Source: an uncultured Nitrososphaerales archaeon (lineage in GTDB: Archaea > Thermoproteota > Nitrososphaeria > Nitrososphaerales > Nitrososphaeraceae). From it: a DNA stretch of 64,000 nucleotides. The number at the start of each line of letters is the position of its first letter. Positions within the stretch are counted from its first letter, which is position 1. A program made the translations under genes and the position numbers. Of this stretch, positions 1 through 64,000 are shown piece by piece. The notes under the pieces are model-generated. The model did not search any database. It saw only the letters and a program-made list of their open reading frames with translations, and was not told the DNA's origin. The DNA lies in the NCBI GenBank assembly GCA_963841565.1, contig CAWJCY010000007.1, positions 64,001-128,000 of the forward strand, written 5' to 3'.

Positions 1-1839
1 TTGTAGTCATCCGCATTAGCCGAGCCAGTCACGTCTAACGGGTTTCCCAGAACATACGTTGCAGGATAGTGCTCGCTTGAACGAATTCATAGTTTCCTCA
101 GAAAGAGTGGCTAGCTTTAGTCCGAGATCTTCAAATCTGTCTATAGCCGCTATAATTGGCCCAGCACCATTAGTAACCATGGCAACTTTGTTGCCGGATG
201 GCACAGGCTGCCAAGCCAAAGCCTTAAGTGATCCGGTAAGTTCCTCATAACTATCTACAGAAACTATGCCAGATTGTTGGAATGCCCCTTTGACCACTCC
301 AAATGAACCTCCCAATGAACCTGTATGGGACGCGGCCTGAACTGCACCCCTTGCCGTCCGGCCATTCTTGAAGACCACCACAGGCTTCTTGTGTTCAGAA
401 ATCACTCTCTTTGCAGTATCTACAAATTTTCTGCCGTCTCCTAATCCTTCGACGTATAATCCAATTACATCTGTGTTGGGATCTTGTGCTAAGTACCAAA
501 TCATATCTGCTTCGTCCACATCGGATCGGTTACCGTAAGAAATCATCTTGCTTGTTCCGAATGAATCTGAAGTCTCCATAAACGCAATCCCAACCGTTCC
601 ACTCTGAGAAAGGAACGACACCTTTCCATTCTTGGGACGAACCATTCTTGCATGACCTTGAAAAGCACAGTCTAAACGATTTTCGCCATTAAACACTCCT
701 ATACAGTTAGGGCCTATGATCCTTATACCGAGGTCCTGCGAAAGTTGTTTTATTTCCTGTTCTATTTCGGCCCTTTCACCTCCAAGTTCCTTGCCACCGC
801 CTGAGATAATGACGATATTGTGAATTCCCTTAGTTCCACAGGCCTTGAGCAAGGCTGGAACAAACTTGAGATCAACCGTAACTATAACGAGGTCAACTGA
901 TTCCTGGATCTCATCCAAGCTCTTGTATGCCTTTAAACCCATTATTTCTGGATACCCCTTGGCGTTTACAGGAAAGATCTTACCCTTGTACTCATGTTTA
1001 GAAAGACTCTCAAGAACCGAGTTCCCAATTTTCCCTGTCTCAGGAGACGCTCCAATTAAAGCGATTGATTTAGCGTTAAAGAATACATCCATGTAGTTGG
1101 AATTTGGCTGAGCGTTGGATATTACACTGGTATTAGGTTTATCTTTGAGTAGAATTTTTGCATCAACGATATAGTAATTGTCCGGATAGACGGTCATTGG
1201 GTTGAAATCTACGCTTTCAAAATAAGGAGCCATGTCAACTCCTAAGCTACCAATCTTTACCAGAGCCTCTGCCACCATCTCTAGATCAACTGGTCGACTG
1301 CCTCTAAACCCATGCAGAATTTGCTTTCCTTTCAGCCCTTCCAACATCTCCAGAGCATCTTGTTTGTCAATCGGCAGGACCCTAAAACTTACATCCTTAA
1401 ATAATTCTGTATACACGCCACCTAGTCCACACATAATTACTGGACCAAACTGGGGGTCATTTTGTAAACCAACTATTAACTCCACCCCAGGAGGCACCAT
1501 CTTTTCAAGTAAGATCCCTCGTATTTCAAAGTCCTTTCTTAGTCTGTCGTACATGTCATTGAAAGCATTCACTACCTCACCTTCAGATGCAAGGCCTGTT
1601 TTTACGCCCTTGACTTCTGTCTTGTGTAGTATCATAGCGGAAACGACCTTCGCCACCAGTGGGAATCCAATGGTCGCACTTTCCTTGGCTGCCTGCTGGG
1701 CGCTGGTTACCATAACATAAGGGGGTACCTGAAGACCGTACTCGGATAGAATCTGCTTTGCCAGATCCTCTGTGACTACCTTGTGGGGACTGGATATGAC
1801 CTCTGAAAGAACTCTTTGGACTCCTTTCTTGTCGCTCAT
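1..1839 (-). CDS. ADP-forming acyl-CoA ligase, 3-hydroxypropionate--CoA ligase type (3HP/4HB cycle); runs off the window start; apparent +1 frameshift at ~75
   Basis: N-terminal ATP-grasp domain (HKTEVKGV, ELIVG..DPQFGPVIM) precedes the CoA-binding domain (IGAS, GPNCIG, SQSG, SHTGSL). Removing one base at ~75 restores ...FKEHYPATYVLGNPLDVTGSANADDY, which continues past position 1. Confidence 0.85.
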
Positions 1840-1991
1840 GAGATAAAGTGGGAAACTTTGTGGCTTCTAATTAACTTTACTTGGACAAGCAAGAACTGAT
1901 TGAACACATATCTAAACAGAGCCAAGACCAAACAAATCATTGGCATTCAAAGACAATTCATGATTCTGGACCCTAGAATTAAATGGAAGAG

Positions 1992-2696
1992 TTACTTTGT
2001 TGCAGCTATAATTACCGCTCCCCCTAACATATACTTCCTAAACTGGACCTCTGAAAACTCCCTTTCTAGCATCCTCTTAAGTTCTGAATTCTTTGGCCAT
2101 CGTTTGTAAGTTCCATATAATGCCCTAAACCCTAGTCCTTTACTGCCGGCTACTGTGAATGCCAGAAAACCTAAAACATATTTCAGATACATACTAACAA
2201 GAGCATCCAAAAAGACCTGGTCCGGCTTGCCAAGATCTACAATCAGTAGTCTTCCATTAGGCTTCAGAATGCGGTGAAATTCTGCGATCGCATCTTTAAG
2301 ATGAATGGCATCCCTCAATGAATATCCACATAATACCGCATCAAAAATATTGTTTCTGAAGGGCAAATATTCAAAAATACCTGAGGATAATTGAATACTC
2401 AAATCAGATTCATCGTCAAGTGATCTCCCAATTCGAAGCATTTCGATAATTGGGTCGTACAGAATTACCTCTAATTCGCCATTCATTTCAATTCTGGCCA
2501 ACTTAGACATATTGCCAAAACCAGAACCCGCATCCAATATTCTATCTCCAAAATTTAGCTGTCTGTTCAAACACATTCTCCTATAGTCGGCGTCCTTGCC
2601 AAGAGAAATCACTCTATTTACTCTGTTGTAAACGGGAATGATACTTCTTAGTGTCGAGATTACTTCAGGCCAGTATGTTTTGCCCAGACCGGACAT
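1992..2696 (-). CDS. UbiE/MenG-like class I SAM-dependent methyltransferase
   Basis: Motif I ILDAGSGFG, LPFRNNIFDAV, EFHRILKPNGRL; YNRVNRVISLG as in the UbiE family. ATG at 2696 preferred. Confidence 0.85.
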   Translation of the reverse strand: MSGLGKTYWPEVISTLRSIIPVYNRVNRVISLGKDADYRRMCLNRQLNFGDRILDAGSGFGNMSKLARIEMNGELEVILYDPIIEMLRIGRSLDDESDLSIQLSSGIFEYLPFRNNIFDAVLCGYSLRDAIHLKDAIAEFHRILKPNGRLLIVDLGKPDQVFLDALVSMYLKYVLGFLAFTVAGSKGLGFRALYGTYKRWPKNSELKRMLEREFSEVQFRKYMLGGAVIIAATK

Positions 2697-2877
2697 TGTA
2701 ACCTCCAATCAGTGCGTGAAGAATATTATCTTTCTTAGAAACAAATCACGGAACGATTAGAGATTACTAATGATCATCAATTTCATGGTGCACAGCTTTA
2801 GCTTCTGGCGATGACAAACCTACCGCAGATTCTGAAAAAGCATAGTTAGCAGAACCCAGCAAATGTTGATTAATGAC

Positions 2878-3534
2878 ATGTCAGAATATAGATCTGTGTC
2901 AGTTACTACTAACGAATATGTCTGTGGAGATTGTGGATCTCAATTGCTCCATGAAAACCCAAATACGCTTCAGAGCATGATAGATATACACAATCAGTTG
3001 TGCCCAGTGAAAAGGCAAAAGACTTTGCCAGGTCAAATGGTATCGTCAAAACCCTCTCCTCCCAACAAGGCTATAGCACGGCAACCAACTTCAGCGTCAG
3101 TTGCCGCTCCTCAACCTCAGGTAAGCCAAATCCCCGAAATGAAAGGTCCTGCATCGGGAGGTGGCGCTACAACTATATCTTTAGCGGGCAGCGGAACAAG
3201 CTACTCCAAAGCTGAAGGTCCAATTGACCCTGATTTTAAATCAAAGCGTAGCGTTGTTGGAACATTCCAAGATATAAAGGTCTGGGGTGAAGTGGATCCT
3301 CCTGGACGATTGGGTATCTGGGGTTCAGAAGTTACAGTAGATTTTGATATCTGTGTTGCAGATGGAGCTTGTATTGAAGCATGCCCTGTGAATGTTTATG
3401 AATGGCTTGATACTCCTGGACATCCTGCCTCTGAAAAGAAACCATTTATGATTAGAGAAAAGGATTGTATATTCTGTATGGCATGCGAAAATGTCTGTCC
3501 TCCTCAGTGTGTAAAGATATTCAATAAAGGTTAA
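2878..3534 (+). CDS. Dicluster (7Fe-type, Zfx-like) ferredoxin with an extra N-terminal C2HC module and Pro/Ser/Gly linker
   Basis: C-terminal [12 protein letters not shown] and [12 protein letters not shown] motifs; N-terminal CGDC...HNQLC. Confidence 0.85.
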
Positions 3535-3642
3535 CTATGATAATTGAATAATTGAGGTCATTTTGATTGCTTCCTACTATTACTTGGAGACGAGTTCAAA
3601 AATCTTAGGCTCATTAATCTAGAGAAGCGCTAGATCTTCGAA

Positions 3643-4125
3643 GTGCCAACGGAACAATTTGATCTAGTAGCCACAGGAGGTACGTTCGATGAAATCCATG
3701 CTGGGCATCGGGAGTTGCTAACTAGGGCCTTCGGTTTGGGAAGATCCGTGCTGATAGGGGTCTCAAGCGATAATTTCGCAGCAGCAAAGAAAGGCAAGAA
3801 TAGACTGAGGCACAGGTTCGAAACTAGGGTAGAAAGGTTAGTCCAATTCATTCATGATGAGTTTGGAAATGTAAATTTCGAAATTAAAGAACTAAATGAC
3901 GATTTTGGACCTACCAGCTTGGACAGAAATCTCCAAGCTCTTGTTGTCAGCGAAGAAACCGAACCGAAGGGACATGAAATTAATAGAATTCGGTCAAGCA
4001 AAGGATTTGACCCTTTGGTAATCGTTACAGTCACAATGCTAAAGGCAGAAGACGGTCGACCACTCTCATCATCTCGAATTCGTTATGGAGAAATTGACAG
4101 GAATGGGAGAGTCTTGAGGAAGTAG
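3643..4125 (+). CDS. coaD: Phosphopantetheine adenylyltransferase (archaeal type)
   Basis: GGTFDEIHAGH (HxGH), LVVSEET and LSSSRIR motifs. Confidence 0.9.
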   Translation: MPTEQFDLVATGGTFDEIHAGHRELLTRAFGLGRSVLIGVSSDNFAAAKKGKNRLRHRFETRVERLVQFIHDEFGNVNFEIKELNDDFGPTSLDRNLQALVVSEETEPKGHEINRIRSSKGFDPLVIVTVTMLKAEDGRPLSSSRIRYGEIDRNGRVLRK

Positions 4126-4298
4126 AGTGAATTATGGTAATATTCGATCTTATGACAGAAACCTTTTCTGCCACCATGAATCCTGTTCATTTAGCTAAAG
4201 TTTTCGGCCGGTTTTATAAATGGAAGTAGCCCCCCGTCATGCTAACGAGATGAGTTTCAGGCAGACAGTATTCCAGTAAGACAATAAAAATGAATAAT

Positions 4299-4595
4299 TT
4301 ATCCTATATCTATGTGGACGGTATTTCTATGAGCACGAATAGACAGAGGCTTTCTCCCCTCATTAAGTATCATATATGCAGTCTTTTGAAGCCTTTCAAC
4401 GGATTCTTTGTCCGACATCGTTATGCTATGTGAACTATCATCATCTAGAACCAAAATTAACTCTTTCTCGCTTACGATGGCCACATGTTTGAGCGAGTTC
4501 TGTTCTCTATTTGGGGATAGTATCCACATCAGTTTCTCAGCTTCGTACTCGTCCTCACAATCGATATTTTCTGTGTCCCTAGAAGTGCTACTCAA
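4299..4595 (-). CDS. Hypothetical protein (~98 aa) downstream of trpS
   Basis: In-frame TTG at 4595 overlaps the trpS stop; no recognisable motif. Confidence 0.55.
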   Translation of the reverse strand: MSSTSRDTENIDCEDEYEAEKLMWILSPNREQNSLKHVAIVSEKELILVLDDDSSHSITMSDKESVERLQKTAYMILNEGRKPLSIRAHRNTVHIDIG

Positions 4596-5770
4596 AGGGG
4601 TTTTCCTCATAAAGAAACAAATCGACTTGATTCCTTGCTTGATCTCTTCGCCTAGTAAACTCTGACATGAAGGACTTTGTCTGAGTGGTGAGATCGGATT
4701 TACATTCCCCACATAATAAATTACCTGTTCTACATTTTAGAGATCGTTCAAACGATTCCTTTCCATTGTCAAAGAAATGGCTCAGGTACCAAAACACTGG
4801 ACATGCATCTGGATCTCCTCCTAATATCCTTTGTAGAGCAACTGACGGTTGCCCTCCTGTGTACGCGCCTGAAATCTTGCTTTCAATCGTTTCTGGGTCG
4901 TCGGTTGTAAAAATAGCACCAGTAGGTTTTGAAGATGACATCTTACCATTCATTTCTAAACTTGGTACAAACTTACTGTGGACTTGTGCCGGTTTATAGT
5001 ATCCCATCTTCTCTGCTATGTCTCTTGTAATCCTCCAGTATGGATCTTGATCAATTGCGAGCAGGGATTAGCACGCGAGTAGGCTTCTTTTCGATCAAGG
5101 ATGGCAAAAAGCAAGGGGCAGCTTGAATAGCGGGAAACCCTATCATTCCTATATTAGACGATGGCTTAAACCCAAATACGGCTTTTGCAGTGGAAAAGGT
5201 TAACCTTTTTGAGATCTCTAGATAAAGAGGGTATAAAGTTTGGATATTTTTAGTATCAATAACAATTCGAGTCAGCGTGGGGTCAAATCCCATGGCTATG
5301 ACGTCAAGGATATTGTCGTACGCGTACTTCTCCACTTCTTGCAAGCTGAGTTGATGACTATAGAGAAATTTTTCGTCATCGGTAATCTGAAACAAGAGTC
5401 TGGATCCAAATGTATCTTGAAGATATTTTGTGAAAAACCACGGCATCAAGTGACCCATATGAACATGACCAGAAGGGCCTCTGCCGGTGTAAAGGTAGAA
5501 ATTTTCTCCATTTCCGTACGCGTCTAGTACTACGTCCAAGTCCCTGTGAGAAAAGAAGAAGCCACGTGATAAGAGAGGATGAACATTTCCGGAAAACTTT
5601 TGCAATTTCTCGATAATTTCAGGAGTAATTAATCGGGTGCCGAATTCTTGGACAATTTTATTGTAGTCAACAACACCGTCGACCTGCCACGGCGTCACAC
5701 TGTACTCTCTTTCTAAATTGTCTGCTTCATATCCTACTGATTCCTCGATTTCCTCATCCCGTTCATCCAT
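4588..5770 (-). CDS. trpS: Tryptophan--tRNA ligase (apparent +1 frameshift at ~5059)
   Basis: YTGRGPS..HMGH, QITDDEK, KMSSS. Removing one base gives IPAAIDQDPYWR and joins ORFs 5051-5770 and 4588-5007. Confidence 0.95.
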
Positions 5771-5844
5771 TCGAATTATTTCACGACCTTAATCTGATTA
5801 AACGTTTAAAAAGTGTTCTTCGCTCAGAAGATTAAAAACAAATT

Positions 5845-7357
5845 ATGACTTATAAAGTAACTGCATTACATCCTATCGAGAAAAAGATTCTCCACCTCCT
5901 GGGTAAGGATGGCTCCCTTACAGTTGAAGCGTTGTCAGAGAAGAGCGACTTGACCATCGACCAGGTGAGGAGAGGAGTAGAACGGCTAAAATTCAAGCAG
6001 CTCATACTGATCACTCAAGATTCATCTATCTTCTTTGAGTTGGATGAGCGTGGGAAATCCGCCTTACTCAAAGGATTGCCTGAGAGAAGGTTGGTCAGTG
6101 CTATTCAGTTAGAGCCTGATAAAGGGATTGCAATGCTTGCAAAGACACAGGCGTTTGAGCGGGATGAGCTGGGTGCGGCTATTCGGGTTGCAAGGGATCA
6201 AAACCATTGGTTGCTTCCGGCTTCTGGTGATAAAAACAGATCTAATCTAAGAATTAGTCAATCAATATCAGAAACCTCTCCAGAAGAACAGGTTATAGAA
6301 CGATTCAGAAACGTACAGCGAATCTCTGAAAATGAATTAAATGACATTGAGAAGAAGGGTGTGGAGCTCCTCCTAAGGAGACCAAATTATCTAAGAAAGA
6401 TTCAACAACAAACTGTTACTATATCATTAACAGCAGTTGGGAGGTCGATGGTTGAAGAGATCACCATGCCTAAATCTAATAAAACAGAGTCCGTTAGATC
6501 AGAGACTAGAGCAGAAGACCGGCCAGAAAGTTTTGCAATAGACCTTGAAGCTGCAGTTAAGGTCGCGTCCCCAGGCAAAACGCACCCATTGACTGATTTA
6601 ATTGCAGAGATTAAAGAGATTTTCGTGAGCATGGGATTCACCGAGATAGCGGGTGACATCATCCAGACATCCTTTTGGAACTTTGATGCATTGTTTACGC
6701 TTCAGGACCACCCTGCCAGAGAAATGCATGATACATACTATCTTTCTGGGCTCAGGAATGTAAAGGAAATAGCGAGCAAAGAGCAGATCGCAAATGTTTC
6801 TAAAATACATAACAAAAATTCAATCAATGTCTGGGATGTTCGAGAGTCCAACCGCCTAGTACCTACGTACTCATACGACTCCGGTCACACTGAAATATCT
6901 AGCAGATAACCAACCTGATGAGGCAAAGCTTTTCTCGGTAGGGACTGTGTTTCGAAATGAAAAAGTAACAAAGGGTCACCTCTCTGAATTCTTTCAGATT
7001 GAAGGGGTAGTCACCAAGCCGAACGCCTCAGTTAGGGATCTAATGGGGTTACAAACGGAATTCTATCGCAAATTGGGAATCCAAAAAGTAAAGTTTTGGC
7101 CTACTTTCTTTCCATATACTGAACCATCTTTACAATCAATGGTATATATCGAAAAAGTCGACAAATGGTTGGAACTCTTTGGAATGGGAATATTTAGGGA
7201 TGAGGTCACCCTTCCAATGAAAATCAGAAATCCAGTTCTTGCTTGGGGAGGAGGGCTCGAGCGCTTGGCAATGTTACGACTAGGCATAGATGACATAAGA
7301 ACGCTTTACAGCAACAAGATCGAGTGGTTAAGGAGCGTTCCCAAATGCCAGTTATAG
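5845..7357 (+). CDS. pheS: Phenylalanine--tRNA ligase alpha subunit (apparent +1 frameshift at ~6862)
   Basis: FWNFDALF..QDHPAREMHDT, restored VLRTHTT, FRNE, FFPYTEPS, GLERLAM. Confidence 0.95.
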
Positions 7358-9018
7358 AAGTTCCACTAACTGTCCTAACCAAGTCATTCCCCCAGAATTC
7401 CCTTGAAGATATCATCGCCTCTGTTCCCTTCATAGGCCTCGATATAGAAGGTAGAGATGATAAGTTCATTAGATTAGAATATAATCCTAATCGACCAGAC
7501 TTTTCATCCTATGTCGGAATTGTGCGAGCGCTCAAGGGGTATCTTGGATTAGAAACGGGACTTCCCAAATATAGATTAAAAAATGACAAGAAATTTCAGA
7601 TTGAAATTAGCGATTCGGTAAGATCAATCAGGCCCTACATTAGGGCCTTAGTTGCTAAGGAAATAGAATTAGATAATGACCTTATCAAGATGCTAATAGA
7701 TATGCAAGAAGATTTGCATATGGGAATATGTAACAAGAGAAAGGTTGCATCTATAGGTCTACATAATCTTAATAAGATTAGGTTTCCTCTAAGTTACTTG
7801 GCGTCCAGTTCCGATATTTCATTTGTGCCTCTGGATTCCAGTCAAGCCCTTTCGCTCAACGAGATCTTAAGCTCAACGGATGTGGGTAAGAGGTATTCTT
7901 ATTTGCTTGGAAAGACAAATGACTTCCCTATCCTACTAGATGTCGAAAAGCAAGTTGTATCATTCCCTCCCATAGTGAATTCAAAAAATACCAGATTAGA
8001 CAATCGATCAAAGGGCATATTTGTTGAAATCACTGCTATCGACCCAAATGTGGCCGATCTCATTTCAGCTATATATGCTGCAACATTGTACGACATGAAA
8101 TTCAAGGTTTATCAAGTTACATTAAATGAAACCAAAGGCTCATCAACTAAATCCCCTGATATGAGTCCCTCGTCGGTATCAGCCAGCATTATAGAGATAA
8201 ATAAATATCTAGGGACAAAATTACCTCGAAAGGTGATTGTTAGAGCTGCAGCTCGTAGCCGGTTAGGCACAAGAAATTCAGCACATGGGAAGCTAACGTG
8301 TATTGTACCTAGGTACAGAAATGATGTTAGGCATATTAGAGACTTGATTGAGGAGGTGATGATCGGCCTTGGAATATCGAAACTTTCCCCGACGTTACCA
8401 TTGGTCAATGTAACTGGAAATAGGAACACATATTCGATTCTTATCGATAAGATCAAAGAGGTATTGGTTGGGCTTGGGCTTTTGGAGGTCAGAAACTTTG
8501 CCATAGTTTCGAGGTTTCTGCAGTATGATTCTATGGGTCTGAAGCCGGAAGAATCGTCAATTTTTAAGATTGAAAATTCTCTGGTCTCCGGATTTGATAC
8601 TTTGCGCAATTCTCTCCTTCCTTCGCTTATCGATACCATTGGACACAATATCCATAGCTCTTATCCTCAAAATATCTTTGAGATTGGCAAAGTATTTACA
8701 AAAGGAGAATCTGAAACTGAAAAATGGCATCTTTGTGTGGCACTTGCTTATAATAGGGCCGACTACACCAGTATCAAATCGATATTGCAGGCCTTTTTGA
8801 AAGTTGCTTTTGGTAAAGATATAGTAACTACCCCAAATTCTTATGGTGTGGAATACACCATTGGTCGTTCTGCGAGTATAAAAGTGGAAGGGAACGAAGT
8901 GGGTAAAATTGGTGAAATTAGTGACTTCGTCAGGCAAAGTCATAGGGTACGCGTACCTGTGGCAGCCTTTGAAATAGACCTTTCTCCTTTTCTCATTTCG
9001 TTTCGAACATTAATGTGA
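7345..9018 (+). CDS. pheT: Phenylalanine--tRNA ligase beta subunit
   Basis: MPVIEV start overlapping pheS; NRPD, QEDLH, FPPIVNS, LRNSLLPSL. Confidence 0.95.
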   Translation: MPVIEVPLTVLTKSFPQNSLEDIIASVPFIGLDIEGRDDKFIRLEYNPNRPDFSSYVGIVRALKGYLGLETGLPKYRLKNDKKFQIEISDSVRSIRPYIRALVAKEIELDNDLIKMLIDMQEDLHMGICNKRKVASIGLHNLNKIRFPLSYLASSSDISFVPLDSSQALSLNEILSSTDVGKRYSYLLGKTNDFPILLDVEKQVVSFPPIVNSKNTRLDNRSKGIFVEITAIDPNVADLISAIYAATLYDMKFKVYQVTLNETKGSSTKSPDMSPSSVSASIIEINKYLGTKLPRKVIVRAAARSRLGTRNSAHGKLTCIVPRYRNDVRHIRDLIEEVMIGLGISKLSPTLPLVNVTGNRNTYSILIDKIKEVLVGLGLLEVRNFAIVSRFLQYDSMGLKPEESSIFKIENSLVSGFDTLRNSLLPSLIDTIGHNIHSSYPQNIFEIGKVFTKGESETEKWHLCVALAYNRADYTSIKSILQAFLKVAFGKDIVTTPNSYGVEYTIGRSASIKVEGNEVGKIGEISDFVRQSHRVRVPVAAFEIDLSPFLISFRTLM

Positions 9019-9432
9019 GAAGACGGTTAAAAATGAGAACAACGAGCATGATTGTGTGAGTATTTTTAAGCGAGTAATAGACTATTTGAATTCTTTTGCA
9101 AAATCTAAGATCAGAAAGGAGGATTGTACTTGCTCAGATTTTATCCACCTAGTTTTTCAACATTTGTATTCAAAATTATTGGAATTTTCAACTAACTTGG
9201 TTAAATGGGTCTGTACTCTGACATAAATAAGAAATGGTATTGTGGCCATTTGTTATACTGTGAGATCCTCTCCTGGATACCTACTTCAACATCTTGTGAC
9301 TTTATGTTAACTATACATGTGAGGATAAGCCTTGATCTGGGACTTCTGAAATATTTTTTATGCAACATGATGTGACCCATCGCCTAGACACTAGTATTAT
9401 GCAAATATATACGTCTACAATCTCCCTTGTTA

Positions 9433-9517
9433 TCCCCGTTAGAGAGTACGCTAGGAGGGAATACACATGAGTGTAACAGGCTACCCGTGAATAGTAGTGG
9501 GTCAGAGGCGGGGGACA
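9433..9517 (+). ncRNA. Candidate ~85-nt structured small RNA (H/ACA-like architecture)
   Basis: TATA-like AAATATATA ~25 nt upstream. 5' TCCCCGTT (9433-40) pairs with 3' GGCGGGGG (9507-14), followed directly by ACA and TTTT. Internal hairpins TACAC-ATGA-GTGTA and ACCCG...TGGGT. Confidence 0.45.
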
Positions 9518-9535
9518 TTTTAACTATCCTTTGGA

Positions 9536-9709
9536 TTACCTAAACTCGTCGATCATATTTTTTATAATGGATCTCGCTTCAGAAGAAATATTATAACCAG
9601 CTAGGACTTTGGTCGGTTCTGAAAGCAAGAGTCTTCTGAAATTTGGTTCACTCGCTGCCCTAAGAAGAATGTCGCTAACTATTTTTGCATCCCAGTTTCT
9701 AAATTCCAA
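9536..9709 (-). CDS. 57-aa NHLP-clan (Os1348/Franean1_4349-like) RiPP-leader-like protein; absent from the ORF track
   Basis: Translated by hand: MEFRNWDAKIVSDILLRAASEPNFRRLLLSEPTKVLAGYNISSEARSIIKNMIDEFR. RAAxEPxFRxxLLxEPxxVLxGYxIS matches the NHLP-clan leader pattern. TTG start ~25 nt after an AATTAA box; divergent from ycaO. Confidence 0.7.
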   Translation of the reverse strand: MEFRNWDAKIVSDILLRAASEPNFRRLLLSEPTKVLAGYNISSEARSIIKNMIDEFR

Positions 9710-9807
9710 CCAGGATCATGCTGTATATGGAATCTTAATTTGTAGTTTTCTACCCACGATATATCACAAGAACATTATTATTCTTAAAATTTGATTCCGG
9801 ATAAGTA

Positions 9808-11115
9808 TTGCGACTGGTAGACCGGTTTAAATGGTCCAATAATGGCACAAGTAGAATCCAACCTCCAGAAAAGACCCTTCTCGCAGTGGAGGCGATCGCA
9901 GGAAAGATTGGGGTGACACGTATCGGCAACATAACCTATCTGGACAGACTCGGTATTCCCAATTATTCGGTTGTTCTGCCCGGTACAGAGGATTATATTT
10001 GGGTCTATAGCGGAAAGGGTTTTACCATGAAGCAGGCCCGGACAAGCGGCCTTATGGAAGCTGTAGAACGCTATTCTTCTTTGCCTAGCAGCTATGAACG
10101 TCCATTCATCAGAGATTCATATTTTGAGCTGTCAAAAAGGTATAACGTACTAAGTCCAGATGATGTTTGTGAACCCCTTTCTATTCAATATAAGAATGAT
10201 ATGATAATGGATTATGTTCAAGGCTTTGATCTGGTTTCTCATGAACAAATTCTAGTACCATCCGCTTTGGTCATGTTTAGGTACGCTCAGGGCGGGAAGG
10301 CTGTCAATCCGTTCTCATTCTCCCACACAAACGGATTAGCATCAGGAAATGTTTTGGAGGAAGCGATATGTCACGCTTTGTGTGAAGTCGTTGAGCGAGA
10401 TGCATCAAGTTTGGCTGACTTACGTTCGAGCGCCTTTCCCTTTCATTTTATAAAGATCCTCACGAATAAGTTTAAAGAGAGCGGGTACGAAATAAACGAA
10501 ATTCCTTCGGATAGTATGGTTGATGAACCAAATTTGTTTCCAATGCTCGATCTAGAGGGTGCTATCAATGAACCGGCGAGAAATTTAGTGAATAGATTTA
10601 AGGCTGCAAATATTTCCTTGATGGTTAAGGAGATTACAAGTGATGTGGGAATACCAACATTCAACGCTGCAAGCGTTGAATGGCTGACTCAGAATTACGG
10701 CTATCTTGCTGAAGGAACGGGTACGCACCCAGACGCCAGAATTGCACTGGTAAGGGCGATTACAGAACTTGCTCAGACTCGAGCGGCTAACATTCAAGGC
10801 GCTCGAGATGATCTTCGCAAAATTAACTATGTGGGTGAAAATTCAGAGGACAAGAGATCGTGGCAATTCATGAATTCTGATCGAAAGGTTAGTCTCTCTG
10901 AGATCGATAGCTACTATAATGAAAACATACTAGATGATATAAGGTTAATTCTTAATCATCTTAAAGTCGTGGGACTAAAGAGAGCCATTGTGGTGGATTT
11001 AACGGTCCCGTGGATAGGAATTCCGGTAGTACGGGCCATCGTACCAGGTTTGGAAACATTCAAGTTCACAAAATCTGTTATAGGTCAAAGGGCGAGGAAT
11101 TATTTCAAGATATGA
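9808..11115 (+). CDS. ycaO: YcaO-family ATP-dependent amide-activating enzyme (TfuA-associated, thioamide type)
   Basis: GVTRIGNITYLDRLGIP, GKG..A..S.LMEAVERYS, TNGLASGN..EEAI.HALCEVVERDA, RAITELAQTR, GAR; C-terminal VPGLE with no PxPxP tail. Confidence 0.93.
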   Translation: MRLVDRFKWSNNGTSRIQPPEKTLLAVEAIAGKIGVTRIGNITYLDRLGIPNYSVVLPGTEDYIWVYSGKGFTMKQARTSGLMEAVERYSSLPSSYERPFIRDSYFELSKRYNVLSPDDVCEPLSIQYKNDMIMDYVQGFDLVSHEQILVPSALVMFRYAQGGKAVNPFSFSHTNGLASGNVLEEAICHALCEVVERDASSLADLRSSAFPFHFIKILTNKFKESGYEINEIPSDSMVDEPNLFPMLDLEGAINEPARNLVNRFKAANISLMVKEITSDVGIPTFNAASVEWLTQNYGYLAEGTGTHPDARIALVRAITELAQTRAANIQGARDDLRKINYVGENSEDKRSWQFMNSDRKVSLSEIDSYYNENILDDIRLILNHLKVVGLKRAIVVDLTVPWIGIPVVRAIVPGLETFKFTKSVIGQRARNYFKI

Positions 11116-11771
11116 AAAACGTAATTGTTTTTGTTGGTCCTAGTTTAGATACTGAAAAGGCACGAAAGGTATTGGAAGCCGACTATAGACCTCCAGCCAA
11201 GAAAGGAGATTTGATCAGATTGATTATGTCGTTAGACGATAATGAGACTGTGGTAGGACTAATTGATGGATATTTCTTGCTTGACTATCCGCCCACACCT
11301 ATTGAAGTTTATCAGTTGGTCGTCAGACACAATACTGTAGTAATAGGATCATCAAGCATAGGGGCTCTGCGAGCCGTTGAACTAGAAAAATTTGGGATGA
11401 TTGGCGTGGGAAAAATATTCCAATTATTCAAGCACGGGAGAATAGACGCGGACGACGAAGTAGCTGTAACCTTTTCTCACGACTTGTACCACCTTCAGTC
11501 TGAAGCAATGATAGATATTCGGTATAACTTATACCTATCACTGAAGAAAGGGTTTATCGATAAGGAAACCAAAAAAACTCTCACTAAGGTCGCCAAGGAT
11601 ATCTATTTCCCATTTCGTACATACCAAAATATCATTGAAGAAACCATCAGGCGATATCCTCAGCTGGATGATAAGGCAAGACGCTTCGAAGCCTATATCC
11701 TTAGAAATAGGAAGAGTCTAAAAGAGAGGGATGCTTTGAAACTTATTGAGTATATCAGAGATATGATTTAG
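11112..11771 (+). CDS. tfuA: TfuA-like protein
   Basis: ATG overlaps the ycaO stop (ATGA). VFVGPSL, PPAKKGD, GLIDGYF, GSSSIGALRAVEL, GMIGVGKIF, DDEVAV are TfuA core motifs. Confidence 0.92.
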   Translation: MKNVIVFVGPSLDTEKARKVLEADYRPPAKKGDLIRLIMSLDDNETVVGLIDGYFLLDYPPTPIEVYQLVVRHNTVVIGSSSIGALRAVELEKFGMIGVGKIFQLFKHGRIDADDEVAVTFSHDLYHLQSEAMIDIRYNLYLSLKKGFIDKETKKTLTKVAKDIYFPFRTYQNIIEETIRRYPQLDDKARRFEAYILRNRKSLKERDALKLIEYIRDMI

Positions 11772-12019
11772 AAATGTTCAAAAGACGGTATGAATATGTT
11801 TTTTTCAATTTGATGCAGGTCATAACTCTTAGCTCCGCCCACGAGCAGATTACAGGTGAGTGTATCAACCTGATCTATTTGCAATTTAGACCTCTAATGA
11901 TAGGACAAAAGGAAAATATTCGAAGCCCAGTCGAATCGGTATAATTTTTGAATACATGCACACTACAAATTTATCAGAAAGAAGATAGTCTATGATAAAA
12001 TCTCGAGGTATTGGAACAC

Positions 12020-13207
12020 ATGCAGCCCATTGAACTGATATCACTTTATACAATTGGTTTTATCATGTTTGGAGTCTTGCTCACTTGGGCGCGGTTGTTA
12101 ACGTATTGCAGGAGATCATTGAAATATTCGCCGAAACTTGAAGACATAAGAAAACTAAATCTTAATCCTATGCCTCGGGTCAGCATAATTGTACCTGCAT
12201 TGAATGAGGAGAATTATATAGGCAGGTGCCTACAAAGCCTTCTCGCTCAGGATTATCATAATCTTGAGATAATATCCATAGATGATGACTCAACAGATAG
12301 TACTCTTATGACCATGAAGTCAGTAGCATCAATAGACCAAAGAATTCGCGTAATCGAGGCTGGGCAGAGGCCAAGTGGCTGGGTGGGGAAAAATTGGGCA
12401 TGCTTTATTGGTTATAATAATTCGACGGGAGATATTCTTATCTTTACTGATGCAGATACTGTTCACTCAGAACAGACTGTTACCTTAGCAGTAAACCATA
12501 TGTTGCAAGAGAACCTCTCCGCGATTACGGCAATTCCTAGGTTGATGTCTGAAGATTTTCTAACTAGCGTCACATTACCTCTACTCTCAGTCTTCTTACA
12601 AACCAAGTTTTCTCCTCTGAAAGTAAACGATTCTGCAAACAAGTTGGGGTATTTTTTTGGAAGTTTTTTTGCTATTATACGAGGCCACTATGAGTCCATT
12701 GGTACTCACAAAGAAGTGCGCACGGAAATAATTGAAGATGGTGCAATTGGGTCGCTTGTAAAAAAAAGAGGGATAAAGATGAAAATGTTTAGAGGAGAAA
12801 ATTGTGTTGATGCATTGTGGGCAAGGGACCGACGAGGATTGTGGAATGGTCTTTTGCGACTGTTGGTTCCTATGCATAGGGAACAAGGTAAGAAGACAGT
12901 TCCGATGGTGATTGCAATTGCCTTTTTAATGTTATTTCCGTTCATTGCTTTACCAGCAGGAATTTATTTTGCATACCGAGTGGAAACCAGCTTGCTAGGT
13001 ATTTTTCTTGCAAGCGCCGCACTGGGTACTTTGTGCATCATGATGATAACAACTGTGCTCATCCTGTCCCAATCGATTAAGACCAGTAAGAAATTAGCCC
13101 TCGGGTCGCTAGTAGGGGCAACCGTCATAACATTGTCTTTTTTTGTTTCCCTGCTTAGAGCAAACAAGCCTCAGTCATTTGCCTGGAAAGGAAGAACGTA
13201 CGTGTAG
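12020..13207 (+). CDS. Membrane GT2 family glycosyltransferase (HpnB/CruC-like)
   Basis: VSIIVPALNEE, DDDSTD, GWVGKNWAC, FTDAD, IIED; N- and C-terminal transmembrane helices; ends WKGR. Confidence 0.88.
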   Translation: MQPIELISLYTIGFIMFGVLLTWARLLTYCRRSLKYSPKLEDIRKLNLNPMPRVSIIVPALNEENYIGRCLQSLLAQDYHNLEIISIDDDSTDSTLMTMKSVASIDQRIRVIEAGQRPSGWVGKNWACFIGYNNSTGDILIFTDADTVHSEQTVTLAVNHMLQENLSAITAIPRLMSEDFLTSVTLPLLSVFLQTKFSPLKVNDSANKLGYFFGSFFAIIRGHYESIGTHKEVRTEIIEDGAIGSLVKKRGIKMKMFRGENCVDALWARDRRGLWNGLLRLLVPMHREQGKKTVPMVIAIAFLMLFPFIALPAGIYFAYRVETSLLGIFLASAALGTLCIMMITTVLILSQSIKTSKKLALGSLVGATVITLSFFVSLLRANKPQSFAWKGRTYV

Positions 13208-13262
13208 AACTAAGTTAAGAATAGTGTTTATTAGTCAAGGTGTAACAGATAACGATGCATTG

Positions 13263-14450
13263 ATGCGATGTGATAACGATCTGGAGCATGTATCCGAGTT
13301 ATTAGATGAATTAAAGCATTCTTCTTACCATATCAGTGGTGAGCAGGCTCTGTCGTTATTCTACGATGCTAGGTTAGAACAACTAGTTGAGTGTTCTTCA
13401 TATTTGCGCAATAAATTTAAACCCTCAATCTTGACTTATTCTCGAAAGGTCTTTGTAAATCTTGTAAATCTGTGTCGCGATACATGTTCCTACTGCACGT
13501 ACAAAAAGGAACCTGGAGAGACTACAATTTCAATGCTCGATCCCGAAAAGGTTTTGGCTATAGTGGAGGTTGCAAAGCGACTGAAATGTACTGAGGCATT
13601 AATCGTTACAGGGGAAAGACCAGAAGTTCGATACCCAGAGGTACGCAGTTGGCTTCAAAAAATGGGGTTCTCTACATTGCCTGAGTATATCGGTGAAATA
13701 AGTGAAATGATTATCAAGAAAACAGGATTACTGCCTCACACTAATGCTGGGAGCCTCTCCAAACAAGAGTTACTCGCTCTAAGGGAAAACAATGCTAGCA
13801 TGGGATTGATGTTAGAATCCTCAAGTATTAGACTATCGAGTCGAGGGATGCCTCACGAGAGGGCACCAAGCAAACATCCTAGGGTAAGAATAAAATCGCT
13901 GACTTCATGTGGTGAGCTAAATATCCCAACTACGACTGGACTACTTTTAGGTATTGGGGAGACGCCTGAGGAAATTATTGAATCGTTGCTTCTTATTAAA
14001 TCGCTACATGAGTCATTCGGGCATATACAGGAAGTAATAATGCAAAACTTTTCACCGAAGGATGGAACATCAATGTCTGATCATCCAGCCCCCTCTAGGG
14101 AATATTTCATGAGAGCAGTAGCGGTAGCTAGAATTTTAATGCCCAAAATGAACATTCAGGTACCTCCAAATCTCAACGAATCCCTAGAAGACTATATTGG
14201 CGTGGGTATTAATGATTGGGGTGGAATATCGCCTCTTACCATCGATTACGTCAATCCAGAACACCCTTGGCCCCCTATAGAACATGTAAATCGGGTGTGT
14301 TTGAAGAAGGGATTTCAACTAAAGGCCCGATTGCCTGTATATCCAGAGTTTTTGAAAAATGGTCGGTCTTATGTTTCCCATCACGTCAGTTCTTCAATTG
14401 AAGCACTCTCTGATGACGTAGGTTTAGTAAAGGAGTCATACCTGATTTGA
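13263..14450 (+). CDS. cofG: FO synthase subunit CofG (radical SAM, F420 biosynthesis)
   Basis: TYSRKVF..CRDTCSYC, LPHTNAG, SMGLMLE, QVPPNL, DWGGISP.T.DYVNPE. Start approximate. Confidence 0.93.
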   Translation: MRCDNDLEHVSELLDELKHSSYHISGEQALSLFYDARLEQLVECSSYLRNKFKPSILTYSRKVFVNLVNLCRDTCSYCTYKKEPGETTISMLDPEKVLAIVEVAKRLKCTEALIVTGERPEVRYPEVRSWLQKMGFSTLPEYIGEISEMIIKKTGLLPHTNAGSLSKQELLALRENNASMGLMLESSSIRLSSRGMPHERAPSKHPRVRIKSLTSCGELNIPTTTGLLLGIGETPEEIIESLLLIKSLHESFGHIQEVIMQNFSPKDGTSMSDHPAPSREYFMRAVAVARILMPKMNIQVPPNLNESLEDYIGVGINDWGGISPLTIDYVNPEHPWPPIEHVNRVCLKKGFQLKARLPVYPEFLKNGRSYVSHHVSSSIEALSDDVGLVKESYLI

Positions 14451-15710
14451 ATATAGAAAGCCTTCTCAAGACGGTTGACCCTCTTATTTCAGAGGCTTTG
14501 AATTTGGCAATTGATGGAAAGGAGATATCTGTTGACCAGGCAGTGGAATTGTTCGATACTAGCGGGATTGAAATGAACTTATTGACCTCTATTGGAGACG
14601 AGTTGCGAAGAAGAGCATGTGGAAACGTTGTAACGTATGTCATCAACAGAAACGTGAACTTCACTAATGTATGTATAAAGCGGTGTGGTTTTTGCGCATT
14701 TAGCCGTGATTTCAGACAGGAAGAAGGTTACTTCTTGCCTGTCGAGGAAGTTGTTCGACGAGCTGTAGAAGCCTATCGGTTGGGTGCCACTGAGGTCTGC
14801 ATCCAGGCAGGTCTAGCCCCAAATATGGAGGGTTCTCTTTATCCAGATATCTGTAAAGCAATTAAGCGTGAAATACCGGATATCCACATTCATGGGTTTT
14901 CCCCTGAAGAAGTATTATATGGAGCCAGAATGAGTAACAATAGTGTTAGAGATTTCTTATCTTGGCTTAAAGAATCTGGTGTAGGAAGTCTACCTGGAAC
15001 ATCAGCAGAGATACTGGATCAAGAAGTTAGAGACTTAATTTCTCCAGGTCGAATATCTGTTAATGATTGGATAGATGTCATTAAGACAGCCCATAGATTA
15101 GGCATTCCTACTACCTCAACTATCATGTACGGACATATTGAATCCAATTTCCACAAGGCCAACCATATTGACATATTACGTAAGATCCAGAAGGAAACTG
15201 GTGGCATTACAGAGTTCGTCCCTCTTAAGCTTCGTATATCAGGAAGCACCTATGCACAGCCGCATTAATTTGAAGAACATGCGTGAAGCAGGAGCCGGAG
15301 CAACAGATATTGTAAAAATGTACTCCGTTTCTAGACTGATGCTTCATAACTATGTGAAGAATATACAGGTTTCGTGGGTAAAAGAAGGCTCAAAAATGTC
15401 TCAATTTCTTTTGTGCGCTGGGGCAAACGATTTTGGTGGTACACTTATAAATGAAAGTATCTCCACATCTGCTGGTTCAATTCATGGTCAAATTATGAGA
15501 CCTCGGGAAATAAGAACCCAAATCAAGGGTTTAGGACGGATCCCTGCTCAGCGCAATACATTATATGAGATATTACAAATAAACTCGGGAGCCGAAGAGG
15601 ATTGCCAGACCGAACTTGATCAAGTAAACACCGAGGATTTTGGATCCTATAGAGAGCTTATCAAGCTTGACAAATATAGGTACAAACATTCTTTACGAGA
15701 TCGCAATTAG
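14447..15710 (+). CDS. cofH: FO synthase subunit CofH (apparent +1 frameshift at ~15227)
   Basis: VTYVINRNVNFTNVCIKRCGFCAF, PGTSAEIL, TIMYGH. Restored EFVPLSFVY continues to NIQVSWVK and GANDFGGTLINESI. Confidence 0.93.
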
Positions 15711-15952
15711 CTTAGGTTTGTTTTTTCCATAATCAGCATGGTCAGAGTAGACTTAACTCCATTCATCCGTCTGATTTTCAAGCTAATAAAGTCCTTTAAT
15801 CCTTCCATTGAATCCGCTTCTACCTTTAGCATGATATCATATACGCCATAAATCGCGTAGGCCTCCTCAACTCCAGGTAGTTTTTTCATCTCCTCGGCCA
15901 ACGGACCTTCATATCCTAGTTCTGCATTCAGCAATACAAAAGCTCTTGGCAT
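15707..15952 (-). CDS. Lrp/AsnC ligand-binding (RAM) domain protein
   Basis: AFVLLN..G, GVYDIMLKVEA, IRRMNGVKSTLT. Confidence 0.88.
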   Translation of the reverse strand: MPRAFVLLNAELGYEGPLAEEMKKLPGVEEAYAIYGVYDIMLKVEADSMEGLKDFISLKIRRMNGVKSTLTMLIMEKTNLS

Positions 15953-16112
15953 TATCCAATCGTTGGGTGTGATTATACTTTAATCTAACTGTTGACCTCT
16001 ACTGACCTTCATTTGAAGTGCCAAAGATTAATCTAGTGAAGCTTAAATTGGCTTTTGTTTTGGGTAGGATCGGTAACGTTTAAGAGTGATACAGAAACCT
16101 TTAGGAAAGCAG

Positions 16113-17873
16113 ATGGAGACGCAATTCAACTTGGCCCGCCTTAAATGGCAAACATTGCAACACAATGGAATTGCATTTCCTTCAGAATACAAACCGAGGG
16201 GCATTACTATTGCCATTCTCGGAGAACAGTATCTGTTGAATGCTGCCCAAGAAGAATTGATCTATGCTTGGTCCAGAAAGAAGGATACTCATTACGTCAA
16301 GGATACCGTGTTCGAATCAAATTTCATTATTGATCTAAGAAGCGTACTTCCTCCTAAGTTCGGATCTGTCAGTAAGATGTCCGAATTGGATCTGTCGAAT
16401 GCTTACCGTCTAGTAGATGAAGAGAACAGATTGAAGGTAGAAGAGAAAGAGCGGATTAGAAATCTACCTCGAGATGAAAGAAGGCGTATATCTAATTCCA
16501 AGAAAATTGAGCGAGAACGAATTCGTTCGATTTATGGTTTGGCAACTGTTGATGGTGCGACGGTTGAAATAGCGAATTGGCTGGTGGAACCTCCAGGCCT
16601 ATTCATGGGTAGAGGACAACATCCACTGCGAGGCCGATGGAAACCCAGGGTACAGCCACAAGATGTAATTTTAAACCTTGGAGAAAACGCTGAAGTCCCT
16701 GAAGGAAACTGGAAGGCAATTGTTAATGATCATACCTCAACCTGGCTCGCGACATGGATGGAAAAACTAACTGGCAAAAGAAAGTACATGTGGCTTCATG
16801 ATTCATCCACCCTACGTCAGAACAGTGATAAGGAAAAATACGATAGAGCTGATGTACTAGGGAAGCATATTGACAAAGTTCACGAAAGGATAGTGAGCAA
16901 GATGATTAATTCGAAAGATTTGAGTCAGAAGAAAATATCAACTGTCTGCTACTTGATTAATAAGCTTGCAATGAGAGTTGGAGATGAAAAAGATCCTGAC
17001 GAGGCGGACACTGTAGGCGCGTCGACGTTACGGGTGGAACATATCAGGTTTCCAGTTCGTCAAGGAGTAAAAAGTATAGAATTCAATTTTCTAGGAAAAG
17101 ACAGCGTCCCCTGGCAAAAAAGCTTGGAAGTGAATTCGCGCGATACAGAAGCACTACTTACGAACATAGAATTATTCATGAAGGCCAAGAAACCTAACGA
17201 ACAGATTTTCGATGGGATAACCTCTGCGAAGGTAAATTCATTTCTTAGAACAATCGATAAAAACAGGGTTCCCGGTTTGACTGCAAAGGTCTTCAGAACC
17301 TTCATAGCGACTCAAATTGTTAAAGAAGCTCTTGCACGTCCTCCAATCAAAGTAAACAAGGAGTCATCGGAAATGGAAAAAATATACATGGCCAAAAAGG
17401 CGAATCTCGTTGCTGCTATTACTTGTAACCATAAAAAGGGAATTGATTCAAACAATCCTGCTAGCAAGCAAGCCCTAGAGAGGTTTCAAAAATCAGTGGA
17501 AAAGAAAGAAGAGGTTATCAGAAAAATTGAGAACGATATAGCCTCTCATAAATGGAAGACTGATTTACAAAAGAAAAGAATGATGGACAGGCTGGATAAG
17601 GTCCAAATAACGTTGCAACTACAAAAGGAAACTCGTGATTATAACCTTGGGACTTCACTTAGAAATTATATAGACCCAAGAGTCGTGAAATCATGGATGA
17701 ACCATGTGGGTCTTGATTGGAAGAGGCTCTTTACAGCAACCTTGCAACGTAAATTTAAATGGGTTGAAATATATTCTGATGCCGAGTTGCGACAATATCT
17801 CCCTGCAGTCGACGAAATTGGGTACCGTAAATCCGAGACCGTGATTCAAGAGGAAAGTTTGACTAAAAGTTAA
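16113..17873 (+). CDS. DNA topoisomerase IB (eukaryote-like, thaumarchaeal)
   Basis: KWQTLQHNG, EPPGLFMGRGQHP, MRVGDEK, FLGKDS, AKVFRT, CNH, catalytic SLRNYIDPR. Confidence 0.95.
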   Translation: METQFNLARLKWQTLQHNGIAFPSEYKPRGITIAILGEQYLLNAAQEELIYAWSRKKDTHYVKDTVFESNFIIDLRSVLPPKFGSVSKMSELDLSNAYRLVDEENRLKVEEKERIRNLPRDERRRISNSKKIERERIRSIYGLATVDGATVEIANWLVEPPGLFMGRGQHPLRGRWKPRVQPQDVILNLGENAEVPEGNWKAIVNDHTSTWLATWMEKLTGKRKYMWLHDSSTLRQNSDKEKYDRADVLGKHIDKVHERIVSKMINSKDLSQKKISTVCYLINKLAMRVGDEKDPDEADTVGASTLRVEHIRFPVRQGVKSIEFNFLGKDSVPWQKSLEVNSRDTEALLTNIELFMKAKKPNEQIFDGITSAKVNSFLRTIDKNRVPGLTAKVFRTFIATQIVKEALARPPIKVNKESSEMEKIYMAKKANLVAAITCNHKKGIDSNNPASKQALERFQKSVEKKEEVIRKIENDIASHKWKTDLQKKRMMDRLDKVQITLQLQKETRDYNLGTSLRNYIDPRVVKSWMNHVGLDWKRLFTATLQRKFKWVEIYSDAELRQYLPAVDEIGYRKSETVIQEESLTKS

Positions 17874-18058
17874 ACGGTTTATGATATACTTCTTCATTGG
17901 AGTGTGCAAGACCCTCAAACTTGAATATTTCAGAACTATAGTTGAACCTGAGAATTCTGGGCCGTTCCCTGAAGTTTCAAAATTTCAACTCGAGCATAAT
18001 TGCTGTGTTTGCCAAAATCATTCACCAAGTATAAATATTTGATCTCTTATATTAGAAC

Positions 18059-18571
18059 ATGGATGAATTTTCAGCAGAACCTACGAGTATGTCCTTTCTC
18101 CTAATGGCACCTGCTAGGAAACTCGCTGATTCGAATGTAGCAATGGCAGACTACAACGACTCTGCTGACACGGCCATAAGATTGATGAAGGAAAAACAGA
18201 CAAAGTGTGTATTGCTTTCTAGAGGCGGTGAGGCAATTGGAATAGTGACCAAGACAGATATTCTTTACAAGGTATTATCTCAAGGGAAGAATCCATCGAA
18301 GGTACGGCTTGAGGAAATCATGACTAGTCCTATACTGGCAGTGGACCCTGATTCCACAGTGCAGGAAGCATTATCTATAATGGATAAGCACGCTATTCGT
18401 CAGATCGTCGTCAGCTCAAATTCGTCTGTCATTGGGATTATTTCGAGGGATGATCTTTTTGAGAGAGAGCAACTTACAACAACCTCAGCTGAAGACTCTG
18501 CTATAGAAGGTACGCCAGTATGTATCATAAATCCAGAAGCTATTCTATTTAGTAAGGACAGTGAAGTCTAG
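18059..18571 (+). CDS. CBS-domain protein
   Basis: Tandem CBS motifs (GIVTKTDIL, IMTSP..VDPD.TV.EAL, GIISRDDL); TATAAA ~25 nt upstream. Confidence 0.85.
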   Translation: MDEFSAEPTSMSFLLMAPARKLADSNVAMADYNDSADTAIRLMKEKQTKCVLLSRGGEAIGIVTKTDILYKVLSQGKNPSKVRLEEIMTSPILAVDPDSTVQEALSIMDKHAIRQIVVSSNSSVIGIISRDDLFEREQLTTTSAEDSAIEGTPVCIINPEAILFSKDSEV

Positions 18572-18815
18572 GCAGCGGCATTTTTTTTTGGCCAAGGACA
18601 TTCGATTAAATGGCTTATTTGGTTCCCACTTAAACGTACATTCCTCTGAACACTAGAGGGATGCAGATGAAATACGGAGGAATATATTTTCAATTCCTAG
18701 GACAAAAATCAAATTCATGGCGTATAGTTTTTAAAAATCAAAATAAGATCCATAAGACTTGGGGAGATATCTTTATTAGAGTAGGCCATCAATTGCTGAA
18801 CGCAACGCTGAGCTT

Positions 18816-18890
18816 GCCGGGGTAGCTCAGCTTGGTCAGAGCGTTCGACTCATAATCGAAAGGTCGCGGGCTCAAGTCCCGCCTCCGGCA
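18816..18890 (+). tRNA. tRNA-Met (CAT), elongator type, intronless
   Basis: Acceptor GCCGGGG/CTCCGGC, discriminator A, anticodon arm TTCGA-CTCATAA-TCGAA, T arm GCGGG-CTCAAGT-CCCGC. Confidence 0.92.
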
Positions 18891-19277
18891 CACTCTCAAA
18901 ATTTCCATTTTTTCCCAACACACAGGCTTTGATCATTTATGATTTGGCCGCTCAACTTTAGCTAATATGCCTCATAAGTAAAATTGGGTTGCACTAAATA
19001 TAGATCGTGACGATTATTTGAGATTTGATACTGAAGGTGTTTGAACTTTAGTTGACGGTAAGACTAGTGATATGACGAGACAGAACTACAACGGTTGTTA
19101 TACCAAGCACTTTTATCTTGTCTAAAAGTCATTCGTTAGGAGATGACCATTTTTATTCTTGAAGACTTTTAATTGCAATCTGATCCAAATTGAGTACCGG
19201 TATCTCAGCTCTGAATTGATCAGCATGAACTATAACAGTGAGTTTATCACTTCCGATCATTTGAGAAGTATGCAACC

Positions 19278-19616
19278 ATGACAACAAATCCTGATTTCTA
19301 TCGGACTTTGAAGGTATCTAAGACATTTCAAATCCGCAGCACGGAGGACATAACAAATATCGTGACTCAGTTGGCAGACTTTATCGAAAAGAATGTTTCT
19401 TTGCATGATTTGAGTGTAAGAATACTTCTCCCCAGAGAGGCTGGTAGTGGTTCACGTGCACAGAAATGGGGATTATCTCTTCGATCTGGATTGATTTTAG
19501 CGTTGAAAAGGAAAGGAGTAAGACCAAATCTAAAAGAAGTGAGGTACGTTCACGATGAATATCACTATGGATGGATATTGATCGAGCCCCGTCTATTCGA
19601 TAATTTATGTGTTTAA
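19278..19616 (+). CDS. Hypothetical protein between two tRNAs
   Basis: Clean 112-aa ORF with ATG start; no recognised motif. Confidence 0.7.
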   Translation: MTTNPDFYRTLKVSKTFQIRSTEDITNIVTQLADFIEKNVSLHDLSVRILLPREAGSGSRAQKWGLSLRSGLILALKRKGVRPNLKEVRYVHDEYHYGWILIEPRLFDNLCV

Positions 19617-19676
19617 TAGTTATTCCGAAAATTTTGAAATGTAAGAAATTAAATTTGGAACGTTTGATACACAAAG

Positions 19677-19780
19677 GGCCTTCGGAGGGATTTGAACCCT
19701 CCTCAAGCGGTTTCTGCCATAAGTGATTACCGTATCTCGTCCACAGCCGCCTATACTGACCAGGCTATACTACGAAGGCC
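19677..19780 (-). tRNA. tRNA-His (GTG) with encoded G-1 and a 29-nt canonical 37/38 intron (19712-19740)
   Basis: G-GCCTTCG/CGAAGGC-C acceptor, GGTTCAAATCC T arm; bulge-helix-bulge from CTGT pairing with intronic GCAG. Confidence 0.95.
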
Positions 19781-20106
19781 ACTTCATATCATGTGCAATT
19801 ATAGTGCTATATATAATTTCTAAGTCGGGGTTTCTGATGATGACATGAGGGTTTTCTTTATCTTTGACTCAGCAAGGCCTAACTCGTCACGTGGATTCGG
19901 AAGAAATGATCATCACGTACGGTAAATGATATGTAATATGCCACCTTTCCCTTCAATCTAGTAAATCGAGTATAATTATAAACATGTCCAATCTATCATG
20001 CTTACCGAAAATCTTGGTAAGAAATGTGATCTTGAGTTGACTCTCAGGATCTTCGTTTTCAATTTAAAGACTTAAATCTCGATGAGTAGTCTTGATTCCA
20101 CTTAGC

Positions 20107-21135
20107 ATGAGCTGCTCAGGAGAGTATAATTCCCACAACTCAGGAAATAATCTAATCCAGATCGATACAAATGCGAGAGCTAAATTGCTAAACGCAAAGT
20201 ATGGTGTGTACAACCATTCAGCAGTGGAATTATGTCACTGGACCAAAAAATCTTTTGCTAACGAGGGAGATTGTTATAAGCGAAGATTTTACGGAATCTC
20301 GACTCATAGGTGCATGGAAATGACTCCAACAGCACTAAACTGCGAAAATCGCTGCGTCTATTGCTGGAGGCCTACAGAATTCTATGATACTCTCATGATG
20401 CCAGAAGACCTAGTTGATGAACCAGATGCAATTGTAGCTAATTTGATTGAAGAACGAAGAAGACTTTTGACTGGATTTTATGGTCATAAGAAGTACGACA
20501 AGAATAAACTTGACGAAGCATTATTTCCACAACATTATGCAATCTCGCTTTCTGGAGAACCTACAATGTACCCAAAATTACCTGCACTGATCAGATATCT
20601 TAGGAAATTGCCAACGACCAAATCGATATTTTTGGTTACTAACGGACAAGAACCTCAAATGTTAGATTTACTAGCAGAAGAAAACTCTCTTCCTACCCAG
20701 CTCTATCTGTCTACGAACGCGGTGAACAGGCTTAGTTTTATTAAAATAAATAGACCCAGACATCCAGACGCATGGGAAAGGTGGCTGTCGAGTTTCCAGT
20801 TTCTTGCTAGGTGTGAAACGAGAACAGTAATTAGAATTACCCTCGTTAGGAGTCATAATTTTAATCATGAAACAATAGTACAGCTTTCTAAACTAATTCC
20901 TAAAGCCAATCCCCATTTTATCGAGATAAAATCATACATGCATGTAGGCATGTCAACACAGCGATTAGAGAGGCAAAATATGCTCGAAATGGAAGAGGTT
21001 AGGGATTTTTCAGGAAAACTTTGCGAAATGCTTCCGGGCTTCAAAGTGATGGACGAGAGTGAGATTTCTAGGATAGTAGTTTTGCAGAATATGAACAGGT
21101 ATACTGATAGGTTCATCTCGTCGTACTTGCATTAA
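20107..21135 (+). CDS. taw1: 4-demethylwyosine synthase TYW1/Taw1 (radical SAM)
   Basis: HSAVELCHW, CYKRRFYGI.THRC, CENRCVYCWRP, ISLSGEPT.YP. Confidence 0.95.
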   Translation: MSCSGEYNSHNSGNNLIQIDTNARAKLLNAKYGVYNHSAVELCHWTKKSFANEGDCYKRRFYGISTHRCMEMTPTALNCENRCVYCWRPTEFYDTLMMPEDLVDEPDAIVANLIEERRRLLTGFYGHKKYDKNKLDEALFPQHYAISLSGEPTMYPKLPALIRYLRKLPTTKSIFLVTNGQEPQMLDLLAEENSLPTQLYLSTNAVNRLSFIKINRPRHPDAWERWLSSFQFLARCETRTVIRITLVRSHNFNHETIVQLSKLIPKANPHFIEIKSYMHVGMSTQRLERQNMLEMEEVRDFSGKLCEMLPGFKVMDESEISRIVVLQNMNRYTDRFISSYLH

Positions 21136-21327
21136 GGATGCAATAAATAAATTAATAAAATCTGCTCCAAATTCATGGAATTGCTTATCATTATTTACTG
21201 CCAATTATAGAATCTTCTTCAATAGATTGAAGACATAAAATGGTCAAGTTATTTTTGTCCTCTGCCAAAATCCGATTACATCTAATTTTTTTATAGGCCC
21301 CTCTAAATTGCTAGTAAGGTCCGCCAA

Positions 21328-23511
21328 TTGAAAGACTACAATACTGTAGCACTTATTATCTTGAGTCTATTCATTTCAGCCGCGTTTTGTAGTGCAGCTG
21401 ATTCTTATTCACAGCTCTACAATCCCCATGGGGTTAAGATCTTATCTCCTACCAAGGAACAAGAGGTCCCCATAAATATCCAAAATTTCACGGTTGAAGG
21501 AGTTTCTACGGACAATTCTACAAACAACTGTGATGTGTCACTTCTTCTTAATGGGATCACTCCATATGTCATAGTTTCTTCAAAGGGACAGAACGGACCA
21601 GATGATTTCTCAGCTTGGGAACAAATATTCAACTCCAATTTACATTTGAACATAGGAGAAAACAAGTTAACTGCCAAATTACTCTGTTCCGACGATAAGA
21701 GCAATCAAATAACCAAATATCATTCTGTAAACTTCACAGGAACAAATGAAACGTCTTCCACTCCTATAACTAAAGTATTGAATCCGCCCTCAACAAGAGG
21801 AGATATCTCTCCAACCAATATTACTGAAATCGTTGAAAGCGAATCGACCTCATCAGAGAATGAAACGTCTTCCACTCCTATATCTAAAGTATTGAATCCG
21901 CCCTCAACAAGAGGAGATATCTCTCCAACCAATATTACTGAAATCGTTGAAAGCGAATCGACCTCATCAGATCTTGACGATCAAACTGAATTTATGAGTA
22001 GGGATCAAGTGGTTAGGAATATAACTTCAGGCCCTGTAATAATCCCTCCAGCTGAGAGTCAAGAGTCTTCCATGTTTGATTCTTCTGTTAATGATTCCGT
22101 AATAATACCTAATGCAACCAGCTCAGCTTCTGCTTCGGATAATGGAACCTCACCGTCTATAGTAATCCCTCCAGCTGAGAGTCAAGAGTCTTCCATGTTT
22201 GATTCTTCTGTTAATGATTCCGTAATAATACCTAATGCAACCAGCTCAGCTTCTGCTTCGGATAATGGAACCTCACCGTCTATAGTAATCCCTCCAGCTG
22301 AGAGTCAAGAGTCTTCCATGTTTGATTCTTCTGTTAATGATTCCGTAATAATACCTAATGCAACCAGCTCAGCTTCTGCTTCGGATAATGGAACCTCACT
22401 AACTGTACTAATCCCTTCTAGTAAGAACGGGTCTTCAGCGACCCCTGTTGCACCTCTCAATAGTCAGTCTTACAGCCCGGCCGATCAAGCTTCAAAGGAA
22501 ATCTCCGAGCAACCAGAGTCCACGGATGAAGAAAAAGACGATATTCCTCTAATATTTCCTACTCCGTCACCTCGCGTTACATTCGATGATGATAGAGATG
22601 AGTCTGTTATGAATACTCCAGTTCAAAATTTGTCTCCTGTGGTTAAAGTTGAAAATAATAATACCAAAATTGAGGAGGGCTCACTTATAATGCTCAATGC
22701 AACGCAAAGTTATTCCAACGATGGCCAGATCTTATCGAATGTTTGGAAGCAACTGACAAGCCAACCGCTTGAGTACATCGACGGTCTCAATATGCCAATT
22801 CTGAAGTTTAGGGCCCCTTATGTTTCACAAGACACACCGCTTGAATTTGAAATTTCGGTTTCAGACGCACATGGTAGGAGTAGCAATGGAATAGTTCATG
22901 TTGTGGTTAGTGACGTTACAAGCCTTAGATTAAGTGCAAACACTTCATCTAATATACTTAATCAGACTGTGTCTGAACCACATATTGGGGGTGTGTCTTC
23001 AAATGTAAAAATCCCTGGCTCATCTGAATCTAACTTCACAGGATCTCCAAATGCTTCCAACTCCATACCTACTCAGTCTGAAAACCAAACGCAACAAACG
23101 GTTGTTACCAGCTCTCCATCGAAAGGAGATGATAATAGCACTTCTATAAGGACTATGGCTGGAGTTGATCAGATAGTAAACGAAGGTATGGAGGTTATTC
23201 TCAACGGAGATTCTACCTCTACGAATAGTAGTCAGTTGTCATATGAATGGAGACAGGTAGGTGGGGATGCCAAAGTATCTCTAGGACAGCAGAATGCAAA
23301 ACAAATTAGCTTCCTGGCACCAGCAGTAGAAAAGGATTCAAAATTAACCTTCAGATTTATCGCGTCCGCTGACGGAACCCAAGTTTCGTCGGATGAGGTG
23401 AACATCACCATAAATGATATCCCTCAGAATCTTGAGAAAAACGAATCAAGCGATTCTCAAGATGAGGTAATGAGTGAAAACGACGATAACGACGACGATG
23501 ATGACAACTAG
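21328..23511 (+). CDS. Secreted/surface Ser-Thr-rich protein with an N-terminal Ig-like domain, tandem repeats, two PKD-like domains and an acidic tail
   Basis: Signal peptide; LNATQSY..DG...WKQ and AGVDQIVNEG..VIL.G...Y.WRQ PKD-like motifs; many N-x-S/T sequons; ends DDNDDDDDN. Confidence 0.8.
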   Translation: MKDYNTVALIILSLFISAAFCSAADSYSQLYNPHGVKILSPTKEQEVPINIQNFTVEGVSTDNSTNNCDVSLLLNGITPYVIVSSKGQNGPDDFSAWEQIFNSNLHLNIGENKLTAKLLCSDDKSNQITKYHSVNFTGTNETSSTPITKVLNPPSTRGDISPTNITEIVESESTSSENETSSTPISKVLNPPSTRGDISPTNITEIVESESTSSDLDDQTEFMSRDQVVRNITSGPVIIPPAESQESSMFDSSVNDSVIIPNATSSASASDNGTSPSIVIPPAESQESSMFDSSVNDSVIIPNATSSASASDNGTSPSIVIPPAESQESSMFDSSVNDSVIIPNATSSASASDNGTSLTVLIPSSKNGSSATPVAPLNSQSYSPADQASKEISEQPESTDEEKDDIPLIFPTPSPRVTFDDDRDESVMNTPVQNLSPVVKVENNNTKIEEGSLIMLNATQSYSNDGQILSNVWKQLTSQPLEYIDGLNMPILKFRAPYVSQDTPLEFEISVSDAHGRSSNGIVHVVVSDVTSLRLSANTSSNILNQTVSEPHIGGVSSNVKIPGSSESNFTGSPNASNSIPTQSENQTQQTVVTSSPSKGDDNSTSIRTMAGVDQIVNEGMEVILNGDSTSTNSSQLSYEWRQVGGDAKVSLGQQNAKQISFLAPAVEKDSKLTFRFIASADGTQVSSDEVNITINDIPQNLEKNESSDSQDEVMSENDDNDDDDDN
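21745..21971 (+). repeat. Intragenic tandem repeat, 114-nt unit x2
   Basis: Units start at 21745 and 21859 and are almost identical (NETSSTPI[T/S]KVLNPPSTRGDISPTNITEIVESESTSS). Confidence 0.95.
22040..22399 (+). repeat. Intragenic tandem repeat, 123-nt unit x~2.9
   Basis: Units start at 22040, 22163 and 22286 and appear identical (IPPAESQESSMFDSSVNDSVIIPNATSSASASDNGTSPSIV). Confidence 0.95.
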
Positions 23512-23625
23512 TCCTATTTTAACAACACTTCTGATATTGCTGGAAGCCCAACCATGAAGTAATTTCATATTCGAGGTCTCAGGAGAACGGGACTTCGACT
23601 TTCTCTAATGTCAATGATTTCCGTA

Positions 23626-24186
23626 TTAAAGGCGAGTCTTCAAGTACCATTTTGAAAATTTCTCTATAGACTTGCGGCGATGAGAGAATACAGACTTTCT
23701 ATTCAACTGGCTTAACTCTCCGAACGTCTTAGTGGTGCTTTTTGGAACAAAAATGGGATCAAAGCCCCAACCACCATCAGTAGCTAATCTGCTTAGGATT
23801 CCTTTCGTCTTGCCAGTAAAGACTTTTAAGGTATAACCATCGTTGAATGCAATCACTGAGAGAAAGCACGCTTTTCGATCTCTTTTGTTTTCCATTAGTT
23901 TCAACAAACCTTGGTTGCCTAGGGTTTTGTAAACGAATGATGAATACTGTCCTGGGAAACCTTTCAATGAAGTTATGTAGAAGCCATCATCTTCAATGAT
24001 TACTGGCTTTTGGAGATATTCAAATGCGTTAGTCGATTTGGCCCTCGCTATTCGATGTACTGATTCGGATTGGATTTCCTGGAGTGACACTTTGACAAAG
24101 TGGGATACTATTCCATAGTGGTCCAGTATAGACTCAATTTCTTTGTACTTGTTGGAATTCGAACTTGCAAAATAAATTTCCTTCAT
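23626..24186 (-). CDS. rdgB: Non-canonical purine NTP pyrophosphatase (RdgB/HAM1)
   Basis: FASSNSNK, EDDG, GFPG.YS, GWGFDPIF, SHR. Confidence 0.93.
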   Translation of the reverse strand: MKEIYFASSNSNKYKEIESILDHYGIVSHFVKVSLQEIQSESVHRIARAKSTNAFEYLQKPVIIEDDGFYITSLKGFPGQYSSFVYKTLGNQGLLKLMENKRDRKACFLSVIAFNDGYTLKVFTGKTKGILSRLATDGGWGFDPIFVPKSTTKTFGELSQLNRKSVFSHRRKSIEKFSKWYLKTRL

Positions 24187-24277
24187 CTTCGTCTGTCCCA
24201 AATTGAGATACTATAGAAAATCAATTAGAGGTCATTATTATTCCAATACCAACAGTCGATGGTATGTTGGGTCAACG

Positions 24278-24931
24278 TTAGTAGGAATTCGCGATGCGTG
24301 AATATCTTCCCCTACTCTGTATTTCGTCGACCTTTCGCAATACCTTTTTCCCTTTTTCGGAGGCGCTAAATGACGAATATGCATCAGAGAAATTCGAGAA
24401 AGCTTGATCATAAATCTCATAGTGCACGCTATTTAGGACCTCCTTGAGCATCCGCACATCTGATGCCATGTCTTCCAGTCTTTGAGAAAAGAAAGACAAC
24501 CCAAAATCTATTATTGCGAGTTCAGGATAACTTTCCCGTGGGGGGCTTTCAACAATAAAATTAGAAGTAGTTACATCTCCGTGGATTATGTTCTTGGAAT
24601 GAAGTTTTGCAATGCATTCTCCTAATTTTAACGCCAGGCTAGAGGAAAAGACCGACTTCAAATTTACACCTTCGATGTACTCCATAATTATTTCATTCCG
24701 GTTTGTATCCAGGAAATATACGTACGGAGATCTAATCCCTGTCTCTTTGGCCTTCGAGAGCATCTCTGCCTCGCGAATTGTCCTTCTATGCCTCAGCTCC
24801 CTGTCTAGGGTAGGATGTCGATAAGATCTCTCAGTTCTCATTTTTGACAATGCTCGGTTACCGTACCAATCAATTAAAAAGAGGTCTGCCTCAGACCCTT
24901 TCTTGAGTAGGATCGGGAGTTTGTTCGACAA
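24278..24931 (-). CDS. bud32: KEOPS kinase Bud32
   Basis: KGSEA, K.R..RSYRHP.LD, HGDVTTSN, IDFGLS, RGRY. TTG 24931 chosen from TATA spacing; the ORF-track extension overlaps the neighbouring gene. Confidence 0.92.
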   Translation of the reverse strand: MSNKLPILLKKGSEADLFLIDWYGNRALSKMRTERSYRHPTLDRELRHRRTIREAEMLSKAKETGIRSPYVYFLDTNRNEIIMEYIEGVNLKSVFSSSLALKLGECIAKLHSKNIIHGDVTTSNFIVESPPRESYPELAIIDFGLSFFSQRLEDMASDVRMLKEVLNSVHYEIYDQAFSNFSDAYSSFSASEKGKKVLRKVDEIQSRGRYSRIANSY

Positions 24932-24964
24932 TAGTGATATAAATCTGAGCAATATCATAAAAGT

Positions 24965-25294
24965 GTGAGTGGGGCTGAACCAAGACCAGGAGAAAAACTG
25001 ATCATACAAGAAGACTGTGCAGAGGATAAATTGAAGAATGGAATATTGACATTGACAAACCAACGACTCATTTTCGAAAAGACAGAAGGTAGAATGACAA
25101 CGTTGAGCAAGAAGACCGAGGAGGTGCTGCTCGACATTCCACTGGAAAAGATTTTAGCATCAAAGTCAGAGGGGTTTATTATAGCAAAAGTCGTAGTCGA
25201 ATTAAGTGATCGGTCTTACAAATTCGGCGTCCTAAATACAGGACATTGGGCAAAGGAAATAATGACCCGAGTTAACGAAGCCAAACGTAGTTAA
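24965..25294 (+). CDS. Hypothetical PH/GRAM-like domain protein between kae1 and bud32
   Basis: GILTLTNQRLIFE..IPLEKI motif typical of PH-like folds; own TATAAA at ~24938. Confidence 0.7.
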   Translation: MSGAEPRPGEKLIIQEDCAEDKLKNGILTLTNQRLIFEKTEGRMTTLSKKTEEVLLDIPLEKILASKSEGFIIAKVVVELSDRSYKFGVLNTGHWAKEIMTRVNEAKRS

Positions 25295-25304
25295 TTGCTG
25301 ACGA

Positions 25305-26317
25305 TCATCTCCATGTTACATTCACAGAGTCTAAACGCCAAGCTTGATCGATAAAACCATTTTCTGGCGCTACACCAACTTTCGAATAAACATGATCAAT
25401 TAAGCTTGTTAACGCAATTTGGACGCCATTGTCTCCCGCATAACGGATTGGACAGATATGCAGTTTAGTACCGTGTCTTGCGCAAACATAATTTAACATG
25501 TCTGCTAGACGTCTATTAGCTGCTACTCCTCCAACTACTATTACTTCCTCTTTGTTCGTGAATGAAATAGCTCTCTCAGTGGCCTCGGCCAAAATTGCAA
25601 ATGCCGTTTCCTGTAGAGAGTAACATGTATTGCCGATGTCAAATCTCCCGTCTTTGGTACGTTTTATTGCTGCTGTAAGCAACCCACTGAAGGAAACATC
25701 ATTTCCTTTAATCGTGTATGGTATCCAAGAATACTCTTTTCTGGAATTTGTTGCTAACCTTTCAATCATCGATCCACAAGGGGATGAAAAACCTAATGAC
25801 CTGCCAAATTGATCAAGTAGTTGACCTATGGTGATGTCCAACGTTTCTCCGAATATTCTCCATCTTTTATTAAAATACAAGAGAATCATCGTGTGTCCGC
25901 CTGAAACCAGAACGACCAAAGGATCCCTAGCACCCGTCAGACAAGCCCCAAGTTCAATGTGAGCTAATCCATGATTGACAGGCACCAAGGGTTTTCTATA
26001 ATAAGTGGACAGCAGGCGAGCTGAGAACAGACTCCTATCCTAAGGCATGGTCCCAGCCCGGGACCTGCAGAATAACCTATTATATCTATTTGTTCCATCT
26101 TTAAACAAGAATGCGCAATTGCTTCTTTCAAGATTCTGCTGCACACATTCGCGTGATGTCTGGATGCCTCTCTTGGGTGTATCCCGGAACCTTCTGGAGG
26201 CCTGTAAGACGACCGTACATCTGACAATATCCTAAAAGATCCTTTCCTTTTCCCTTTCATTTCTGCAATGGCACAACCGAAAGTGTGAGCTGTACTTTCT
26301 ATTCCTAAAGCTAACAA
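25305..26317 (-). CDS. kae1: KEOPS t6A synthase Kae1 (two apparent single-base insertions, ~26025 and ~26031)
   Basis: LGIESTAHT, GPGLGPCL, VNHGLAHIE, VSGGHT, GGVAAN, DNG. The frame offset of 2 fits two extra bases. Confidence 0.93.
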
Positions 26318-26333
26318 AGAGAGTCTTTATCTC

Positions 26334-27536
26334 CTATCTTCTACTAGTCGCCGAAACAATTTTTATCACGTCTCTATCCTTTAACCTGTACTCTGCTCCT
26401 ACTCTCTGTTTAGATCTCACATCGATACCGTAAAGAAAGCCTTTGCCCAATTGTTCATGCACTTTTGCGGCAAGATCCTTAGCAGTAGAATCTTTTGATA
26501 ACAGATAAGCATCAGGAAGAACATTTCCCTTCTTATCCATTAATCTGTTCTCGTCCTCAACAGGGTAAACTACGATCATCCCAAGAAGTCCAAAGCACAC
26601 CCTATTCAAAATCTGCTGAACACCTGTTGAACCGTATTTGGTTAGAACTGCCTGAACTTTTATCAATGCTTTCTTTTGGTCTTCCCGAAGTAACGCTTTT
26701 GGGTTGATGTCAAATGAACTGTCTCCAGGGAGATACCGCAGCACCCCATTTTTTGATCCGAGCTTAAGCATGACTTCAGCCTCGGAAATGCAGGGGATCA
26801 CTTCGCTATCGAGGTTCTTAAGTCTCAGTAAGTTCGAGTCAGCTGTAATGAAATCTGCCTTGTTAGCAGCAACTATCATCGGTTTTGCCAATTTCCTTAA
26901 TGTTTGACAAAACAACAATAGATCAGCGGGAGACCAGGAAGATAACTTCTTATCACCAAGTCGTGTTTCATTCAACGAGATAATTATCTGACTTTCCTTA
27001 ACCGACAATCCTGAAAGCTGTCTCGATAATATTTTTGATACCTTATCTGGGGTTCCCTGCAAATCCCTTGAAGTCCTCTCCATGTTCTTTTTCAGATGTG
27101 CAACCAACCACATATCAAATTCCTCTAATACAAATTCTACATCCTGAATAGGATTTCCTGTGCCAGGGCTTACTGCGCGTCCTTCTGAATCAGTACTCCC
27201 AGCTACGTCTACGACATGCACCAGAGCATCGGCTTCTCTTGCACTATCTAAAAACTGGTTTCCAAGGCCTCTGCCATTGTGGGCGCCGGGAACAAGCCCG
27301 GCTATGTCTAGTATTCTGATAGGAATATACCTGCTACCGTCTATACACATCGAATGTAATGGATTATCCTGAACTTGGAATTCTCTGCATACGCACCTTG
27401 TCCTTAAGTATCCTATGCCAATATTCGGTTCTATCGTTGTAAAAGGAAAGTTAGCAGTTTGAACTCCTAAACTAGTGGCAGCATTAAAGAACGTAGACTT
27501 ACCGACATTTGATTTTCCAATAATCCCTATTAGCAA
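26334..27536 (-). CDS. ychF: Obg-family ATPase YchF with TGS domain
   Basis: GKSNVGKST, FPFTTIEPN, DIAGLVPGA, GLGNQFL, ANKAD. Confidence 0.93.
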   Translation of the reverse strand: MLIGIIGKSNVGKSTFFNAATSLGVQTANFPFTTIEPNIGIGYLRTRCVCREFQVQDNPLHSMCIDGSRYIPIRILDIAGLVPGAHNGRGLGNQFLDSAREADALVHVVDVAGSTDSEGRAVSPGTGNPIQDVEFVLEEFDMWLVAHLKKNMERTSRDLQGTPDKVSKILSRQLSGLSVKESQIIISLNETRLGDKKLSSWSPADLLLFCQTLRKLAKPMIVAANKADFITADSNLLRLKNLDSEVIPCISEAEVMLKLGSKNGVLRYLPGDSSFDINPKALLREDQKKALIKVQAVLTKYGSTGVQQILNRVCFGLLGMIVVYPVEDENRLMDKKGNVLPDAYLLSKDSTAKDLAAKVHEQLGKGFLYGIDVRSKQRVGAEYRLKDRDVIKIVSATSRR

Positions 27537-27663
27537 TTATGTCCAGATGTTATGATATTATTATATATAGACATACTTTACACACGAGAAAAATCACGCA
27601 AACTATGCTTTGACCTATTTATTCGTAGCTCTGGCACTAACCTTAAATAGGTACTTGGATTTT

Positions 27664-29064
27664 ATGAAGCATTTTAGGAGAGAACCTGATTTGGCAGGAA
27701 TTGTCGCAGTTTCAGACGCTGTACCTAGTAGGGCAAAAAATGTTGTTTACATTCTGGCCCACTGTATGCGAATGCTTCAGCACAGAGGCAAGGCCTATTG
27801 GAAAATAATGGTGGACAAGAATGTTGCCGAGGGTGATGGTCCATTGCCTTATGAAGAAAAGATTTTCAGAATAGTAAGCGAGCATAAACTCATCGGATAT
27901 GATGGGATTGGATTTCTGTCTAAGCGACGGCCGGAGTCGAGTGGCTTCAAACATAGTCAAATCGCCTTAGACGGATTCTTAGTCGATACCGAAAAACTGT
28001 ACCTACACCCACTAATAGGTGGGGCAAGAGATAGCGACCCACTGTATCAAATTTATTGCATTTTCAAGATACTTCTAACAAAAAATTGTGATCCGCCGAA
28101 GGCTACCGACTTTTTAGATAGACATTTAAGAGGAAATATGCTCGTACGGGTGGACGGCAATATCTATGCGTATCGAAATAGCACGGGGTTCAAGCCTCTA
28201 GTTTTAGGAAGTAACAAAAAAAAGACATTGCACGTGATTGCGTCAGAAAATTCCCTACGGATTTCGTTAATAGATCTCACATTCAGAGATGTGGGCCCAG
28301 GGGAATTATTAAAACTGGACAGAAAATCTGGCCCTGTCTCATTGACAACACAGCCATCACCCAATATGGTAGTGGACCCTTTTGAATTTATCAGAGAATC
28401 GAATGTAGCATCTATCGTAAACGGTAAGAGTATCTATGAAATAAGGAAAAATATCGGAAGGGAGCAGTCGAAGTTTCTTTCTGGGAGATTCCAGATCGAA
28501 TCTGCGTTCGCCGAACCCGACTACACGAGACCTATGGGCTTGGGCTTTAGCTTGGAATATCAAAAAAATCATAAGATTTTTGAAATGGGGGAGGGTGTCA
28601 TAAAAGATCGATATGATGATTCCGATCATATGATCGACTTTTCAGAAGAAGTAAGCAAGTACAAACTATTAACAACAAGTAAATCCCTGAAATTTGTTGT
28701 GGAGAATTTGGTCTCGGATAAGAGCATTGGAACAATCCAGGGTACCATTCAGACTGGTGCAACGGTCAAGGAAACAATTCATTATCTGAAGAAAGCGGGG
28801 GCAAAGCAGATCATTGTCCTTGTTAGCTATCCACCAACGATTGATGGTAGACAGGTTGGACTCTACACACAGCACCGAGATCTTGTCGCCAACAAGTATG
28901 TAGGAAAGGTATCATCGATCGATGAAATCAACTCACTAATAAGTCACGAAATAGGCGCTGATAAGGTCTATTATAATTCTCCTACCTCGTTAGCTAAGGC
29001 GATAGGAATTGCCGAAGTAAACTTATGGTTTCCGGAATGGATAAGATTCTTGGAGTATCAGTGA
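27664..29064 (+). CDS. Amidophosphoribosyltransferase (PurF)-like protein with degenerate catalytic motifs
   Basis: LQHRG, GFKPLVLG, ASEN, DPFEFI, YEIRKNIG, IGADKVYY follow the PurF layout, but there is no catalytic N-terminal Cys and no DDS PRPP loop. Confidence 0.75.
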   Translation: MKHFRREPDLAGIVAVSDAVPSRAKNVVYILAHCMRMLQHRGKAYWKIMVDKNVAEGDGPLPYEEKIFRIVSEHKLIGYDGIGFLSKRRPESSGFKHSQIALDGFLVDTEKLYLHPLIGGARDSDPLYQIYCIFKILLTKNCDPPKATDFLDRHLRGNMLVRVDGNIYAYRNSTGFKPLVLGSNKKKTLHVIASENSLRISLIDLTFRDVGPGELLKLDRKSGPVSLTTQPSPNMVVDPFEFIRESNVASIVNGKSIYEIRKNIGREQSKFLSGRFQIESAFAEPDYTRPMGLGFSLEYQKNHKIFEMGEGVIKDRYDDSDHMIDFSEEVSKYKLLTTSKSLKFVVENLVSDKSIGTIQGTIQTGATVKETIHYLKKAGAKQIIVLVSYPPTIDGRQVGLYTQHRDLVANKYVGKVSSIDEINSLISHEIGADKVYYNSPTSLAKAIGIAEVNLWFPEWIRFLEYQ

Positions 29065-29399
29065 TTGGTCTGGATATCAAGACTGATGTTGAAAGGCTTA
29101 GAATTTCGAACGCACCAATACACAAAGTAGTCCTATTCGAAGGCATTTCATTATCAGACAACAACGTATCCATTGAAAAAGTTGAACTCAGACAATATAT
29201 GGAAAGATTGGATAAGGAGAAGGGATTTTATTCACTAATAACAGTTTACCTTAAATCAAGCAAAGGGGAAATAGAACTAAAGTTCGATGAAGGGTTCAAA
29301 GGGAGAAATCCCCTGCCAGAGATTTGCTTAACTCTGATGAAATACATAGGTCTTGAGTCATTAATAAATCGACTTGTCATCGCGCTAAATGAAACGTAG
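29061..29399 (+). CDS. Hypothetical protein coupled to the purF-like gene
   Basis: GTG overlaps the upstream TGA (GTGA). Confidence 0.7.
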   Translation: MIGLDIKTDVERLRISNAPIHKVVLFEGISLSDNNVSIEKVELRQYMERLDKEKGFYSLITVYLKSSKGEIELKFDEGFKGRNPLPEICLTLMKYIGLESLINRLVIALNET

Positions 29400-29482
29400 G
29401 GAATTGAAGTTAGGCCCAATTCTAAATTCATTTGCAATATCATAGAGGATGTCTGACAGCCCAGCACGATCAATTGGTATTG

Positions 29483-29992
29483 TTACTTAAAATCCTCACG
29501 AACGGATTTTGCATAATTGCGAATATCTTTAACATTTCCTACTATTCCAGCAAGATCCTTAGTCCCATCTGTACTTCCGATGCTATGCAAAAGCTGCCTT
29601 ACTTCCGATACCATGGAACTAATTTCTGAAATCAAATCTTTTGATGCGCTAACCAATTCCTTGGTACCTCCCTCGCTGTTAAGATTATCTAGTGAAAGTC
29701 TGCACGCTCTTATAGTGCTCGAGATTTCATCCATTAGGCCTGAATTCTGAGAGTCGCTGCGCAGGCTATCTATTTTCGAAGAAATCCTTTCAATCGACTC
29801 CAAAGTCAGCCTGAAATTTTCAATATTTTTGACCATGGAAGGATCTTTAAAGGACTCGACTACCTCTTTAACTGTAGCTGTAATATCCTTCACCCTATTC
29901 AAAGATTCATGTACTTCGGGATTTTTGAGGTCTCGAATTATCTGTATCGCATTCGAAGAAGTCTCTCGAATGTCATTTAGCTTCCCGCCCAT
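29483..29992 (-). CDS. Hypothetical coiled-coil/helical protein
   Basis: 169-aa ORF with amphipathic heptad-like pattern; TTATTAA promoter-like box upstream. Confidence 0.7.
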   Translation of the reverse strand: MGGKLNDIRETSSNAIQIIRDLKNPEVHESLNRVKDITATVKEVVESFKDPSMVKNIENFRLTLESIERISSKIDSLRSDSQNSGLMDEISSTIRACRLSLDNLNSEGGTKELVSASKDLISEISSMVSEVRQLLHSIGSTDGTKDLAGIVGNVKDIRNYAKSVREDFK

Positions 29993-30350
29993 AATTGTAA
30001 TACATTCACTTAGTTAATAAAACTAAACTAGTACAAACTATTTATGGTGAAACGAGAATGGAATGAAATGTTCTATTGCAATTAGAAATCGCCACGGTTT
30101 GATTGCTCGGCTATGCAAAAAGTCACGCCCATCCGATATATCAATTCACGAACTAATTTGATAATAAGCCATTTTGAGAGGCCTGCAGGATTTTAGACAT
30201 TAGCCGTCAAGCGTTTATACCAGTACCATGATATCAAACCTTTATTCGTTAGAATCGGCAGAAGAAAACATTTACAATAATCTAAAAAAAAAGAATACCA
30301 TAATACTCAGTCGCGCCCCTTTTATTCCAGGTGATGGCGTACGCCAATTG

Positions 30351-30623
30351 ATGAAGCATAGGAATAGGTTAGAAATCATTGCACTAATTCTCCAGAACTC
30401 GTCGGATGAAAGTGGTGCATCTCAAAAAAAGATCATGTACAGGTCATTTTTGTCATATCATCATCTTAAAGACTATCTAACTCTTTTATTGGTAAATGGT
30501 CTGATCGAGTTTTTAGGTAATCAAAGAAAATACAGGATTACAGCCAAGGGTAAGAAATTTTTGCAGATATATAATGGGCTTAATGAAGTGGTAGAAATAA
30601 CAAATACGATAACTTCGAGATGA
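30351..30623 (+). CDS. Winged helix-turn-helix protein (DUF4364/ArnR1-like family common in Nitrososphaerales)
   Basis: MKHRNRLEIIALIL..KKIMYRSFLSY..LKDYL..L..NGLI...YRITAKG. Confidence 0.85.
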   Translation: MKHRNRLEIIALILQNSSDESGASQKKIMYRSFLSYHHLKDYLTLLLVNGLIEFLGNQRKYRITAKGKKFLQIYNGLNEVVEITNTITSR

Positions 30624-30678
30624 AATTCGAAGGCTCCTATTACTTTATGCCATCCCCAAGGCTTTGTTTTTCCCATAT

Positions 30679-32071
30679 TTACTCTCTTCTTCCAATCAGA
30701 TTTGAACGTGAGAAGACCCTTTCTACATCTTCAGCCTTCATTAAGCCTTCTTCTACTACTATGTCCTTCACATTTCTGTTTGTTTCCAATGCCTTCTTGT
30801 ATATTTCGGATGCCTTTACATAACCTATGTAAGGGTTTAGAACAGTCACGAGTACCGGGCTTCTATATACATACCTAGAAAGCTTATCTACATTCGCTTG
30901 AATGCCCTCGATTAAATTGGCTGTGAATACTGGTAGAAAATTCCTGAGCATATCCATAGAATCTAAAACCCATTTCAACATTCCTGGCAGCATAACATTC
31001 AACTCAAACTGACCTGCTTGCGACGCCATCGTTACCGCCAAATCATTTCCAATAACATTAAAGCAAATCATGTTAAGACACTCGGCCAAAGACGGGTTAA
31101 TCTTACCTGGCATAATTGAAGAACCTGCATGTACTGCAGGGATCACTATTTCAGCGAATCCCGCTGTAGGTCCAGACGCCATAAGCCTCAAATCATTCGC
31201 TAGCTTGATTAGTTCTACCGCGAGGTTTCTGATTGACGAAGAATAACATGTAACGTCAAATCGACTCTGGAGTGCAAAGTAAAGGTTTTCAGATGATATT
31301 ATGTTTAGCCGAGATATCCCCCTAAGATGGCGAATTGCTACTTCTCGGTATCCGGCCGGCGAATTCAGCTCCACTACCCACTGCCGTACCTCCTAAGGCA
31401 ACAGCATACAGGTTTTCTGATGCTTGCACTATTTTCTGCCTTGCAATTTCAATCGAAGAATAATATCCGCTAAATTCATCCCCTAGTGTGATGGGGAGTG
31501 CATCCATCAAGTGGGTTCTCCCAATTTTCATAATATCTTCAAATTCTACACTCTTGTTTTTCAGAGACTTGATTAACAGATCAATGGCCTGCAAGAAACT
31601 ATTTAGACCAAGTAATATCGACAGATGCATTGCTGTGGGGAATGTATCGTTACTTGATTGAGACATGTTCACATGATCGTTAGGGTTGATAATCTCATAC
31701 TTCCCTCTGTCCTCGCCAATTGTTTCTAGAGCAACATTTGCGATTACCTCGTTAACGTTCATGTTAAAAGCTGTTCCAGCACCTGAATTAATTGGCTCAA
31801 TGATGATCTGATCAAAGAACTCGCCTGAAAGTAATTTATCGCAAGCCTTTACGATTGCGTTGGAAATTTCCTCAGGAAGAACTCCCAGTTCGCGATTGGA
31901 CAAAGCCGCACACTTTTTGATCATAAAGTATGCTCTAATTAAATCCGGGTGTGATCTTTGCCCTGTAATATTATACTGATTGCTGGCTCTTACAGTAAAG
32001 GGGCCATAATATGCATCTAAGGGGACCTTGACCTCTCCTAGAGAGTCCTTGTCGATTCGAAAGCTAGACAT
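30679..32071 (-). CDS. Class II fumarate hydratase / aspartate ammonia-lyase (apparent +1 frameshift at ~31366)
   Basis: DSLG, NDHVNMSQSSND.FPT, KIGRTHLMDA, GGTAVG, GSSIMPGKINP. Confidence 0.92.
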
Positions 32072-32466
32072 GGATTTCTATTGACTACGATGGTAGCATG
32101 TTAATAAATCCATCGAAGCCGTCTGCTAGGCCGACATGGCCATTTGAAACCTCGAGGTCACTCTTTACGAAAGGCTATATGTCATACATTAGGTCGTCAG
32201 TTTTATGAACCTCGGTCAATTATTTCTGCTACTGAAGGTACTTTTGTTGAAATTGAATCTATCCATTTCTGGTTAAGTTAATTCAATATTAGTAATTTCG
32301 ATTTCAAGGGCATTTCTGGATCACGACGAGAACACTCAAACTCCAGACTATTCCAACTTCGATTCGATTCGAGTATTTAGAGATGTTATTATCAGCTTTA
32401 TTGCTGCTGCTTAGCAACTACAATGAACTTTTGGATATTTATGTTGCTGGAGGGTTTCATGGCTTA

Positions 32467-32964
32467 ATGAGCATTTTTAAATCAGAAGAAGTGAGCAGAA
32501 GACTCGCGGACTTTGGTATAATAACGAAATACATGCCATTCCTTCAGGAACATGGTTTCTCTGAATTTGGAAAAGGCCAATTGGCAGGTAAAATGGAATT
32601 ACTCAAGGAAGGCTTTTCAGATTCTAGTACGAATCATTTAGAGCAACGATTAGATTCTCGAATCAGCATTAGTCAAGCTGATGCAAGCTCTTTTCATAAT
32701 TACGAGGAACAAGTAGTACAAAATTCTAGAAATCCGTCTATTGATGTCCCACCAAATTTGGATGACTTAAAGAACAAGAGGCAGAATTTTGATGATGGAG
32801 AACAAAAACCAGTGGGAATTAAGACAGCTGAGAGAAACGACGTACAAAATACCCTAAATCAAAGTAGGTTGAGAAACTATCTACCTGAAAATAACAAATG
32901 GAATTTTAAGAACGACGATGAATCATCATGGATAACACGAATTAGAAAATTAGCTGATATGTAG
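32467..32964 (+). CDS. Hypothetical protein
   Basis: Open frame with a largely disordered C-terminal half; start uncertain (32383 or 32467). Confidence 0.6.
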   Translation: MSIFKSEEVSRRLADFGIITKYMPFLQEHGFSEFGKGQLAGKMELLKEGFSDSSTNHLEQRLDSRISISQADASSFHNYEEQVVQNSRNPSIDVPPNLDDLKNKRQNFDDGEQKPVGIKTAERNDVQNTLNQSRLRNYLPENNKWNFKNDDESSWITRIRKLADM

Positions 32965-33126
32965 TTTCTAATATTTATGAGCGTTTGAATCTTTAACCAG
33001 CAAAGGAGAAGCGATAAAAATCTAACTGCATGGAATATTCTGCCTTAAAAAAGAAGTGAACAGGTCAAGGTAAATCGAACCGACATTGATTTCGACTCAA
33101 CTTGATGGCTCAATTGGTTCAGTTTC

Positions 33127-33480
33127 CTACAGTAGTTTCAGATCCTTAGTTATTCGATCGATTATTGGGGATGGGGCTGGCCCAATTCCCAGACATGTTA
33201 TGGTCCCTTCGGGGATTTGTGTTAACCCCCTATCTTGTATCTGAACTACAGGGAGACCTGAAGTTTGTGCCTTCCGCTTTATGTTGTGTAAATCCTCGAG
33301 AGAATGAACTTTAACAACAATTTTAGCCTGACCGGAATTAAACCATTTCATAAACCATGAAGGATTACTTGTCATTACCTGTTCTGCGCCAGAGACAGCA
33401 GCGTGAGCAACCTGGGCAGCTAACTTACCCATACCCATTCGAAGCTCCTTTCTTACTACGATTACTTGTTTGAATTCCAA
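33127..33480 (-). CDS. pth2: Peptidyl-tRNA hydrolase Pth2
   Basis: KQVIVVR..MGMGKLAAQVAHA, DRGLTQI..GTITCLGIGP. Confidence 0.95.
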   Translation of the reverse strand: MEFKQVIVVRKELRMGMGKLAAQVAHAAVSGAEQVMTSNPSWFMKWFNSGQAKIVVKVHSLEDLHNIKRKAQTSGLPVVQIQDRGLTQIPEGTITCLGIGPAPSPIIDRITKDLKLL

Positions 33481-33539
33481 TTGTTCTTGCGACCTTAGCT
33501 TAATTAATAAATCGAGTTATTTATTTCCAATACGAGGTA

Positions 33540-34739
33540 ATGAACCGAACCAAGTACGATGTGGTAGTAGTAGGTGGTAGTCTTTCTGGATTGTTGACTG
33601 CTCGAGAGATAGGCTCAAAGTCGTCGATCTCGGTCAAGGTCTTGGAAGCTGGCCACGAAATTGGTACTCCCGAACACTGTGGAGGGTTAGTGAGCCTTAG
33701 CGGATTGCGAAAGCTAGGCATAGTCCCGTCATCTAGGACGTTTAGGAACCACATTACACGAGCCAAAATAAGTTCAAAATATTCCTCCTTTGTAGTTGAC
33801 GCGAAACTTCAGGATGTGGTGGCCATCGATAGGAGGGAATTAGATAAGCAGATTGCTTTTCAAGCTCAAAAACTTGGTGTTGAAATAACAACGATGAATT
33901 CGATGAAGTCAGTCTCACCATGTCCTAATCTAGTTGAACATCAGTCTCAAAAAGTCGAAAATGGGTATGCTTATGCTGTGAGCACCACGGAGGGGACAGT
34001 ATATTGCAAATATTTTGTGGATGCCAGAGGATTGACCTCACTAATAAGAAGACATAGGGCTGGGATATTACCATCAGGACAGTACGAAGTATTCGCTCCA
34101 TGGATAGATCCCCATACTGTGGAGCTGTATTTCGATGCAGATAAATATCCAGGTTTTTTCGCTTGGGTAATACCACTAGGAGATAACAAGGCGAAAATAG
34201 GCGTAGCAGGTAGAGACATCAATGTCGTGAATTCCATTAGATCATTTCTTGAATCAAAAGGTTCTTCATATTCGATATCAAGAAAGATATTCGCCCCAAT
34301 TTATGTTTCGGGACCGATAAGGCGTTTTATTGATAAGCACAGGTTCTTGATCGTCGGGGATGCTGCTGGCCAAACAAAACCTACAACGGCTGGGGGTATC
34401 CTAAGTTCAGGAATGGGGGGTGTGCTTGCTGGCCGAGCAATCGTTAAGGCGATCGAGCAAGAAGATGATTCATTTCTTAACAGCTATACTAGCGAATGGC
34501 ACTCCATATTTGGGTACGAATTTAAAAAGTTGATATTGGCTCGGAAGATATTCGAACATTTGGATAACAAGGCCATAGATGAACTATTTTCTACGGTATC
34601 CCAGCCAGCTTTAGCGCGAATCTCTGAAGATGGGGAATTCGACTTTCATTCGGCTCCCCTTTCATTAATTCTCAATGCAAAGTCTACCTCGAGGATAGTT
34701 AAGGGTCTCCTGGGAAGCAGATTAAGGAAGGCCAAGTGA
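33540..34739 (+). CDS. Geranylgeranyl reductase family FAD oxidoreductase
   Basis: DVVVVGG..SG, HCGG, PGFFAWVIP, VGDAAGQTKPTTAGGI. Confidence 0.88.
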   Translation: MNRTKYDVVVVGGSLSGLLTAREIGSKSSISVKVLEAGHEIGTPEHCGGLVSLSGLRKLGIVPSSRTFRNHITRAKISSKYSSFVVDAKLQDVVAIDRRELDKQIAFQAQKLGVEITTMNSMKSVSPCPNLVEHQSQKVENGYAYAVSTTEGTVYCKYFVDARGLTSLIRRHRAGILPSGQYEVFAPWIDPHTVELYFDADKYPGFFAWVIPLGDNKAKIGVAGRDINVVNSIRSFLESKGSSYSISRKIFAPIYVSGPIRRFIDKHRFLIVGDAAGQTKPTTAGGILSSGMGGVLAGRAIVKAIEQEDDSFLNSYTSEWHSIFGYEFKKLILARKIFEHLDNKAIDELFSTVSQPALARISEDGEFDFHSAPLSLILNAKSTSRIVKGLLGSRLRKAK

Positions 34740-34782
34740 GCAAGATATAAATCCCGTAGTGAAACCATACTACAAGATATTA

Positions 34783-34962
34783 ATGCCAACCTCGTTACAA
34801 TTGCCTGTATGCACGTCATGTGGTCGTCCTATAATGCCAAACGATGAATGCGTTAAATTTTATTGTCCCAGTTGTGGTTATGTACTAGTGTGGAGATGTG
34901 AAAGCTGTAGAGAATTCGCTAGGATGTATAAGTGCGTAGGATGTGGATTCGAAGGACCTTAA
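34783..34962 (+). CDS. Small Zn-ribbon protein (DUF1610/HVO_2753 family)
   Basis: CTSC, CPSC, CESC, CVGC and terminal GFEGP; upstream of EF-1beta as usual in archaea. Confidence 0.9.
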   Translation: MPTSLQLPVCTSCGRPIMPNDECVKFYCPSCGYVLVWRCESCREFARMYKCVGCGFEGP

Positions 34963-34968
34963 TTAGAA

Positions 34969-35250
34969 ATGTCGAAATTAGTTGTCCGTGTCAAAATTCT
35001 ACCTTCTGAGGCAGAAACAAATCTGGACGAAGTTTCAAAGTTACTCTCAGAAACAATTCCGTCGGGAATAGAATTGAATGCCGTTTCCAAACAGCCGGTT
35101 GCATTTGGATTATACTCGCTACTAATTGATTTCATCTTAGATGATAGTGAGGGTCAGATGGATAAACTTGAGGATTTTCTTGGGAGAACTGACGGCGTTG
35201 GACAGTTTGAAGTTGTGACTATGAGCAGAAGATCAGTGCAGATAAAGTAA
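34969..35250 (+). CDS. ef1b: Translation elongation factor EF-1beta
   Basis: KILP..E..L, PVAFGL.SL motif; synteny with DUF1610. Confidence 0.92.
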   Translation: MSKLVVRVKILPSEAETNLDEVSKLLSETIPSGIELNAVSKQPVAFGLYSLLIDFILDDSEGQMDKLEDFLGRTDGVGQFEVVTMSRRSVQIK

Positions 35251-35527
35251 ATATTGCACTGGGTATCAAGGTTTTAGCACGCCTTAATTCCTGTGAGTTG
35301 TTCAAGTACAACCGAAGAGGTCATGCGATCATTGCTGGGGACGTAGAATAGCTTTTTTGAGTCAACAAGTGAACCCGAAATATATCCATTAATAACCGCA
35401 TTGGACCGAACGACCCAGAAAGCCCGTGAGGCGAATTTCAAGCAAGAAACTGAAGAAGATGGTGTAGGCGAGGATATGAAGAAAACTCCAGCTAACTTCG
35501 AGAATTTCCAGTGTCGAATTGTATGAA

Positions 35528-36445
35528 TCAGAACCTTATATAGAATAAGGCGTCCAATGCAATGCCGACAAATATAACAACCAAATAAGGCGCGGTAACC
35601 TTGTACGCCTTCCATGCAAATTCCGGGGTTGGCTCTTTCGTCAATCTATAATGGTAAACTAGCATTAACGAACCAGCTATAGCTGCTATAACTGTGTATA
35701 ATACTCCTAGCCCAAAGAAATAGAGAGCTAATGAATAAGGGAGTAGCAGTGCTGTATTGTAAAAAATATAGGTTGCAGTCTTCTGATTTCCAACTAACAC
35801 GGGCAACATCGGGACGTTTACCGTAACATACTCTTCCCGGGCCTTGATAGCTAAACACCAAAAGTGGGCAGGTGTCCACAAGAATACCAACAATCCTACC
35901 AAAAATCCAAGCAGATCTATAGAGCCTGTTGCAGCAGACCACCCTGCCATAGAAGCAGCGCTTCCCGCAAAACCACCAATTATGATGTTAGATGGATTAT
36001 TCCTCTTGAGCCAAATTGTATATACTACAACATAGATGAATATCCCTAAAGCGATCATAGATGCTGTCACCATATTTAATGTCAATACTGCGAGAATGAC
36101 CGAAACCGCACTGAGAATAAGCCCGTATAATAACACATTCTGCGGAAGTAACTTACCTGAAGGAATCGGTCTTTTCGATGTTCGTTGCATGACTTTGTCG
36201 ATATCTCTGTCGTAATAGTGATTCAAAGCACTCGAGCCCATTGATGCCAAGGTCCCAGATATAATCAAGAAAAGGAGGTTCCACATTGAGATATCCCAAC
36301 CCACTTCGGGAGTATTATCGAATCTACTCGCTGCCAGCATAGAAGTTATTGCCACAATAACAAGAACCACTACAATTCTGGGCTTAGATACTTCCAGATA
36401 CTCTCTTACAGCCACATTTTCGGACCTTAGGTGAGCTCTCACCAC
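35528..36445 (-). CDS. ctaB: Heme O synthase (protoheme IX farnesyltransferase)
   Basis: KPRIV, NHYYDRDID..M.RT..RPIPSG, YTIWLKR, FLWTPAHFW. Confidence 0.93.
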   Translation of the reverse strand: MVRAHLRSENVAVREYLEVSKPRIVVVLVIVAITSMLAASRFDNTPEVGWDISMWNLLFLIISGTLASMGSSALNHYYDRDIDKVMQRTSKRPIPSGKLLPQNVLLYGLILSAVSVILAVLTLNMVTASMIALGIFIYVVVYTIWLKRNNPSNIIIGGFAGSAASMAGWSAATGSIDLLGFLVGLLVFLWTPAHFWCLAIKAREEYVTVNVPMLPVLVGNQKTATYIFYNTALLLPYSLALYFFGLGVLYTVIAAIAGSLMLVYHYRLTKEPTPEFAWKAYKVTAPYLVVIFVGIALDALFYIRF

Positions 36446-36524
36446 TCTACCATTTAACTCATTCGCCTATCTGAAATGATCCAGAATGCGGGTATTCAGT
36501 GCGAACCCAGATTCCTTCATTGTT

Positions 36525-36815
36525 CTACTCCCTGATACTTTCAAGAGTTGAAACTACTTGCCAGAGCATTGTCCGTATGTGAGATTCCATCTGTCTATTT
36601 TGAGTCAGTCCATCAAGCATACTTACGGCATTAGCTGCCCTTACTGTGATAGTGCCAGATTTCTCATCTTTCAAAGACGCCAAAACATCTTTTACAAGAT
36701 TTCTAGTATTCCTTTGTATGTCCCTATTTTTGACTATTGCATCCAAAGTCGAGATGGTCTTTGTCAATTTTTCGATGTTCACTCTCTCCTTCTCTTCTTT
36801 TTTACTCGCGCTCAT
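36525..36815 (-). CDS. UPF0147 family protein
   Basis: VRAANAVSMLD...RTMLWQVVSTLESI. Confidence 0.85.
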   Translation of the reverse strand: MSASKKEEKERVNIEKLTKTISTLDAIVKNRDIQRNTRNLVKDVLASLKDEKSGTITVRAANAVSMLDGLTQNRQMESHIRTMLWQVVSTLESIRE

Positions 36816-36897
36816 ACAAGGATTAGTAAAATGTTCCCCATTATTTGCTTTAGCGCATAAGAGGTTATTAGACCGTTTATCCTAATGCTACAAAATA

Positions 36898-37530
36898 ATG
36901 GCTGTGGCAGCTGAAAATGTAAAGGCTACATTAAAGAAAATCTCATCAGAGTTAGATGATGTTGAGCATAGACGGGAGGTACTAATCAAAGGGACAAGGG
37001 GTGTTATCATGAAATGCAGTAAATCTATTATGGCATTGCATAGAGGGAGGTTCGAAGATGCGGCCAAACTCCTTGAAGAGGCTCAAGCTGAATTGGGTTC
37101 TCTCAGGACGCACATACGTGACGACCTTGAAAGGTATCTTATCAATGCTGAGCAGGAGCTAGTCGAAGCATACCAACTTAAATGCGTGTATGAAAAGACC
37201 AGTCTTGTTGGGATAGAGGAACTGAATGTTGCTACTTCCTCATACCTTCTAGGTCTTTTGGACTCGATAGGTGAAATAAAGCGAATGATTTATGACAATT
37301 TACGAACTGAACGAACTTCGGACGCTTTGAATTTGTTTGCATTGATGGAAGATCTTTACAGTTCGATTTATCCCTTTTCTGTTTATGACAATATTGTCCC
37401 AGGCATTAGGCGGAAGTTGGATGTAGCAAAATTACTAATTGAAAATGCCAGATCAACGCTCACAGAGGAATCCAATAGAAATTTGCTTATTAAGAGGATG
37501 GATATTTTGGAGAAGCGATTAGGAACTTAA
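36898..37530 (+). CDS. Translin/TRAX-family protein
   Basis: RREVLIK..R, QELVEA, YLLGLLDSIGEIKR, RRKLD. Confidence 0.85.
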   Translation: MAVAAENVKATLKKISSELDDVEHRREVLIKGTRGVIMKCSKSIMALHRGRFEDAAKLLEEAQAELGSLRTHIRDDLERYLINAEQELVEAYQLKCVYEKTSLVGIEELNVATSSYLLGLLDSIGEIKRMIYDNLRTERTSDALNLFALMEDLYSSIYPFSVYDNIVPGIRRKLDVAKLLIENARSTLTEESNRNLLIKRMDILEKRLGT

Positions 37531-37593
37531 AGCCATTATATGCTTCCTTGCCTAGGGATTTCCTTGTCCATAGATCGAAAAGCCATCAAACCA

Positions 37594-39039
37594 TCATAGG
37601 GGATTTTCCATAATTTCCATCAGGCCATTTTGCCATTCGGTAAACCCATCGGGAGTACTAGGATAATCATCATAATGTTTGACAAGCAAAGCATTCACTT
37701 CTGCAGTTCTCTTCAAAGATGCCGCCAGCTTTTGGTTCATTACGCTTGCAAATACAAGTCCCATCTTGCCAACAAGGCCGAACTCTGGATGTTCGCCATT
37801 AGTTATTTTCTCTACATCAAATTTTGAGATAAAATGCTTCATCCCATAATTAATTTGCTCATTGGAAAGTCCTTGCAACATGCGTCTAAACACTTCAAGA
37901 CCAGCCGTCTTGAAGCCATATTCGTCTATAAACTCCTTGTTATAGCTCCATAAACCCGCCTCAGAAATATCTCCTTGCTGAATTGCATTCACTGCATGTT
38001 TTCCTGCAAGCGTAGCTGCGATTATAGCCGGACCAATCCCCCCAGCATCTAAAGGCTTTGGCATCCAAGCTGAGTCTCCGACGAGCATATAGCCATTAGC
38101 CACCATGCAGTCATTCTGCCTGCGAACTGAAACCTGCCAGGTCCCCCATGAATTTCCGCTATCTTGATCCTCCTCTGATATTCTAGGGTTGTGAACAGCG
38201 GGATTTGAGTTTAAGTAACTGTCTATTAAATACTTAAGGTTGACAATTTTACCGCTTTTTTTATTCATCTGATCCAACGCTTTTTGTTGGACGCCTAATC
38301 CGATATTTGCTTTCAAATTACCTTTAGGGAACACCCAGGCGTACCCACCCGGAGCAATATTTTGGTCTAAATGTATTATGCAATATTCTGGGTCAAAATA
38401 TGTCTTGTCATCAATGCCAATATCAAAGGTGCATATGTATCTCCCCGTTGCCTCCAAGTCGTCTCTTAGTATCTTTCTCTGAATGTAGGAATTAATCGCC
38501 AGGTTTGTTCTCAAGACAGAAGTTACTCCTGTGCAATCAACGACCAATGAAGAAGTTTTCCTGAACGAAGCTCTCTCCTTCAAATCGTCGCCTTCAACAC
38601 CTACGACCGTATTTCCATCGGTAATAAGGCCTCTTAGGACAATGTTCCCTTTAAGGTCAACGCCCCTTGATATCGCGTCTCTGGCTTGCCTCTGTGGCAG
38701 AAGCTTTCTATTTAATATGTATCCCTCTCCATCGAATGAAATTTTCGTTTCATGATCGGGAGAATATGCAACAACTCCTTTTACTGGATGCTCGATTTCA
38801 GGATACTGCCAATTAGTATTTATTCTACTATTCATGTAATCGACGGGTTTCTTGCCAACTGCGTCACCACAAATCCAACCTGTCAGTGTCTTTCTACCTA
38901 GTGATTCCAAATCATTTCTGTCTACCACTAGGATTCTTAGCGCTTGAGATGAATAATGAGCAGCTGAGCATGCAGCAATCATGCCAGACAAGCCTCCGCC
39001 TGCAATTATGATGTCATAATCTCTGTCAACAGCAGACAT
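37594..39039 (-). CDS. Digeranylgeranylglycerophospholipid reductase (GGR family)
   Basis: IIAGGGLSG, ICGDAV, PGGYAWVFPKG, VGDSA..PKPLDAGGI. Confidence 0.9.
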   Translation of the reverse strand: MSAVDRDYDIIIAGGGLSGMIAACSAAHYSSQALRILVVDRNDLESLGRKTLTGWICGDAVGKKPVDYMNSRINTNWQYPEIEHPVKGVVAYSPDHETKISFDGEGYILNRKLLPQRQARDAISRGVDLKGNIVLRGLITDGNTVVGVEGDDLKERASFRKTSSLVVDCTGVTSVLRTNLAINSYIQRKILRDDLEATGRYICTFDIGIDDKTYFDPEYCIIHLDQNIAPGGYAWVFPKGNLKANIGLGVQQKALDQMNKKSGKIVNLKYLIDSYLNSNPAVHNPRISEEDQDSGNSWGTWQVSVRRQNDCMVANGYMLVGDSAWMPKPLDAGGIGPAIIAATLAGKHAVNAIQQGDISEAGLWSYNKEFIDEYGFKTAGLEVFRRMLQGLSNEQINYGMKHFISKFDVEKITNGEHPEFGLVGKMGLVFASVMNQKLAASLKRTAEVNALLVKHYDDYPSTPDGFTEWQNGLMEIMENPL

Positions 39040-39112
39040 GGTCCTATAGGCGTCAATTGCTGCATCTGTATTTAAAGCTAAGTTGCCCGAAGAAGCCGAT
39101 TCCTGTTCGGTC

Positions 39113-40879
39113 CTATTTGACGGTCACTGATTTAGCAAGATTTCGAGGATAGTCTGGATTTGCGTTTTTCTCAAGTGCTAGATAATATGCTATCATTTGA
39201 AACGGTATTACCTCCAAAAGAGGATATAAAACCTCATCTACCTCTGGAATTGCTATAAATAGGTCATAGACATCACTCGGTGAACTTCCTATACCTATTA
39301 GCATTGCACCTCTTGACTTTATTTCATGAGCATTGGCCTTCACATCGTCGAAAGTAGAATCGTTAGGGTTCAGAACCAAAATGCAGCTATTCTTGTCGAT
39401 GAGCGCTAGGGGTCCATGCTTCAGCTCACCTGCTGGGATTCCTTCCGCATGAACATAGCTCAATTCCTTGATCTTCAGGGCTCCCTCAAGCGCTATAGGA
39501 TAATGAATTGATCTGCCCAATACATAGATGTCTTTCACGTCCTTAATTTCGTCAGTAATTTGCTCAATCACGCTCTGTCTTTCGATTAATTCCTTCACAG
39601 CATTCCGCAATCTATATCTCTGGTCTTCCAATCCGATAACTCCTCCGGACAATTCATCTATTATGGCATAAAGTATCGTCAACTGGGAAGTAAAACTCTT
39701 GGTCGCTGCTACTCCTATTTCCGGCCCGCAATTCATATGAACAGAAATGTCACTCAGACGCGCCAAGGACGAGGTCGGAACATTCACTATCGAGATGATC
39801 TTTGAGCCTACTGGTTTCGCTTTCTTTACAACCTCTAGAACATCTGCCGTTTCCCCGCTCTGTGAAATGGCAACTATAACAGAGTCAGGCTCAATATCAT
39901 TTACAAGATATTGGAATTCACTTGACATGATGGCATCTGACTTTCTTCTTCCATACTTTGAAAGTAGTGCTTTCGCTACTAATGCACAATGATAACTTGT
40001 CCCACTTCCGGTAAAGTATACAAACGGGGCTGATTTGAGCAACTCGCTTACTTGCTCAATCTTGTTCTCCTGATCCTTTCCAGATTTAACAATGGTGTCT
40101 ACCTGTTCATTGATCTCTTTGATGGTGAAATGAGCATAAGTCCCCTTGTCAATCCCACCAAACTCCCAAGCCACTTGAGTTATTGGCCTCACAACAGGCG
40201 CACCGTCAAAACTAATCATTTCCATTTCTGAGCCGTTCAAGATTACAATGTCTCGATTATCAAGGAATATTGCTCTGTCTGTGTATTTCAAAAATCCTAC
40301 AACATCGCTGCTGATATAATACCCGTCATTTGAAATACCCACAATTAGTGGTTCATCAAATCTAGCTCCAGCAATGGTCCCATCACTAAACGCCGCAATA
40401 AAGGAAAATGCGCCAGCCAATTTCTTAGCAGTATTCTGGACCGCTCCTCTCAGATTGCCGGATTGAACATAATCCTCTTCCAGCAGATGTGCAATGACTT
40501 CACTATCAGTTTCGCTCTTGAAAATATGACCCTTTCTAATGAGCTTTGATTTTAGCTCCGAATAGTTCTGAATTATTCCATTGTGCACGACGGCGATCTC
40601 TCCGTTACAAGATGTATGAGGATGGGCATTCTTTTCTGTAACCTCTCCATGTGTTGCCCATCTTGTATGACCTATTCCAATTCGTCCAGGCAATACTCTC
40701 AAAAGTAAATTTGAATCCACATCTTCAACTCTTCCTACCCCTTTTTTGACGCTTACCTTGCCATCATTAATAGTTCCAATTCCCACGCTATCGTAACCCC
40801 TATACTCCATTTTCTGTAAGCACGTCACTAGAAGCGGAGCAGCAAGAGATTCACCTTTATACCCGATAATTGAACACAC
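39113..40879 (-). CDS. glmS: Glutamine--fructose-6-phosphate transaminase (isomerizing)
   Basis: GTG start at 40879 yields N-terminal Cys (M-CSIIG); EYRGYDS, HTRWATHG, SQSGET, PRNLAKSVTV. Confidence 0.96.
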   Translation of the reverse strand: MCSIIGYKGESLAAPLLVTCLQKMEYRGYDSVGIGTINDGKVSVKKGVGRVEDVDSNLLLRVLPGRIGIGHTRWATHGEVTEKNAHPHTSCNGEIAVVHNGIIQNYSELKSKLIRKGHIFKSETDSEVIAHLLEEDYVQSGNLRGAVQNTAKKLAGAFSFIAAFSDGTIAGARFDEPLIVGISNDGYYISSDVVGFLKYTDRAIFLDNRDIVILNGSEMEMISFDGAPVVRPITQVAWEFGGIDKGTYAHFTIKEINEQVDTIVKSGKDQENKIEQVSELLKSAPFVYFTGSGTSYHCALVAKALLSKYGRRKSDAIMSSEFQYLVNDIEPDSVIVAISQSGETADVLEVVKKAKPVGSKIISIVNVPTSSLARLSDISVHMNCGPEIGVAATKSFTSQLTILYAIIDELSGGVIGLEDQRYRLRNAVKELIERQSVIEQITDEIKDVKDIYVLGRSIHYPIALEGALKIKELSYVHAEGIPAGELKHGPLALIDKNSCILVLNPNDSTFDDVKANAHEIKSRGAMLIGIGSSPSDVYDLFIAIPEVDEVLYPLLEVIPFQMIAYYLALEKNANPDYPRNLAKSVTVK

Positions 40880-41097
40880 ACGCATAATTGTTTTAATTGC
40901 ATAAATAAAAATAGCCAAAAGGACTAAATGACCGTTATATTAGTGCATTTAGTGTAGAATTCATCCTCGTAAAGTATTCTCGATGTAAATACGCTAAGAA
41001 TGGGGCCAAAGTTTTTTTGTACCTGTCATAATTTATATATAATCTTAGTCAACGTCAGTCGTTGGAAAAGACTCTTCTTTATAATGTGGGCGACAAG

Positions 41098-42021
41098 ATG
41101 CTATCCAAACGAATAACCGTTTATAAGGATGTCAGTTATATGAGTGTCCTTTCTAACCCTGTCGCCTGGAAGATTATGCAATTGCTTTCATCTGAGGCAA
41201 AATATACTGCCCAGGTAGCAAGGGAGCTTAGGATCTATGAACAAAGTGCTTATTACTACATGCAAAAGCTACTGAGCATAGGAGCGATCCAGCAATCTGG
41301 AACTAAAACAATCCGAGGAGGGACAGCTCGTCTTTTCAAAACCGTCAACCCTTCCTATGGTTTAGAAATGGATTGGGGAGAGTCTCAATTTAGCGTTCTA
41401 TCAAATAACAAGCGTCAGGACTCTAGTAATATAGTCTTCTTTAAGGAATTCATAAAAGATAATCTGTTTAACGGACTCATTGTCGTAGGTGCTCCGGATC
41501 CGCATGGTCCATACAAATCTTCCGCAAGGGATGGACATTACGCTATCCAGCTGGCATTTTCGCTAGGAAATTTGTGCAATATATCTGATGAATTCATAGT
41601 AAAACTCGATTCTGACGCGAGGGCAGAACGAGCCATTGATGGCCGCAACATCGTGAGTATAGGGGGCCCAGGGACAAACATAGTTACGGCAGAATTTAAC
41701 AAGTATCTTCCAATCAAGTTCAATGAATCAAACTTTTGGTCTGGTTTGGCCGCAGAGACAGGGGAGTTGTATAATATGGACAATCATGGCCTGATCGCCA
41801 AGATACGAAATCCTTATGATGAGAAAAATACGGTAATCGTAGTGGCAGGGGTAAGGTCTATCGGTACCAAGTCTGCGGTGTTAGGACTGACAAATTTTGC
41901 AAGCCAAATTTTGAGAAATTATGCTGACGGACATGAATGGGCCATTGTCGTGCAAGGCTTTGACATGAACGCAGATGGGAAAATCGACCACGTTGATGTA
42001 CTTAAAGAGATTTGCAAATAG
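41098..42021 (+). CDS. ArsR-like HTH protein with a C-terminal S-layer-associated-type alpha/beta domain
   Basis: LSNPVAWKIMQLL..YTAQVAREL..YYY..KL HTH; IGGPGTNIVT and VVAG motifs. Confidence 0.7.
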   Translation: MLSKRITVYKDVSYMSVLSNPVAWKIMQLLSSEAKYTAQVARELRIYEQSAYYYMQKLLSIGAIQQSGTKTIRGGTARLFKTVNPSYGLEMDWGESQFSVLSNNKRQDSSNIVFFKEFIKDNLFNGLIVVGAPDPHGPYKSSARDGHYAIQLAFSLGNLCNISDEFIVKLDSDARAERAIDGRNIVSIGGPGTNIVTAEFNKYLPIKFNESNFWSGLAAETGELYNMDNHGLIAKIRNPYDEKNTVIVVAGVRSIGTKSAVLGLTNFASQILRNYADGHEWAIVVQGFDMNADGKIDHVDVLKEICK

Positions 42022-42056
42022 TCAGGAGAAATTTGAGTTTGACATTATCCCTGTTT

Positions 42057-42584
42057 TTATTCATTTGGACCTGACGCTGATGTAGGTGATGATGGCGATG
42101 ATGGCTTTGTGAGTTCCAAATGAACAAGGAGCATATTCTCTTCCTCTTTCCTAACTATGTGTCCAGGCAAGTTAACAAATCTATCACCTATTGAAACATG
42201 CCCGTGAACGACTATCTGCCTAGCCGTATACGGAGATTTAGTGTCTATCTTCCTCATTATCATAGTTTGAAGTCTTCTTTCCAACAAGTGCTCTATCTTC
42301 AGGTTTAAAATATCATCTAATGAAGCTGCTTCATCTATTAGACCAAGCCGGTTAAGATACTTGAGAAGCTTTATCTCTTGTTGATGTCTATCCTCAGCTG
42401 GTAGCGCAAGCAAAGCCCTTGCTTGATTCCTATACCCAGCAACCTCCGTTTGAGCTTTCCATAATTCTCTCTTATTTCGGAGTCCGTATGATCCAATAAT
42501 ATAGAGCTCCGCGCTGAGTTGATCGGATGTCCAAATTCTTCTGGGTCTGCTAAAGGTTTTTCTTGCTTTTCGAGGATCTCCCAT
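42057..42584 (-). CDS. rps4: 30S ribosomal protein S4
   Basis: MGDPRK, YGLRNKRELW, LERRLQT, ARQ..VHGH. Confidence 0.96.
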   Translation of the reverse strand: MGDPRKARKTFSRPRRIWTSDQLSAELYIIGSYGLRNKRELWKAQTEVAGYRNQARALLALPAEDRHQQEIKLLKYLNRLGLIDEAASLDDILNLKIEHLLERRLQTMIMRKIDTKSPYTARQIVVHGHVSIGDRFVNLPGHIVRKEEENMLLVHLELTKPSSPSSPTSASGPNE

Positions 42585-42609
42585 TACTCATCCATCCCAA
42601 AATTCAAAG

Positions 42610-43086
42610 TCATTTGGAGGTGGAGGCAGGCGATACTTTGCCACTCTTCTTAACGCCAACTGCGCTTCCCCTTCTTCCTGTTGTTCTCGTGTGTTGTCCC
42701 CTCACTCTTAATCCAAACATGTGCCTGTAACCACGCCAGCTCATCACGCTTTTCTCCCTATTTATGTCATTTGTGATGGCAAATTCTAGATCAGATGTAA
42801 TAAGATGAGTATCAGAACCAGTATCCATATCTGCCCGTCGATTTAGATACCATGAAGGCATCTTAATTTTTGATGGATTTCTAACCGCATCCTCGATCTC
42901 TTGTATTTCATTTTCAGTGAGATAACCTACCCTTATCGCCGGACTGATGTTAAGGGATTGCAACAGTACTTGAGAATAGTTATAACCCAGTCCTCTGATG
43001 CTACTAAGTGCGACAATAGACTTTTTGCTTCCATCTATGTCTTTCCCCGCAATTCTTAGAATGTGTTTGTATTCGCTACTCGACAA
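42610..43086 (-). CDS. rps13: 30S ribosomal protein S13
   Basis: RIAGKDIDG, WYLNRR.D, WRGYRH..GLRVRGQ.TRTTGR. Confidence 0.96.
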   Translation of the reverse strand: MSSSEYKHILRIAGKDIDGSKKSIVALSSIRGLGYNYSQVLLQSLNISPAIRVGYLTENEIQEIEDAVRNPSKIKMPSWYLNRRADMDTGSDTHLITSDLEFAITNDINREKSVMSWRGYRHMFGLRVRGQHTRTTGRRGSAVGVKKSGKVSPASTSK

Positions 43087-43305
43087 GCACTGAATGCGTA
43101 TTCATTCCTAAATAAAAACCATGCTAAGATACCATAAATGCACGTTGGGATTAGTTGCCTCGCGTCGACGTAACTGGTGTCCAAGCACAAGTCATATTAT
43201 TTGTAAATAGCATCTGTCCTATTCCTGTGTGTATAGAGAGGAGTGCTCACTGGGCTGGTATGTTTCTTATATACAAGCCAATTGTATCTGAATTCGCGAT
43301 TCGAA

Positions 43306-44976
43306 TTGGATTCAAAGGAGAAAGTAAAGAAGGTCGTCCATCATTCCTACACCACATCGCCTAATTACCCCGAGATAATGGCTGGATTACCGGATAATTT
43401 TAAGCAGCTGAATAGGTTGCGGGATCTGTTGGAAATCAATTACAAATACATTTCAGTTCAGGACCAGATGAGAAGAAATTTAATTGCAAGACTGAAGAAT
43501 GGCATTACGCCATTCCCTGGTATAATTGGTTACGAATTAGACGTTCTTCCGTCATTGATACGTGCTATATTAGCAGGACATGACGTTCTATTAATCGGCG
43601 AAATTGGACAAGCAAAGACTCGAATTGCAGAAAGTGTTGCGAAACACTTACTGTCCCCTATCCCGGTCGTTGAAGGATCGCTTATGCATGATATTCCTAC
43701 AAGTATCTCGGAAGATCACCTCGTGGCAATGCTCTCCGACGAAGAGATCCTAAAAACGAGTCCTGATTTTGCTGTCTCAACTGAGTGCGAGAAGACAATA
43801 AGAAATAACAAATTGGACACTCGCATAAAATGGGTGGAAGGCATCCATCGCTACAGGTACTTTCTGGCTACTCCTGACGTCTCGGTTAAGGATTTGGTAG
43901 GACAAATAGATGCAATGAGGATTGCCAAGAAAGGTATTGAAATCTATGATATCGAATCATACACTCCAGGTTATCTTCTTCAAGCGAACCATGGTATGAT
44001 GTGTATAGATGAGCTTCCCGTACTCGATCCCAGAAAGCAGGTGGCGCTGCTTAGCGTACTGCAGGAAGGCAAATTTACAACGGGATCATATCCAATTACA
44101 TTTAGACCAGACATCAGCATTTTTGCAACAGCTAACCCGACCGATTATACCCATTCGGGCAGGATTATTGAACCTCTTTCAGATCGTCTGAGAAGTCATA
44201 TAAAAACACACTACCCAGTTAGCCTGGAGGACGAGATCATGATTATACTGCAGGAGACAAGAGGCGTAAATTCATCACAAATCTTTGTTCCTGTATTTAT
44301 TCTCAGAACTCTAGCCACAATAGTGCAGCATGCCAGATCCAGAAACGAAATAAATCAGGAGAAAGGTGTAAGTGTTAGGATGGGCGTGCACTCAATGGAG
44401 TTACTCATTAGCGAATCGGAAAGAAGCAGATCGCTTTTCCACGCTGTGATTAGTGTGCCCAGATATTCTGACTTTGGCAGTATTCTTCAGGCAGTAAAGT
44501 TTGAGCTTTCCGAAATAGACGACAACTTTGAATCGAGGTCAAAGCTGCTAGGGAAGCTTATCGATGAAGCATTAAAAACGGTTTCACTAGATTATTTGGG
44601 AACTGTTGATTCAAATGAGCTTCAGCTCATACGTAAGGATTTTTCCAATGACAGCAGATTTAACGTGTCGCAAAAAATGTTAGGCATTGATCCTTCTTCA
44701 ACGCGTGACTATCAAGTCCAACTTAAAAAGTTCCCTCATCTGGAACAGTTAGTTGTTAAGACTATCGATCGGATATTGAACGAGCAGAATGAGATCATAG
44801 AAAGGCTGAGGAGACATGATGTGAACAACCATTTTGTTTCGATTCCTCCTAGATTGGATGGAGAGCTTATGGCCTCGGTTACTGAATTAGTGTTGGAAGG
44901 ATTAACATGCACTGAACCGATAGTACTAGAAAAGAAGAGCCTGAGTGAATTTGGATTACATGATTCAAATGAATGA
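43306..44976 (+). CDS. ChlI/Mg-chelatase-like AAA+ ATPase
   Basis: GEIGQAKT Walker A, CIDELP Walker B, ATANP.DY..GRIIEPLSDR. Start uncertain (43243, 43306 or 43378). Confidence 0.82.
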   Translation: MDSKEKVKKVVHHSYTTSPNYPEIMAGLPDNFKQLNRLRDLLEINYKYISVQDQMRRNLIARLKNGITPFPGIIGYELDVLPSLIRAILAGHDVLLIGEIGQAKTRIAESVAKHLLSPIPVVEGSLMHDIPTSISEDHLVAMLSDEEILKTSPDFAVSTECEKTIRNNKLDTRIKWVEGIHRYRYFLATPDVSVKDLVGQIDAMRIAKKGIEIYDIESYTPGYLLQANHGMMCIDELPVLDPRKQVALLSVLQEGKFTTGSYPITFRPDISIFATANPTDYTHSGRIIEPLSDRLRSHIKTHYPVSLEDEIMIILQETRGVNSSQIFVPVFILRTLATIVQHARSRNEINQEKGVSVRMGVHSMELLISESERSRSLFHAVISVPRYSDFGSILQAVKFELSEIDDNFESRSKLLGKLIDEALKTVSLDYLGTVDSNELQLIRKDFSNDSRFNVSQKMLGIDPSSTRDYQVQLKKFPHLEQLVVKTIDRILNEQNEIIERLRRHDVNNHFVSIPPRLDGELMASVTELVLEGLTCTEPIVLEKKSLSEFGLHDSNE

Positions 44977-46343
44977 TTCTGAAAAAAGTTACTTTTTTCA
45001 ACTCTCTCATCTGGGTAGCGATTCCAGAAAATCCAAATTCGAGAATATTGAAGGTTTATTTCAAACGGATATCGATCTCTTATTGAGTATAGTTGGAAGA
45101 GAAGCGTTACGAGAGAAGAGACCTAATCTCCAAGAATTAGATCAGATAATAAGGAATCTTTTAGAACAAGAAAATGCCGGTAAAGAATCCACAAATGGAC
45201 AAGATACCAATGATAATGGACAGGGAGAGGAGAATTCTCGTGATCGAAGTATGGCTTTTCCAATCATTAGAACGCTCCTTCAGGGAGGATATTTAAGAGA
45301 TGATGAAAAGTGGCTCACCTCGAGAGGATTCTCTAGGATTGGTAATTTGATTCTAGGTGACGTGATGAAGGCACTGAAGTTGGGGGAGGCAGGGGCCCAT
45401 AGTACAAAGAACATAGGGGTAGGATCTGTCGTATTGGATACTACTCGTAAATTTGAAGATGGAAACGACATACGGTTGGTCAATATACCATTATCGTTAC
45501 TCAACTGTGTTCTCCGAACGCAAAAAGAGTTTAGCAGGATAGATATTCCACTTCAACTGAAAATGGATGACTTGGAAGAGTATGAGACCCTATACGATGT
45601 CCGAGCCAGTGTAGTATACTGCATCGATTTGAGCTCGACAATGAAATATTCTAGAATGTTTGGGGATTTAAGCAGGATTGAAGCGGCGAAGAAGGCCTTG
45701 TGGAGCTTAGTGATGCTTAACAAAAAGTACTTTCCTAACGATTCCATTTACGTCGTCGGCTTTGGTTCGCTTGCATCTCAAGTAAAAATCTCCGATATTC
45801 CATATCTAAAAACATTCGATGCTGGCTCTGATTTCTTGCATTACACCAATTATCAAGCAGCATTTAGGTTATCCAAGAGAATATTGCTCAAGGAGGGTTC
45901 TGTTAATAAACGAATTATTCTCGTGACTGATGGTCATCCAAGTGCTTGCTTTATGGATGATGCAAAGCGAGCAAGAAAAGATCTTAAAAAGCAGGCCATA
46001 CTCGCATTTTTATCAGCCTGATTCTTCGAGCTTGGATAGCGTTCAGGCCGATTATGATATGAGGCTTGATACTTCAGCGGGAAATCTAGTTTATCTCTGC
46101 TATCGCTATAGGCAGGTTGATAGTTACATTGGTGAACAAACTATAATTGAGGCAGAAAAGTGTCAAAAGAAAGGGATATACATTGACACGTTAATGATTA
46201 GTGAAGAAGATTCACTTTTGGGTTTTGTCAACGATATGGAAAGACGAGTTAAAGGAAGATCTTATTATGTGAGCCCTGAAACCTTAGAGACGGCTCTGCT
46301 TAGTGATTTCATAAGGAACAAGCGGACCATTTTGCATGCATAA
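44960..46343 (+). CDS. vWA-domain protein partnering the ChlI-like ATPase (apparent +1 frameshift at ~45963)
   Basis: CIDLSSTM (MIDAS variant), TNYQAA, LVTDGHPSA; C-terminal part lies in ORF 45930-46343. Confidence 0.82.
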
Positions 46344-46405
46344 CTCTAGAGTTCTGAAATACCTTTTTAAGTCTACTAGACCGAACCACATATCGGTGTT
46401 TATCA

Positions 46406-47216
46406 TTGAGTCAATCATCTTCACCCGTATATTTGGATTGGAACGACGCGTTGCCCGTTCTTAGAAAAGCCTATGACTTGGGGCTATTTACTATGATTAT
46501 AGGACCAAAGGGAACAGGCAAGACCACTCTAGTTAGAGCATTTGGTGCTGAGATTAGCAGAACACTATATCCCGTTAATTTTAGCCTCAGAACTCGAGAG
46601 TCTCATCTCATCGGAACTAAGACCCTTGAAAATGGCGGAGTGGGATTTGTAGATGGAATTCTCGTAGAATCCATGAAGCTTGGAGGACTCCTGTACCTTG
46701 ACGAGCTGAACGCTGCGGAGGCAGACGTGCTTTTGCGGTTGGATGAGGCACTGGATGATAGGAGACAAGTAGTGCTAAAGGAATCTGAGGGTCAGACAAT
46801 AACTGCATCTAAAGGATGGACGGTTATTGCTACAATCAATCCATTATCCCACGTAGGTACCAAGGAACTGCCGCCGCAATTACTCAGCAGATTTCCTGTT
46901 CGTCTCAGGTTGGAATATCCTCCAGAAGAGGTAGAGGTAGACATAATAAAAAGACATACTTCGGTTGAGGACTCTGCGCTGGCATCAGTGAGGATGGGCG
47001 TTAAGCTCAGCTAACAAGCTTCGTGAAGCCGCCGCCGTTGAAGAGCTATATTATAGTCCTAGTATGAGAGAGACAATTGCTTTCTCCAAGCTTATAGAAT
47101 CAGGAAGTGAAGCAAAGTATGCGGCACAATTAGTATTTGCAAACGTCTATGGCCAATGGGGAGAAGTCGAGTATCGAAAAGTAATGGACATGATTACCTC
47201 TATTTTTGGAAACTAG
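46406..47216 (+). CDS. CbbQ/NirQ/NorQ-type MoxR AAA+ ATPase (apparent +1 frameshift at ~47008)
   Basis: GPKGTGKT, LYLDELN, ATINP, LLSRF. Restored C-terminus KLANKLREAAAVEELYYSPSMRE...IFGN*. Confidence 0.88.
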
Positions 47217-47263
47217 ATAGGTTTTTGAGTAGTGTCTCAGGATACAAGTACTAGATACTAAAC

Positions 47264-48856
47264 GTGGACCACATTTCTGCTTTTGAGGGCTTGACCGTCA
47301 GGGATGATGTTCTCATAGAAATAGCTACATTTCTATCGCGTAGATGGTCTGATAGACCTAAAGCACTTGTAACGTTCACAGAAGAGACAAATCCTAAGAC
47401 GAGTCCGGATAAGAGCCAGATTGCTCTTCCTCACCTTCGTGGCTATGCTGGAAATCGATTTCAGAAATATCGTCAGTGGCGTGTATCTTTGTGGTATGAG
47501 TCGATGAGGCTAAAGTATTCAACTAAGGTTCTCAGTTACGACCATGCCTTTGGTTTCGTGTTTAATGCACTCGAAAAGAAACGAATCGAGGTGATAGGCC
47601 TTAATGAATGGCAGGGGATGATAGATGAAATAATATTTGACGAAGGAATTTCGTGGCTTAATAGACCTCTCCTCAATTCGTTGTATGGTGTCCAAAAACT
47701 AATGGAGGGTTTCGGACAACTATTCTTAACTGGTTATATTAAAGGCGAGCTTTTCTCCTCCGAATATCATAAAGTGGCTAAAGCAGTCGAATTGGCTACA
47801 ACAGTTGTACAGGAGGCTCTTGCTTCTGATTATCAGACCAAATGGATAGAAGAGCAAGTTCCGCGGATAATCAAGATCTTGGAGGTCGATCCCTTGATCT
47901 TGGTGCCCTTTTCGACAATACGTTCAAGGTTTGGAATCTCTATGAGTGAATCTGAACTATCTCGACAGATTGAAAAAATAGTTAGGAAAAAACGAACAAG
48001 AGAGCAGAGCATTGAGAAGAGGGTCGACACCATAGTAAGCGGCACAGATATTCTTCCGGAGTATGAGACTTTGGTTCGAGAGAGTAGGAGGCATGAGAAT
48101 GAAGGGTATGAAAATTTGGAGAATATGGGGATTAGCATCCCAAATCGGTTGGATGTCAACGAGAGTCAGGTTTATGACAGTGACCTTATCCATAAGACAA
48201 AGGCAAAATTTAGGGAGTGGCGCACAGGATGGATCGAAAGACATGATCGATTAGGAGACGAATTTGATGCAGAAGCATTTGTTGAATTCAATCCCACACC
48301 ATTCATTGTGGATCTTAAGCTTGCAATCAAGACGAGGGTAATGATCCTCTTAGATCATTCCAGTAGCATTCAGGAAGTAGAGCTGAAATACAAACAAGTC
48401 ACTAATGCTCTATGTGAAGCCCTTTCCTTTTTGGGAGTAAGATTCGCCGTATATGCGTTTAGTACTGATGGTAAACAAGTGAAATGTTGGTTGATAAAGC
48501 CACCGAATTATCGTTGGTCTGCAATTTGTACAAAAAGATTGGCGCAGATAAGGGCGAGTGGGGGGACACCCCTTGCGGAGATCTATGGTTTGCTCGAGCC
48601 AATGGTGAGGTCTTTCAAACCAGAAATCTTTTTTACTCTAACTGATGGCGAACCTTCTGACACTGATGCGGTTCGGCATATGGTGTTATCATTTCGGAAA
48701 ATTGGCAGTCACATGGTCGCGCTTGGATTGGGGAGAAATCTAGATGAAGCCATTTCGATCGGTCAAAATCTAAGATATCTAGATTATGAAAGAAGCTTGG
48801 CCGTAAGTAAATTAGAAGACATTCCGAAAAAAGTCATAGGACTATTGAAAAACTGA
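47264..48856 (+). CDS. NorD/CbbO-like vWA-domain protein
   Basis: LLDHSSS MIDAS, GGTPL, LTDGEP; directly follows the NorQ-like ATPase. Confidence 0.85.
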   Translation: MDHISAFEGLTVRDDVLIEIATFLSRRWSDRPKALVTFTEETNPKTSPDKSQIALPHLRGYAGNRFQKYRQWRVSLWYESMRLKYSTKVLSYDHAFGFVFNALEKKRIEVIGLNEWQGMIDEIIFDEGISWLNRPLLNSLYGVQKLMEGFGQLFLTGYIKGELFSSEYHKVAKAVELATTVVQEALASDYQTKWIEEQVPRIIKILEVDPLILVPFSTIRSRFGISMSESELSRQIEKIVRKKRTREQSIEKRVDTIVSGTDILPEYETLVRESRRHENEGYENLENMGISIPNRLDVNESQVYDSDLIHKTKAKFREWRTGWIERHDRLGDEFDAEAFVEFNPTPFIVDLKLAIKTRVMILLDHSSSIQEVELKYKQVTNALCEALSFLGVRFAVYAFSTDGKQVKCWLIKPPNYRWSAICTKRLAQIRASGGTPLAEIYGLLEPMVRSFKPEIFFTLTDGEPSDTDAVRHMVLSFRKIGSHMVALGLGRNLDEAISIGQNLRYLDYERSLAVSKLEDIPKKVIGLLKN

Positions 48857-48914
48857 ATTCCTTGCGGGACCATCCTGATTTGATTTATATATCAAAACAT
48901 CTTATGTCGCTAAA

Positions 48915-49580
48915 CTATTTTATTAACCTTGGAGATTCACTCCTAATTTTTTCCCAGTCAGAAAGAAACGCTTCCAACCCCTTATCCGTAAGCGGATGTT
49001 TCATCATCTTGCCAAGAATATCAGGCGGAAGCGTAACTACATCTGCTCCAATTTCAGCAGCCTGGACAACATGAACGGGGTGACGTATGCTAGCCACTAA
49101 AACTTTAGTCTTGAGCTGATAGTTTCTGAAAATGCTAACTATACTTTTTACAATTGCCATTCCATCATGTCCGATATCGTCGAGTCTGCCAATGAACGGA
49201 CTTACATATGTAGCCCCTGCCTTAGCTGCCAGTAGTGCCTGATTGGCTGAAAACACTAACGTGACATTCGTAGAGATTCCTTCGCCAGACAGGGTCTTAA
49301 GGGCTTTCAAACCTTCAGGGATCATTGGGATTTTTACTACAACGTTCTCTCCATATTTTTTCAGGTTATGAGCTTCTTCAATCATTTGGCCTGATTCTGT
49401 ACTTATCACCTCTAAACTTACAGGACCGCTCACCATGCCTACAATTGTCTTCATTATTTCTTCAGGTGAACCCTGTTCCTTCGATAACAGTGTTGGGTTG
49501 GTTGTAATCCCATCCAATATACCCATGTCATTGTACCTTCTAATGGAATCAATATTTGCAGTGTCTAAAAAAATCTTCAT
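48915..49580 (-). CDS. tal: Transaldolase / fructose-6-phosphate aldolase family
   Basis: IFLDTAN, GITTNPTL, VVKIP, YVSPFIGR. Confidence 0.93.
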   Translation of the reverse strand: MKIFLDTANIDSIRRYNDMGILDGITTNPTLLSKEQGSPEEIMKTIVGMVSGPVSLEVISTESGQMIEEAHNLKKYGENVVVKIPMIPEGLKALKTLSGEGISTNVTLVFSANQALLAAKAGATYVSPFIGRLDDIGHDGMAIVKSIVSIFRNYQLKTKVLVASIRHPVHVVQAAEIGADVVTLPPDILGKMMKHPLTDKGLEAFLSDWEKIRSESPRLIK

Positions 49581-49587
49581 CCACTCT

Positions 49588-50559
49588 TCACTTCCTCTTC
49601 TTCACTGCCCCAGCGACCTTTTTTGCTACCTTTGTAGGACTTAGTCCATATACATCCAGGAGCAATTCTAGTTCTTCGTCTCTTGCTGATTCACCGAACA
49701 CATCTGAAACGCCAATCCTTTCAATCGGAACTGGATATCGGGAAGAAACAGATTCAGCGACTGCTCCTCCAAGTCCTCCAAAGATATTATGTTCCTCAAC
49801 GGAGACTAATAATCCAGTGTCCTTGGCTGCCTTCTCAAGCAGTTCATCATCAATAGGTTTTACAGTAAACATGTCAATCACACGACAATTCAGTGAGTGC
49901 TCCTCTCTTAAAATTTCTGCTGCTTTTAATGAAGCGGAAACCATTAGACCACAGCCAACTAAAGTTGCGTCATCACCATCGCGAAGAAGATTTCCCTTAC
50001 CCAAACCAAATTCAGCTGTGCTGTCATCGTATAAGACCACACTGGGAGGCCGTGCAAGTCTTACATAAACTGGTCCTCTCGTATGGACAGAAGTACTGAC
50101 AATCTTCTTAACAGAAATCGCATCGGAAGGCACAAGCACCTTCATATTTGGAATTGCTCGCATGGTGGCAAGGTCCTCTATTTGTTGGTGAGATGCACCA
50201 TCTGGACCGACTGTTAGTCCCGCGTGAGAAACAACAAGCTTTACATCCAGGTTAGGAAAGCATATCGCATTACGAATTTGGTCGAGGCATCTGCCCGGAA
50301 GAAATGCGGCGTACGTGCTTGCAAAGGCGATCTTCCCCGCCATAGCAAGGCCAGCAGCAACAGAGACTAGATTTGCTTCAGCAATTCCCACGTTGAAGAA
50401 TCTTTCAGGAAACTTATTACCAAAATTCTTAGTCTTCAATGAATCAGTGGTGTCTGCTCCAACACAAACTATCTTTGGATTTTCCAACCCAGCTTCAACG
50501 AGACTATCGCCGTACGCACTCCTCATGTCAAGAGTCGTCTTTTCTTTACTTAAGAGCAT
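49588..50559 (-). CDS. Transketolase C-terminal subunit
   Basis: NVGIAEAN, GPDGASHQ, VEEH...GGLG. Confidence 0.93.
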   Translation of the reverse strand: MLLSKEKTTLDMRSAYGDSLVEAGLENPKIVCVGADTTDSLKTKNFGNKFPERFFNVGIAEANLVSVAAGLAMAGKIAFASTYAAFLPGRCLDQIRNAICFPNLDVKLVVSHAGLTVGPDGASHQQIEDLATMRAIPNMKVLVPSDAISVKKIVSTSVHTRGPVYVRLARPPSVVLYDDSTAEFGLGKGNLLRDGDDATLVGCGLMVSASLKAAEILREEHSLNCRVIDMFTVKPIDDELLEKAAKDTGLLVSVEEHNIFGGLGGAVAESVSSRYPVPIERIGVSDVFGESARDEELELLLDVYGLSPTKVAKKVAGAVKKRK

Positions 50560-52186
50560 GAATCTCTTCCTCTATTTCCAATTCGTTTGCGAATGGAATC
50601 AATATATGTTTACGGGTTTTAAGCCAGTCTTTGCGAATCCCGATACTAGTCGACAGTTTAAGAAGCTTTTTTTCCAAGACTACGTTTGCTGTATGTTTCA
50701 ATTGTAGTAACGCCCCTTGAATGTCTGGGGTTCCATAGACTGCGTTGCCTGTGACCAGAATTCTAGCCCCCGCTTCATAGACTAGAGGAATTGTCATGGA
50801 GTCTATTCCACCATCTGCCTCAACATATCCTTTGTACCCATTTCTTCTAAGTTCCTTAACTGCATTAATCATTTTTGGAAGAACCTTTGGAATAAATTTC
50901 TGCCCTGGAAATCCAGGATTTACAGATAATATATTTACAACATCTATCGAGTCTAGGTAGTCCCAGATCCAATCCGGTAATGCTGAATCTGGATTAATTG
51001 CGATCCCTGGACTTATACTATTTGATATAAGCTTGCCATTAATTTCTGAAAATTCATCCTGTTTGCACGCCTCAGCGTGGACAGTAATTACATCACATCG
51101 GGCTGCTATGTATTCGTCAATTACTGTTGCCGGGCTTTCTATCATTAGATGAGCATCAAATGGCATTGAAGTTATTTTTCTTAATTTGTGTATGGTATCC
51201 GCAAGAAAAGTATGGTTAGGAACGAATCTTCCATCCATTACATCCAGGTGGATGATGTCCGCTCCTCCCCTTTCGGCCATTCTAATTTTCTCTTCATAGT
51301 TCTCCTTTCCGCCAGCTATGATCGAAGGGGCGATTAAAAACTCACAGTCAAGCTCTTCAAGTAGTATGGGTGTCTGCTTTCTAGGTGGGGCCTTACCATG
51401 CCATTGTGGGTTATTGGTCATATGTTTGATGCCATAGCCTTTGACAGTGTTAGCTATTATGATCGTAGGCTTATCCTTCACATCCAATGACTTGTTAATT
51501 GCATCTATCAATTGCTCTACCTTATGTCCATCTATTTCAATGACGTTCCAATTGAAAGCAAGCCACTTGTCACGGACAGGATCAAGTGGCATTATGTCTT
51601 CAGTAAATCCATCTTGCTGAATTCTGTTACGATCAAGTATTGCAATCAAATTATCCAATCTAAATTTGGACGCTGACATTGCCGCTTCCCACACCTGACC
51701 TTCATTTGACTCTCCATCTCCAATTAGAGTAAATATGTGATTAGCATTTCCGTCTAAACGATTGGCCAGCGCAAGTCCCACAGACACTGATAATCCTATC
51801 CCCTCTGAACCTCCGGAATACTCGATCCCAGGTACACTCCACTTCTGTTGCTCCTCAGAATAACGTACTGGATGACCTTGTAGTCGAGACCCAAATCCGC
51901 GCAGTGATTTGATCTCCTCGATTGGAAAATATCCGGATACAGCCAGTGTAGCATAAAATCCCGGAGCAGAATGTCCTTTAGAATTTATGAAATAGTCTCT
52001 CCCTTTCCAAAACGGATCAAATTGATTATGTACTAATTTCCTGAAGTAAAGTGAGCCCATTATTTCGGCGGCCGAGAAGGAAGCCCCAGGATGACCCGAA
52101 CCCGCCTCGGCAATTCCTTCTATAGCAAGCATCCTGACTGCTCGGATCTTTGTCTTGAGGTCTAAATACCGCATTCTCAAAGTCAT
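50546..52186 (-). CDS. Transketolase N-terminal subunit fused to ribulose-phosphate 3-epimerase
   Basis: SGHPG, SKGH, GDGESNEG (ThDP binding), WHGK, then IAPSI, HLDVMDG.FVPN, DAHLM, NPGFPGQ, DGGI. Confidence 0.92.
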   Translation of the reverse strand: MTLRMRYLDLKTKIRAVRMLAIEGIAEAGSGHPGASFSAAEIMGSLYFRKLVHNQFDPFWKGRDYFINSKGHSAPGFYATLAVSGYFPIEEIKSLRGFGSRLQGHPVRYSEEQQKWSVPGIEYSGGSEGIGLSVSVGLALANRLDGNANHIFTLIGDGESNEGQVWEAAMSASKFRLDNLIAILDRNRIQQDGFTEDIMPLDPVRDKWLAFNWNVIEIDGHKVEQLIDAINKSLDVKDKPTIIIANTVKGYGIKHMTNNPQWHGKAPPRKQTPILLEELDCEFLIAPSIIAGGKENYEEKIRMAERGGADIIHLDVMDGRFVPNHTFLADTIHKLRKITSMPFDAHLMIESPATVIDEYIAARCDVITVHAEACKQDEFSEINGKLISNSISPGIAINPDSALPDWIWDYLDSIDVVNILSVNPGFPGQKFIPKVLPKMINAVKELRRNGYKGYVEADGGIDSMTIPLVYEAGARILVTGNAVYGTPDIQGALLQLKHTANVVLEKKLLKLSTSIGIRKDWLKTRKHILIPFANELEIEEEIHALK

Positions 52187-52675
52187 ATTAAACCCCTCAC
52201 CAACGAGCAACGCACCAATTCTTGTTCAATAAGATTGCGAAGTGATCGAAAATAAAAACATTAGGTTTATCATAGCCATTGTAACTAGCGGCAATTAATA
52301 CTGACCCATGCCATTATGACTCCCATCAGTTCAATATTACGGCTAGTTTGAATATTTGTGCTGGCGATTCAAATTTCCATTGTAATTTTTCAGGGTTGTT
52401 CTTCGCAATTGTTATTTTAACCAAGTTTTCATACAAATTCTCGTAGTTGAATTAGTCTCCGATCCATTCGCATTGCCAGAATGATAAACACCTTGAATGT
52501 ACCCTATTTCAATAGGAATTGTCATCAACGTTAAGTAGGCGTCCAATGATCCATTCAATGCCGTTTAATCAAAATGGAGTAGTGACTTCTGAATGTGGCA
52601 TTTTATAAATTGTGAATATAATATGGACCAAATGTGTGATATACCTTAAAATAAAGTCCTAATAATGAGCACATC

Positions 52676-54196
52676 ATGGTCAAACTCATTGCCGAGCAGA
52701 TTCCTGTTTCTGCCAAACACACGCCCCTATTGGTATTAGGCGTATTTGAGGATGAGGTTGAAGGTATAATGAATGAATTGGATGGGATTAGCACAACGAT
52801 TGTCGAGGTGGTGGAACGAATAGTCAAGGACAAGGAGCATACCGGATCATTTGGAAGTAGCTGCATTGTCCATTGTTTCACAGGCCCTATGCAGAGAATC
52901 ATGCTTTTGGGCCTGGGAGAGAAGAAAAATCTTGACAAGGAAAAAGTTAGAGTTCTTGCGGGAAAGGCCGCTGCGAAAGCAATGGAGATTAATGTTAGTG
53001 AATACAGCATCAAACCTTTTGCACAATTAACCAAGGACTTCACAGAAGCCGTATGCGAAGGGACATGCTTGTCGCTCTATAAGTTCGATCAATATCAGTC
53101 ACAGAAAATTGGCGAATCTTCGCATGGTGCATCACCGGTGAAAGTTAGTCTACTTGTAGACGGTGACAGAGAAAAATGGCAGAGGGTATTGGATACTACA
53201 AAAATAATAAGCGATGCTGTTAATTTCGGAAGAGATTTAGCAAACCTGCCTCCAAACGACTGTTCGCCAGAGTATCTGGCTCGTGTAGCACTAGATCTTT
53301 CTTCAAAACATCAGCGAATCTCAGCTCGTGTAATAGAGCGTTACGAGATGGAATCTCTCGGTCTAAATGGAATTGTTGCTGTGGGCATGGGGAGTAACAG
53401 GCCTCCCAAGCTTGTCATTGTAGAATATAGGGGAAACGAAGATAGCAGCACAAATGTACCATATCTCTTTGTAGGAAAGGCTGTTACCTTTGATACGGGC
53501 GGAATATCTATCAAGCCGTCGGAGCGAATGGAAGAAATGAAATTTGACAAAACAGGTGGATGTGATGTCTTAGCAATAATAAGCGGTCTGGCAAATCTTG
53601 AGGTGAAGGCAAATGTGATAGGAATCATCCCCTGCGTAGAGAACATGCCTTCAAGTTCAGCATATAGGCCAGGAGATATAGTGAGGATGTATAATGGGAA
53701 GACAGTAGAGGTTATTAATACTGATGCTGAGGGAAGACTTATTCTAGCAGATAGTATCGCGTATGGAATAGAAAAATACAATCCTAAATCCATCATTGAT
53801 TTGGCAACTTTGACTGGAGCGTGTATTGTAGCTCTTGGCTCTAATATTGCCGGGGCACTCACCAATAGCCCTGAATTGTTCGATAAGCTGAGACGGATTA
53901 GTGAAAAAACTAATGAAAAATTCTGGGAGTTACCGCTCTATCCTGAATTTAATGAGCAGATTAAGAGTAAATTTGCCGATATAAAAAATATTGGAGGCCG
54001 TGCAGGAGGGACCATTACAGCGGCAATTTTCCTTTCTAACTTTGTAAACAAAACTCCTTGGATACATCTTGATATAGCAGGAACGGCATGGACTCAGGAT
54101 GGAACATGGGATAAGAGTTACAATCCAAAGGGAGCAACGGGCTTCGGTATCCGTTCACTGATTAGGTTAGTCCTAGACGAGTCGGGTTCAAAGTGA
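52676..54196 (+). CDS. pepA: Leucyl aminopeptidase (M17)
   Basis: VGKAVTFDTGG, MKFDK.G, NTDAEGRL, ATLTGA, HLDIAG. Confidence 0.95.
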   Translation: MVKLIAEQIPVSAKHTPLLVLGVFEDEVEGIMNELDGISTTIVEVVERIVKDKEHTGSFGSSCIVHCFTGPMQRIMLLGLGEKKNLDKEKVRVLAGKAAAKAMEINVSEYSIKPFAQLTKDFTEAVCEGTCLSLYKFDQYQSQKIGESSHGASPVKVSLLVDGDREKWQRVLDTTKIISDAVNFGRDLANLPPNDCSPEYLARVALDLSSKHQRISARVIERYEMESLGLNGIVAVGMGSNRPPKLVIVEYRGNEDSSTNVPYLFVGKAVTFDTGGISIKPSERMEEMKFDKTGGCDVLAIISGLANLEVKANVIGIIPCVENMPSSSAYRPGDIVRMYNGKTVEVINTDAEGRLILADSIAYGIEKYNPKSIIDLATLTGACIVALGSNIAGALTNSPELFDKLRRISEKTNEKFWELPLYPEFNEQIKSKFADIKNIGGRAGGTITAAIFLSNFVNKTPWIHLDIAGTAWTQDGTWDKSYNPKGATGFGIRSLIRLVLDESGSK

Positions 54197-54380
54197 AGGA
54201 CGAGCATCTAGCCATTTAGTTACTGTTCGGAATTAACGACATGAAGACTGATCGAAATCAACCAAAAATTGGATCGCCCTTGATAGCTCCCTTCAGGATA
54301 TAAAGGTGTCCGGCAATTATAGTATCTGTCAATGGTGATCCTGCATTCCAATTTTTCAGATAGACTCGCTAATTGATGGC

Positions 54381-54920
54381 TTGATGAATATTGGAGTACC
54401 TTGTAGAAGAGGAATTCTGGACTGCGACGTGGACAAAACATTGCAGCCCTATTACGAACGCTGGCTCTGCAACCGAGATGGATTTGTCAAAGTTGACGAC
54501 TCATCCATAGATTTCATCGGAATGGAGGAGGTAATGAGAATGGGACCATTCTTTGACATCTTTTGTATATTAAAAAACCCAAGCTTAATTGATTCAGATC
54601 GAAATGCTCACGAGCTTGTGTCTTGTTACCCTCAGTTCATGTTTAGAAATGGAAAGATAGTCTCTCTGGGCTGGACCGGAGGATTGCTGTCTCACTATCT
54701 GGCAAGAGATGACGCTATATCTGACTCCATTGCTCGCATTCCTCCTGGAGAAGAATTTGCAAAATTATTCATTAGAGCTGCTGATTTCTGTTGCATAATT
54801 CAGACTCAGGTCTGGGAGCCATCGGGCCTTGTAACAGTTTATCCGTTGATAAATCAGATCGGAAGTAACATTAAGAATCTTTTAAAACTCGTTCACCTTG
54901 GCGAGGCGACTGAAATCTAA
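54381..54920 (+). CDS. Hypothetical protein
   Basis: 179-aa ORF; no recognised motif. Confidence 0.6.
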   Translation: MMNIGVPCRRGILDCDVDKTLQPYYERWLCNRDGFVKVDDSSIDFIGMEEVMRMGPFFDIFCILKNPSLIDSDRNAHELVSCYPQFMFRNGKIVSLGWTGGLLSHYLARDDAISDSIARIPPGEEFAKLFIRAADFCCIIQTQVWEPSGLVTVYPLINQIGSNIKNLLKLVHLGEATEI

Positions 54921-54963
54921 TTGGAAAACAGGGGCCAGAGTCCACCCGGAAACTAAAATAAAA

Positions 54964-55078
54964 CGCCAGCACTGCTGTTTCCCAACCGCTCACGCAGGTC
55001 AGTATTCAGCAGCAACGATAGGTTTGACTTCCGGGTTCGGAATGGGTCCGGGTCGCTCCCTTTCGCTATGGCCGGCTA
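54964..55078 (-). rRNA. rrf: 5S rRNA (stand-alone)
   Basis: Reverse complement reads GCCGGCCATAGCG...CCCATTCCGAACCCGGAAGTCAA...GGGAAAC...GCTGGC, with helix I closure. Confidence 0.95.
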
Positions 55079-55284
55079 AGAATTAGCGAGGCAGAAGGGT
55101 AAATTTAACCTTCCTATTGCCATGTGTTTCGCTCTTGTTCGTGGCTATAAAGATGGTTTTTCCAGCCAATTTCCCTGTGTGTTAGTTCTCATAATATGTA
55201 TTTGACTTGGCTTTATTGAAGACTCCTGTTCCATTGGTCACAAGGCATATAATACATTAAGTAGAAGCAAAAAGGCAATAAAAG

Positions 55285-57090
55285 TTGGGCGATCAAACAC
55301 AGAATACTCACAGAGTTGCGGTTTTGGATCAAGAACTATGTCAACCTAGAAAATGTGGCTTGGAATGCATAGTGTACTGTCCAGTAAACAAAACCGGCGG
55401 TGAGTGCATAATTCAGAGGCCATCAGATGGTAAGGCGCTTATATCCGAAGACCTCTGTACGGGCTGCGGCATATGCATAAAGAAGTGCCCCTTTGATGCC
55501 ATTGTCATTGTAAATCTAGCAAGCGAGTTAGGCCATGAGAAAATACATCAATATGGAGTAAATTCGTTTAGACTCTATAGGATCCCCACGTTGAAGAAGG
55601 GTTCAGTAGTGGGTCTGTTAGGTCGAAACGGGATGGGAAAGTCTACAATTGTAAATATATTGTCGGGCAATCTTAAACCCAACTTTGGCAAATACGAGTC
55701 AGAACCTACCTGGAACAAAGTAGTCGAAAACTTTCAGGGAACAGAAATGAAGGTTCATTTTGAAAAACTTGCATCGGGTGAAATTAAATCCTCCATCAAA
55801 CCTCAGTTGGTGTACTTAATACCAAAGGCATTCAAAGGCAAAGTTCGTGACCTCATTAAAAAGTACGATGAACGCAATGTCGCTGAAAGACTAATTCCAA
55901 GGCTTGGTTTGGATAGCGCAATAAGCAGAAATGTCGACGAACTGAGTGGTGGAGAGTTGCAGCGACTCGCTGTGATGATTGCAGTTTCCAAAGATGCAGA
56001 TTATTACTTTTTCGACGAGCCTTCTTCATATAACGATGTATATCAGAGATTGAGCGTTTCTAGAGTTATACAAGAGTTGGCAGGAGAAGGTAAAAGTGTG
56101 ATGGTAGTCGAGCACGATCTTACTCTTCTTGATTATCTGTCAGATAACGTTCATGTCCTTTATGGAGAGCCTGGGGCATATGGAATAACATCGTCCCTCA
56201 GAAGCACAAAAATAGGCATAAATAACTTTCTTGATGGGTATCTCCCCAATGAAAACGTTAGATTTAGGGAAAAATCCTACAAGTTTGACAGGACCAGCTC
56301 AGTGCAGGACTTGCTTATGGATGTGGCTGTAACTAGCTATTCTAACCTGGCCAAGTCATTCAAATCTTCTTTCAAGTTGACTGTCGCAAGCGGATCTCTA
56401 AGGAAAGGTGAGATAATCGGTCTGGTGGGAGCGAACGCATTGGGGAAAACAACTTTTATGAAAATGATTTCTGGGATGGAGAATCCTGATTCAGGATCCA
56501 TCAATACCGATGTAAAGATCTCGTACAAACCGCAATATTTGAGTCAAGAATATGAAGGAGACGTAAGATCTGTCCTTACTGCGTCGTACGGTAACGAGAT
56601 TGAGGGATCACTTTTGGAAGAACAGATAGTATTGCCTTTAGGAATAAAGAAACTCTACGAAAAGAGTATCCAACACCTCAGTGGGGGAGAACTTCAAAAG
56701 ATTGCAGTCGCGGCTTCCCTGATACGACCAGCGGATATTTATGCTCTTGATGAGCCATCTGCATTTTTAGATGTTGAAGACAGGATTGCTTTGGCTAAAT
56801 TTCTGCAGAGGTTCGTTCGAGCATATGGTAAGTCGGCAATGGTCATTGATCATGACGTTCAACTTATCGACTTGGTTTCAGACAGTCTGGTTATATTTCG
56901 GGGGGTTCCTGGTTCAAGTGGACATGCAACTGAGCCTCTTGCTAAGGAATTAGGTATGAACGAATTTTTAAAATCACTTAGCATTACATATAGACGAGAT
57001 CAGGAAACAGGACGCCCACGAGTAAATAAAGAAGGTAGCAGACTGGATAGGAACCAAAAGGATAGTGGTAATTACTATTATATTGAATAA
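55285..57090 (+). CDS. Ribosome recycling ATPase ABCE1/Rli1
   Basis: N-terminal FeS motifs (CQPRKC..C..YCP; CTGCGICIKKCP), two NBDs with LSGGELQ, terminal GRPRVNK. Confidence 0.96.
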   Translation: MGDQTQNTHRVAVLDQELCQPRKCGLECIVYCPVNKTGGECIIQRPSDGKALISEDLCTGCGICIKKCPFDAIVIVNLASELGHEKIHQYGVNSFRLYRIPTLKKGSVVGLLGRNGMGKSTIVNILSGNLKPNFGKYESEPTWNKVVENFQGTEMKVHFEKLASGEIKSSIKPQLVYLIPKAFKGKVRDLIKKYDERNVAERLIPRLGLDSAISRNVDELSGGELQRLAVMIAVSKDADYYFFDEPSSYNDVYQRLSVSRVIQELAGEGKSVMVVEHDLTLLDYLSDNVHVLYGEPGAYGITSSLRSTKIGINNFLDGYLPNENVRFREKSYKFDRTSSVQDLLMDVAVTSYSNLAKSFKSSFKLTVASGSLRKGEIIGLVGANALGKTTFMKMISGMENPDSGSINTDVKISYKPQYLSQEYEGDVRSVLTASYGNEIEGSLLEEQIVLPLGIKKLYEKSIQHLSGGELQKIAVAASLIRPADIYALDEPSAFLDVEDRIALAKFLQRFVRAYGKSAMVIDHDVQLIDLVSDSLVIFRGVPGSSGHATEPLAKELGMNEFLKSLSITYRRDQETGRPRVNKEGSRLDRNQKDSGNYYYIE

Positions 57091-57129
57091 TTTCCATTAT
57101 TGTTACTATTAATAGACTTTAGGCTTTCC

Positions 57130-57984
57130 ATGTCCACATTTCTGAAACGAGTAATGAGGAACAAGCTTGAAGAATCCGAGGTATCCAAACTTACATCTTC
57201 TTTTGATTCCATAGGTAGTATAGTGATCTTGAGAATCCCTGAGACATTGGTTGATAAAAGGCATATGATAGGGGACGCAATTTTGGACAGTATCAAGTCA
57301 GCGAGGTCGGTCTATATGCAAAACTCTCCGATAACCGGTGATCACAGAACTAGGAAACTCGAGTTAATTGCAGGAGATGACAATCCGGTCACTTTCTACA
57401 AGGAATACGGCTGCCGCTTTAAGGTTGATGTAGAACAAACCTACTTTTCACCTAGACTTTCTACTGAAAGATTTAGGATTGCAAACCTTACCTCTGAAAA
57501 TGAAGTCGTTACCAACATGTTCGCCGGTGTAGGAACATTTTCAGTAATCATCTGCAAGTATCGAAATGTAAAAAAGGTTTACAATATCGATATTAACCAA
57601 GCAGCTCACGAACTCTCAGTATTCAATTCTCGGCTGAACAAAATGGAACAGAAAATCGAGAGCCTCTGTGGGGATGCAAAGGACATAGCAAACTCTAACA
57701 TTAGTGGGAAGTCAAATAGAGTATTGATGCCTCTTCCCGAAAAGGCAAGATACTTTGTCAATGACGCAGTACACTGTTTGAAAGGAGAGGAGGGCATAAT
57801 TCATTATTTTCTACATGTAAGAGCAGATTCCAAGAAAATGGCCTTGGAAACTGGCAGGTTTGAGACTGATGACGCCTTCAGTGAATATTCACACGACATA
57901 AAATTCTTGCATGTAGTAAGAGAGGTAGGGCCACGCTTTTACCAATTAGTTTCGGACGTCTTGATCGGAAAGGGGATATTATAG
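57130..57984 (+). CDS. Trm5/Taw2 (Met-10+) family tRNA-modifying SAM-dependent transferase
   Basis: FDSIG.I, KEYGC.F.VD...YFSPRLSTER, NMFAGVG.F, RVLMPLP. Confidence 0.88.
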   Translation: MSTFLKRVMRNKLEESEVSKLTSSFDSIGSIVILRIPETLVDKRHMIGDAILDSIKSARSVYMQNSPITGDHRTRKLELIAGDDNPVTFYKEYGCRFKVDVEQTYFSPRLSTERFRIANLTSENEVVTNMFAGVGTFSVIICKYRNVKKVYNIDINQAAHELSVFNSRLNKMEQKIESLCGDAKDIANSNISGKSNRVLMPLPEKARYFVNDAVHCLKGEEGIIHYFLHVRADSKKMALETGRFETDDAFSEYSHDIKFLHVVREVGPRFYQLVSDVLIGKGIL

Positions 57985-57997
57985 TACTAGATATCTA

Positions 57998-58249
57998 CTA
58001 CCTGTCAGTTTTTCCTTCTTCGGTACTCTCCATTGAGACTGCGGTTGCCATCGTGTATCCCATCCAAGCTATAACGCCCACTATCGCTGCGACAAAACAG
58101 AGTAAAGTGAGCTTTAGCACGAGAATGTCATAGCTTGACAAAAGCAAAAGGTAAGTGTAGAAACTAAATCCTATCAAAGAGATTAACAAGATAAGTACTC
58201 CTAATCGATGCGAAGTCGACGATTTTTTCATATCTATGACGTCGCTCAC
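57998..58249 (-). CDS. Small two-helix membrane protein
   Basis: Two hydrophobic segments ending WMGYTMAT. Confidence 0.7.
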   Translation of the reverse strand: MSDVIDMKKSSTSHRLGVLILLISLIGFSFYTYLLLLSSYDILVLKLTLLCFVAAIVGVIAWMGYTMATAVSMESTEEGKTDR

Positions 58250-58277
58250 TCAGGGCTTAATTTACTTTTCATCAGAT

Positions 58278-58775
58278 TCAGTCCAATTCTAATGCCATGA
58301 GAAAGGCATCTTCTCCGTCACGATAATATGATCTTAGTCTAGATTTTTTGAAAAAACCTAGTCTCTCATACATGTTTATGGCGCTCTCATTACTAACACG
58401 TACTTCAAGGTATATTTCGTCGCCTCTCCGGCTTATCACCCCGTTGATCCCCTCAAGCATTAATGCCTTTCCCACGCCTTTTCCTCTATGCTCTTCAAGT
58501 ACCCCGACTGATACAACGTGTCCTTTCTTTACAAATCCAAGCTTCTTAAAGTTTGAAAAACCAAACTCGATCTTACACATGATATATCCAACCACACGTC
58601 TATTTAACTCAGCAACAACAAATGATTCAGGTAATTCCTTCAGGATGGATTCAAAGAAATAATCCGAATAATGTTCTGGCAAGGTCGTTAGGTTTACACC
58701 AATCACCTCACTAAGGTCCTCGCTTTGACAGCGGCGAATAATGTAGTCCCCTACCTGCCGCAGAGCTGATTGCAA
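58278..58775 (-). CDS. N-terminal acetyltransferase Ard1/RimI
   Basis: LPEHY, VGYIMC.IE, GHVVS.GV...RGKGVG, LEVRVSN, YYRDGEDA. Confidence 0.92.
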   Translation of the reverse strand: MQSALRQVGDYIIRRCQSEDLSEVIGVNLTTLPEHYSDYFFESILKELPESFVVAELNRRVVGYIMCKIEFGFSNFKKLGFVKKGHVVSVGVLEEHRGKGVGKALMLEGINGVISRRGDEIYLEVRVSNESAINMYERLGFFKKSRLRSYYRDGEDAFLMALELD

Positions 58776-58983
58776 TTCGTTAATCTAATCGCTGCACAAA
58801 TTATTTAACCTTATCAAACAGTGAGATTCGAGAGATGAATTTAGACAGGCAAATCTCGAAGCTGGCAGATGGTAGTCCTCAATGCTCTTTACAACTAAAC
58901 TGTGTTCTTTAAGGTACTCCCAATTGGCGGCACGAGAAGCAAAATCTATTACGCGTTCCTGCATGCAAATCTAGCTTCATTTT

Positions 58984-59655
58984 TCAAGTAGACTTGACGA
59001 CCGAAACCTCTCTTCCAAGATGCATAATGTTACTCATGATAATCGATACGATCAAACCGAAGAGAAAGCCGCCAATAGCGTCGGTAACATAGTGTTGAAT
59101 TAGTAAAATTCTAGTTAGTGCAACAATAAAAGGGAAGCCCCAGATTAGCCAACCAGTAGTCCTGGATTTCTTGTTCAGAGTATACCCGATTATGAACGCG
59201 AATGCAGTCGAAATCGCAACATGATTGGATGGGTACGAATAATCTCTGGACAGAGGAGAAAGAGTGTCCCCTTCTATCACAAATCCCTTAGTGTTATTTG
59301 ATAACATGAATGGAGACGGGTAAGCAGGGTTGTCCCTGGCCACAATTGGTTTGATATAGGTCAAAAGTATGACAGTCAACAGAATAGTGATTAGGAGAAT
59401 GAGTCCCTGTCTTCTGGTTCTTCTGATAATGCTAAGCACAATAGAGATTATGACTAGGGTCACTACATCTCCTAGCGACGTAACACCTATTGTCAACTTG
59501 GAAATCAAATCTGAATTTGGTTGAATACCTGATACATAAAGACTGATTGCCAGATCCATTTCAGCGGTCACTTGTGTAGCCACCAATGTAGTCAGTATGA
59601 CGAAAAGTACTATTACAATGACGAATTGGGGAGATCTGAGTTTAGGCACCCACAT
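58984..59655 (-). CDS. PAP2-family membrane phosphatase
   Basis: K....R..P, SYPSNH, TRI....HY.TD..GG. ATG 59655 preferred. Confidence 0.85.
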   Translation of the reverse strand: MWVPKLRSPQFVIVIVLFVILTTLVATQVTAEMDLAISLYVSGIQPNSDLISKLTIGVTSLGDVVTLVIISIVLSIIRRTRRQGLILLITILLTVILLTYIKPIVARDNPAYPSPFMLSNNTKGFVIEGDTLSPLSRDYSYPSNHVAISTAFAFIIGYTLNKKSRTTGWLIWGFPFIVALTRILLIQHYVTDAIGGFLFGLIVSIIMSNIMHLGREVSVVKST

Positions 59656-60028
59656 GGGCCACAGGTGTGCTAAATGCAAAATATTACCTTGATGACGATA
59701 AAGATGTAAGACCAATCTATTTTTTTCTTTCGTAACTTGGCATTGGAAACGAGCTCGTAATCGGATATTAGATGATCTGCTCTAGTTCTCTACTCCATTT
59801 TGTATAAGATTAAATTAAAAGAAGGTTGTTGATTTCACTTTCAGTTCTTCAGCTCTCTGGGCCGTGTCTACTGAGATGAGTTGGCGACGAAAACTAATGG
59901 TGGTATCTATATACGTTCAAATTGGTTCGTAATCGTCTCAAATTCCTATATGCTTTTCATTTATTATATCTTATATGCAAAAATAAATTCGATTATAGAT
60001 TGAGATATGTGTCCGTGTGTTGGACCAT

Positions 60029-60457
60029 TTAATAAAGCCTAGAGCCCTCACGGATCTCCTGAGCAGATTCAGGATCTTTTGATGCATAATATTCTACCAT
60101 ACCCATCTTGAGTACTTTTAGAGAAAGTAGTGCGCACTTTATTCTTGCTGGCCCTAGGTTTACCAGACCGATATTTTCGAGGATATCGTCCTTACCTAAT
60201 TCTTTAACGGATGTTAGCGGCTTGTTCATCACCATTTCGGTGAGCATTGATGCACTAGCCTGACTAATTGCACAACCTCTTCCCTCGAATTTGATGTCCT
60301 TGACAATGTTATCTTCAACTTTTAAATGAATGTCAATTTCATCTCCGCAAAGTGGATTGCTATCATGGAAGCTTGCATCCGCGTCAGAAATCCTCCCCTT
60401 ATTTCTAGGATTCCTATAATGATCAAGTATTATCTCCCTGTATATATCCTCGCTCAA
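60029..60457 (-). CDS. sufU: SufU/IscU Fe-S scaffold protein
   Basis: ILDHYRNPRN.G, NPLCGD, GCAISQAS, RIKCA. Confidence 0.92.
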   Translation of the reverse strand: MSEDIYREIILDHYRNPRNKGRISDADASFHDSNPLCGDEIDIHLKVEDNIVKDIKFEGRGCAISQASASMLTEMVMNKPLTSVKELGKDDILENIGLVNLGPARIKCALLSLKVLKMGMVEYYASKDPESAQEIREGSRLY

Positions 60458-61701
60458 AGTCCAAACAACCTCCGCGCACTTTGTAATGCGTCAATCAATA
60501 TATTAACCTCATCTTTTGAGTTATAAACATAGAAGCTAACCCTTGATGTAGCAGAAACATCCAGTCTTTCCATAAGGACCTGAGCACAATGATGTCCTGA
60601 CCTCATCGCGATGCCAAAATCGTTTAAGATAGTAGCCAGGTCATGAGGATGAATGTCACCCAAATTGAAAGAGATGACTGCACCTCTATCATTCATACCG
60701 TGTGGGCCATATATTGTGATGCCTTGAATCTCATTCATTCTCTCCAGGGCGTAATCAGTAATCTGCATCTCATGTTCTCGAATATTCTCAAACCCAAGCT
60801 CGTTTAGATAATCTATCGCCGCTCCAAAGCCTATGACGTCAGCAATGTTAGGAGTTCCTGCCTCAAATTTGTACGGTAGGTCATTAAATATTGTGTTCGT
60901 CTTATGGACTTCCTTAATCATATCTCCGCCTCCAATGAAAGGTGGCATCTCATCCAGAATTTCCCTTTTCGCATATAGGATCCCAACTCCAGTTGGACCT
61001 AGCATTTTGTGAGCAGAGAAAGCCATAAAATCGCAGTCAAGATCTTGAACATCGACTTTCATATGAGGCACTGACTGGGCCGCATCGATCATGATTGGCA
61101 CGTTCACTTCATGAGCAAGCTTCGTCATTTCCTTTACCGGCAAAATAGTACCTAAAACATTAGACATTTGGGAAATCGAAACCAATTTCAGTTTCGGATC
61201 ATGAACTTTTTGTTTAAAATCCTCAATGTCGATACGCCCATCATCTCCAACACCTAAATAATCCAAGGTTGCCCCCACTTCTCCAGTCACTAACTGCCAC
61301 GGCACGATATTGCTGTGATGCTCGATTTCAGTTATCAAGACCTTATTCCTTTTAGTCAGATGCTGGCGGGCCCAACACTTGGCTATTAAGTTTATTGACT
61401 CGGTCGCGTTTCTAGTAAAGACAATTTCGTCAGGAGACCTTGCATTGACTAACTTGGCAACCTTCAGACGAACCTCTTCATACGCAAATGTTGCCTCCTC
61501 TGCCAATTGATGGACCGCTCGGTGAATATTTGAATTATAATTCATGTAGTAATTGCTAATGGAGTCAATTACAGTTCTAGGCTTTTGCGTAGTAGCCGCG
61601 TTATCGAGATAGATTAGCTTATGGCCTCCCTTAATCCTTCTTTGAAGGATTGGAAAGTCCTGCCTTATCTTCTCAACATTTATGGTCGAACTCTGTAACA
61701 T
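60454..61701 (-). CDS. sufS: Cysteine desulfurase SufS
   Basis: YLDNAATTQKP, EHHSN, SAHKMLGPTG, RSGHHCA. Confidence 0.96.
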   Translation of the reverse strand: MLQSSTINVEKIRQDFPILQRRIKGGHKLIYLDNAATTQKPRTVIDSISNYYMNYNSNIHRAVHQLAEEATFAYEEVRLKVAKLVNARSPDEIVFTRNATESINLIAKCWARQHLTKRNKVLITEIEHHSNIVPWQLVTGEVGATLDYLGVGDDGRIDIEDFKQKVHDPKLKLVSISQMSNVLGTILPVKEMTKLAHEVNVPIMIDAAQSVPHMKVDVQDLDCDFMAFSAHKMLGPTGVGILYAKREILDEMPPFIGGGDMIKEVHKTNTIFNDLPYKFEAGTPNIADVIGFGAAIDYLNELGFENIREHEMQITDYALERMNEIQGITIYGPHGMNDRGAVISFNLGDIHPHDLATILNDFGIAMRSGHHCAQVLMERLDVSATSRVSFYVYNSKDEVNILIDALQSARRLFGL

Positions 61702-61949
61702 CTTACTACTTTTTCTCCTTCAGAGAGCGTCCTCAGATAAGCAATATCTCTTATGTCATATTTAAATGAGAGCACTCAGGCTCTACAGTATAAGGCTGTA
61801 ATAAAATTGCGAATTTCCTACCCTATTGTATTCATTACCGCTTTCAAATCAGACTCACCTCACCCGAGAAACAGGTCTTTTTTTGAAGCCATCTATGAGG
61901 CTCTACTCGGCAGGTTTAAATTGGAATATCAAGGAATTTATAATTCAAC

Positions 61950-62195
61950 GTGACAGTTGTCCTCTGGCGAGAACCTTGGCTCAAGCCGTTGACTGATATG
62001 GAAACAGGTACTGATATTTGTGCCGTCTGTAAAATAGGCTTTCAAATCATGGATTTTGTAACTTCTTGCGAATTCTGTTCCATAGGAGTTATCCATGATG
62101 GTTGCGCACGCGAACATATTCTTCGCGAACACAAATCATTGTTGGATAGAAAGGTATTGTTGCACAGGGATAAGAGACTGCATGACTATCAATAA
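61950..62195 (+). CDS. Small Cys/His-rich putative zinc-binding protein
   Basis: CAVC, CEFC, HDGC, H..REH pattern. Confidence 0.7.
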   Translation: MTVVLWREPWLKPLTDMETGTDICAVCKIGFQIMDFVTSCEFCSIGVIHDGCAREHILREHKSLLDRKVLLHRDKRLHDYQ

Positions 62196-62201
62196 GCCAG
62201 T

Positions 62202-63221
62202 TTAGTTGTTCGAATATTCTAGTTCGCACTCTTTGTACAACCAGCATTTTACATATCCCGTTTTAGTTTTGAATAGCGGAGGATCCTGTAAGCATAGGTC
62301 CATAGCGTGAGGACACCTTTCGTAAAATCTACATCCCTTCAATTCTGAGGCCAAGTCTGGAGGATTACCTTTGATAGAGTCTATCTTGCTGTAGGTGGAA
62401 TGTATTTTGGGTATAGCCTTAATCAAAGCCTGAGTATATGGATGCCTTGGATTGACGAGCAGTTCCGATGATGAAGACAATTCTACTATTTGCCCAGCAT
62501 ACATTATCCCTATCTTGTCGGCGATCTCAGAAATCAAAGAAATATCATGGGTTATCATTACAATGTTCATGTTTCTTTCAGCTTTGAGTTTCTTCAGCAA
62601 ATTCATTATTTGCGCCTGCACAAGGACATCTAAAGCAGTCGTAGGTTCGTCTGCAATGAGAATGAGGGGTTGTAGTAGGAGAGCCATGGCTATAACAACA
62701 CGTTGCTTCATCCCTCCGCTTAACTCGTGAGGATATCTATTGGCAACCGATTTGTCAAGTCCAACGTCCGTAAGCGCCTGATATGTTAATTGTTCAAAAT
62801 TACCTTTAATCTTGTGCTCTTGCATGAGCTCACGCAACTGTTCGGAGATTCTGTAGACGGGATCTAAGCTGTTCATGGCACCTTGGAATACTACCGCAAT
62901 TTTTTTCCATCTCATTTCACGATTAAAATAACTCTCCGATAGATTGAGCACATTTTTTCCATTAACGTATATTTTTCCTCTTACTATTCTACCAGGAGGA
63001 TTTACTGAACGTATTATCGCGGCCCCTAAAGTACTCTTCCCCGAGGCTGACTCACCGACAATGCCAATCGACTCATTACCGCATATTTCAAATGAAATGT
63101 CATCGACAGCTTTAACCATACCTCGATTAGTGAAATAGTAAACCTGAAGGGCTTCTACTTTTAATCTAGAATCTGCAAAGTTCAACGACGAGTCGTTTGA
63201 TTTAGGCGCGCCTTGTGACAA
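62202..63221 (-). CDS. Peptide/nickel ABC transporter ATP-binding protein (DppD/OppD)
   Basis: GESASGKS, YPHELSGGMKQR, ADEPTTALD, HPYT, GCRFYERC. Confidence 0.93.
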   Translation of the reverse strand: MSQGAPKSNDSSLNFADSRLKVEALQVYYFTNRGMVKAVDDISFEICGNESIGIVGESASGKSTLGAAIIRSVNPPGRIVRGKIYVNGKNVLNLSESYFNREMRWKKIAVVFQGAMNSLDPVYRISEQLRELMQEHKIKGNFEQLTYQALTDVGLDKSVANRYPHELSGGMKQRVVIAMALLLQPLILIADEPTTALDVLVQAQIMNLLKKLKAERNMNIVMITHDISLISEIADKIGIMYAGQIVELSSSSELLVNPRHPYTQALIKAIPKIHSTYSKIDSIKGNPPDLASELKGCRFYERCPHAMDLCLQDPPLFKTKTGYVKCWLYKECELEYSNN

Positions 63222-63242
63222 TCAATAGATACGAGGGGTAAG

Positions 63243-63400
63243 TGCCATATGAACCGTACAACCTTTTCTTAACCTCTTAACTCTGCCGAACGGCAAACCA
63301 TGCCTTTTTCCATTTCACGAAGTAACGTCGCTGTATCGTTGGGGCATGGACAAATCTTCATCAAGTCTAAACCATAGGTTCAAGGGTACGGGACATAACA
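63243..63400 (-). ncRNA. Candidate ~160-nt structured RNA or leader upstream of dppD
   Basis: On the minus strand: nested closing helices TGTTATGT/ATATGGCA, CCGTAC/GTACGG, AACCT/AGGTT; inner CCATGCC/GGCATGG stem; TTTGCC-GTTC-GGCAGA hairpin. TTTATTAA box ~30 nt upstream. Confidence 0.45.
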
Positions 63401-63532
63401 TTAAGGGATGGTTGATAAGTACGCGCCTTTAATAAACCAGTAAGCTGTAGACTGTACGCTCAAATGTACCGCATCAGAACTCAACATGCCAACAGGTTAT
63501 ATTACAGAAATGATAATTAACCAAAGTTTCTG

Positions 63533-64000
63533 TTGAAAACTCCTATTTGCTTGTTTGATGCAAAGACCGGTATCCTGTGTTCGAAGTGCGATTCAAAGCT
63601 AACTTCGGGTCAGCTTAACCAAGCAGCCGTGTACTCCTCTATCAAACTAGCGAAGTTGGGAGAGAAGGACCAAGAGATCAACAAATTTACATTAGTTGGT
63701 TCTCACAAGGTTGATGATGATTATATTCTCTTCTTAAGAACTTCGGATATCATTACTATAAGAAGTAACCCATCTATTGTCAAAAAATTTGCAGGTGAAT
63801 TCAATGCCAATATTTGGTTTGTAGAAGCTGAAGGGACTGATAGGAGATTTATGGAAAACCTCTTTTACCCTCAACGAATCTTGAATATGAATTTAATTTG
63901 GCTACCGGATGGTAATAAATTGACTAGGGTAATAGTAAGTCAAGAATCGGCTAATAGGTCAAGTTTCCCACTTGACGTGGAAAAAATCAGGAAGGTCGCC
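63533..64000 (+). CDS. Archaeal NusA-like (NusA2-type) KH protein, partial (runs off window); absent from the ORF track
   Basis: Hand translation from TTG: MKTPICLFDAKTGILCSKCDSKL...NLIWLPDG; frame open to the window end. Confidence 0.8.
   Translation, partial: MKTPICLFDAKTGILCSKCDSKLTSGQLNQAAVYSSIKLAKLGEKDQEINKFTLVGSHKVDDDYILFLRTSDIITIRSNPSIVKKFAGEFNANIWFVEAEGTDRRFMENLFYPQRILNMNLIWLPDGNKLTRVIVSQESANRSSFPLDVEKIRKVA

Follow-up and report, generated by a model that had tools for sequence, protein, structure and literature searches.

A core-less protein of the Os1348/NHLP clan accompanies YcaO and TfuA in ammonia-oxidising archaea and is predicted to bind an insertion of YcaO

Here we report that the small open reading frame beside the ycaO-tfuA pair in the window (the whole stretch of 64,000 nucleotides that was analysed) is a real, conserved gene, that its protein is co-distributed with YcaO-TfuA and with an insertion in YcaO, and that, according to complex modelling, it probably docks onto this insertion. 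Profile comparisons clearly place the protein in the Os1348/NHLP clan, as a truncated form that ends after its fourth helix. The reading that we prefer, and to which we give about even confidence, is that the small protein is a leader-derived, dedicated partner of YcaO that acts in trans on a substrate encoded elsewhere. The new element is the predicted binding of the small protein to YcaO at a lineage-specific insertion. The locus comprises the following features:

9536-9709, minus strand: small ORF, 57 aa, TTG start and TAA stop; predicted four-helix protein, a putative core-less, truncated Os1348/NHLP-clan domain
9710-9807, no strand: divergent intergenic region of 98 bp in which each of the two genes has a conserved A/T-rich, TATA-like block
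9808-11115, plus strand: ycaO, 435 aa, TTG start; kin of the McrA-glycine thioamidation type, below the equivalog cut-off
10432-10563, plus strand: lineage-specific insertion of YcaO, residues A209-P233 and L243-A252 flanking the shared stretch 234-242
11112-11771, plus strand: tfuA, 219 aa, ATG start, overlapping the ycaO stop

The layout of the locus agrees with the original prediction. The tfuA ATG (11112-11114) overlaps the ycaO TGA (11113-11115), which gives the ATGA that had been described (the letters from 11101 onward are AAGATATGAAAA); the ORF listing yields a translation identical to that proposed for the 57-aa ORF on the opposite strand, 98 bp from ycaO; and inspection of the neighbouring genes, namely pheT, a GT2 glycosyltransferase gene and a radical-SAM gene, confirmed that no protease, exporter, RRE or ThiS adjoins the locus. 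The Pfam scan identified the YcaO domain PF02624 (241.7 bits, E = 1.6e-71) and the TfuA domain PF07812 (116.4 bits, E = 8.1e-34). The ORF had also been called hidden, which holds only relatively, as public MAG annotations already call a 57-58-aa 'hypothetical protein'. Its TTG is the sole possible start, with an in-frame TGA two codons upstream and the nearby ATG at 9719 being out of frame, and the TTG starts of both divergent genes are kept among relatives. Alignment of 11 same-genus sequences placed a conserved A/T-rich block about 27-44 nt upstream of the small-ORF TTG, in agreement with the TATA-like box proposed for this gene, and a second, invariant block (ATAATAATGTTCT, minus strand) 27-39 nt upstream of the ycaO TTG; in the same alignment the block AAAACTACAAATTAAGAT of the divergent intergenic region is largely invariant. 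Because the small gene and ycaO both start with TTG near TATA-like blocks, their mRNAs are probably leaderless.

In 51 of the 301 genomes of the class the frame of the small gene is conserved and uninterrupted, and it evolves under purifying selection (median dN/dS = 0.165, 51 usable of 55 pairs), so that the small ORF beside ycaO-tfuA is confirmed as real and beyond chance. Matches to it at E <= 1 were obtained in 23 of 24 other genomes of its family, a count that includes the unpublished genome G013. Contigs from the RNA libraries of two studies cover the gene as well, those identical to the window spanning 9450-9750 and 9457-9701. The orthologs all stop at one place, by means of TAA, TAG or TGA, 4-8 residues past helix 4, and contain neither a GG motif nor a core, so the description of the ORF as core-less applies to every one of them. 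Their last residues vary (DEFR, DDFK, DLTQ, GKEQL), and A18, A19, P22, F24, R25, L28, L36 and I53 are invariant among 22 orthologs. The AF2 model of the protein consists of four helices (pLDDT 87.4). Just past the stop of the small ORF lies a near-invariant stretch (9395-9521) that we considered as a 3' element or as a second ORF (44 aa, 9384-9518) and rejected in both capacities: it is conserved without codon wobble, is single-copy and, in many genera, is not linked to the small gene, and we take it for these reasons to be a separate RNA gene. Rfam and ARAGORN searches over 8900-9900 returned nothing except a sub-threshold U8 match.

Membership in the Os1348/NHLP clan, as originally claimed, stands at the level of profiles and not at that of the single sequence, which falls below every curated cut-off (22.2 bits against 40 for NF038399, with E = 1.1e-4; 13.1 against 50.9 for TIGR03793; 19.4 against 48 for PF14407). 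Comparison of the small-protein alignment with six bacterial Os1348-family proteins, picked from the family's own match list, gave 98.3% in hhalign (E = 1.2e-14, residues 8-51), and 54 of the 58 distant profile matches that were scanned, out of 99 from a search of 1.84 billion proteins, carry NF038399 and/or TIGR03793. The family profile also matches nitrile hydratase alpha (E = 1.2e-5) and the solved NHLP precursor 9cjx_A (E = 0.0029). A Foldseek comparison of the model with the PDB produced no match at E <= 0.001; its weak local matches were headed by the DesB C-terminal region (TMq 0.65) and included 6lk7_A (TMq 0.53), 8tb1 (TMq 0.50) and nitrile hydratase alpha (rmsd 1.1 A over 27 residues). 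Other NHLP-leader ORFs carrying cores, a scan for which had originally been proposed as a check, did not turn up when this genome was searched with TIGR03793, NF038399 and the small protein itself. Mimicry of McrA by the conserved x-Y-D-I-S loop, as a copy of F-G(thio)-F-D-L (this McrA motif being given in the available part of PMC5589413), was considered and rejected because bacterial Os1348-family proteins have this loop motif too (Y-[DNE]-L-[TS]-x-E-E).

The best family matches of YcaO and TfuA are TIGR03266 (289.2 bits, below the cut-off of 365) and NF033432 (208.2 bits, below the cut-off of 235.2), respectively, and the closest solved relative of YcaO is MJ1094 (E = 5.3e-42). The insertion in YcaO amounts to 35 residues, made up of helix 210-224 and a loop, and was found in all 19 YcaOs aligned and not in M. 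jannaschii MJ1094. It is present in 4 of 4 ammonia-oxidiser-lineage YcaOs compared and in none of the five TfuA-linked YcaOs from Mcr-bearing archaea of the same phylum, genomes in which McrA was found in five of five and the small protein in none. A search with the insertion (residues 203-250) retrieved 28 close relatives from 29 candidates and says nothing on distant YcaOs. Since the first stretch of YcaO matched by TIGR03266 runs to residue 226, some methanogen YcaOs beyond those compared may have a counterpart of helix 210-224.

Modelling of the small protein together with YcaO, proposed originally as a check, predicted binding with an ipSAE of 0.77, the best of three controls reaching 0.01; this score is the predictor's own confidence. 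Of 80 solved complexes, 58 attain the ipSAE mark applied, as do 2 of 110 mismatched pairs, counts that hold only roughly because our own alignments were used. The prediction runs share at least 97% of their contacts, with a pLDDT of the partner of at least 86. In the predicted complex the interface covers YcaO residues 211-242, and the best-conserved positions of the small protein (A18, A19, S20, E21, P22 and R25) contact YcaO 237-241. Binding as predicted here is equally compatible with the small protein being an adaptor, a substrate or an inhibitor.

The distribution of the three genes is informative with respect to their association. YcaO and TfuA were each detected in 53 of the 301 genomes, in the same three families as the small gene: each of the three proteins is encoded by 39 of the 39 genomes of family f1, YcaO and TfuA by 9 of 9 genomes of family f9 and 4 of 4 of family f4 (8 of 9 and 3 of 4, respectively, for the small protein), and none of the three by the 180 genomes of family f13 or by any other family. 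Among cultured lineages, Nitrososphaera has the system and Nitrosopumilus is without it. YcaO and TfuA accompany the small gene in each of the 51 genomes that encode it, and the small gene is missing from all 248 genomes devoid of YcaO-TfuA, a co-distribution that rests on about three family-level lineages whose relatives are not independent. Physical linkage, whose persistence among relatives had originally been proposed as a check, is kept in part: tfuA is at most 3.6 kb away from the small gene in 34 of the 51 genomes, and the other 17 retain the small gene elsewhere (14 in genus g29 together with G016, G199 and G233); in three complete g29 genomes it lies about 0.9-1.0 Mb from tfuA, and in that genus it sits in a different conserved context.

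These 17 genomes, and a co-distribution that could be phylogenetic inertia over about three families, would fit a small protein functionally unrelated to YcaO-TfuA, a small regulator or housekeeping protein whose adjacency was inherited with a shared divergent promoter region; the separate RNA gene, which adjoins the small gene in this genus and is unlinked elsewhere, illustrates that local synteny can be incidental. We regard such independence as highly improbable in view of the presence and absence counts given above, the difference between the complex prediction and its controls, the occurrence of the predicted docking insertion only where the small protein is found, and the near-neutral charge of the protein (9 basic and 8 acidic residues, counted by eye), which is atypical of a DNA binder.

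If the small protein does bind YcaO, it could do so as a regulator or relay, either as a gating inhibitor or as a bridge to TfuA or to a ThiS-type carrier, instead of being a leader that specifies the substrate. The predicted site at a peripheral insertion and a flexible C-terminal tail, away from the core elements, is in line with such a role, as are three matches to ThiS-family genes elsewhere in the genome, which make a recruiting factor conceivable. The RNA-library contigs that cover the small gene may also speak for this role; no contig lies over ycaO and one (90-95% alike) lies over tfuA, although contigs of this kind cannot show absence or expression level. However, no result favours a regulator above an adaptor, known TfuA-YcaO systems (those of the five Mcr-bearing genomes included) work without such a protein, and its ancestry appears to be that of a leader domain, which leads us to consider a regulator or relay quite unlikely.

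The main rival to our preferred reading, unlikely as we judge it, is that the small protein is itself the substrate, backbone-thioamidated by YcaO-TfuA after recognition of its tertiary structure and then neither cleaved nor exported. Family descriptions present NHLP-clan members normally as modified precursors, binding to YcaO is predicted, a locus without protease or exporter suits a product that stays in the cell, loop 38-42 is conserved although it lies outside the predicted interface, and E. coli YcaO recognises the fold of its protein substrate uL16 (available part of PMC13063428). Against a substrate speak the almost wholly helical structure, with no extended or Gly/Ser/Cys-rich stretch, the variable last residues, and predicted contacts limited to the YcaO insertion and C-tail; moreover, the Y-D-I-S loop, being a structural motif of the bacterial Os1348 family (Y-D/N/E-L-T/S-x-E-E), is not a McrA mimic.

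Returning to the leader-derived partner, we propose that the small protein would be a four-helix descendant of an Os1348/NHLP RiPP leader domain from which everything past helix 4, any core peptide included, would have been lost, and that it would have become dedicated to partnering the ammonia-oxidiser YcaO. The conserved AASEPxFR face and helix 4 of the small protein are predicted to pack on the YcaO insertion (helix 210-224 and the VDEPN loop) and on the flexible C-terminal tail. Bound in this manner, the small protein may serve as a permanent trans-acting 'leader', that is, as a subunit conferring specificity or activation. YcaO cyclodehydratases (LynD) are activated by leaders that are either fused or added in trans. 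TfuA would supply sulfide from a ThiS-type thiocarboxylate to YcaO, which would thioamidate a substrate encoded elsewhere, probably a cellular protein other than McrA. In this scheme the binding to YcaO is predicted by the complex model, and we infer the adaptor or activator role, the thioamidation chemistry and the nature of the substrate.

The statement that ammonia oxidisers have no known Mcr agrees with our search, PF02249 finding no McrA in the AmoA-bearing genome, which is 88.4% complete, while the control genomes do match. No substrate candidate for the ammonia-oxidiser YcaO-TfuA was found in this analysis. The presence of YcaO-TfuA in ammonia oxidisers is already published (PMC5589413 and PMC8120280, in their available parts). 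The earlier interpretation as a whole is partly supported. A more far-reaching possibility, which we advance tentatively and with more doubt than belief, is that ammonia oxidisers run a third protein-thioamidation system, in which a RiPP leader detached from its core and turned into a subunit seated in the YcaO insertion would give a YcaO-TfuA of the methanogen type a new target among the proteins of the cell. Backbone thioamides made by YcaO are known in two proteins only, McrA and E. coli uL16, according to the available text of PMC13063428.

Why ammonia oxidisers devoid of Mcr keep a methanogen-type YcaO-TfuA has been a question since 2017 (PMC5589413, available part), and a conserved partner with predicted binding offers a handle on it: the 57-aa protein is usable as a bait, the YcaO insertion is a precise site for mutational tests, and Nitrososphaera and Nitrosopumilus form a natural plus/minus pair. 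If the small protein turned out to be a leader that stands on its own, it would illustrate how modules for RiPP recognition can be co-opted to modify proteins and would provide a small natural activator domain for engineering YcaO enzymes; as a trans-acting subunit, it would be the natural counterpart of engineered 'leader in trans' enzymes.

Among known systems close to the locus, the one that modifies a glycine of McrA in methanogens likewise consists of a YcaO-TfuA pair with tfuA straight after ycaO, and in the available part of PMC5589413 the ammonia-oxidiser YcaOs fall in the methanogen McrA-thioamidation clade. Our locus differs from that system in that YcaO and TfuA score here below the equivalog cut-offs and McrA was not found (88% complete genome), and in possessing the 35-residue insertion and the partner protein, neither of which occurs in the five Mcr-bearing genomes examined, the insertion being missing from MJ1094 as well. 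The E. coli YcaO that thioamidates ribosomal protein uL16, recognising its folded, tertiary structure, resembles our proposal in being a modifier of a housekeeping protein and not a RiPP enzyme; the available part of its description (PMC13063428, 2026) presents it as acting without an RRE, and its authors expect further protein substrates. That system, however, lacks both TfuA and a small accessory protein, and its YcaO is only distant kin; the ammonia-oxidiser YcaO reaches 26.5 bits (E = 2e-6) against NF040716, whose cut-off is 700. Thioamitide clusters (thioviridamide and relatives) share with our locus the YcaO-TfuA pair; loci of this kind are labelled 'TfuA-related' clusters in genome mining, with eight reported in Thaumarchaeota (PMC8120280, available part); our locus, unlike those clusters, is without precursor core, protease, exporter and further tailoring enzymes.

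Os1348/NHLP leaders have in common with the small protein the signature I-L-x-R-A-x-x-[ED]-P-x-F-R-x-x-L-L-x-x-P ... Y-[DN]-[IL]-[ST], set in what is probably the same kind of helical N-terminal domain, and their genes, like that of the small protein, lie beside a peptide-modifying enzyme. The small protein stops after helix 4, covering model positions 3-46 of 63, whereas its bacterial relatives run 15-40 residues longer, adding another helix and a C-terminal core (...SDIRI or Cys-rich tails). Os1348 itself (Pseudomonas sp. Os17, PDB 6lk7) is small and dimeric in the crystal, its state depending on neighbouring modification genes, and its neighbours are a GNAT, a HEXXH peptidase and a SagB-type dehydrogenase (PMC7726476, available part), whereas the enzyme partner of the small protein would be YcaO-TfuA; the one bacterial Os1348-family locus that we examined, too few to generalise, contains a radical-SAM enzyme, a methyltransferase and a carbamoyltransferase and no YcaO. 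Structured leaders of the Nif11 type engage their enzymes in folded form, as four-helix bundles, as described for the MppE leader with MppG (bioRxiv 10.64898/2026.10.04.756588, available part), and such a four-helix leader domain making protein-protein contacts with its enzyme is what is predicted for the small protein. In MppE and in the proteusin NHLP precursor (PDB 8tb1), the leader is covalently joined to its core and is recognised partly via an RRE; the small protein differs from these structured long leaders in having neither core nor RRE, its predicted docking site being an insertion in YcaO itself.

Our analyses point to a probable YcaO-TfuA thioamidation system at this locus, in which the enzyme carries an insertion that matches a free-standing leader-type partner lacking a core. 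The features concerned are:

9536-9709, minus strand: small ORF of 57 aa, TTG start, TAA stop
9808-11115, plus strand: ycaO, 435 aa, TTG start (Pfam YcaO, 241.7 bits)
ATG at 11112, plus strand: tfuA, overlapping the ycaO stop codon (Pfam TfuA, 116.4 bits)

The translation of the small ORF, the 98 bp separating it from ycaO on the opposite strand and the ATGA overlap are exactly those of the original prediction. The closest NCBIfam models for YcaO and TfuA are those of the McrA-glycine thioamidation pair, and both proteins fall under the equivalog cut-offs (289.2 vs 365 bits for YcaO and 208.2 vs 235.2 bits for TfuA). Archaeal AmoA is present in the genome of the window, and McrA was not detected in this 88.4% complete assembly. 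The neighbours of the locus are pheT and genes for a GT2 glycosyltransferase and a radical-SAM protein. Nothing that encodes a protease, an exporter, an RRE or ThiS adjoins it, and the ThiS-family genes of this genome lie elsewhere, away from ycaO-tfuA. The TTG starts of the two divergent genes (9709-9707 and 9808-9810) are kept across the genus with a TATA-like block about 27-44 nt upstream of each, which suggests two leaderless mRNAs out of one 98-bp divergent region.

Beside the small ORF there is a non-coding element of about 87 nt (9434-9520, plus strand) that is better conserved than the neighbouring genes and is preceded, about 25 nt upstream (around 9403-9411), by a conserved AAATATATA box. 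Of 61 family genomes, 43 carry one copy of it, often unlinked from the small ORF; the tally takes in the unpublished genome G013, on which by itself no claim here depends. A closing stem (CCCCGUU/GGCGGGG) encloses an inner hairpin (UACAC/GUGUA), in which two pairs covary. The element terminates in ACA, and a T-rich run comes next. It is covered by RNA-library contigs, has no match in Rfam or among tRNAs, and looks like an H/ACA-type guide sRNA.

The small ORF is a genuine gene under selection. TTG is its sole possible start, there being an in-frame TGA two codons upstream and a nearby ATG out of frame, and among 23 loci, which include unpublished G013 and the copy in the window itself, 21 have TTG at the homologous position and 2 use ATG. 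Matches at E ≤ 1 were found in 23 of the 24 other same-family genomes, G013 again among them, and 22 of these have no internal stop. In the exception, a same-genus MAG that is 57% complete (G001:C23:41517-41688; loci L018 and L030), a frameshift breaks the ORF into two pieces that overlap, with an intervening TGA, owing either to an assembly error or to decay into a pseudogene. The protein was detected in 51 of 301 class genomes by a profile built from 22 orthologs, and dN/dS among 11 same-genus sequences had a median of 0.165 and a maximum of 0.38 (51 of 55 pairs usable), by comparison with 0.10 for ycaO (39 of 45 pairs usable), bearing out the conservation and purifying selection expected of it. 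The AlphaFold2 model made with this profile is a compact four-helix structure (pLDDT 87.4; helices 2-20, 22-30, 32-37 and 43-56). The RNA libraries of two studies contain contigs that match the window without a difference over 9450-9750 and 9457-9701; such contigs do not tell the strand or the level of expression, and the RNA gene next door may account for part of the coverage. Relatives at E ≤ 0.001 amount to 766 proteins, publicly annotated as 'hypothetical protein', with lengths of 56-88 aa among the best 120 of the 766; the sources named among the relatives listed are Nitrososphaeraceae, Nitrososphaera, Candidatus Nitrosopolaris and Thermoproteota.

Within the same 301 genomes TfuA and YcaO each occur in 53, in the same three families as the small protein. 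Family f1 has all three in 39/39 genomes, f9 has the enzymes in 9/9 and the small protein in 8/9, f4 has them in 4/4 and 3/4, and f13 (0/180) and all other families have none of the three, a family-level pattern that rests on few independent events. The small ORF is missing from two genomes that have YcaO-TfuA; both assemblies are fragmented, into 220 and 160 contigs, and in one of them ycaO is at a contig end. The original prediction asked whether the small ORF stays next to ycaO-tfuA; by comparison of coordinates it lies at most 3.6 kb from tfuA in 34 of 51 genomes, and in the other 17 (all 14 of genus g29, plus G016, G199 and G233) it lies elsewhere. In three complete g29 genomes the distance is 0.92-1.00 Mb, and in five g29 loci inspected the gene has a recurrent other context, with a large ORF for a membrane protein on one side and, on the other, an ORF whose product ends in ...YYHMRQ..GKKW. 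Because the small gene is kept after unlinking, its function would seem tied to genome content and not to a shared promoter; that it is functionally unrelated to YcaO-TfuA we consider improbable. Neighbouring arrangements also vary: in family f9 a 322-aa membrane-protein gene in ycaO orientation lies between ycaO and the small gene (L070, G032:C1, 3996-4964, minus strand), and in g29 the spot immediately upstream of ycaO, held by the small gene in other genera, is taken by a 126-aa ORF that has CxxC pairs and matches no Pfam family (L066, G216:C1, 2243-2623, plus strand).

Membership of the NHLP clan, as originally proposed, was recovered at the profile level and not from the single sequence, which stays under the cut-offs of NF038399 (22.2 vs 40 bits), PF14407 (19.4 vs 48) and TIGR03793 (13.1 vs 50.9). 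The ortholog profile matches nitrile hydratase alpha chains (E 1.2e-5 and 2.2e-5) and a solved 'NHLP leader peptide family' protein (E 0.0029), and against 1.84 billion representative proteins it gave 99 matches, with NF038399 and/or TIGR03793 on 54 of the 58 scanned. Alignment by hhalign to six bacterial Os1348-family proteins reached 98.3% probability over residues 8-51, these six being drawn from the small protein's own match list and five of them reaching the NF038399 cut-off unaided. A fold search lends weak support: nothing reached E ≤ 0.001, and the low-ranked local matches include nitrile hydratase alpha, Os1348 (6lk7) and a precursor of the proteusin type (8tb1). The bacterial relatives continue through a further helix into a C-terminal core, such as ...SDIRI or a Cys-rich tail, whereas the archaeal proteins end after helix 4; as the claim of a missing core had it, every ortholog stops 4-8 residues past the last helix, with TAA, TAG or TGA. 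Profile matches and this early ending together sustain, by sequence comparison, the assignment as a core-less, divergent NHLP-clan protein with Os1348 as nearest subfamily, NHLP having reportedly been defined by Haft in 2010. The scan of the window's genome for other NHLP-type ORFs came back empty. Mimicry of McrA by the loop of the small protein was rejected, the motif being common to the bacterial Os1348 family. One bacterial locus, L102, has a 72-aa Os1348-family gene with a conserved C-terminus ...DIRI (8001-8219, plus strand) directly after genes for a radical-SAM protein, a methyltransferase, a carbamoyltransferase and an ABC ATPase (2673-7987), and looks like an uncharacterised RiPP-type cluster.

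Multimer modelling, which the original prediction had proposed, yielded a predicted complex of YcaO and the small protein with ipSAE 0.77, where none of three controls exceeded 0.01; the calibration of the ipSAE mark (attained by 58/80 solved complexes and 2/110 mismatched pairs) used own alignments and is therefore rough only. Three runs shared at least 97% of contacts, with small-protein pLDDT of at least 86. The predicted contacts join helices 1-2 (residues 4-29, with the invariant AASEPxFR motif) and helix 4 (44-57) to YcaO residues 211-242 and 433-434. Judging from alignments, the contacted stretch is an insertion: where the window's YcaO has 42 residues, the solved M. jannaschii YcaO has 8, its alignment covering residues 15-206 and 249-430 of the window's protein. 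The insertion is kept in all 19 aligned ammonia-oxidiser-lineage YcaOs, genus g29 and a second paralog included. A phylum-wide sample showed TfuA in two further families, and five genomes of these have McrA (5/5) and ycaO adjoining tfuA (5/5). The insertion (window residues A209-P233 and L243-A252) is missing from their YcaOs, and the small-protein profile gave no match in the five genomes beyond noise within long ORFs (E 0.26-0.37). The insertion and the small protein therefore occur together, and where Mcr is absent, in a comparison that outside the ammonia oxidisers covers M. jannaschii YcaO and these five genomes of the same phylum. Modelled alone, YcaO has a helix (210-224) inside the insertion and a low-confidence C-terminal tail (417-435). 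Since the first stretch matched by TIGR03266 extends to residue 226, part of this helix may have counterparts in TfuA-linked YcaOs of euryarchaeal methanogens.

The second YcaO paralog of the window's genome (L071, G000:C3:1871-3244, minus strand; 457 aa, 49% identical to the window's YcaO) has the same insertion and no TfuA alongside. Around it are ORFs of 204 and 243 aa that carry no annotation, a membrane ORF of 449 aa and a gene for a Dyp-type peroxidase. The small protein may serve this paralog too; such extra copies are only sporadic in the family. Genus g5 has, additional to normal ycaO-tfuA, open frames of about 830 aa with a full YcaO domain (G017:C67:819-1805, G280:C128:3810-4793 and G306:C92:4109-5095), possibly fused YcaO proteins.

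Passages of two earlier studies state that ammonia-oxidiser YcaOs cluster with those of methanogens (PMC5589413), that Thaumarchaeota have eight 'TfuA-related' clusters and that putative precursors were detected in archaeal clusters of this kind (both PMC8120280). The TfuA passages of PMC4603692 do not concern archaeal NHLP proteins. In the literature on TfuA, YcaO and thioamidation in ammonia-oxidising archaea, and on TfuA with NHLP, we found no description of the small protein, the insertion or a substrate; supplementary tables of PMC8120280 might list the small ORF.

The original interpretation, a trans-acting leader or adaptor or else a thioamidated small protein, is thus supported in part, by the clan link, the lack of a core, the conservation and the predicted binding to YcaO. 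With moderate confidence we regard the small protein as a cargo-less leader-type subunit of YcaO, its binding being predicted and its role and chemistry inferred. A leader domain would have lost its cargo and turned into a fixed subunit, clamping the YcaO insertion and C-tail into a composite module that would either turn the enzyme on or present a substrate encoded elsewhere. TfuA would give sulfide from a ThiS-type carrier, a supply role ascribed to it in part of PMC13063428; that the small protein is instead a regulator or sulfur relay appears unlikely to us. The main rival, which we hold somewhat less unlikely, is that YcaO thioamidates the small protein itself: E. coli YcaO recognises folded uL16, which with McrA makes up the only characterised YcaO-thioamidated proteins, more being expected, according to passages of the same 2026 source (PMC13063428), but the small protein is almost wholly helical, its C-terminus is variable and its conserved loop is a family-wide structural motif and not an McrA look-alike. 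Returning to the cargo-less subunit, it would have parallels among known systems. One is the activation of LynD by a leader in trans. Another comes from a 2026 preprint, in which a four-helix Nif11 leader is shown to bind its enzyme as a folded domain (bioRxiv 10.64898/2026.10.04.756588).
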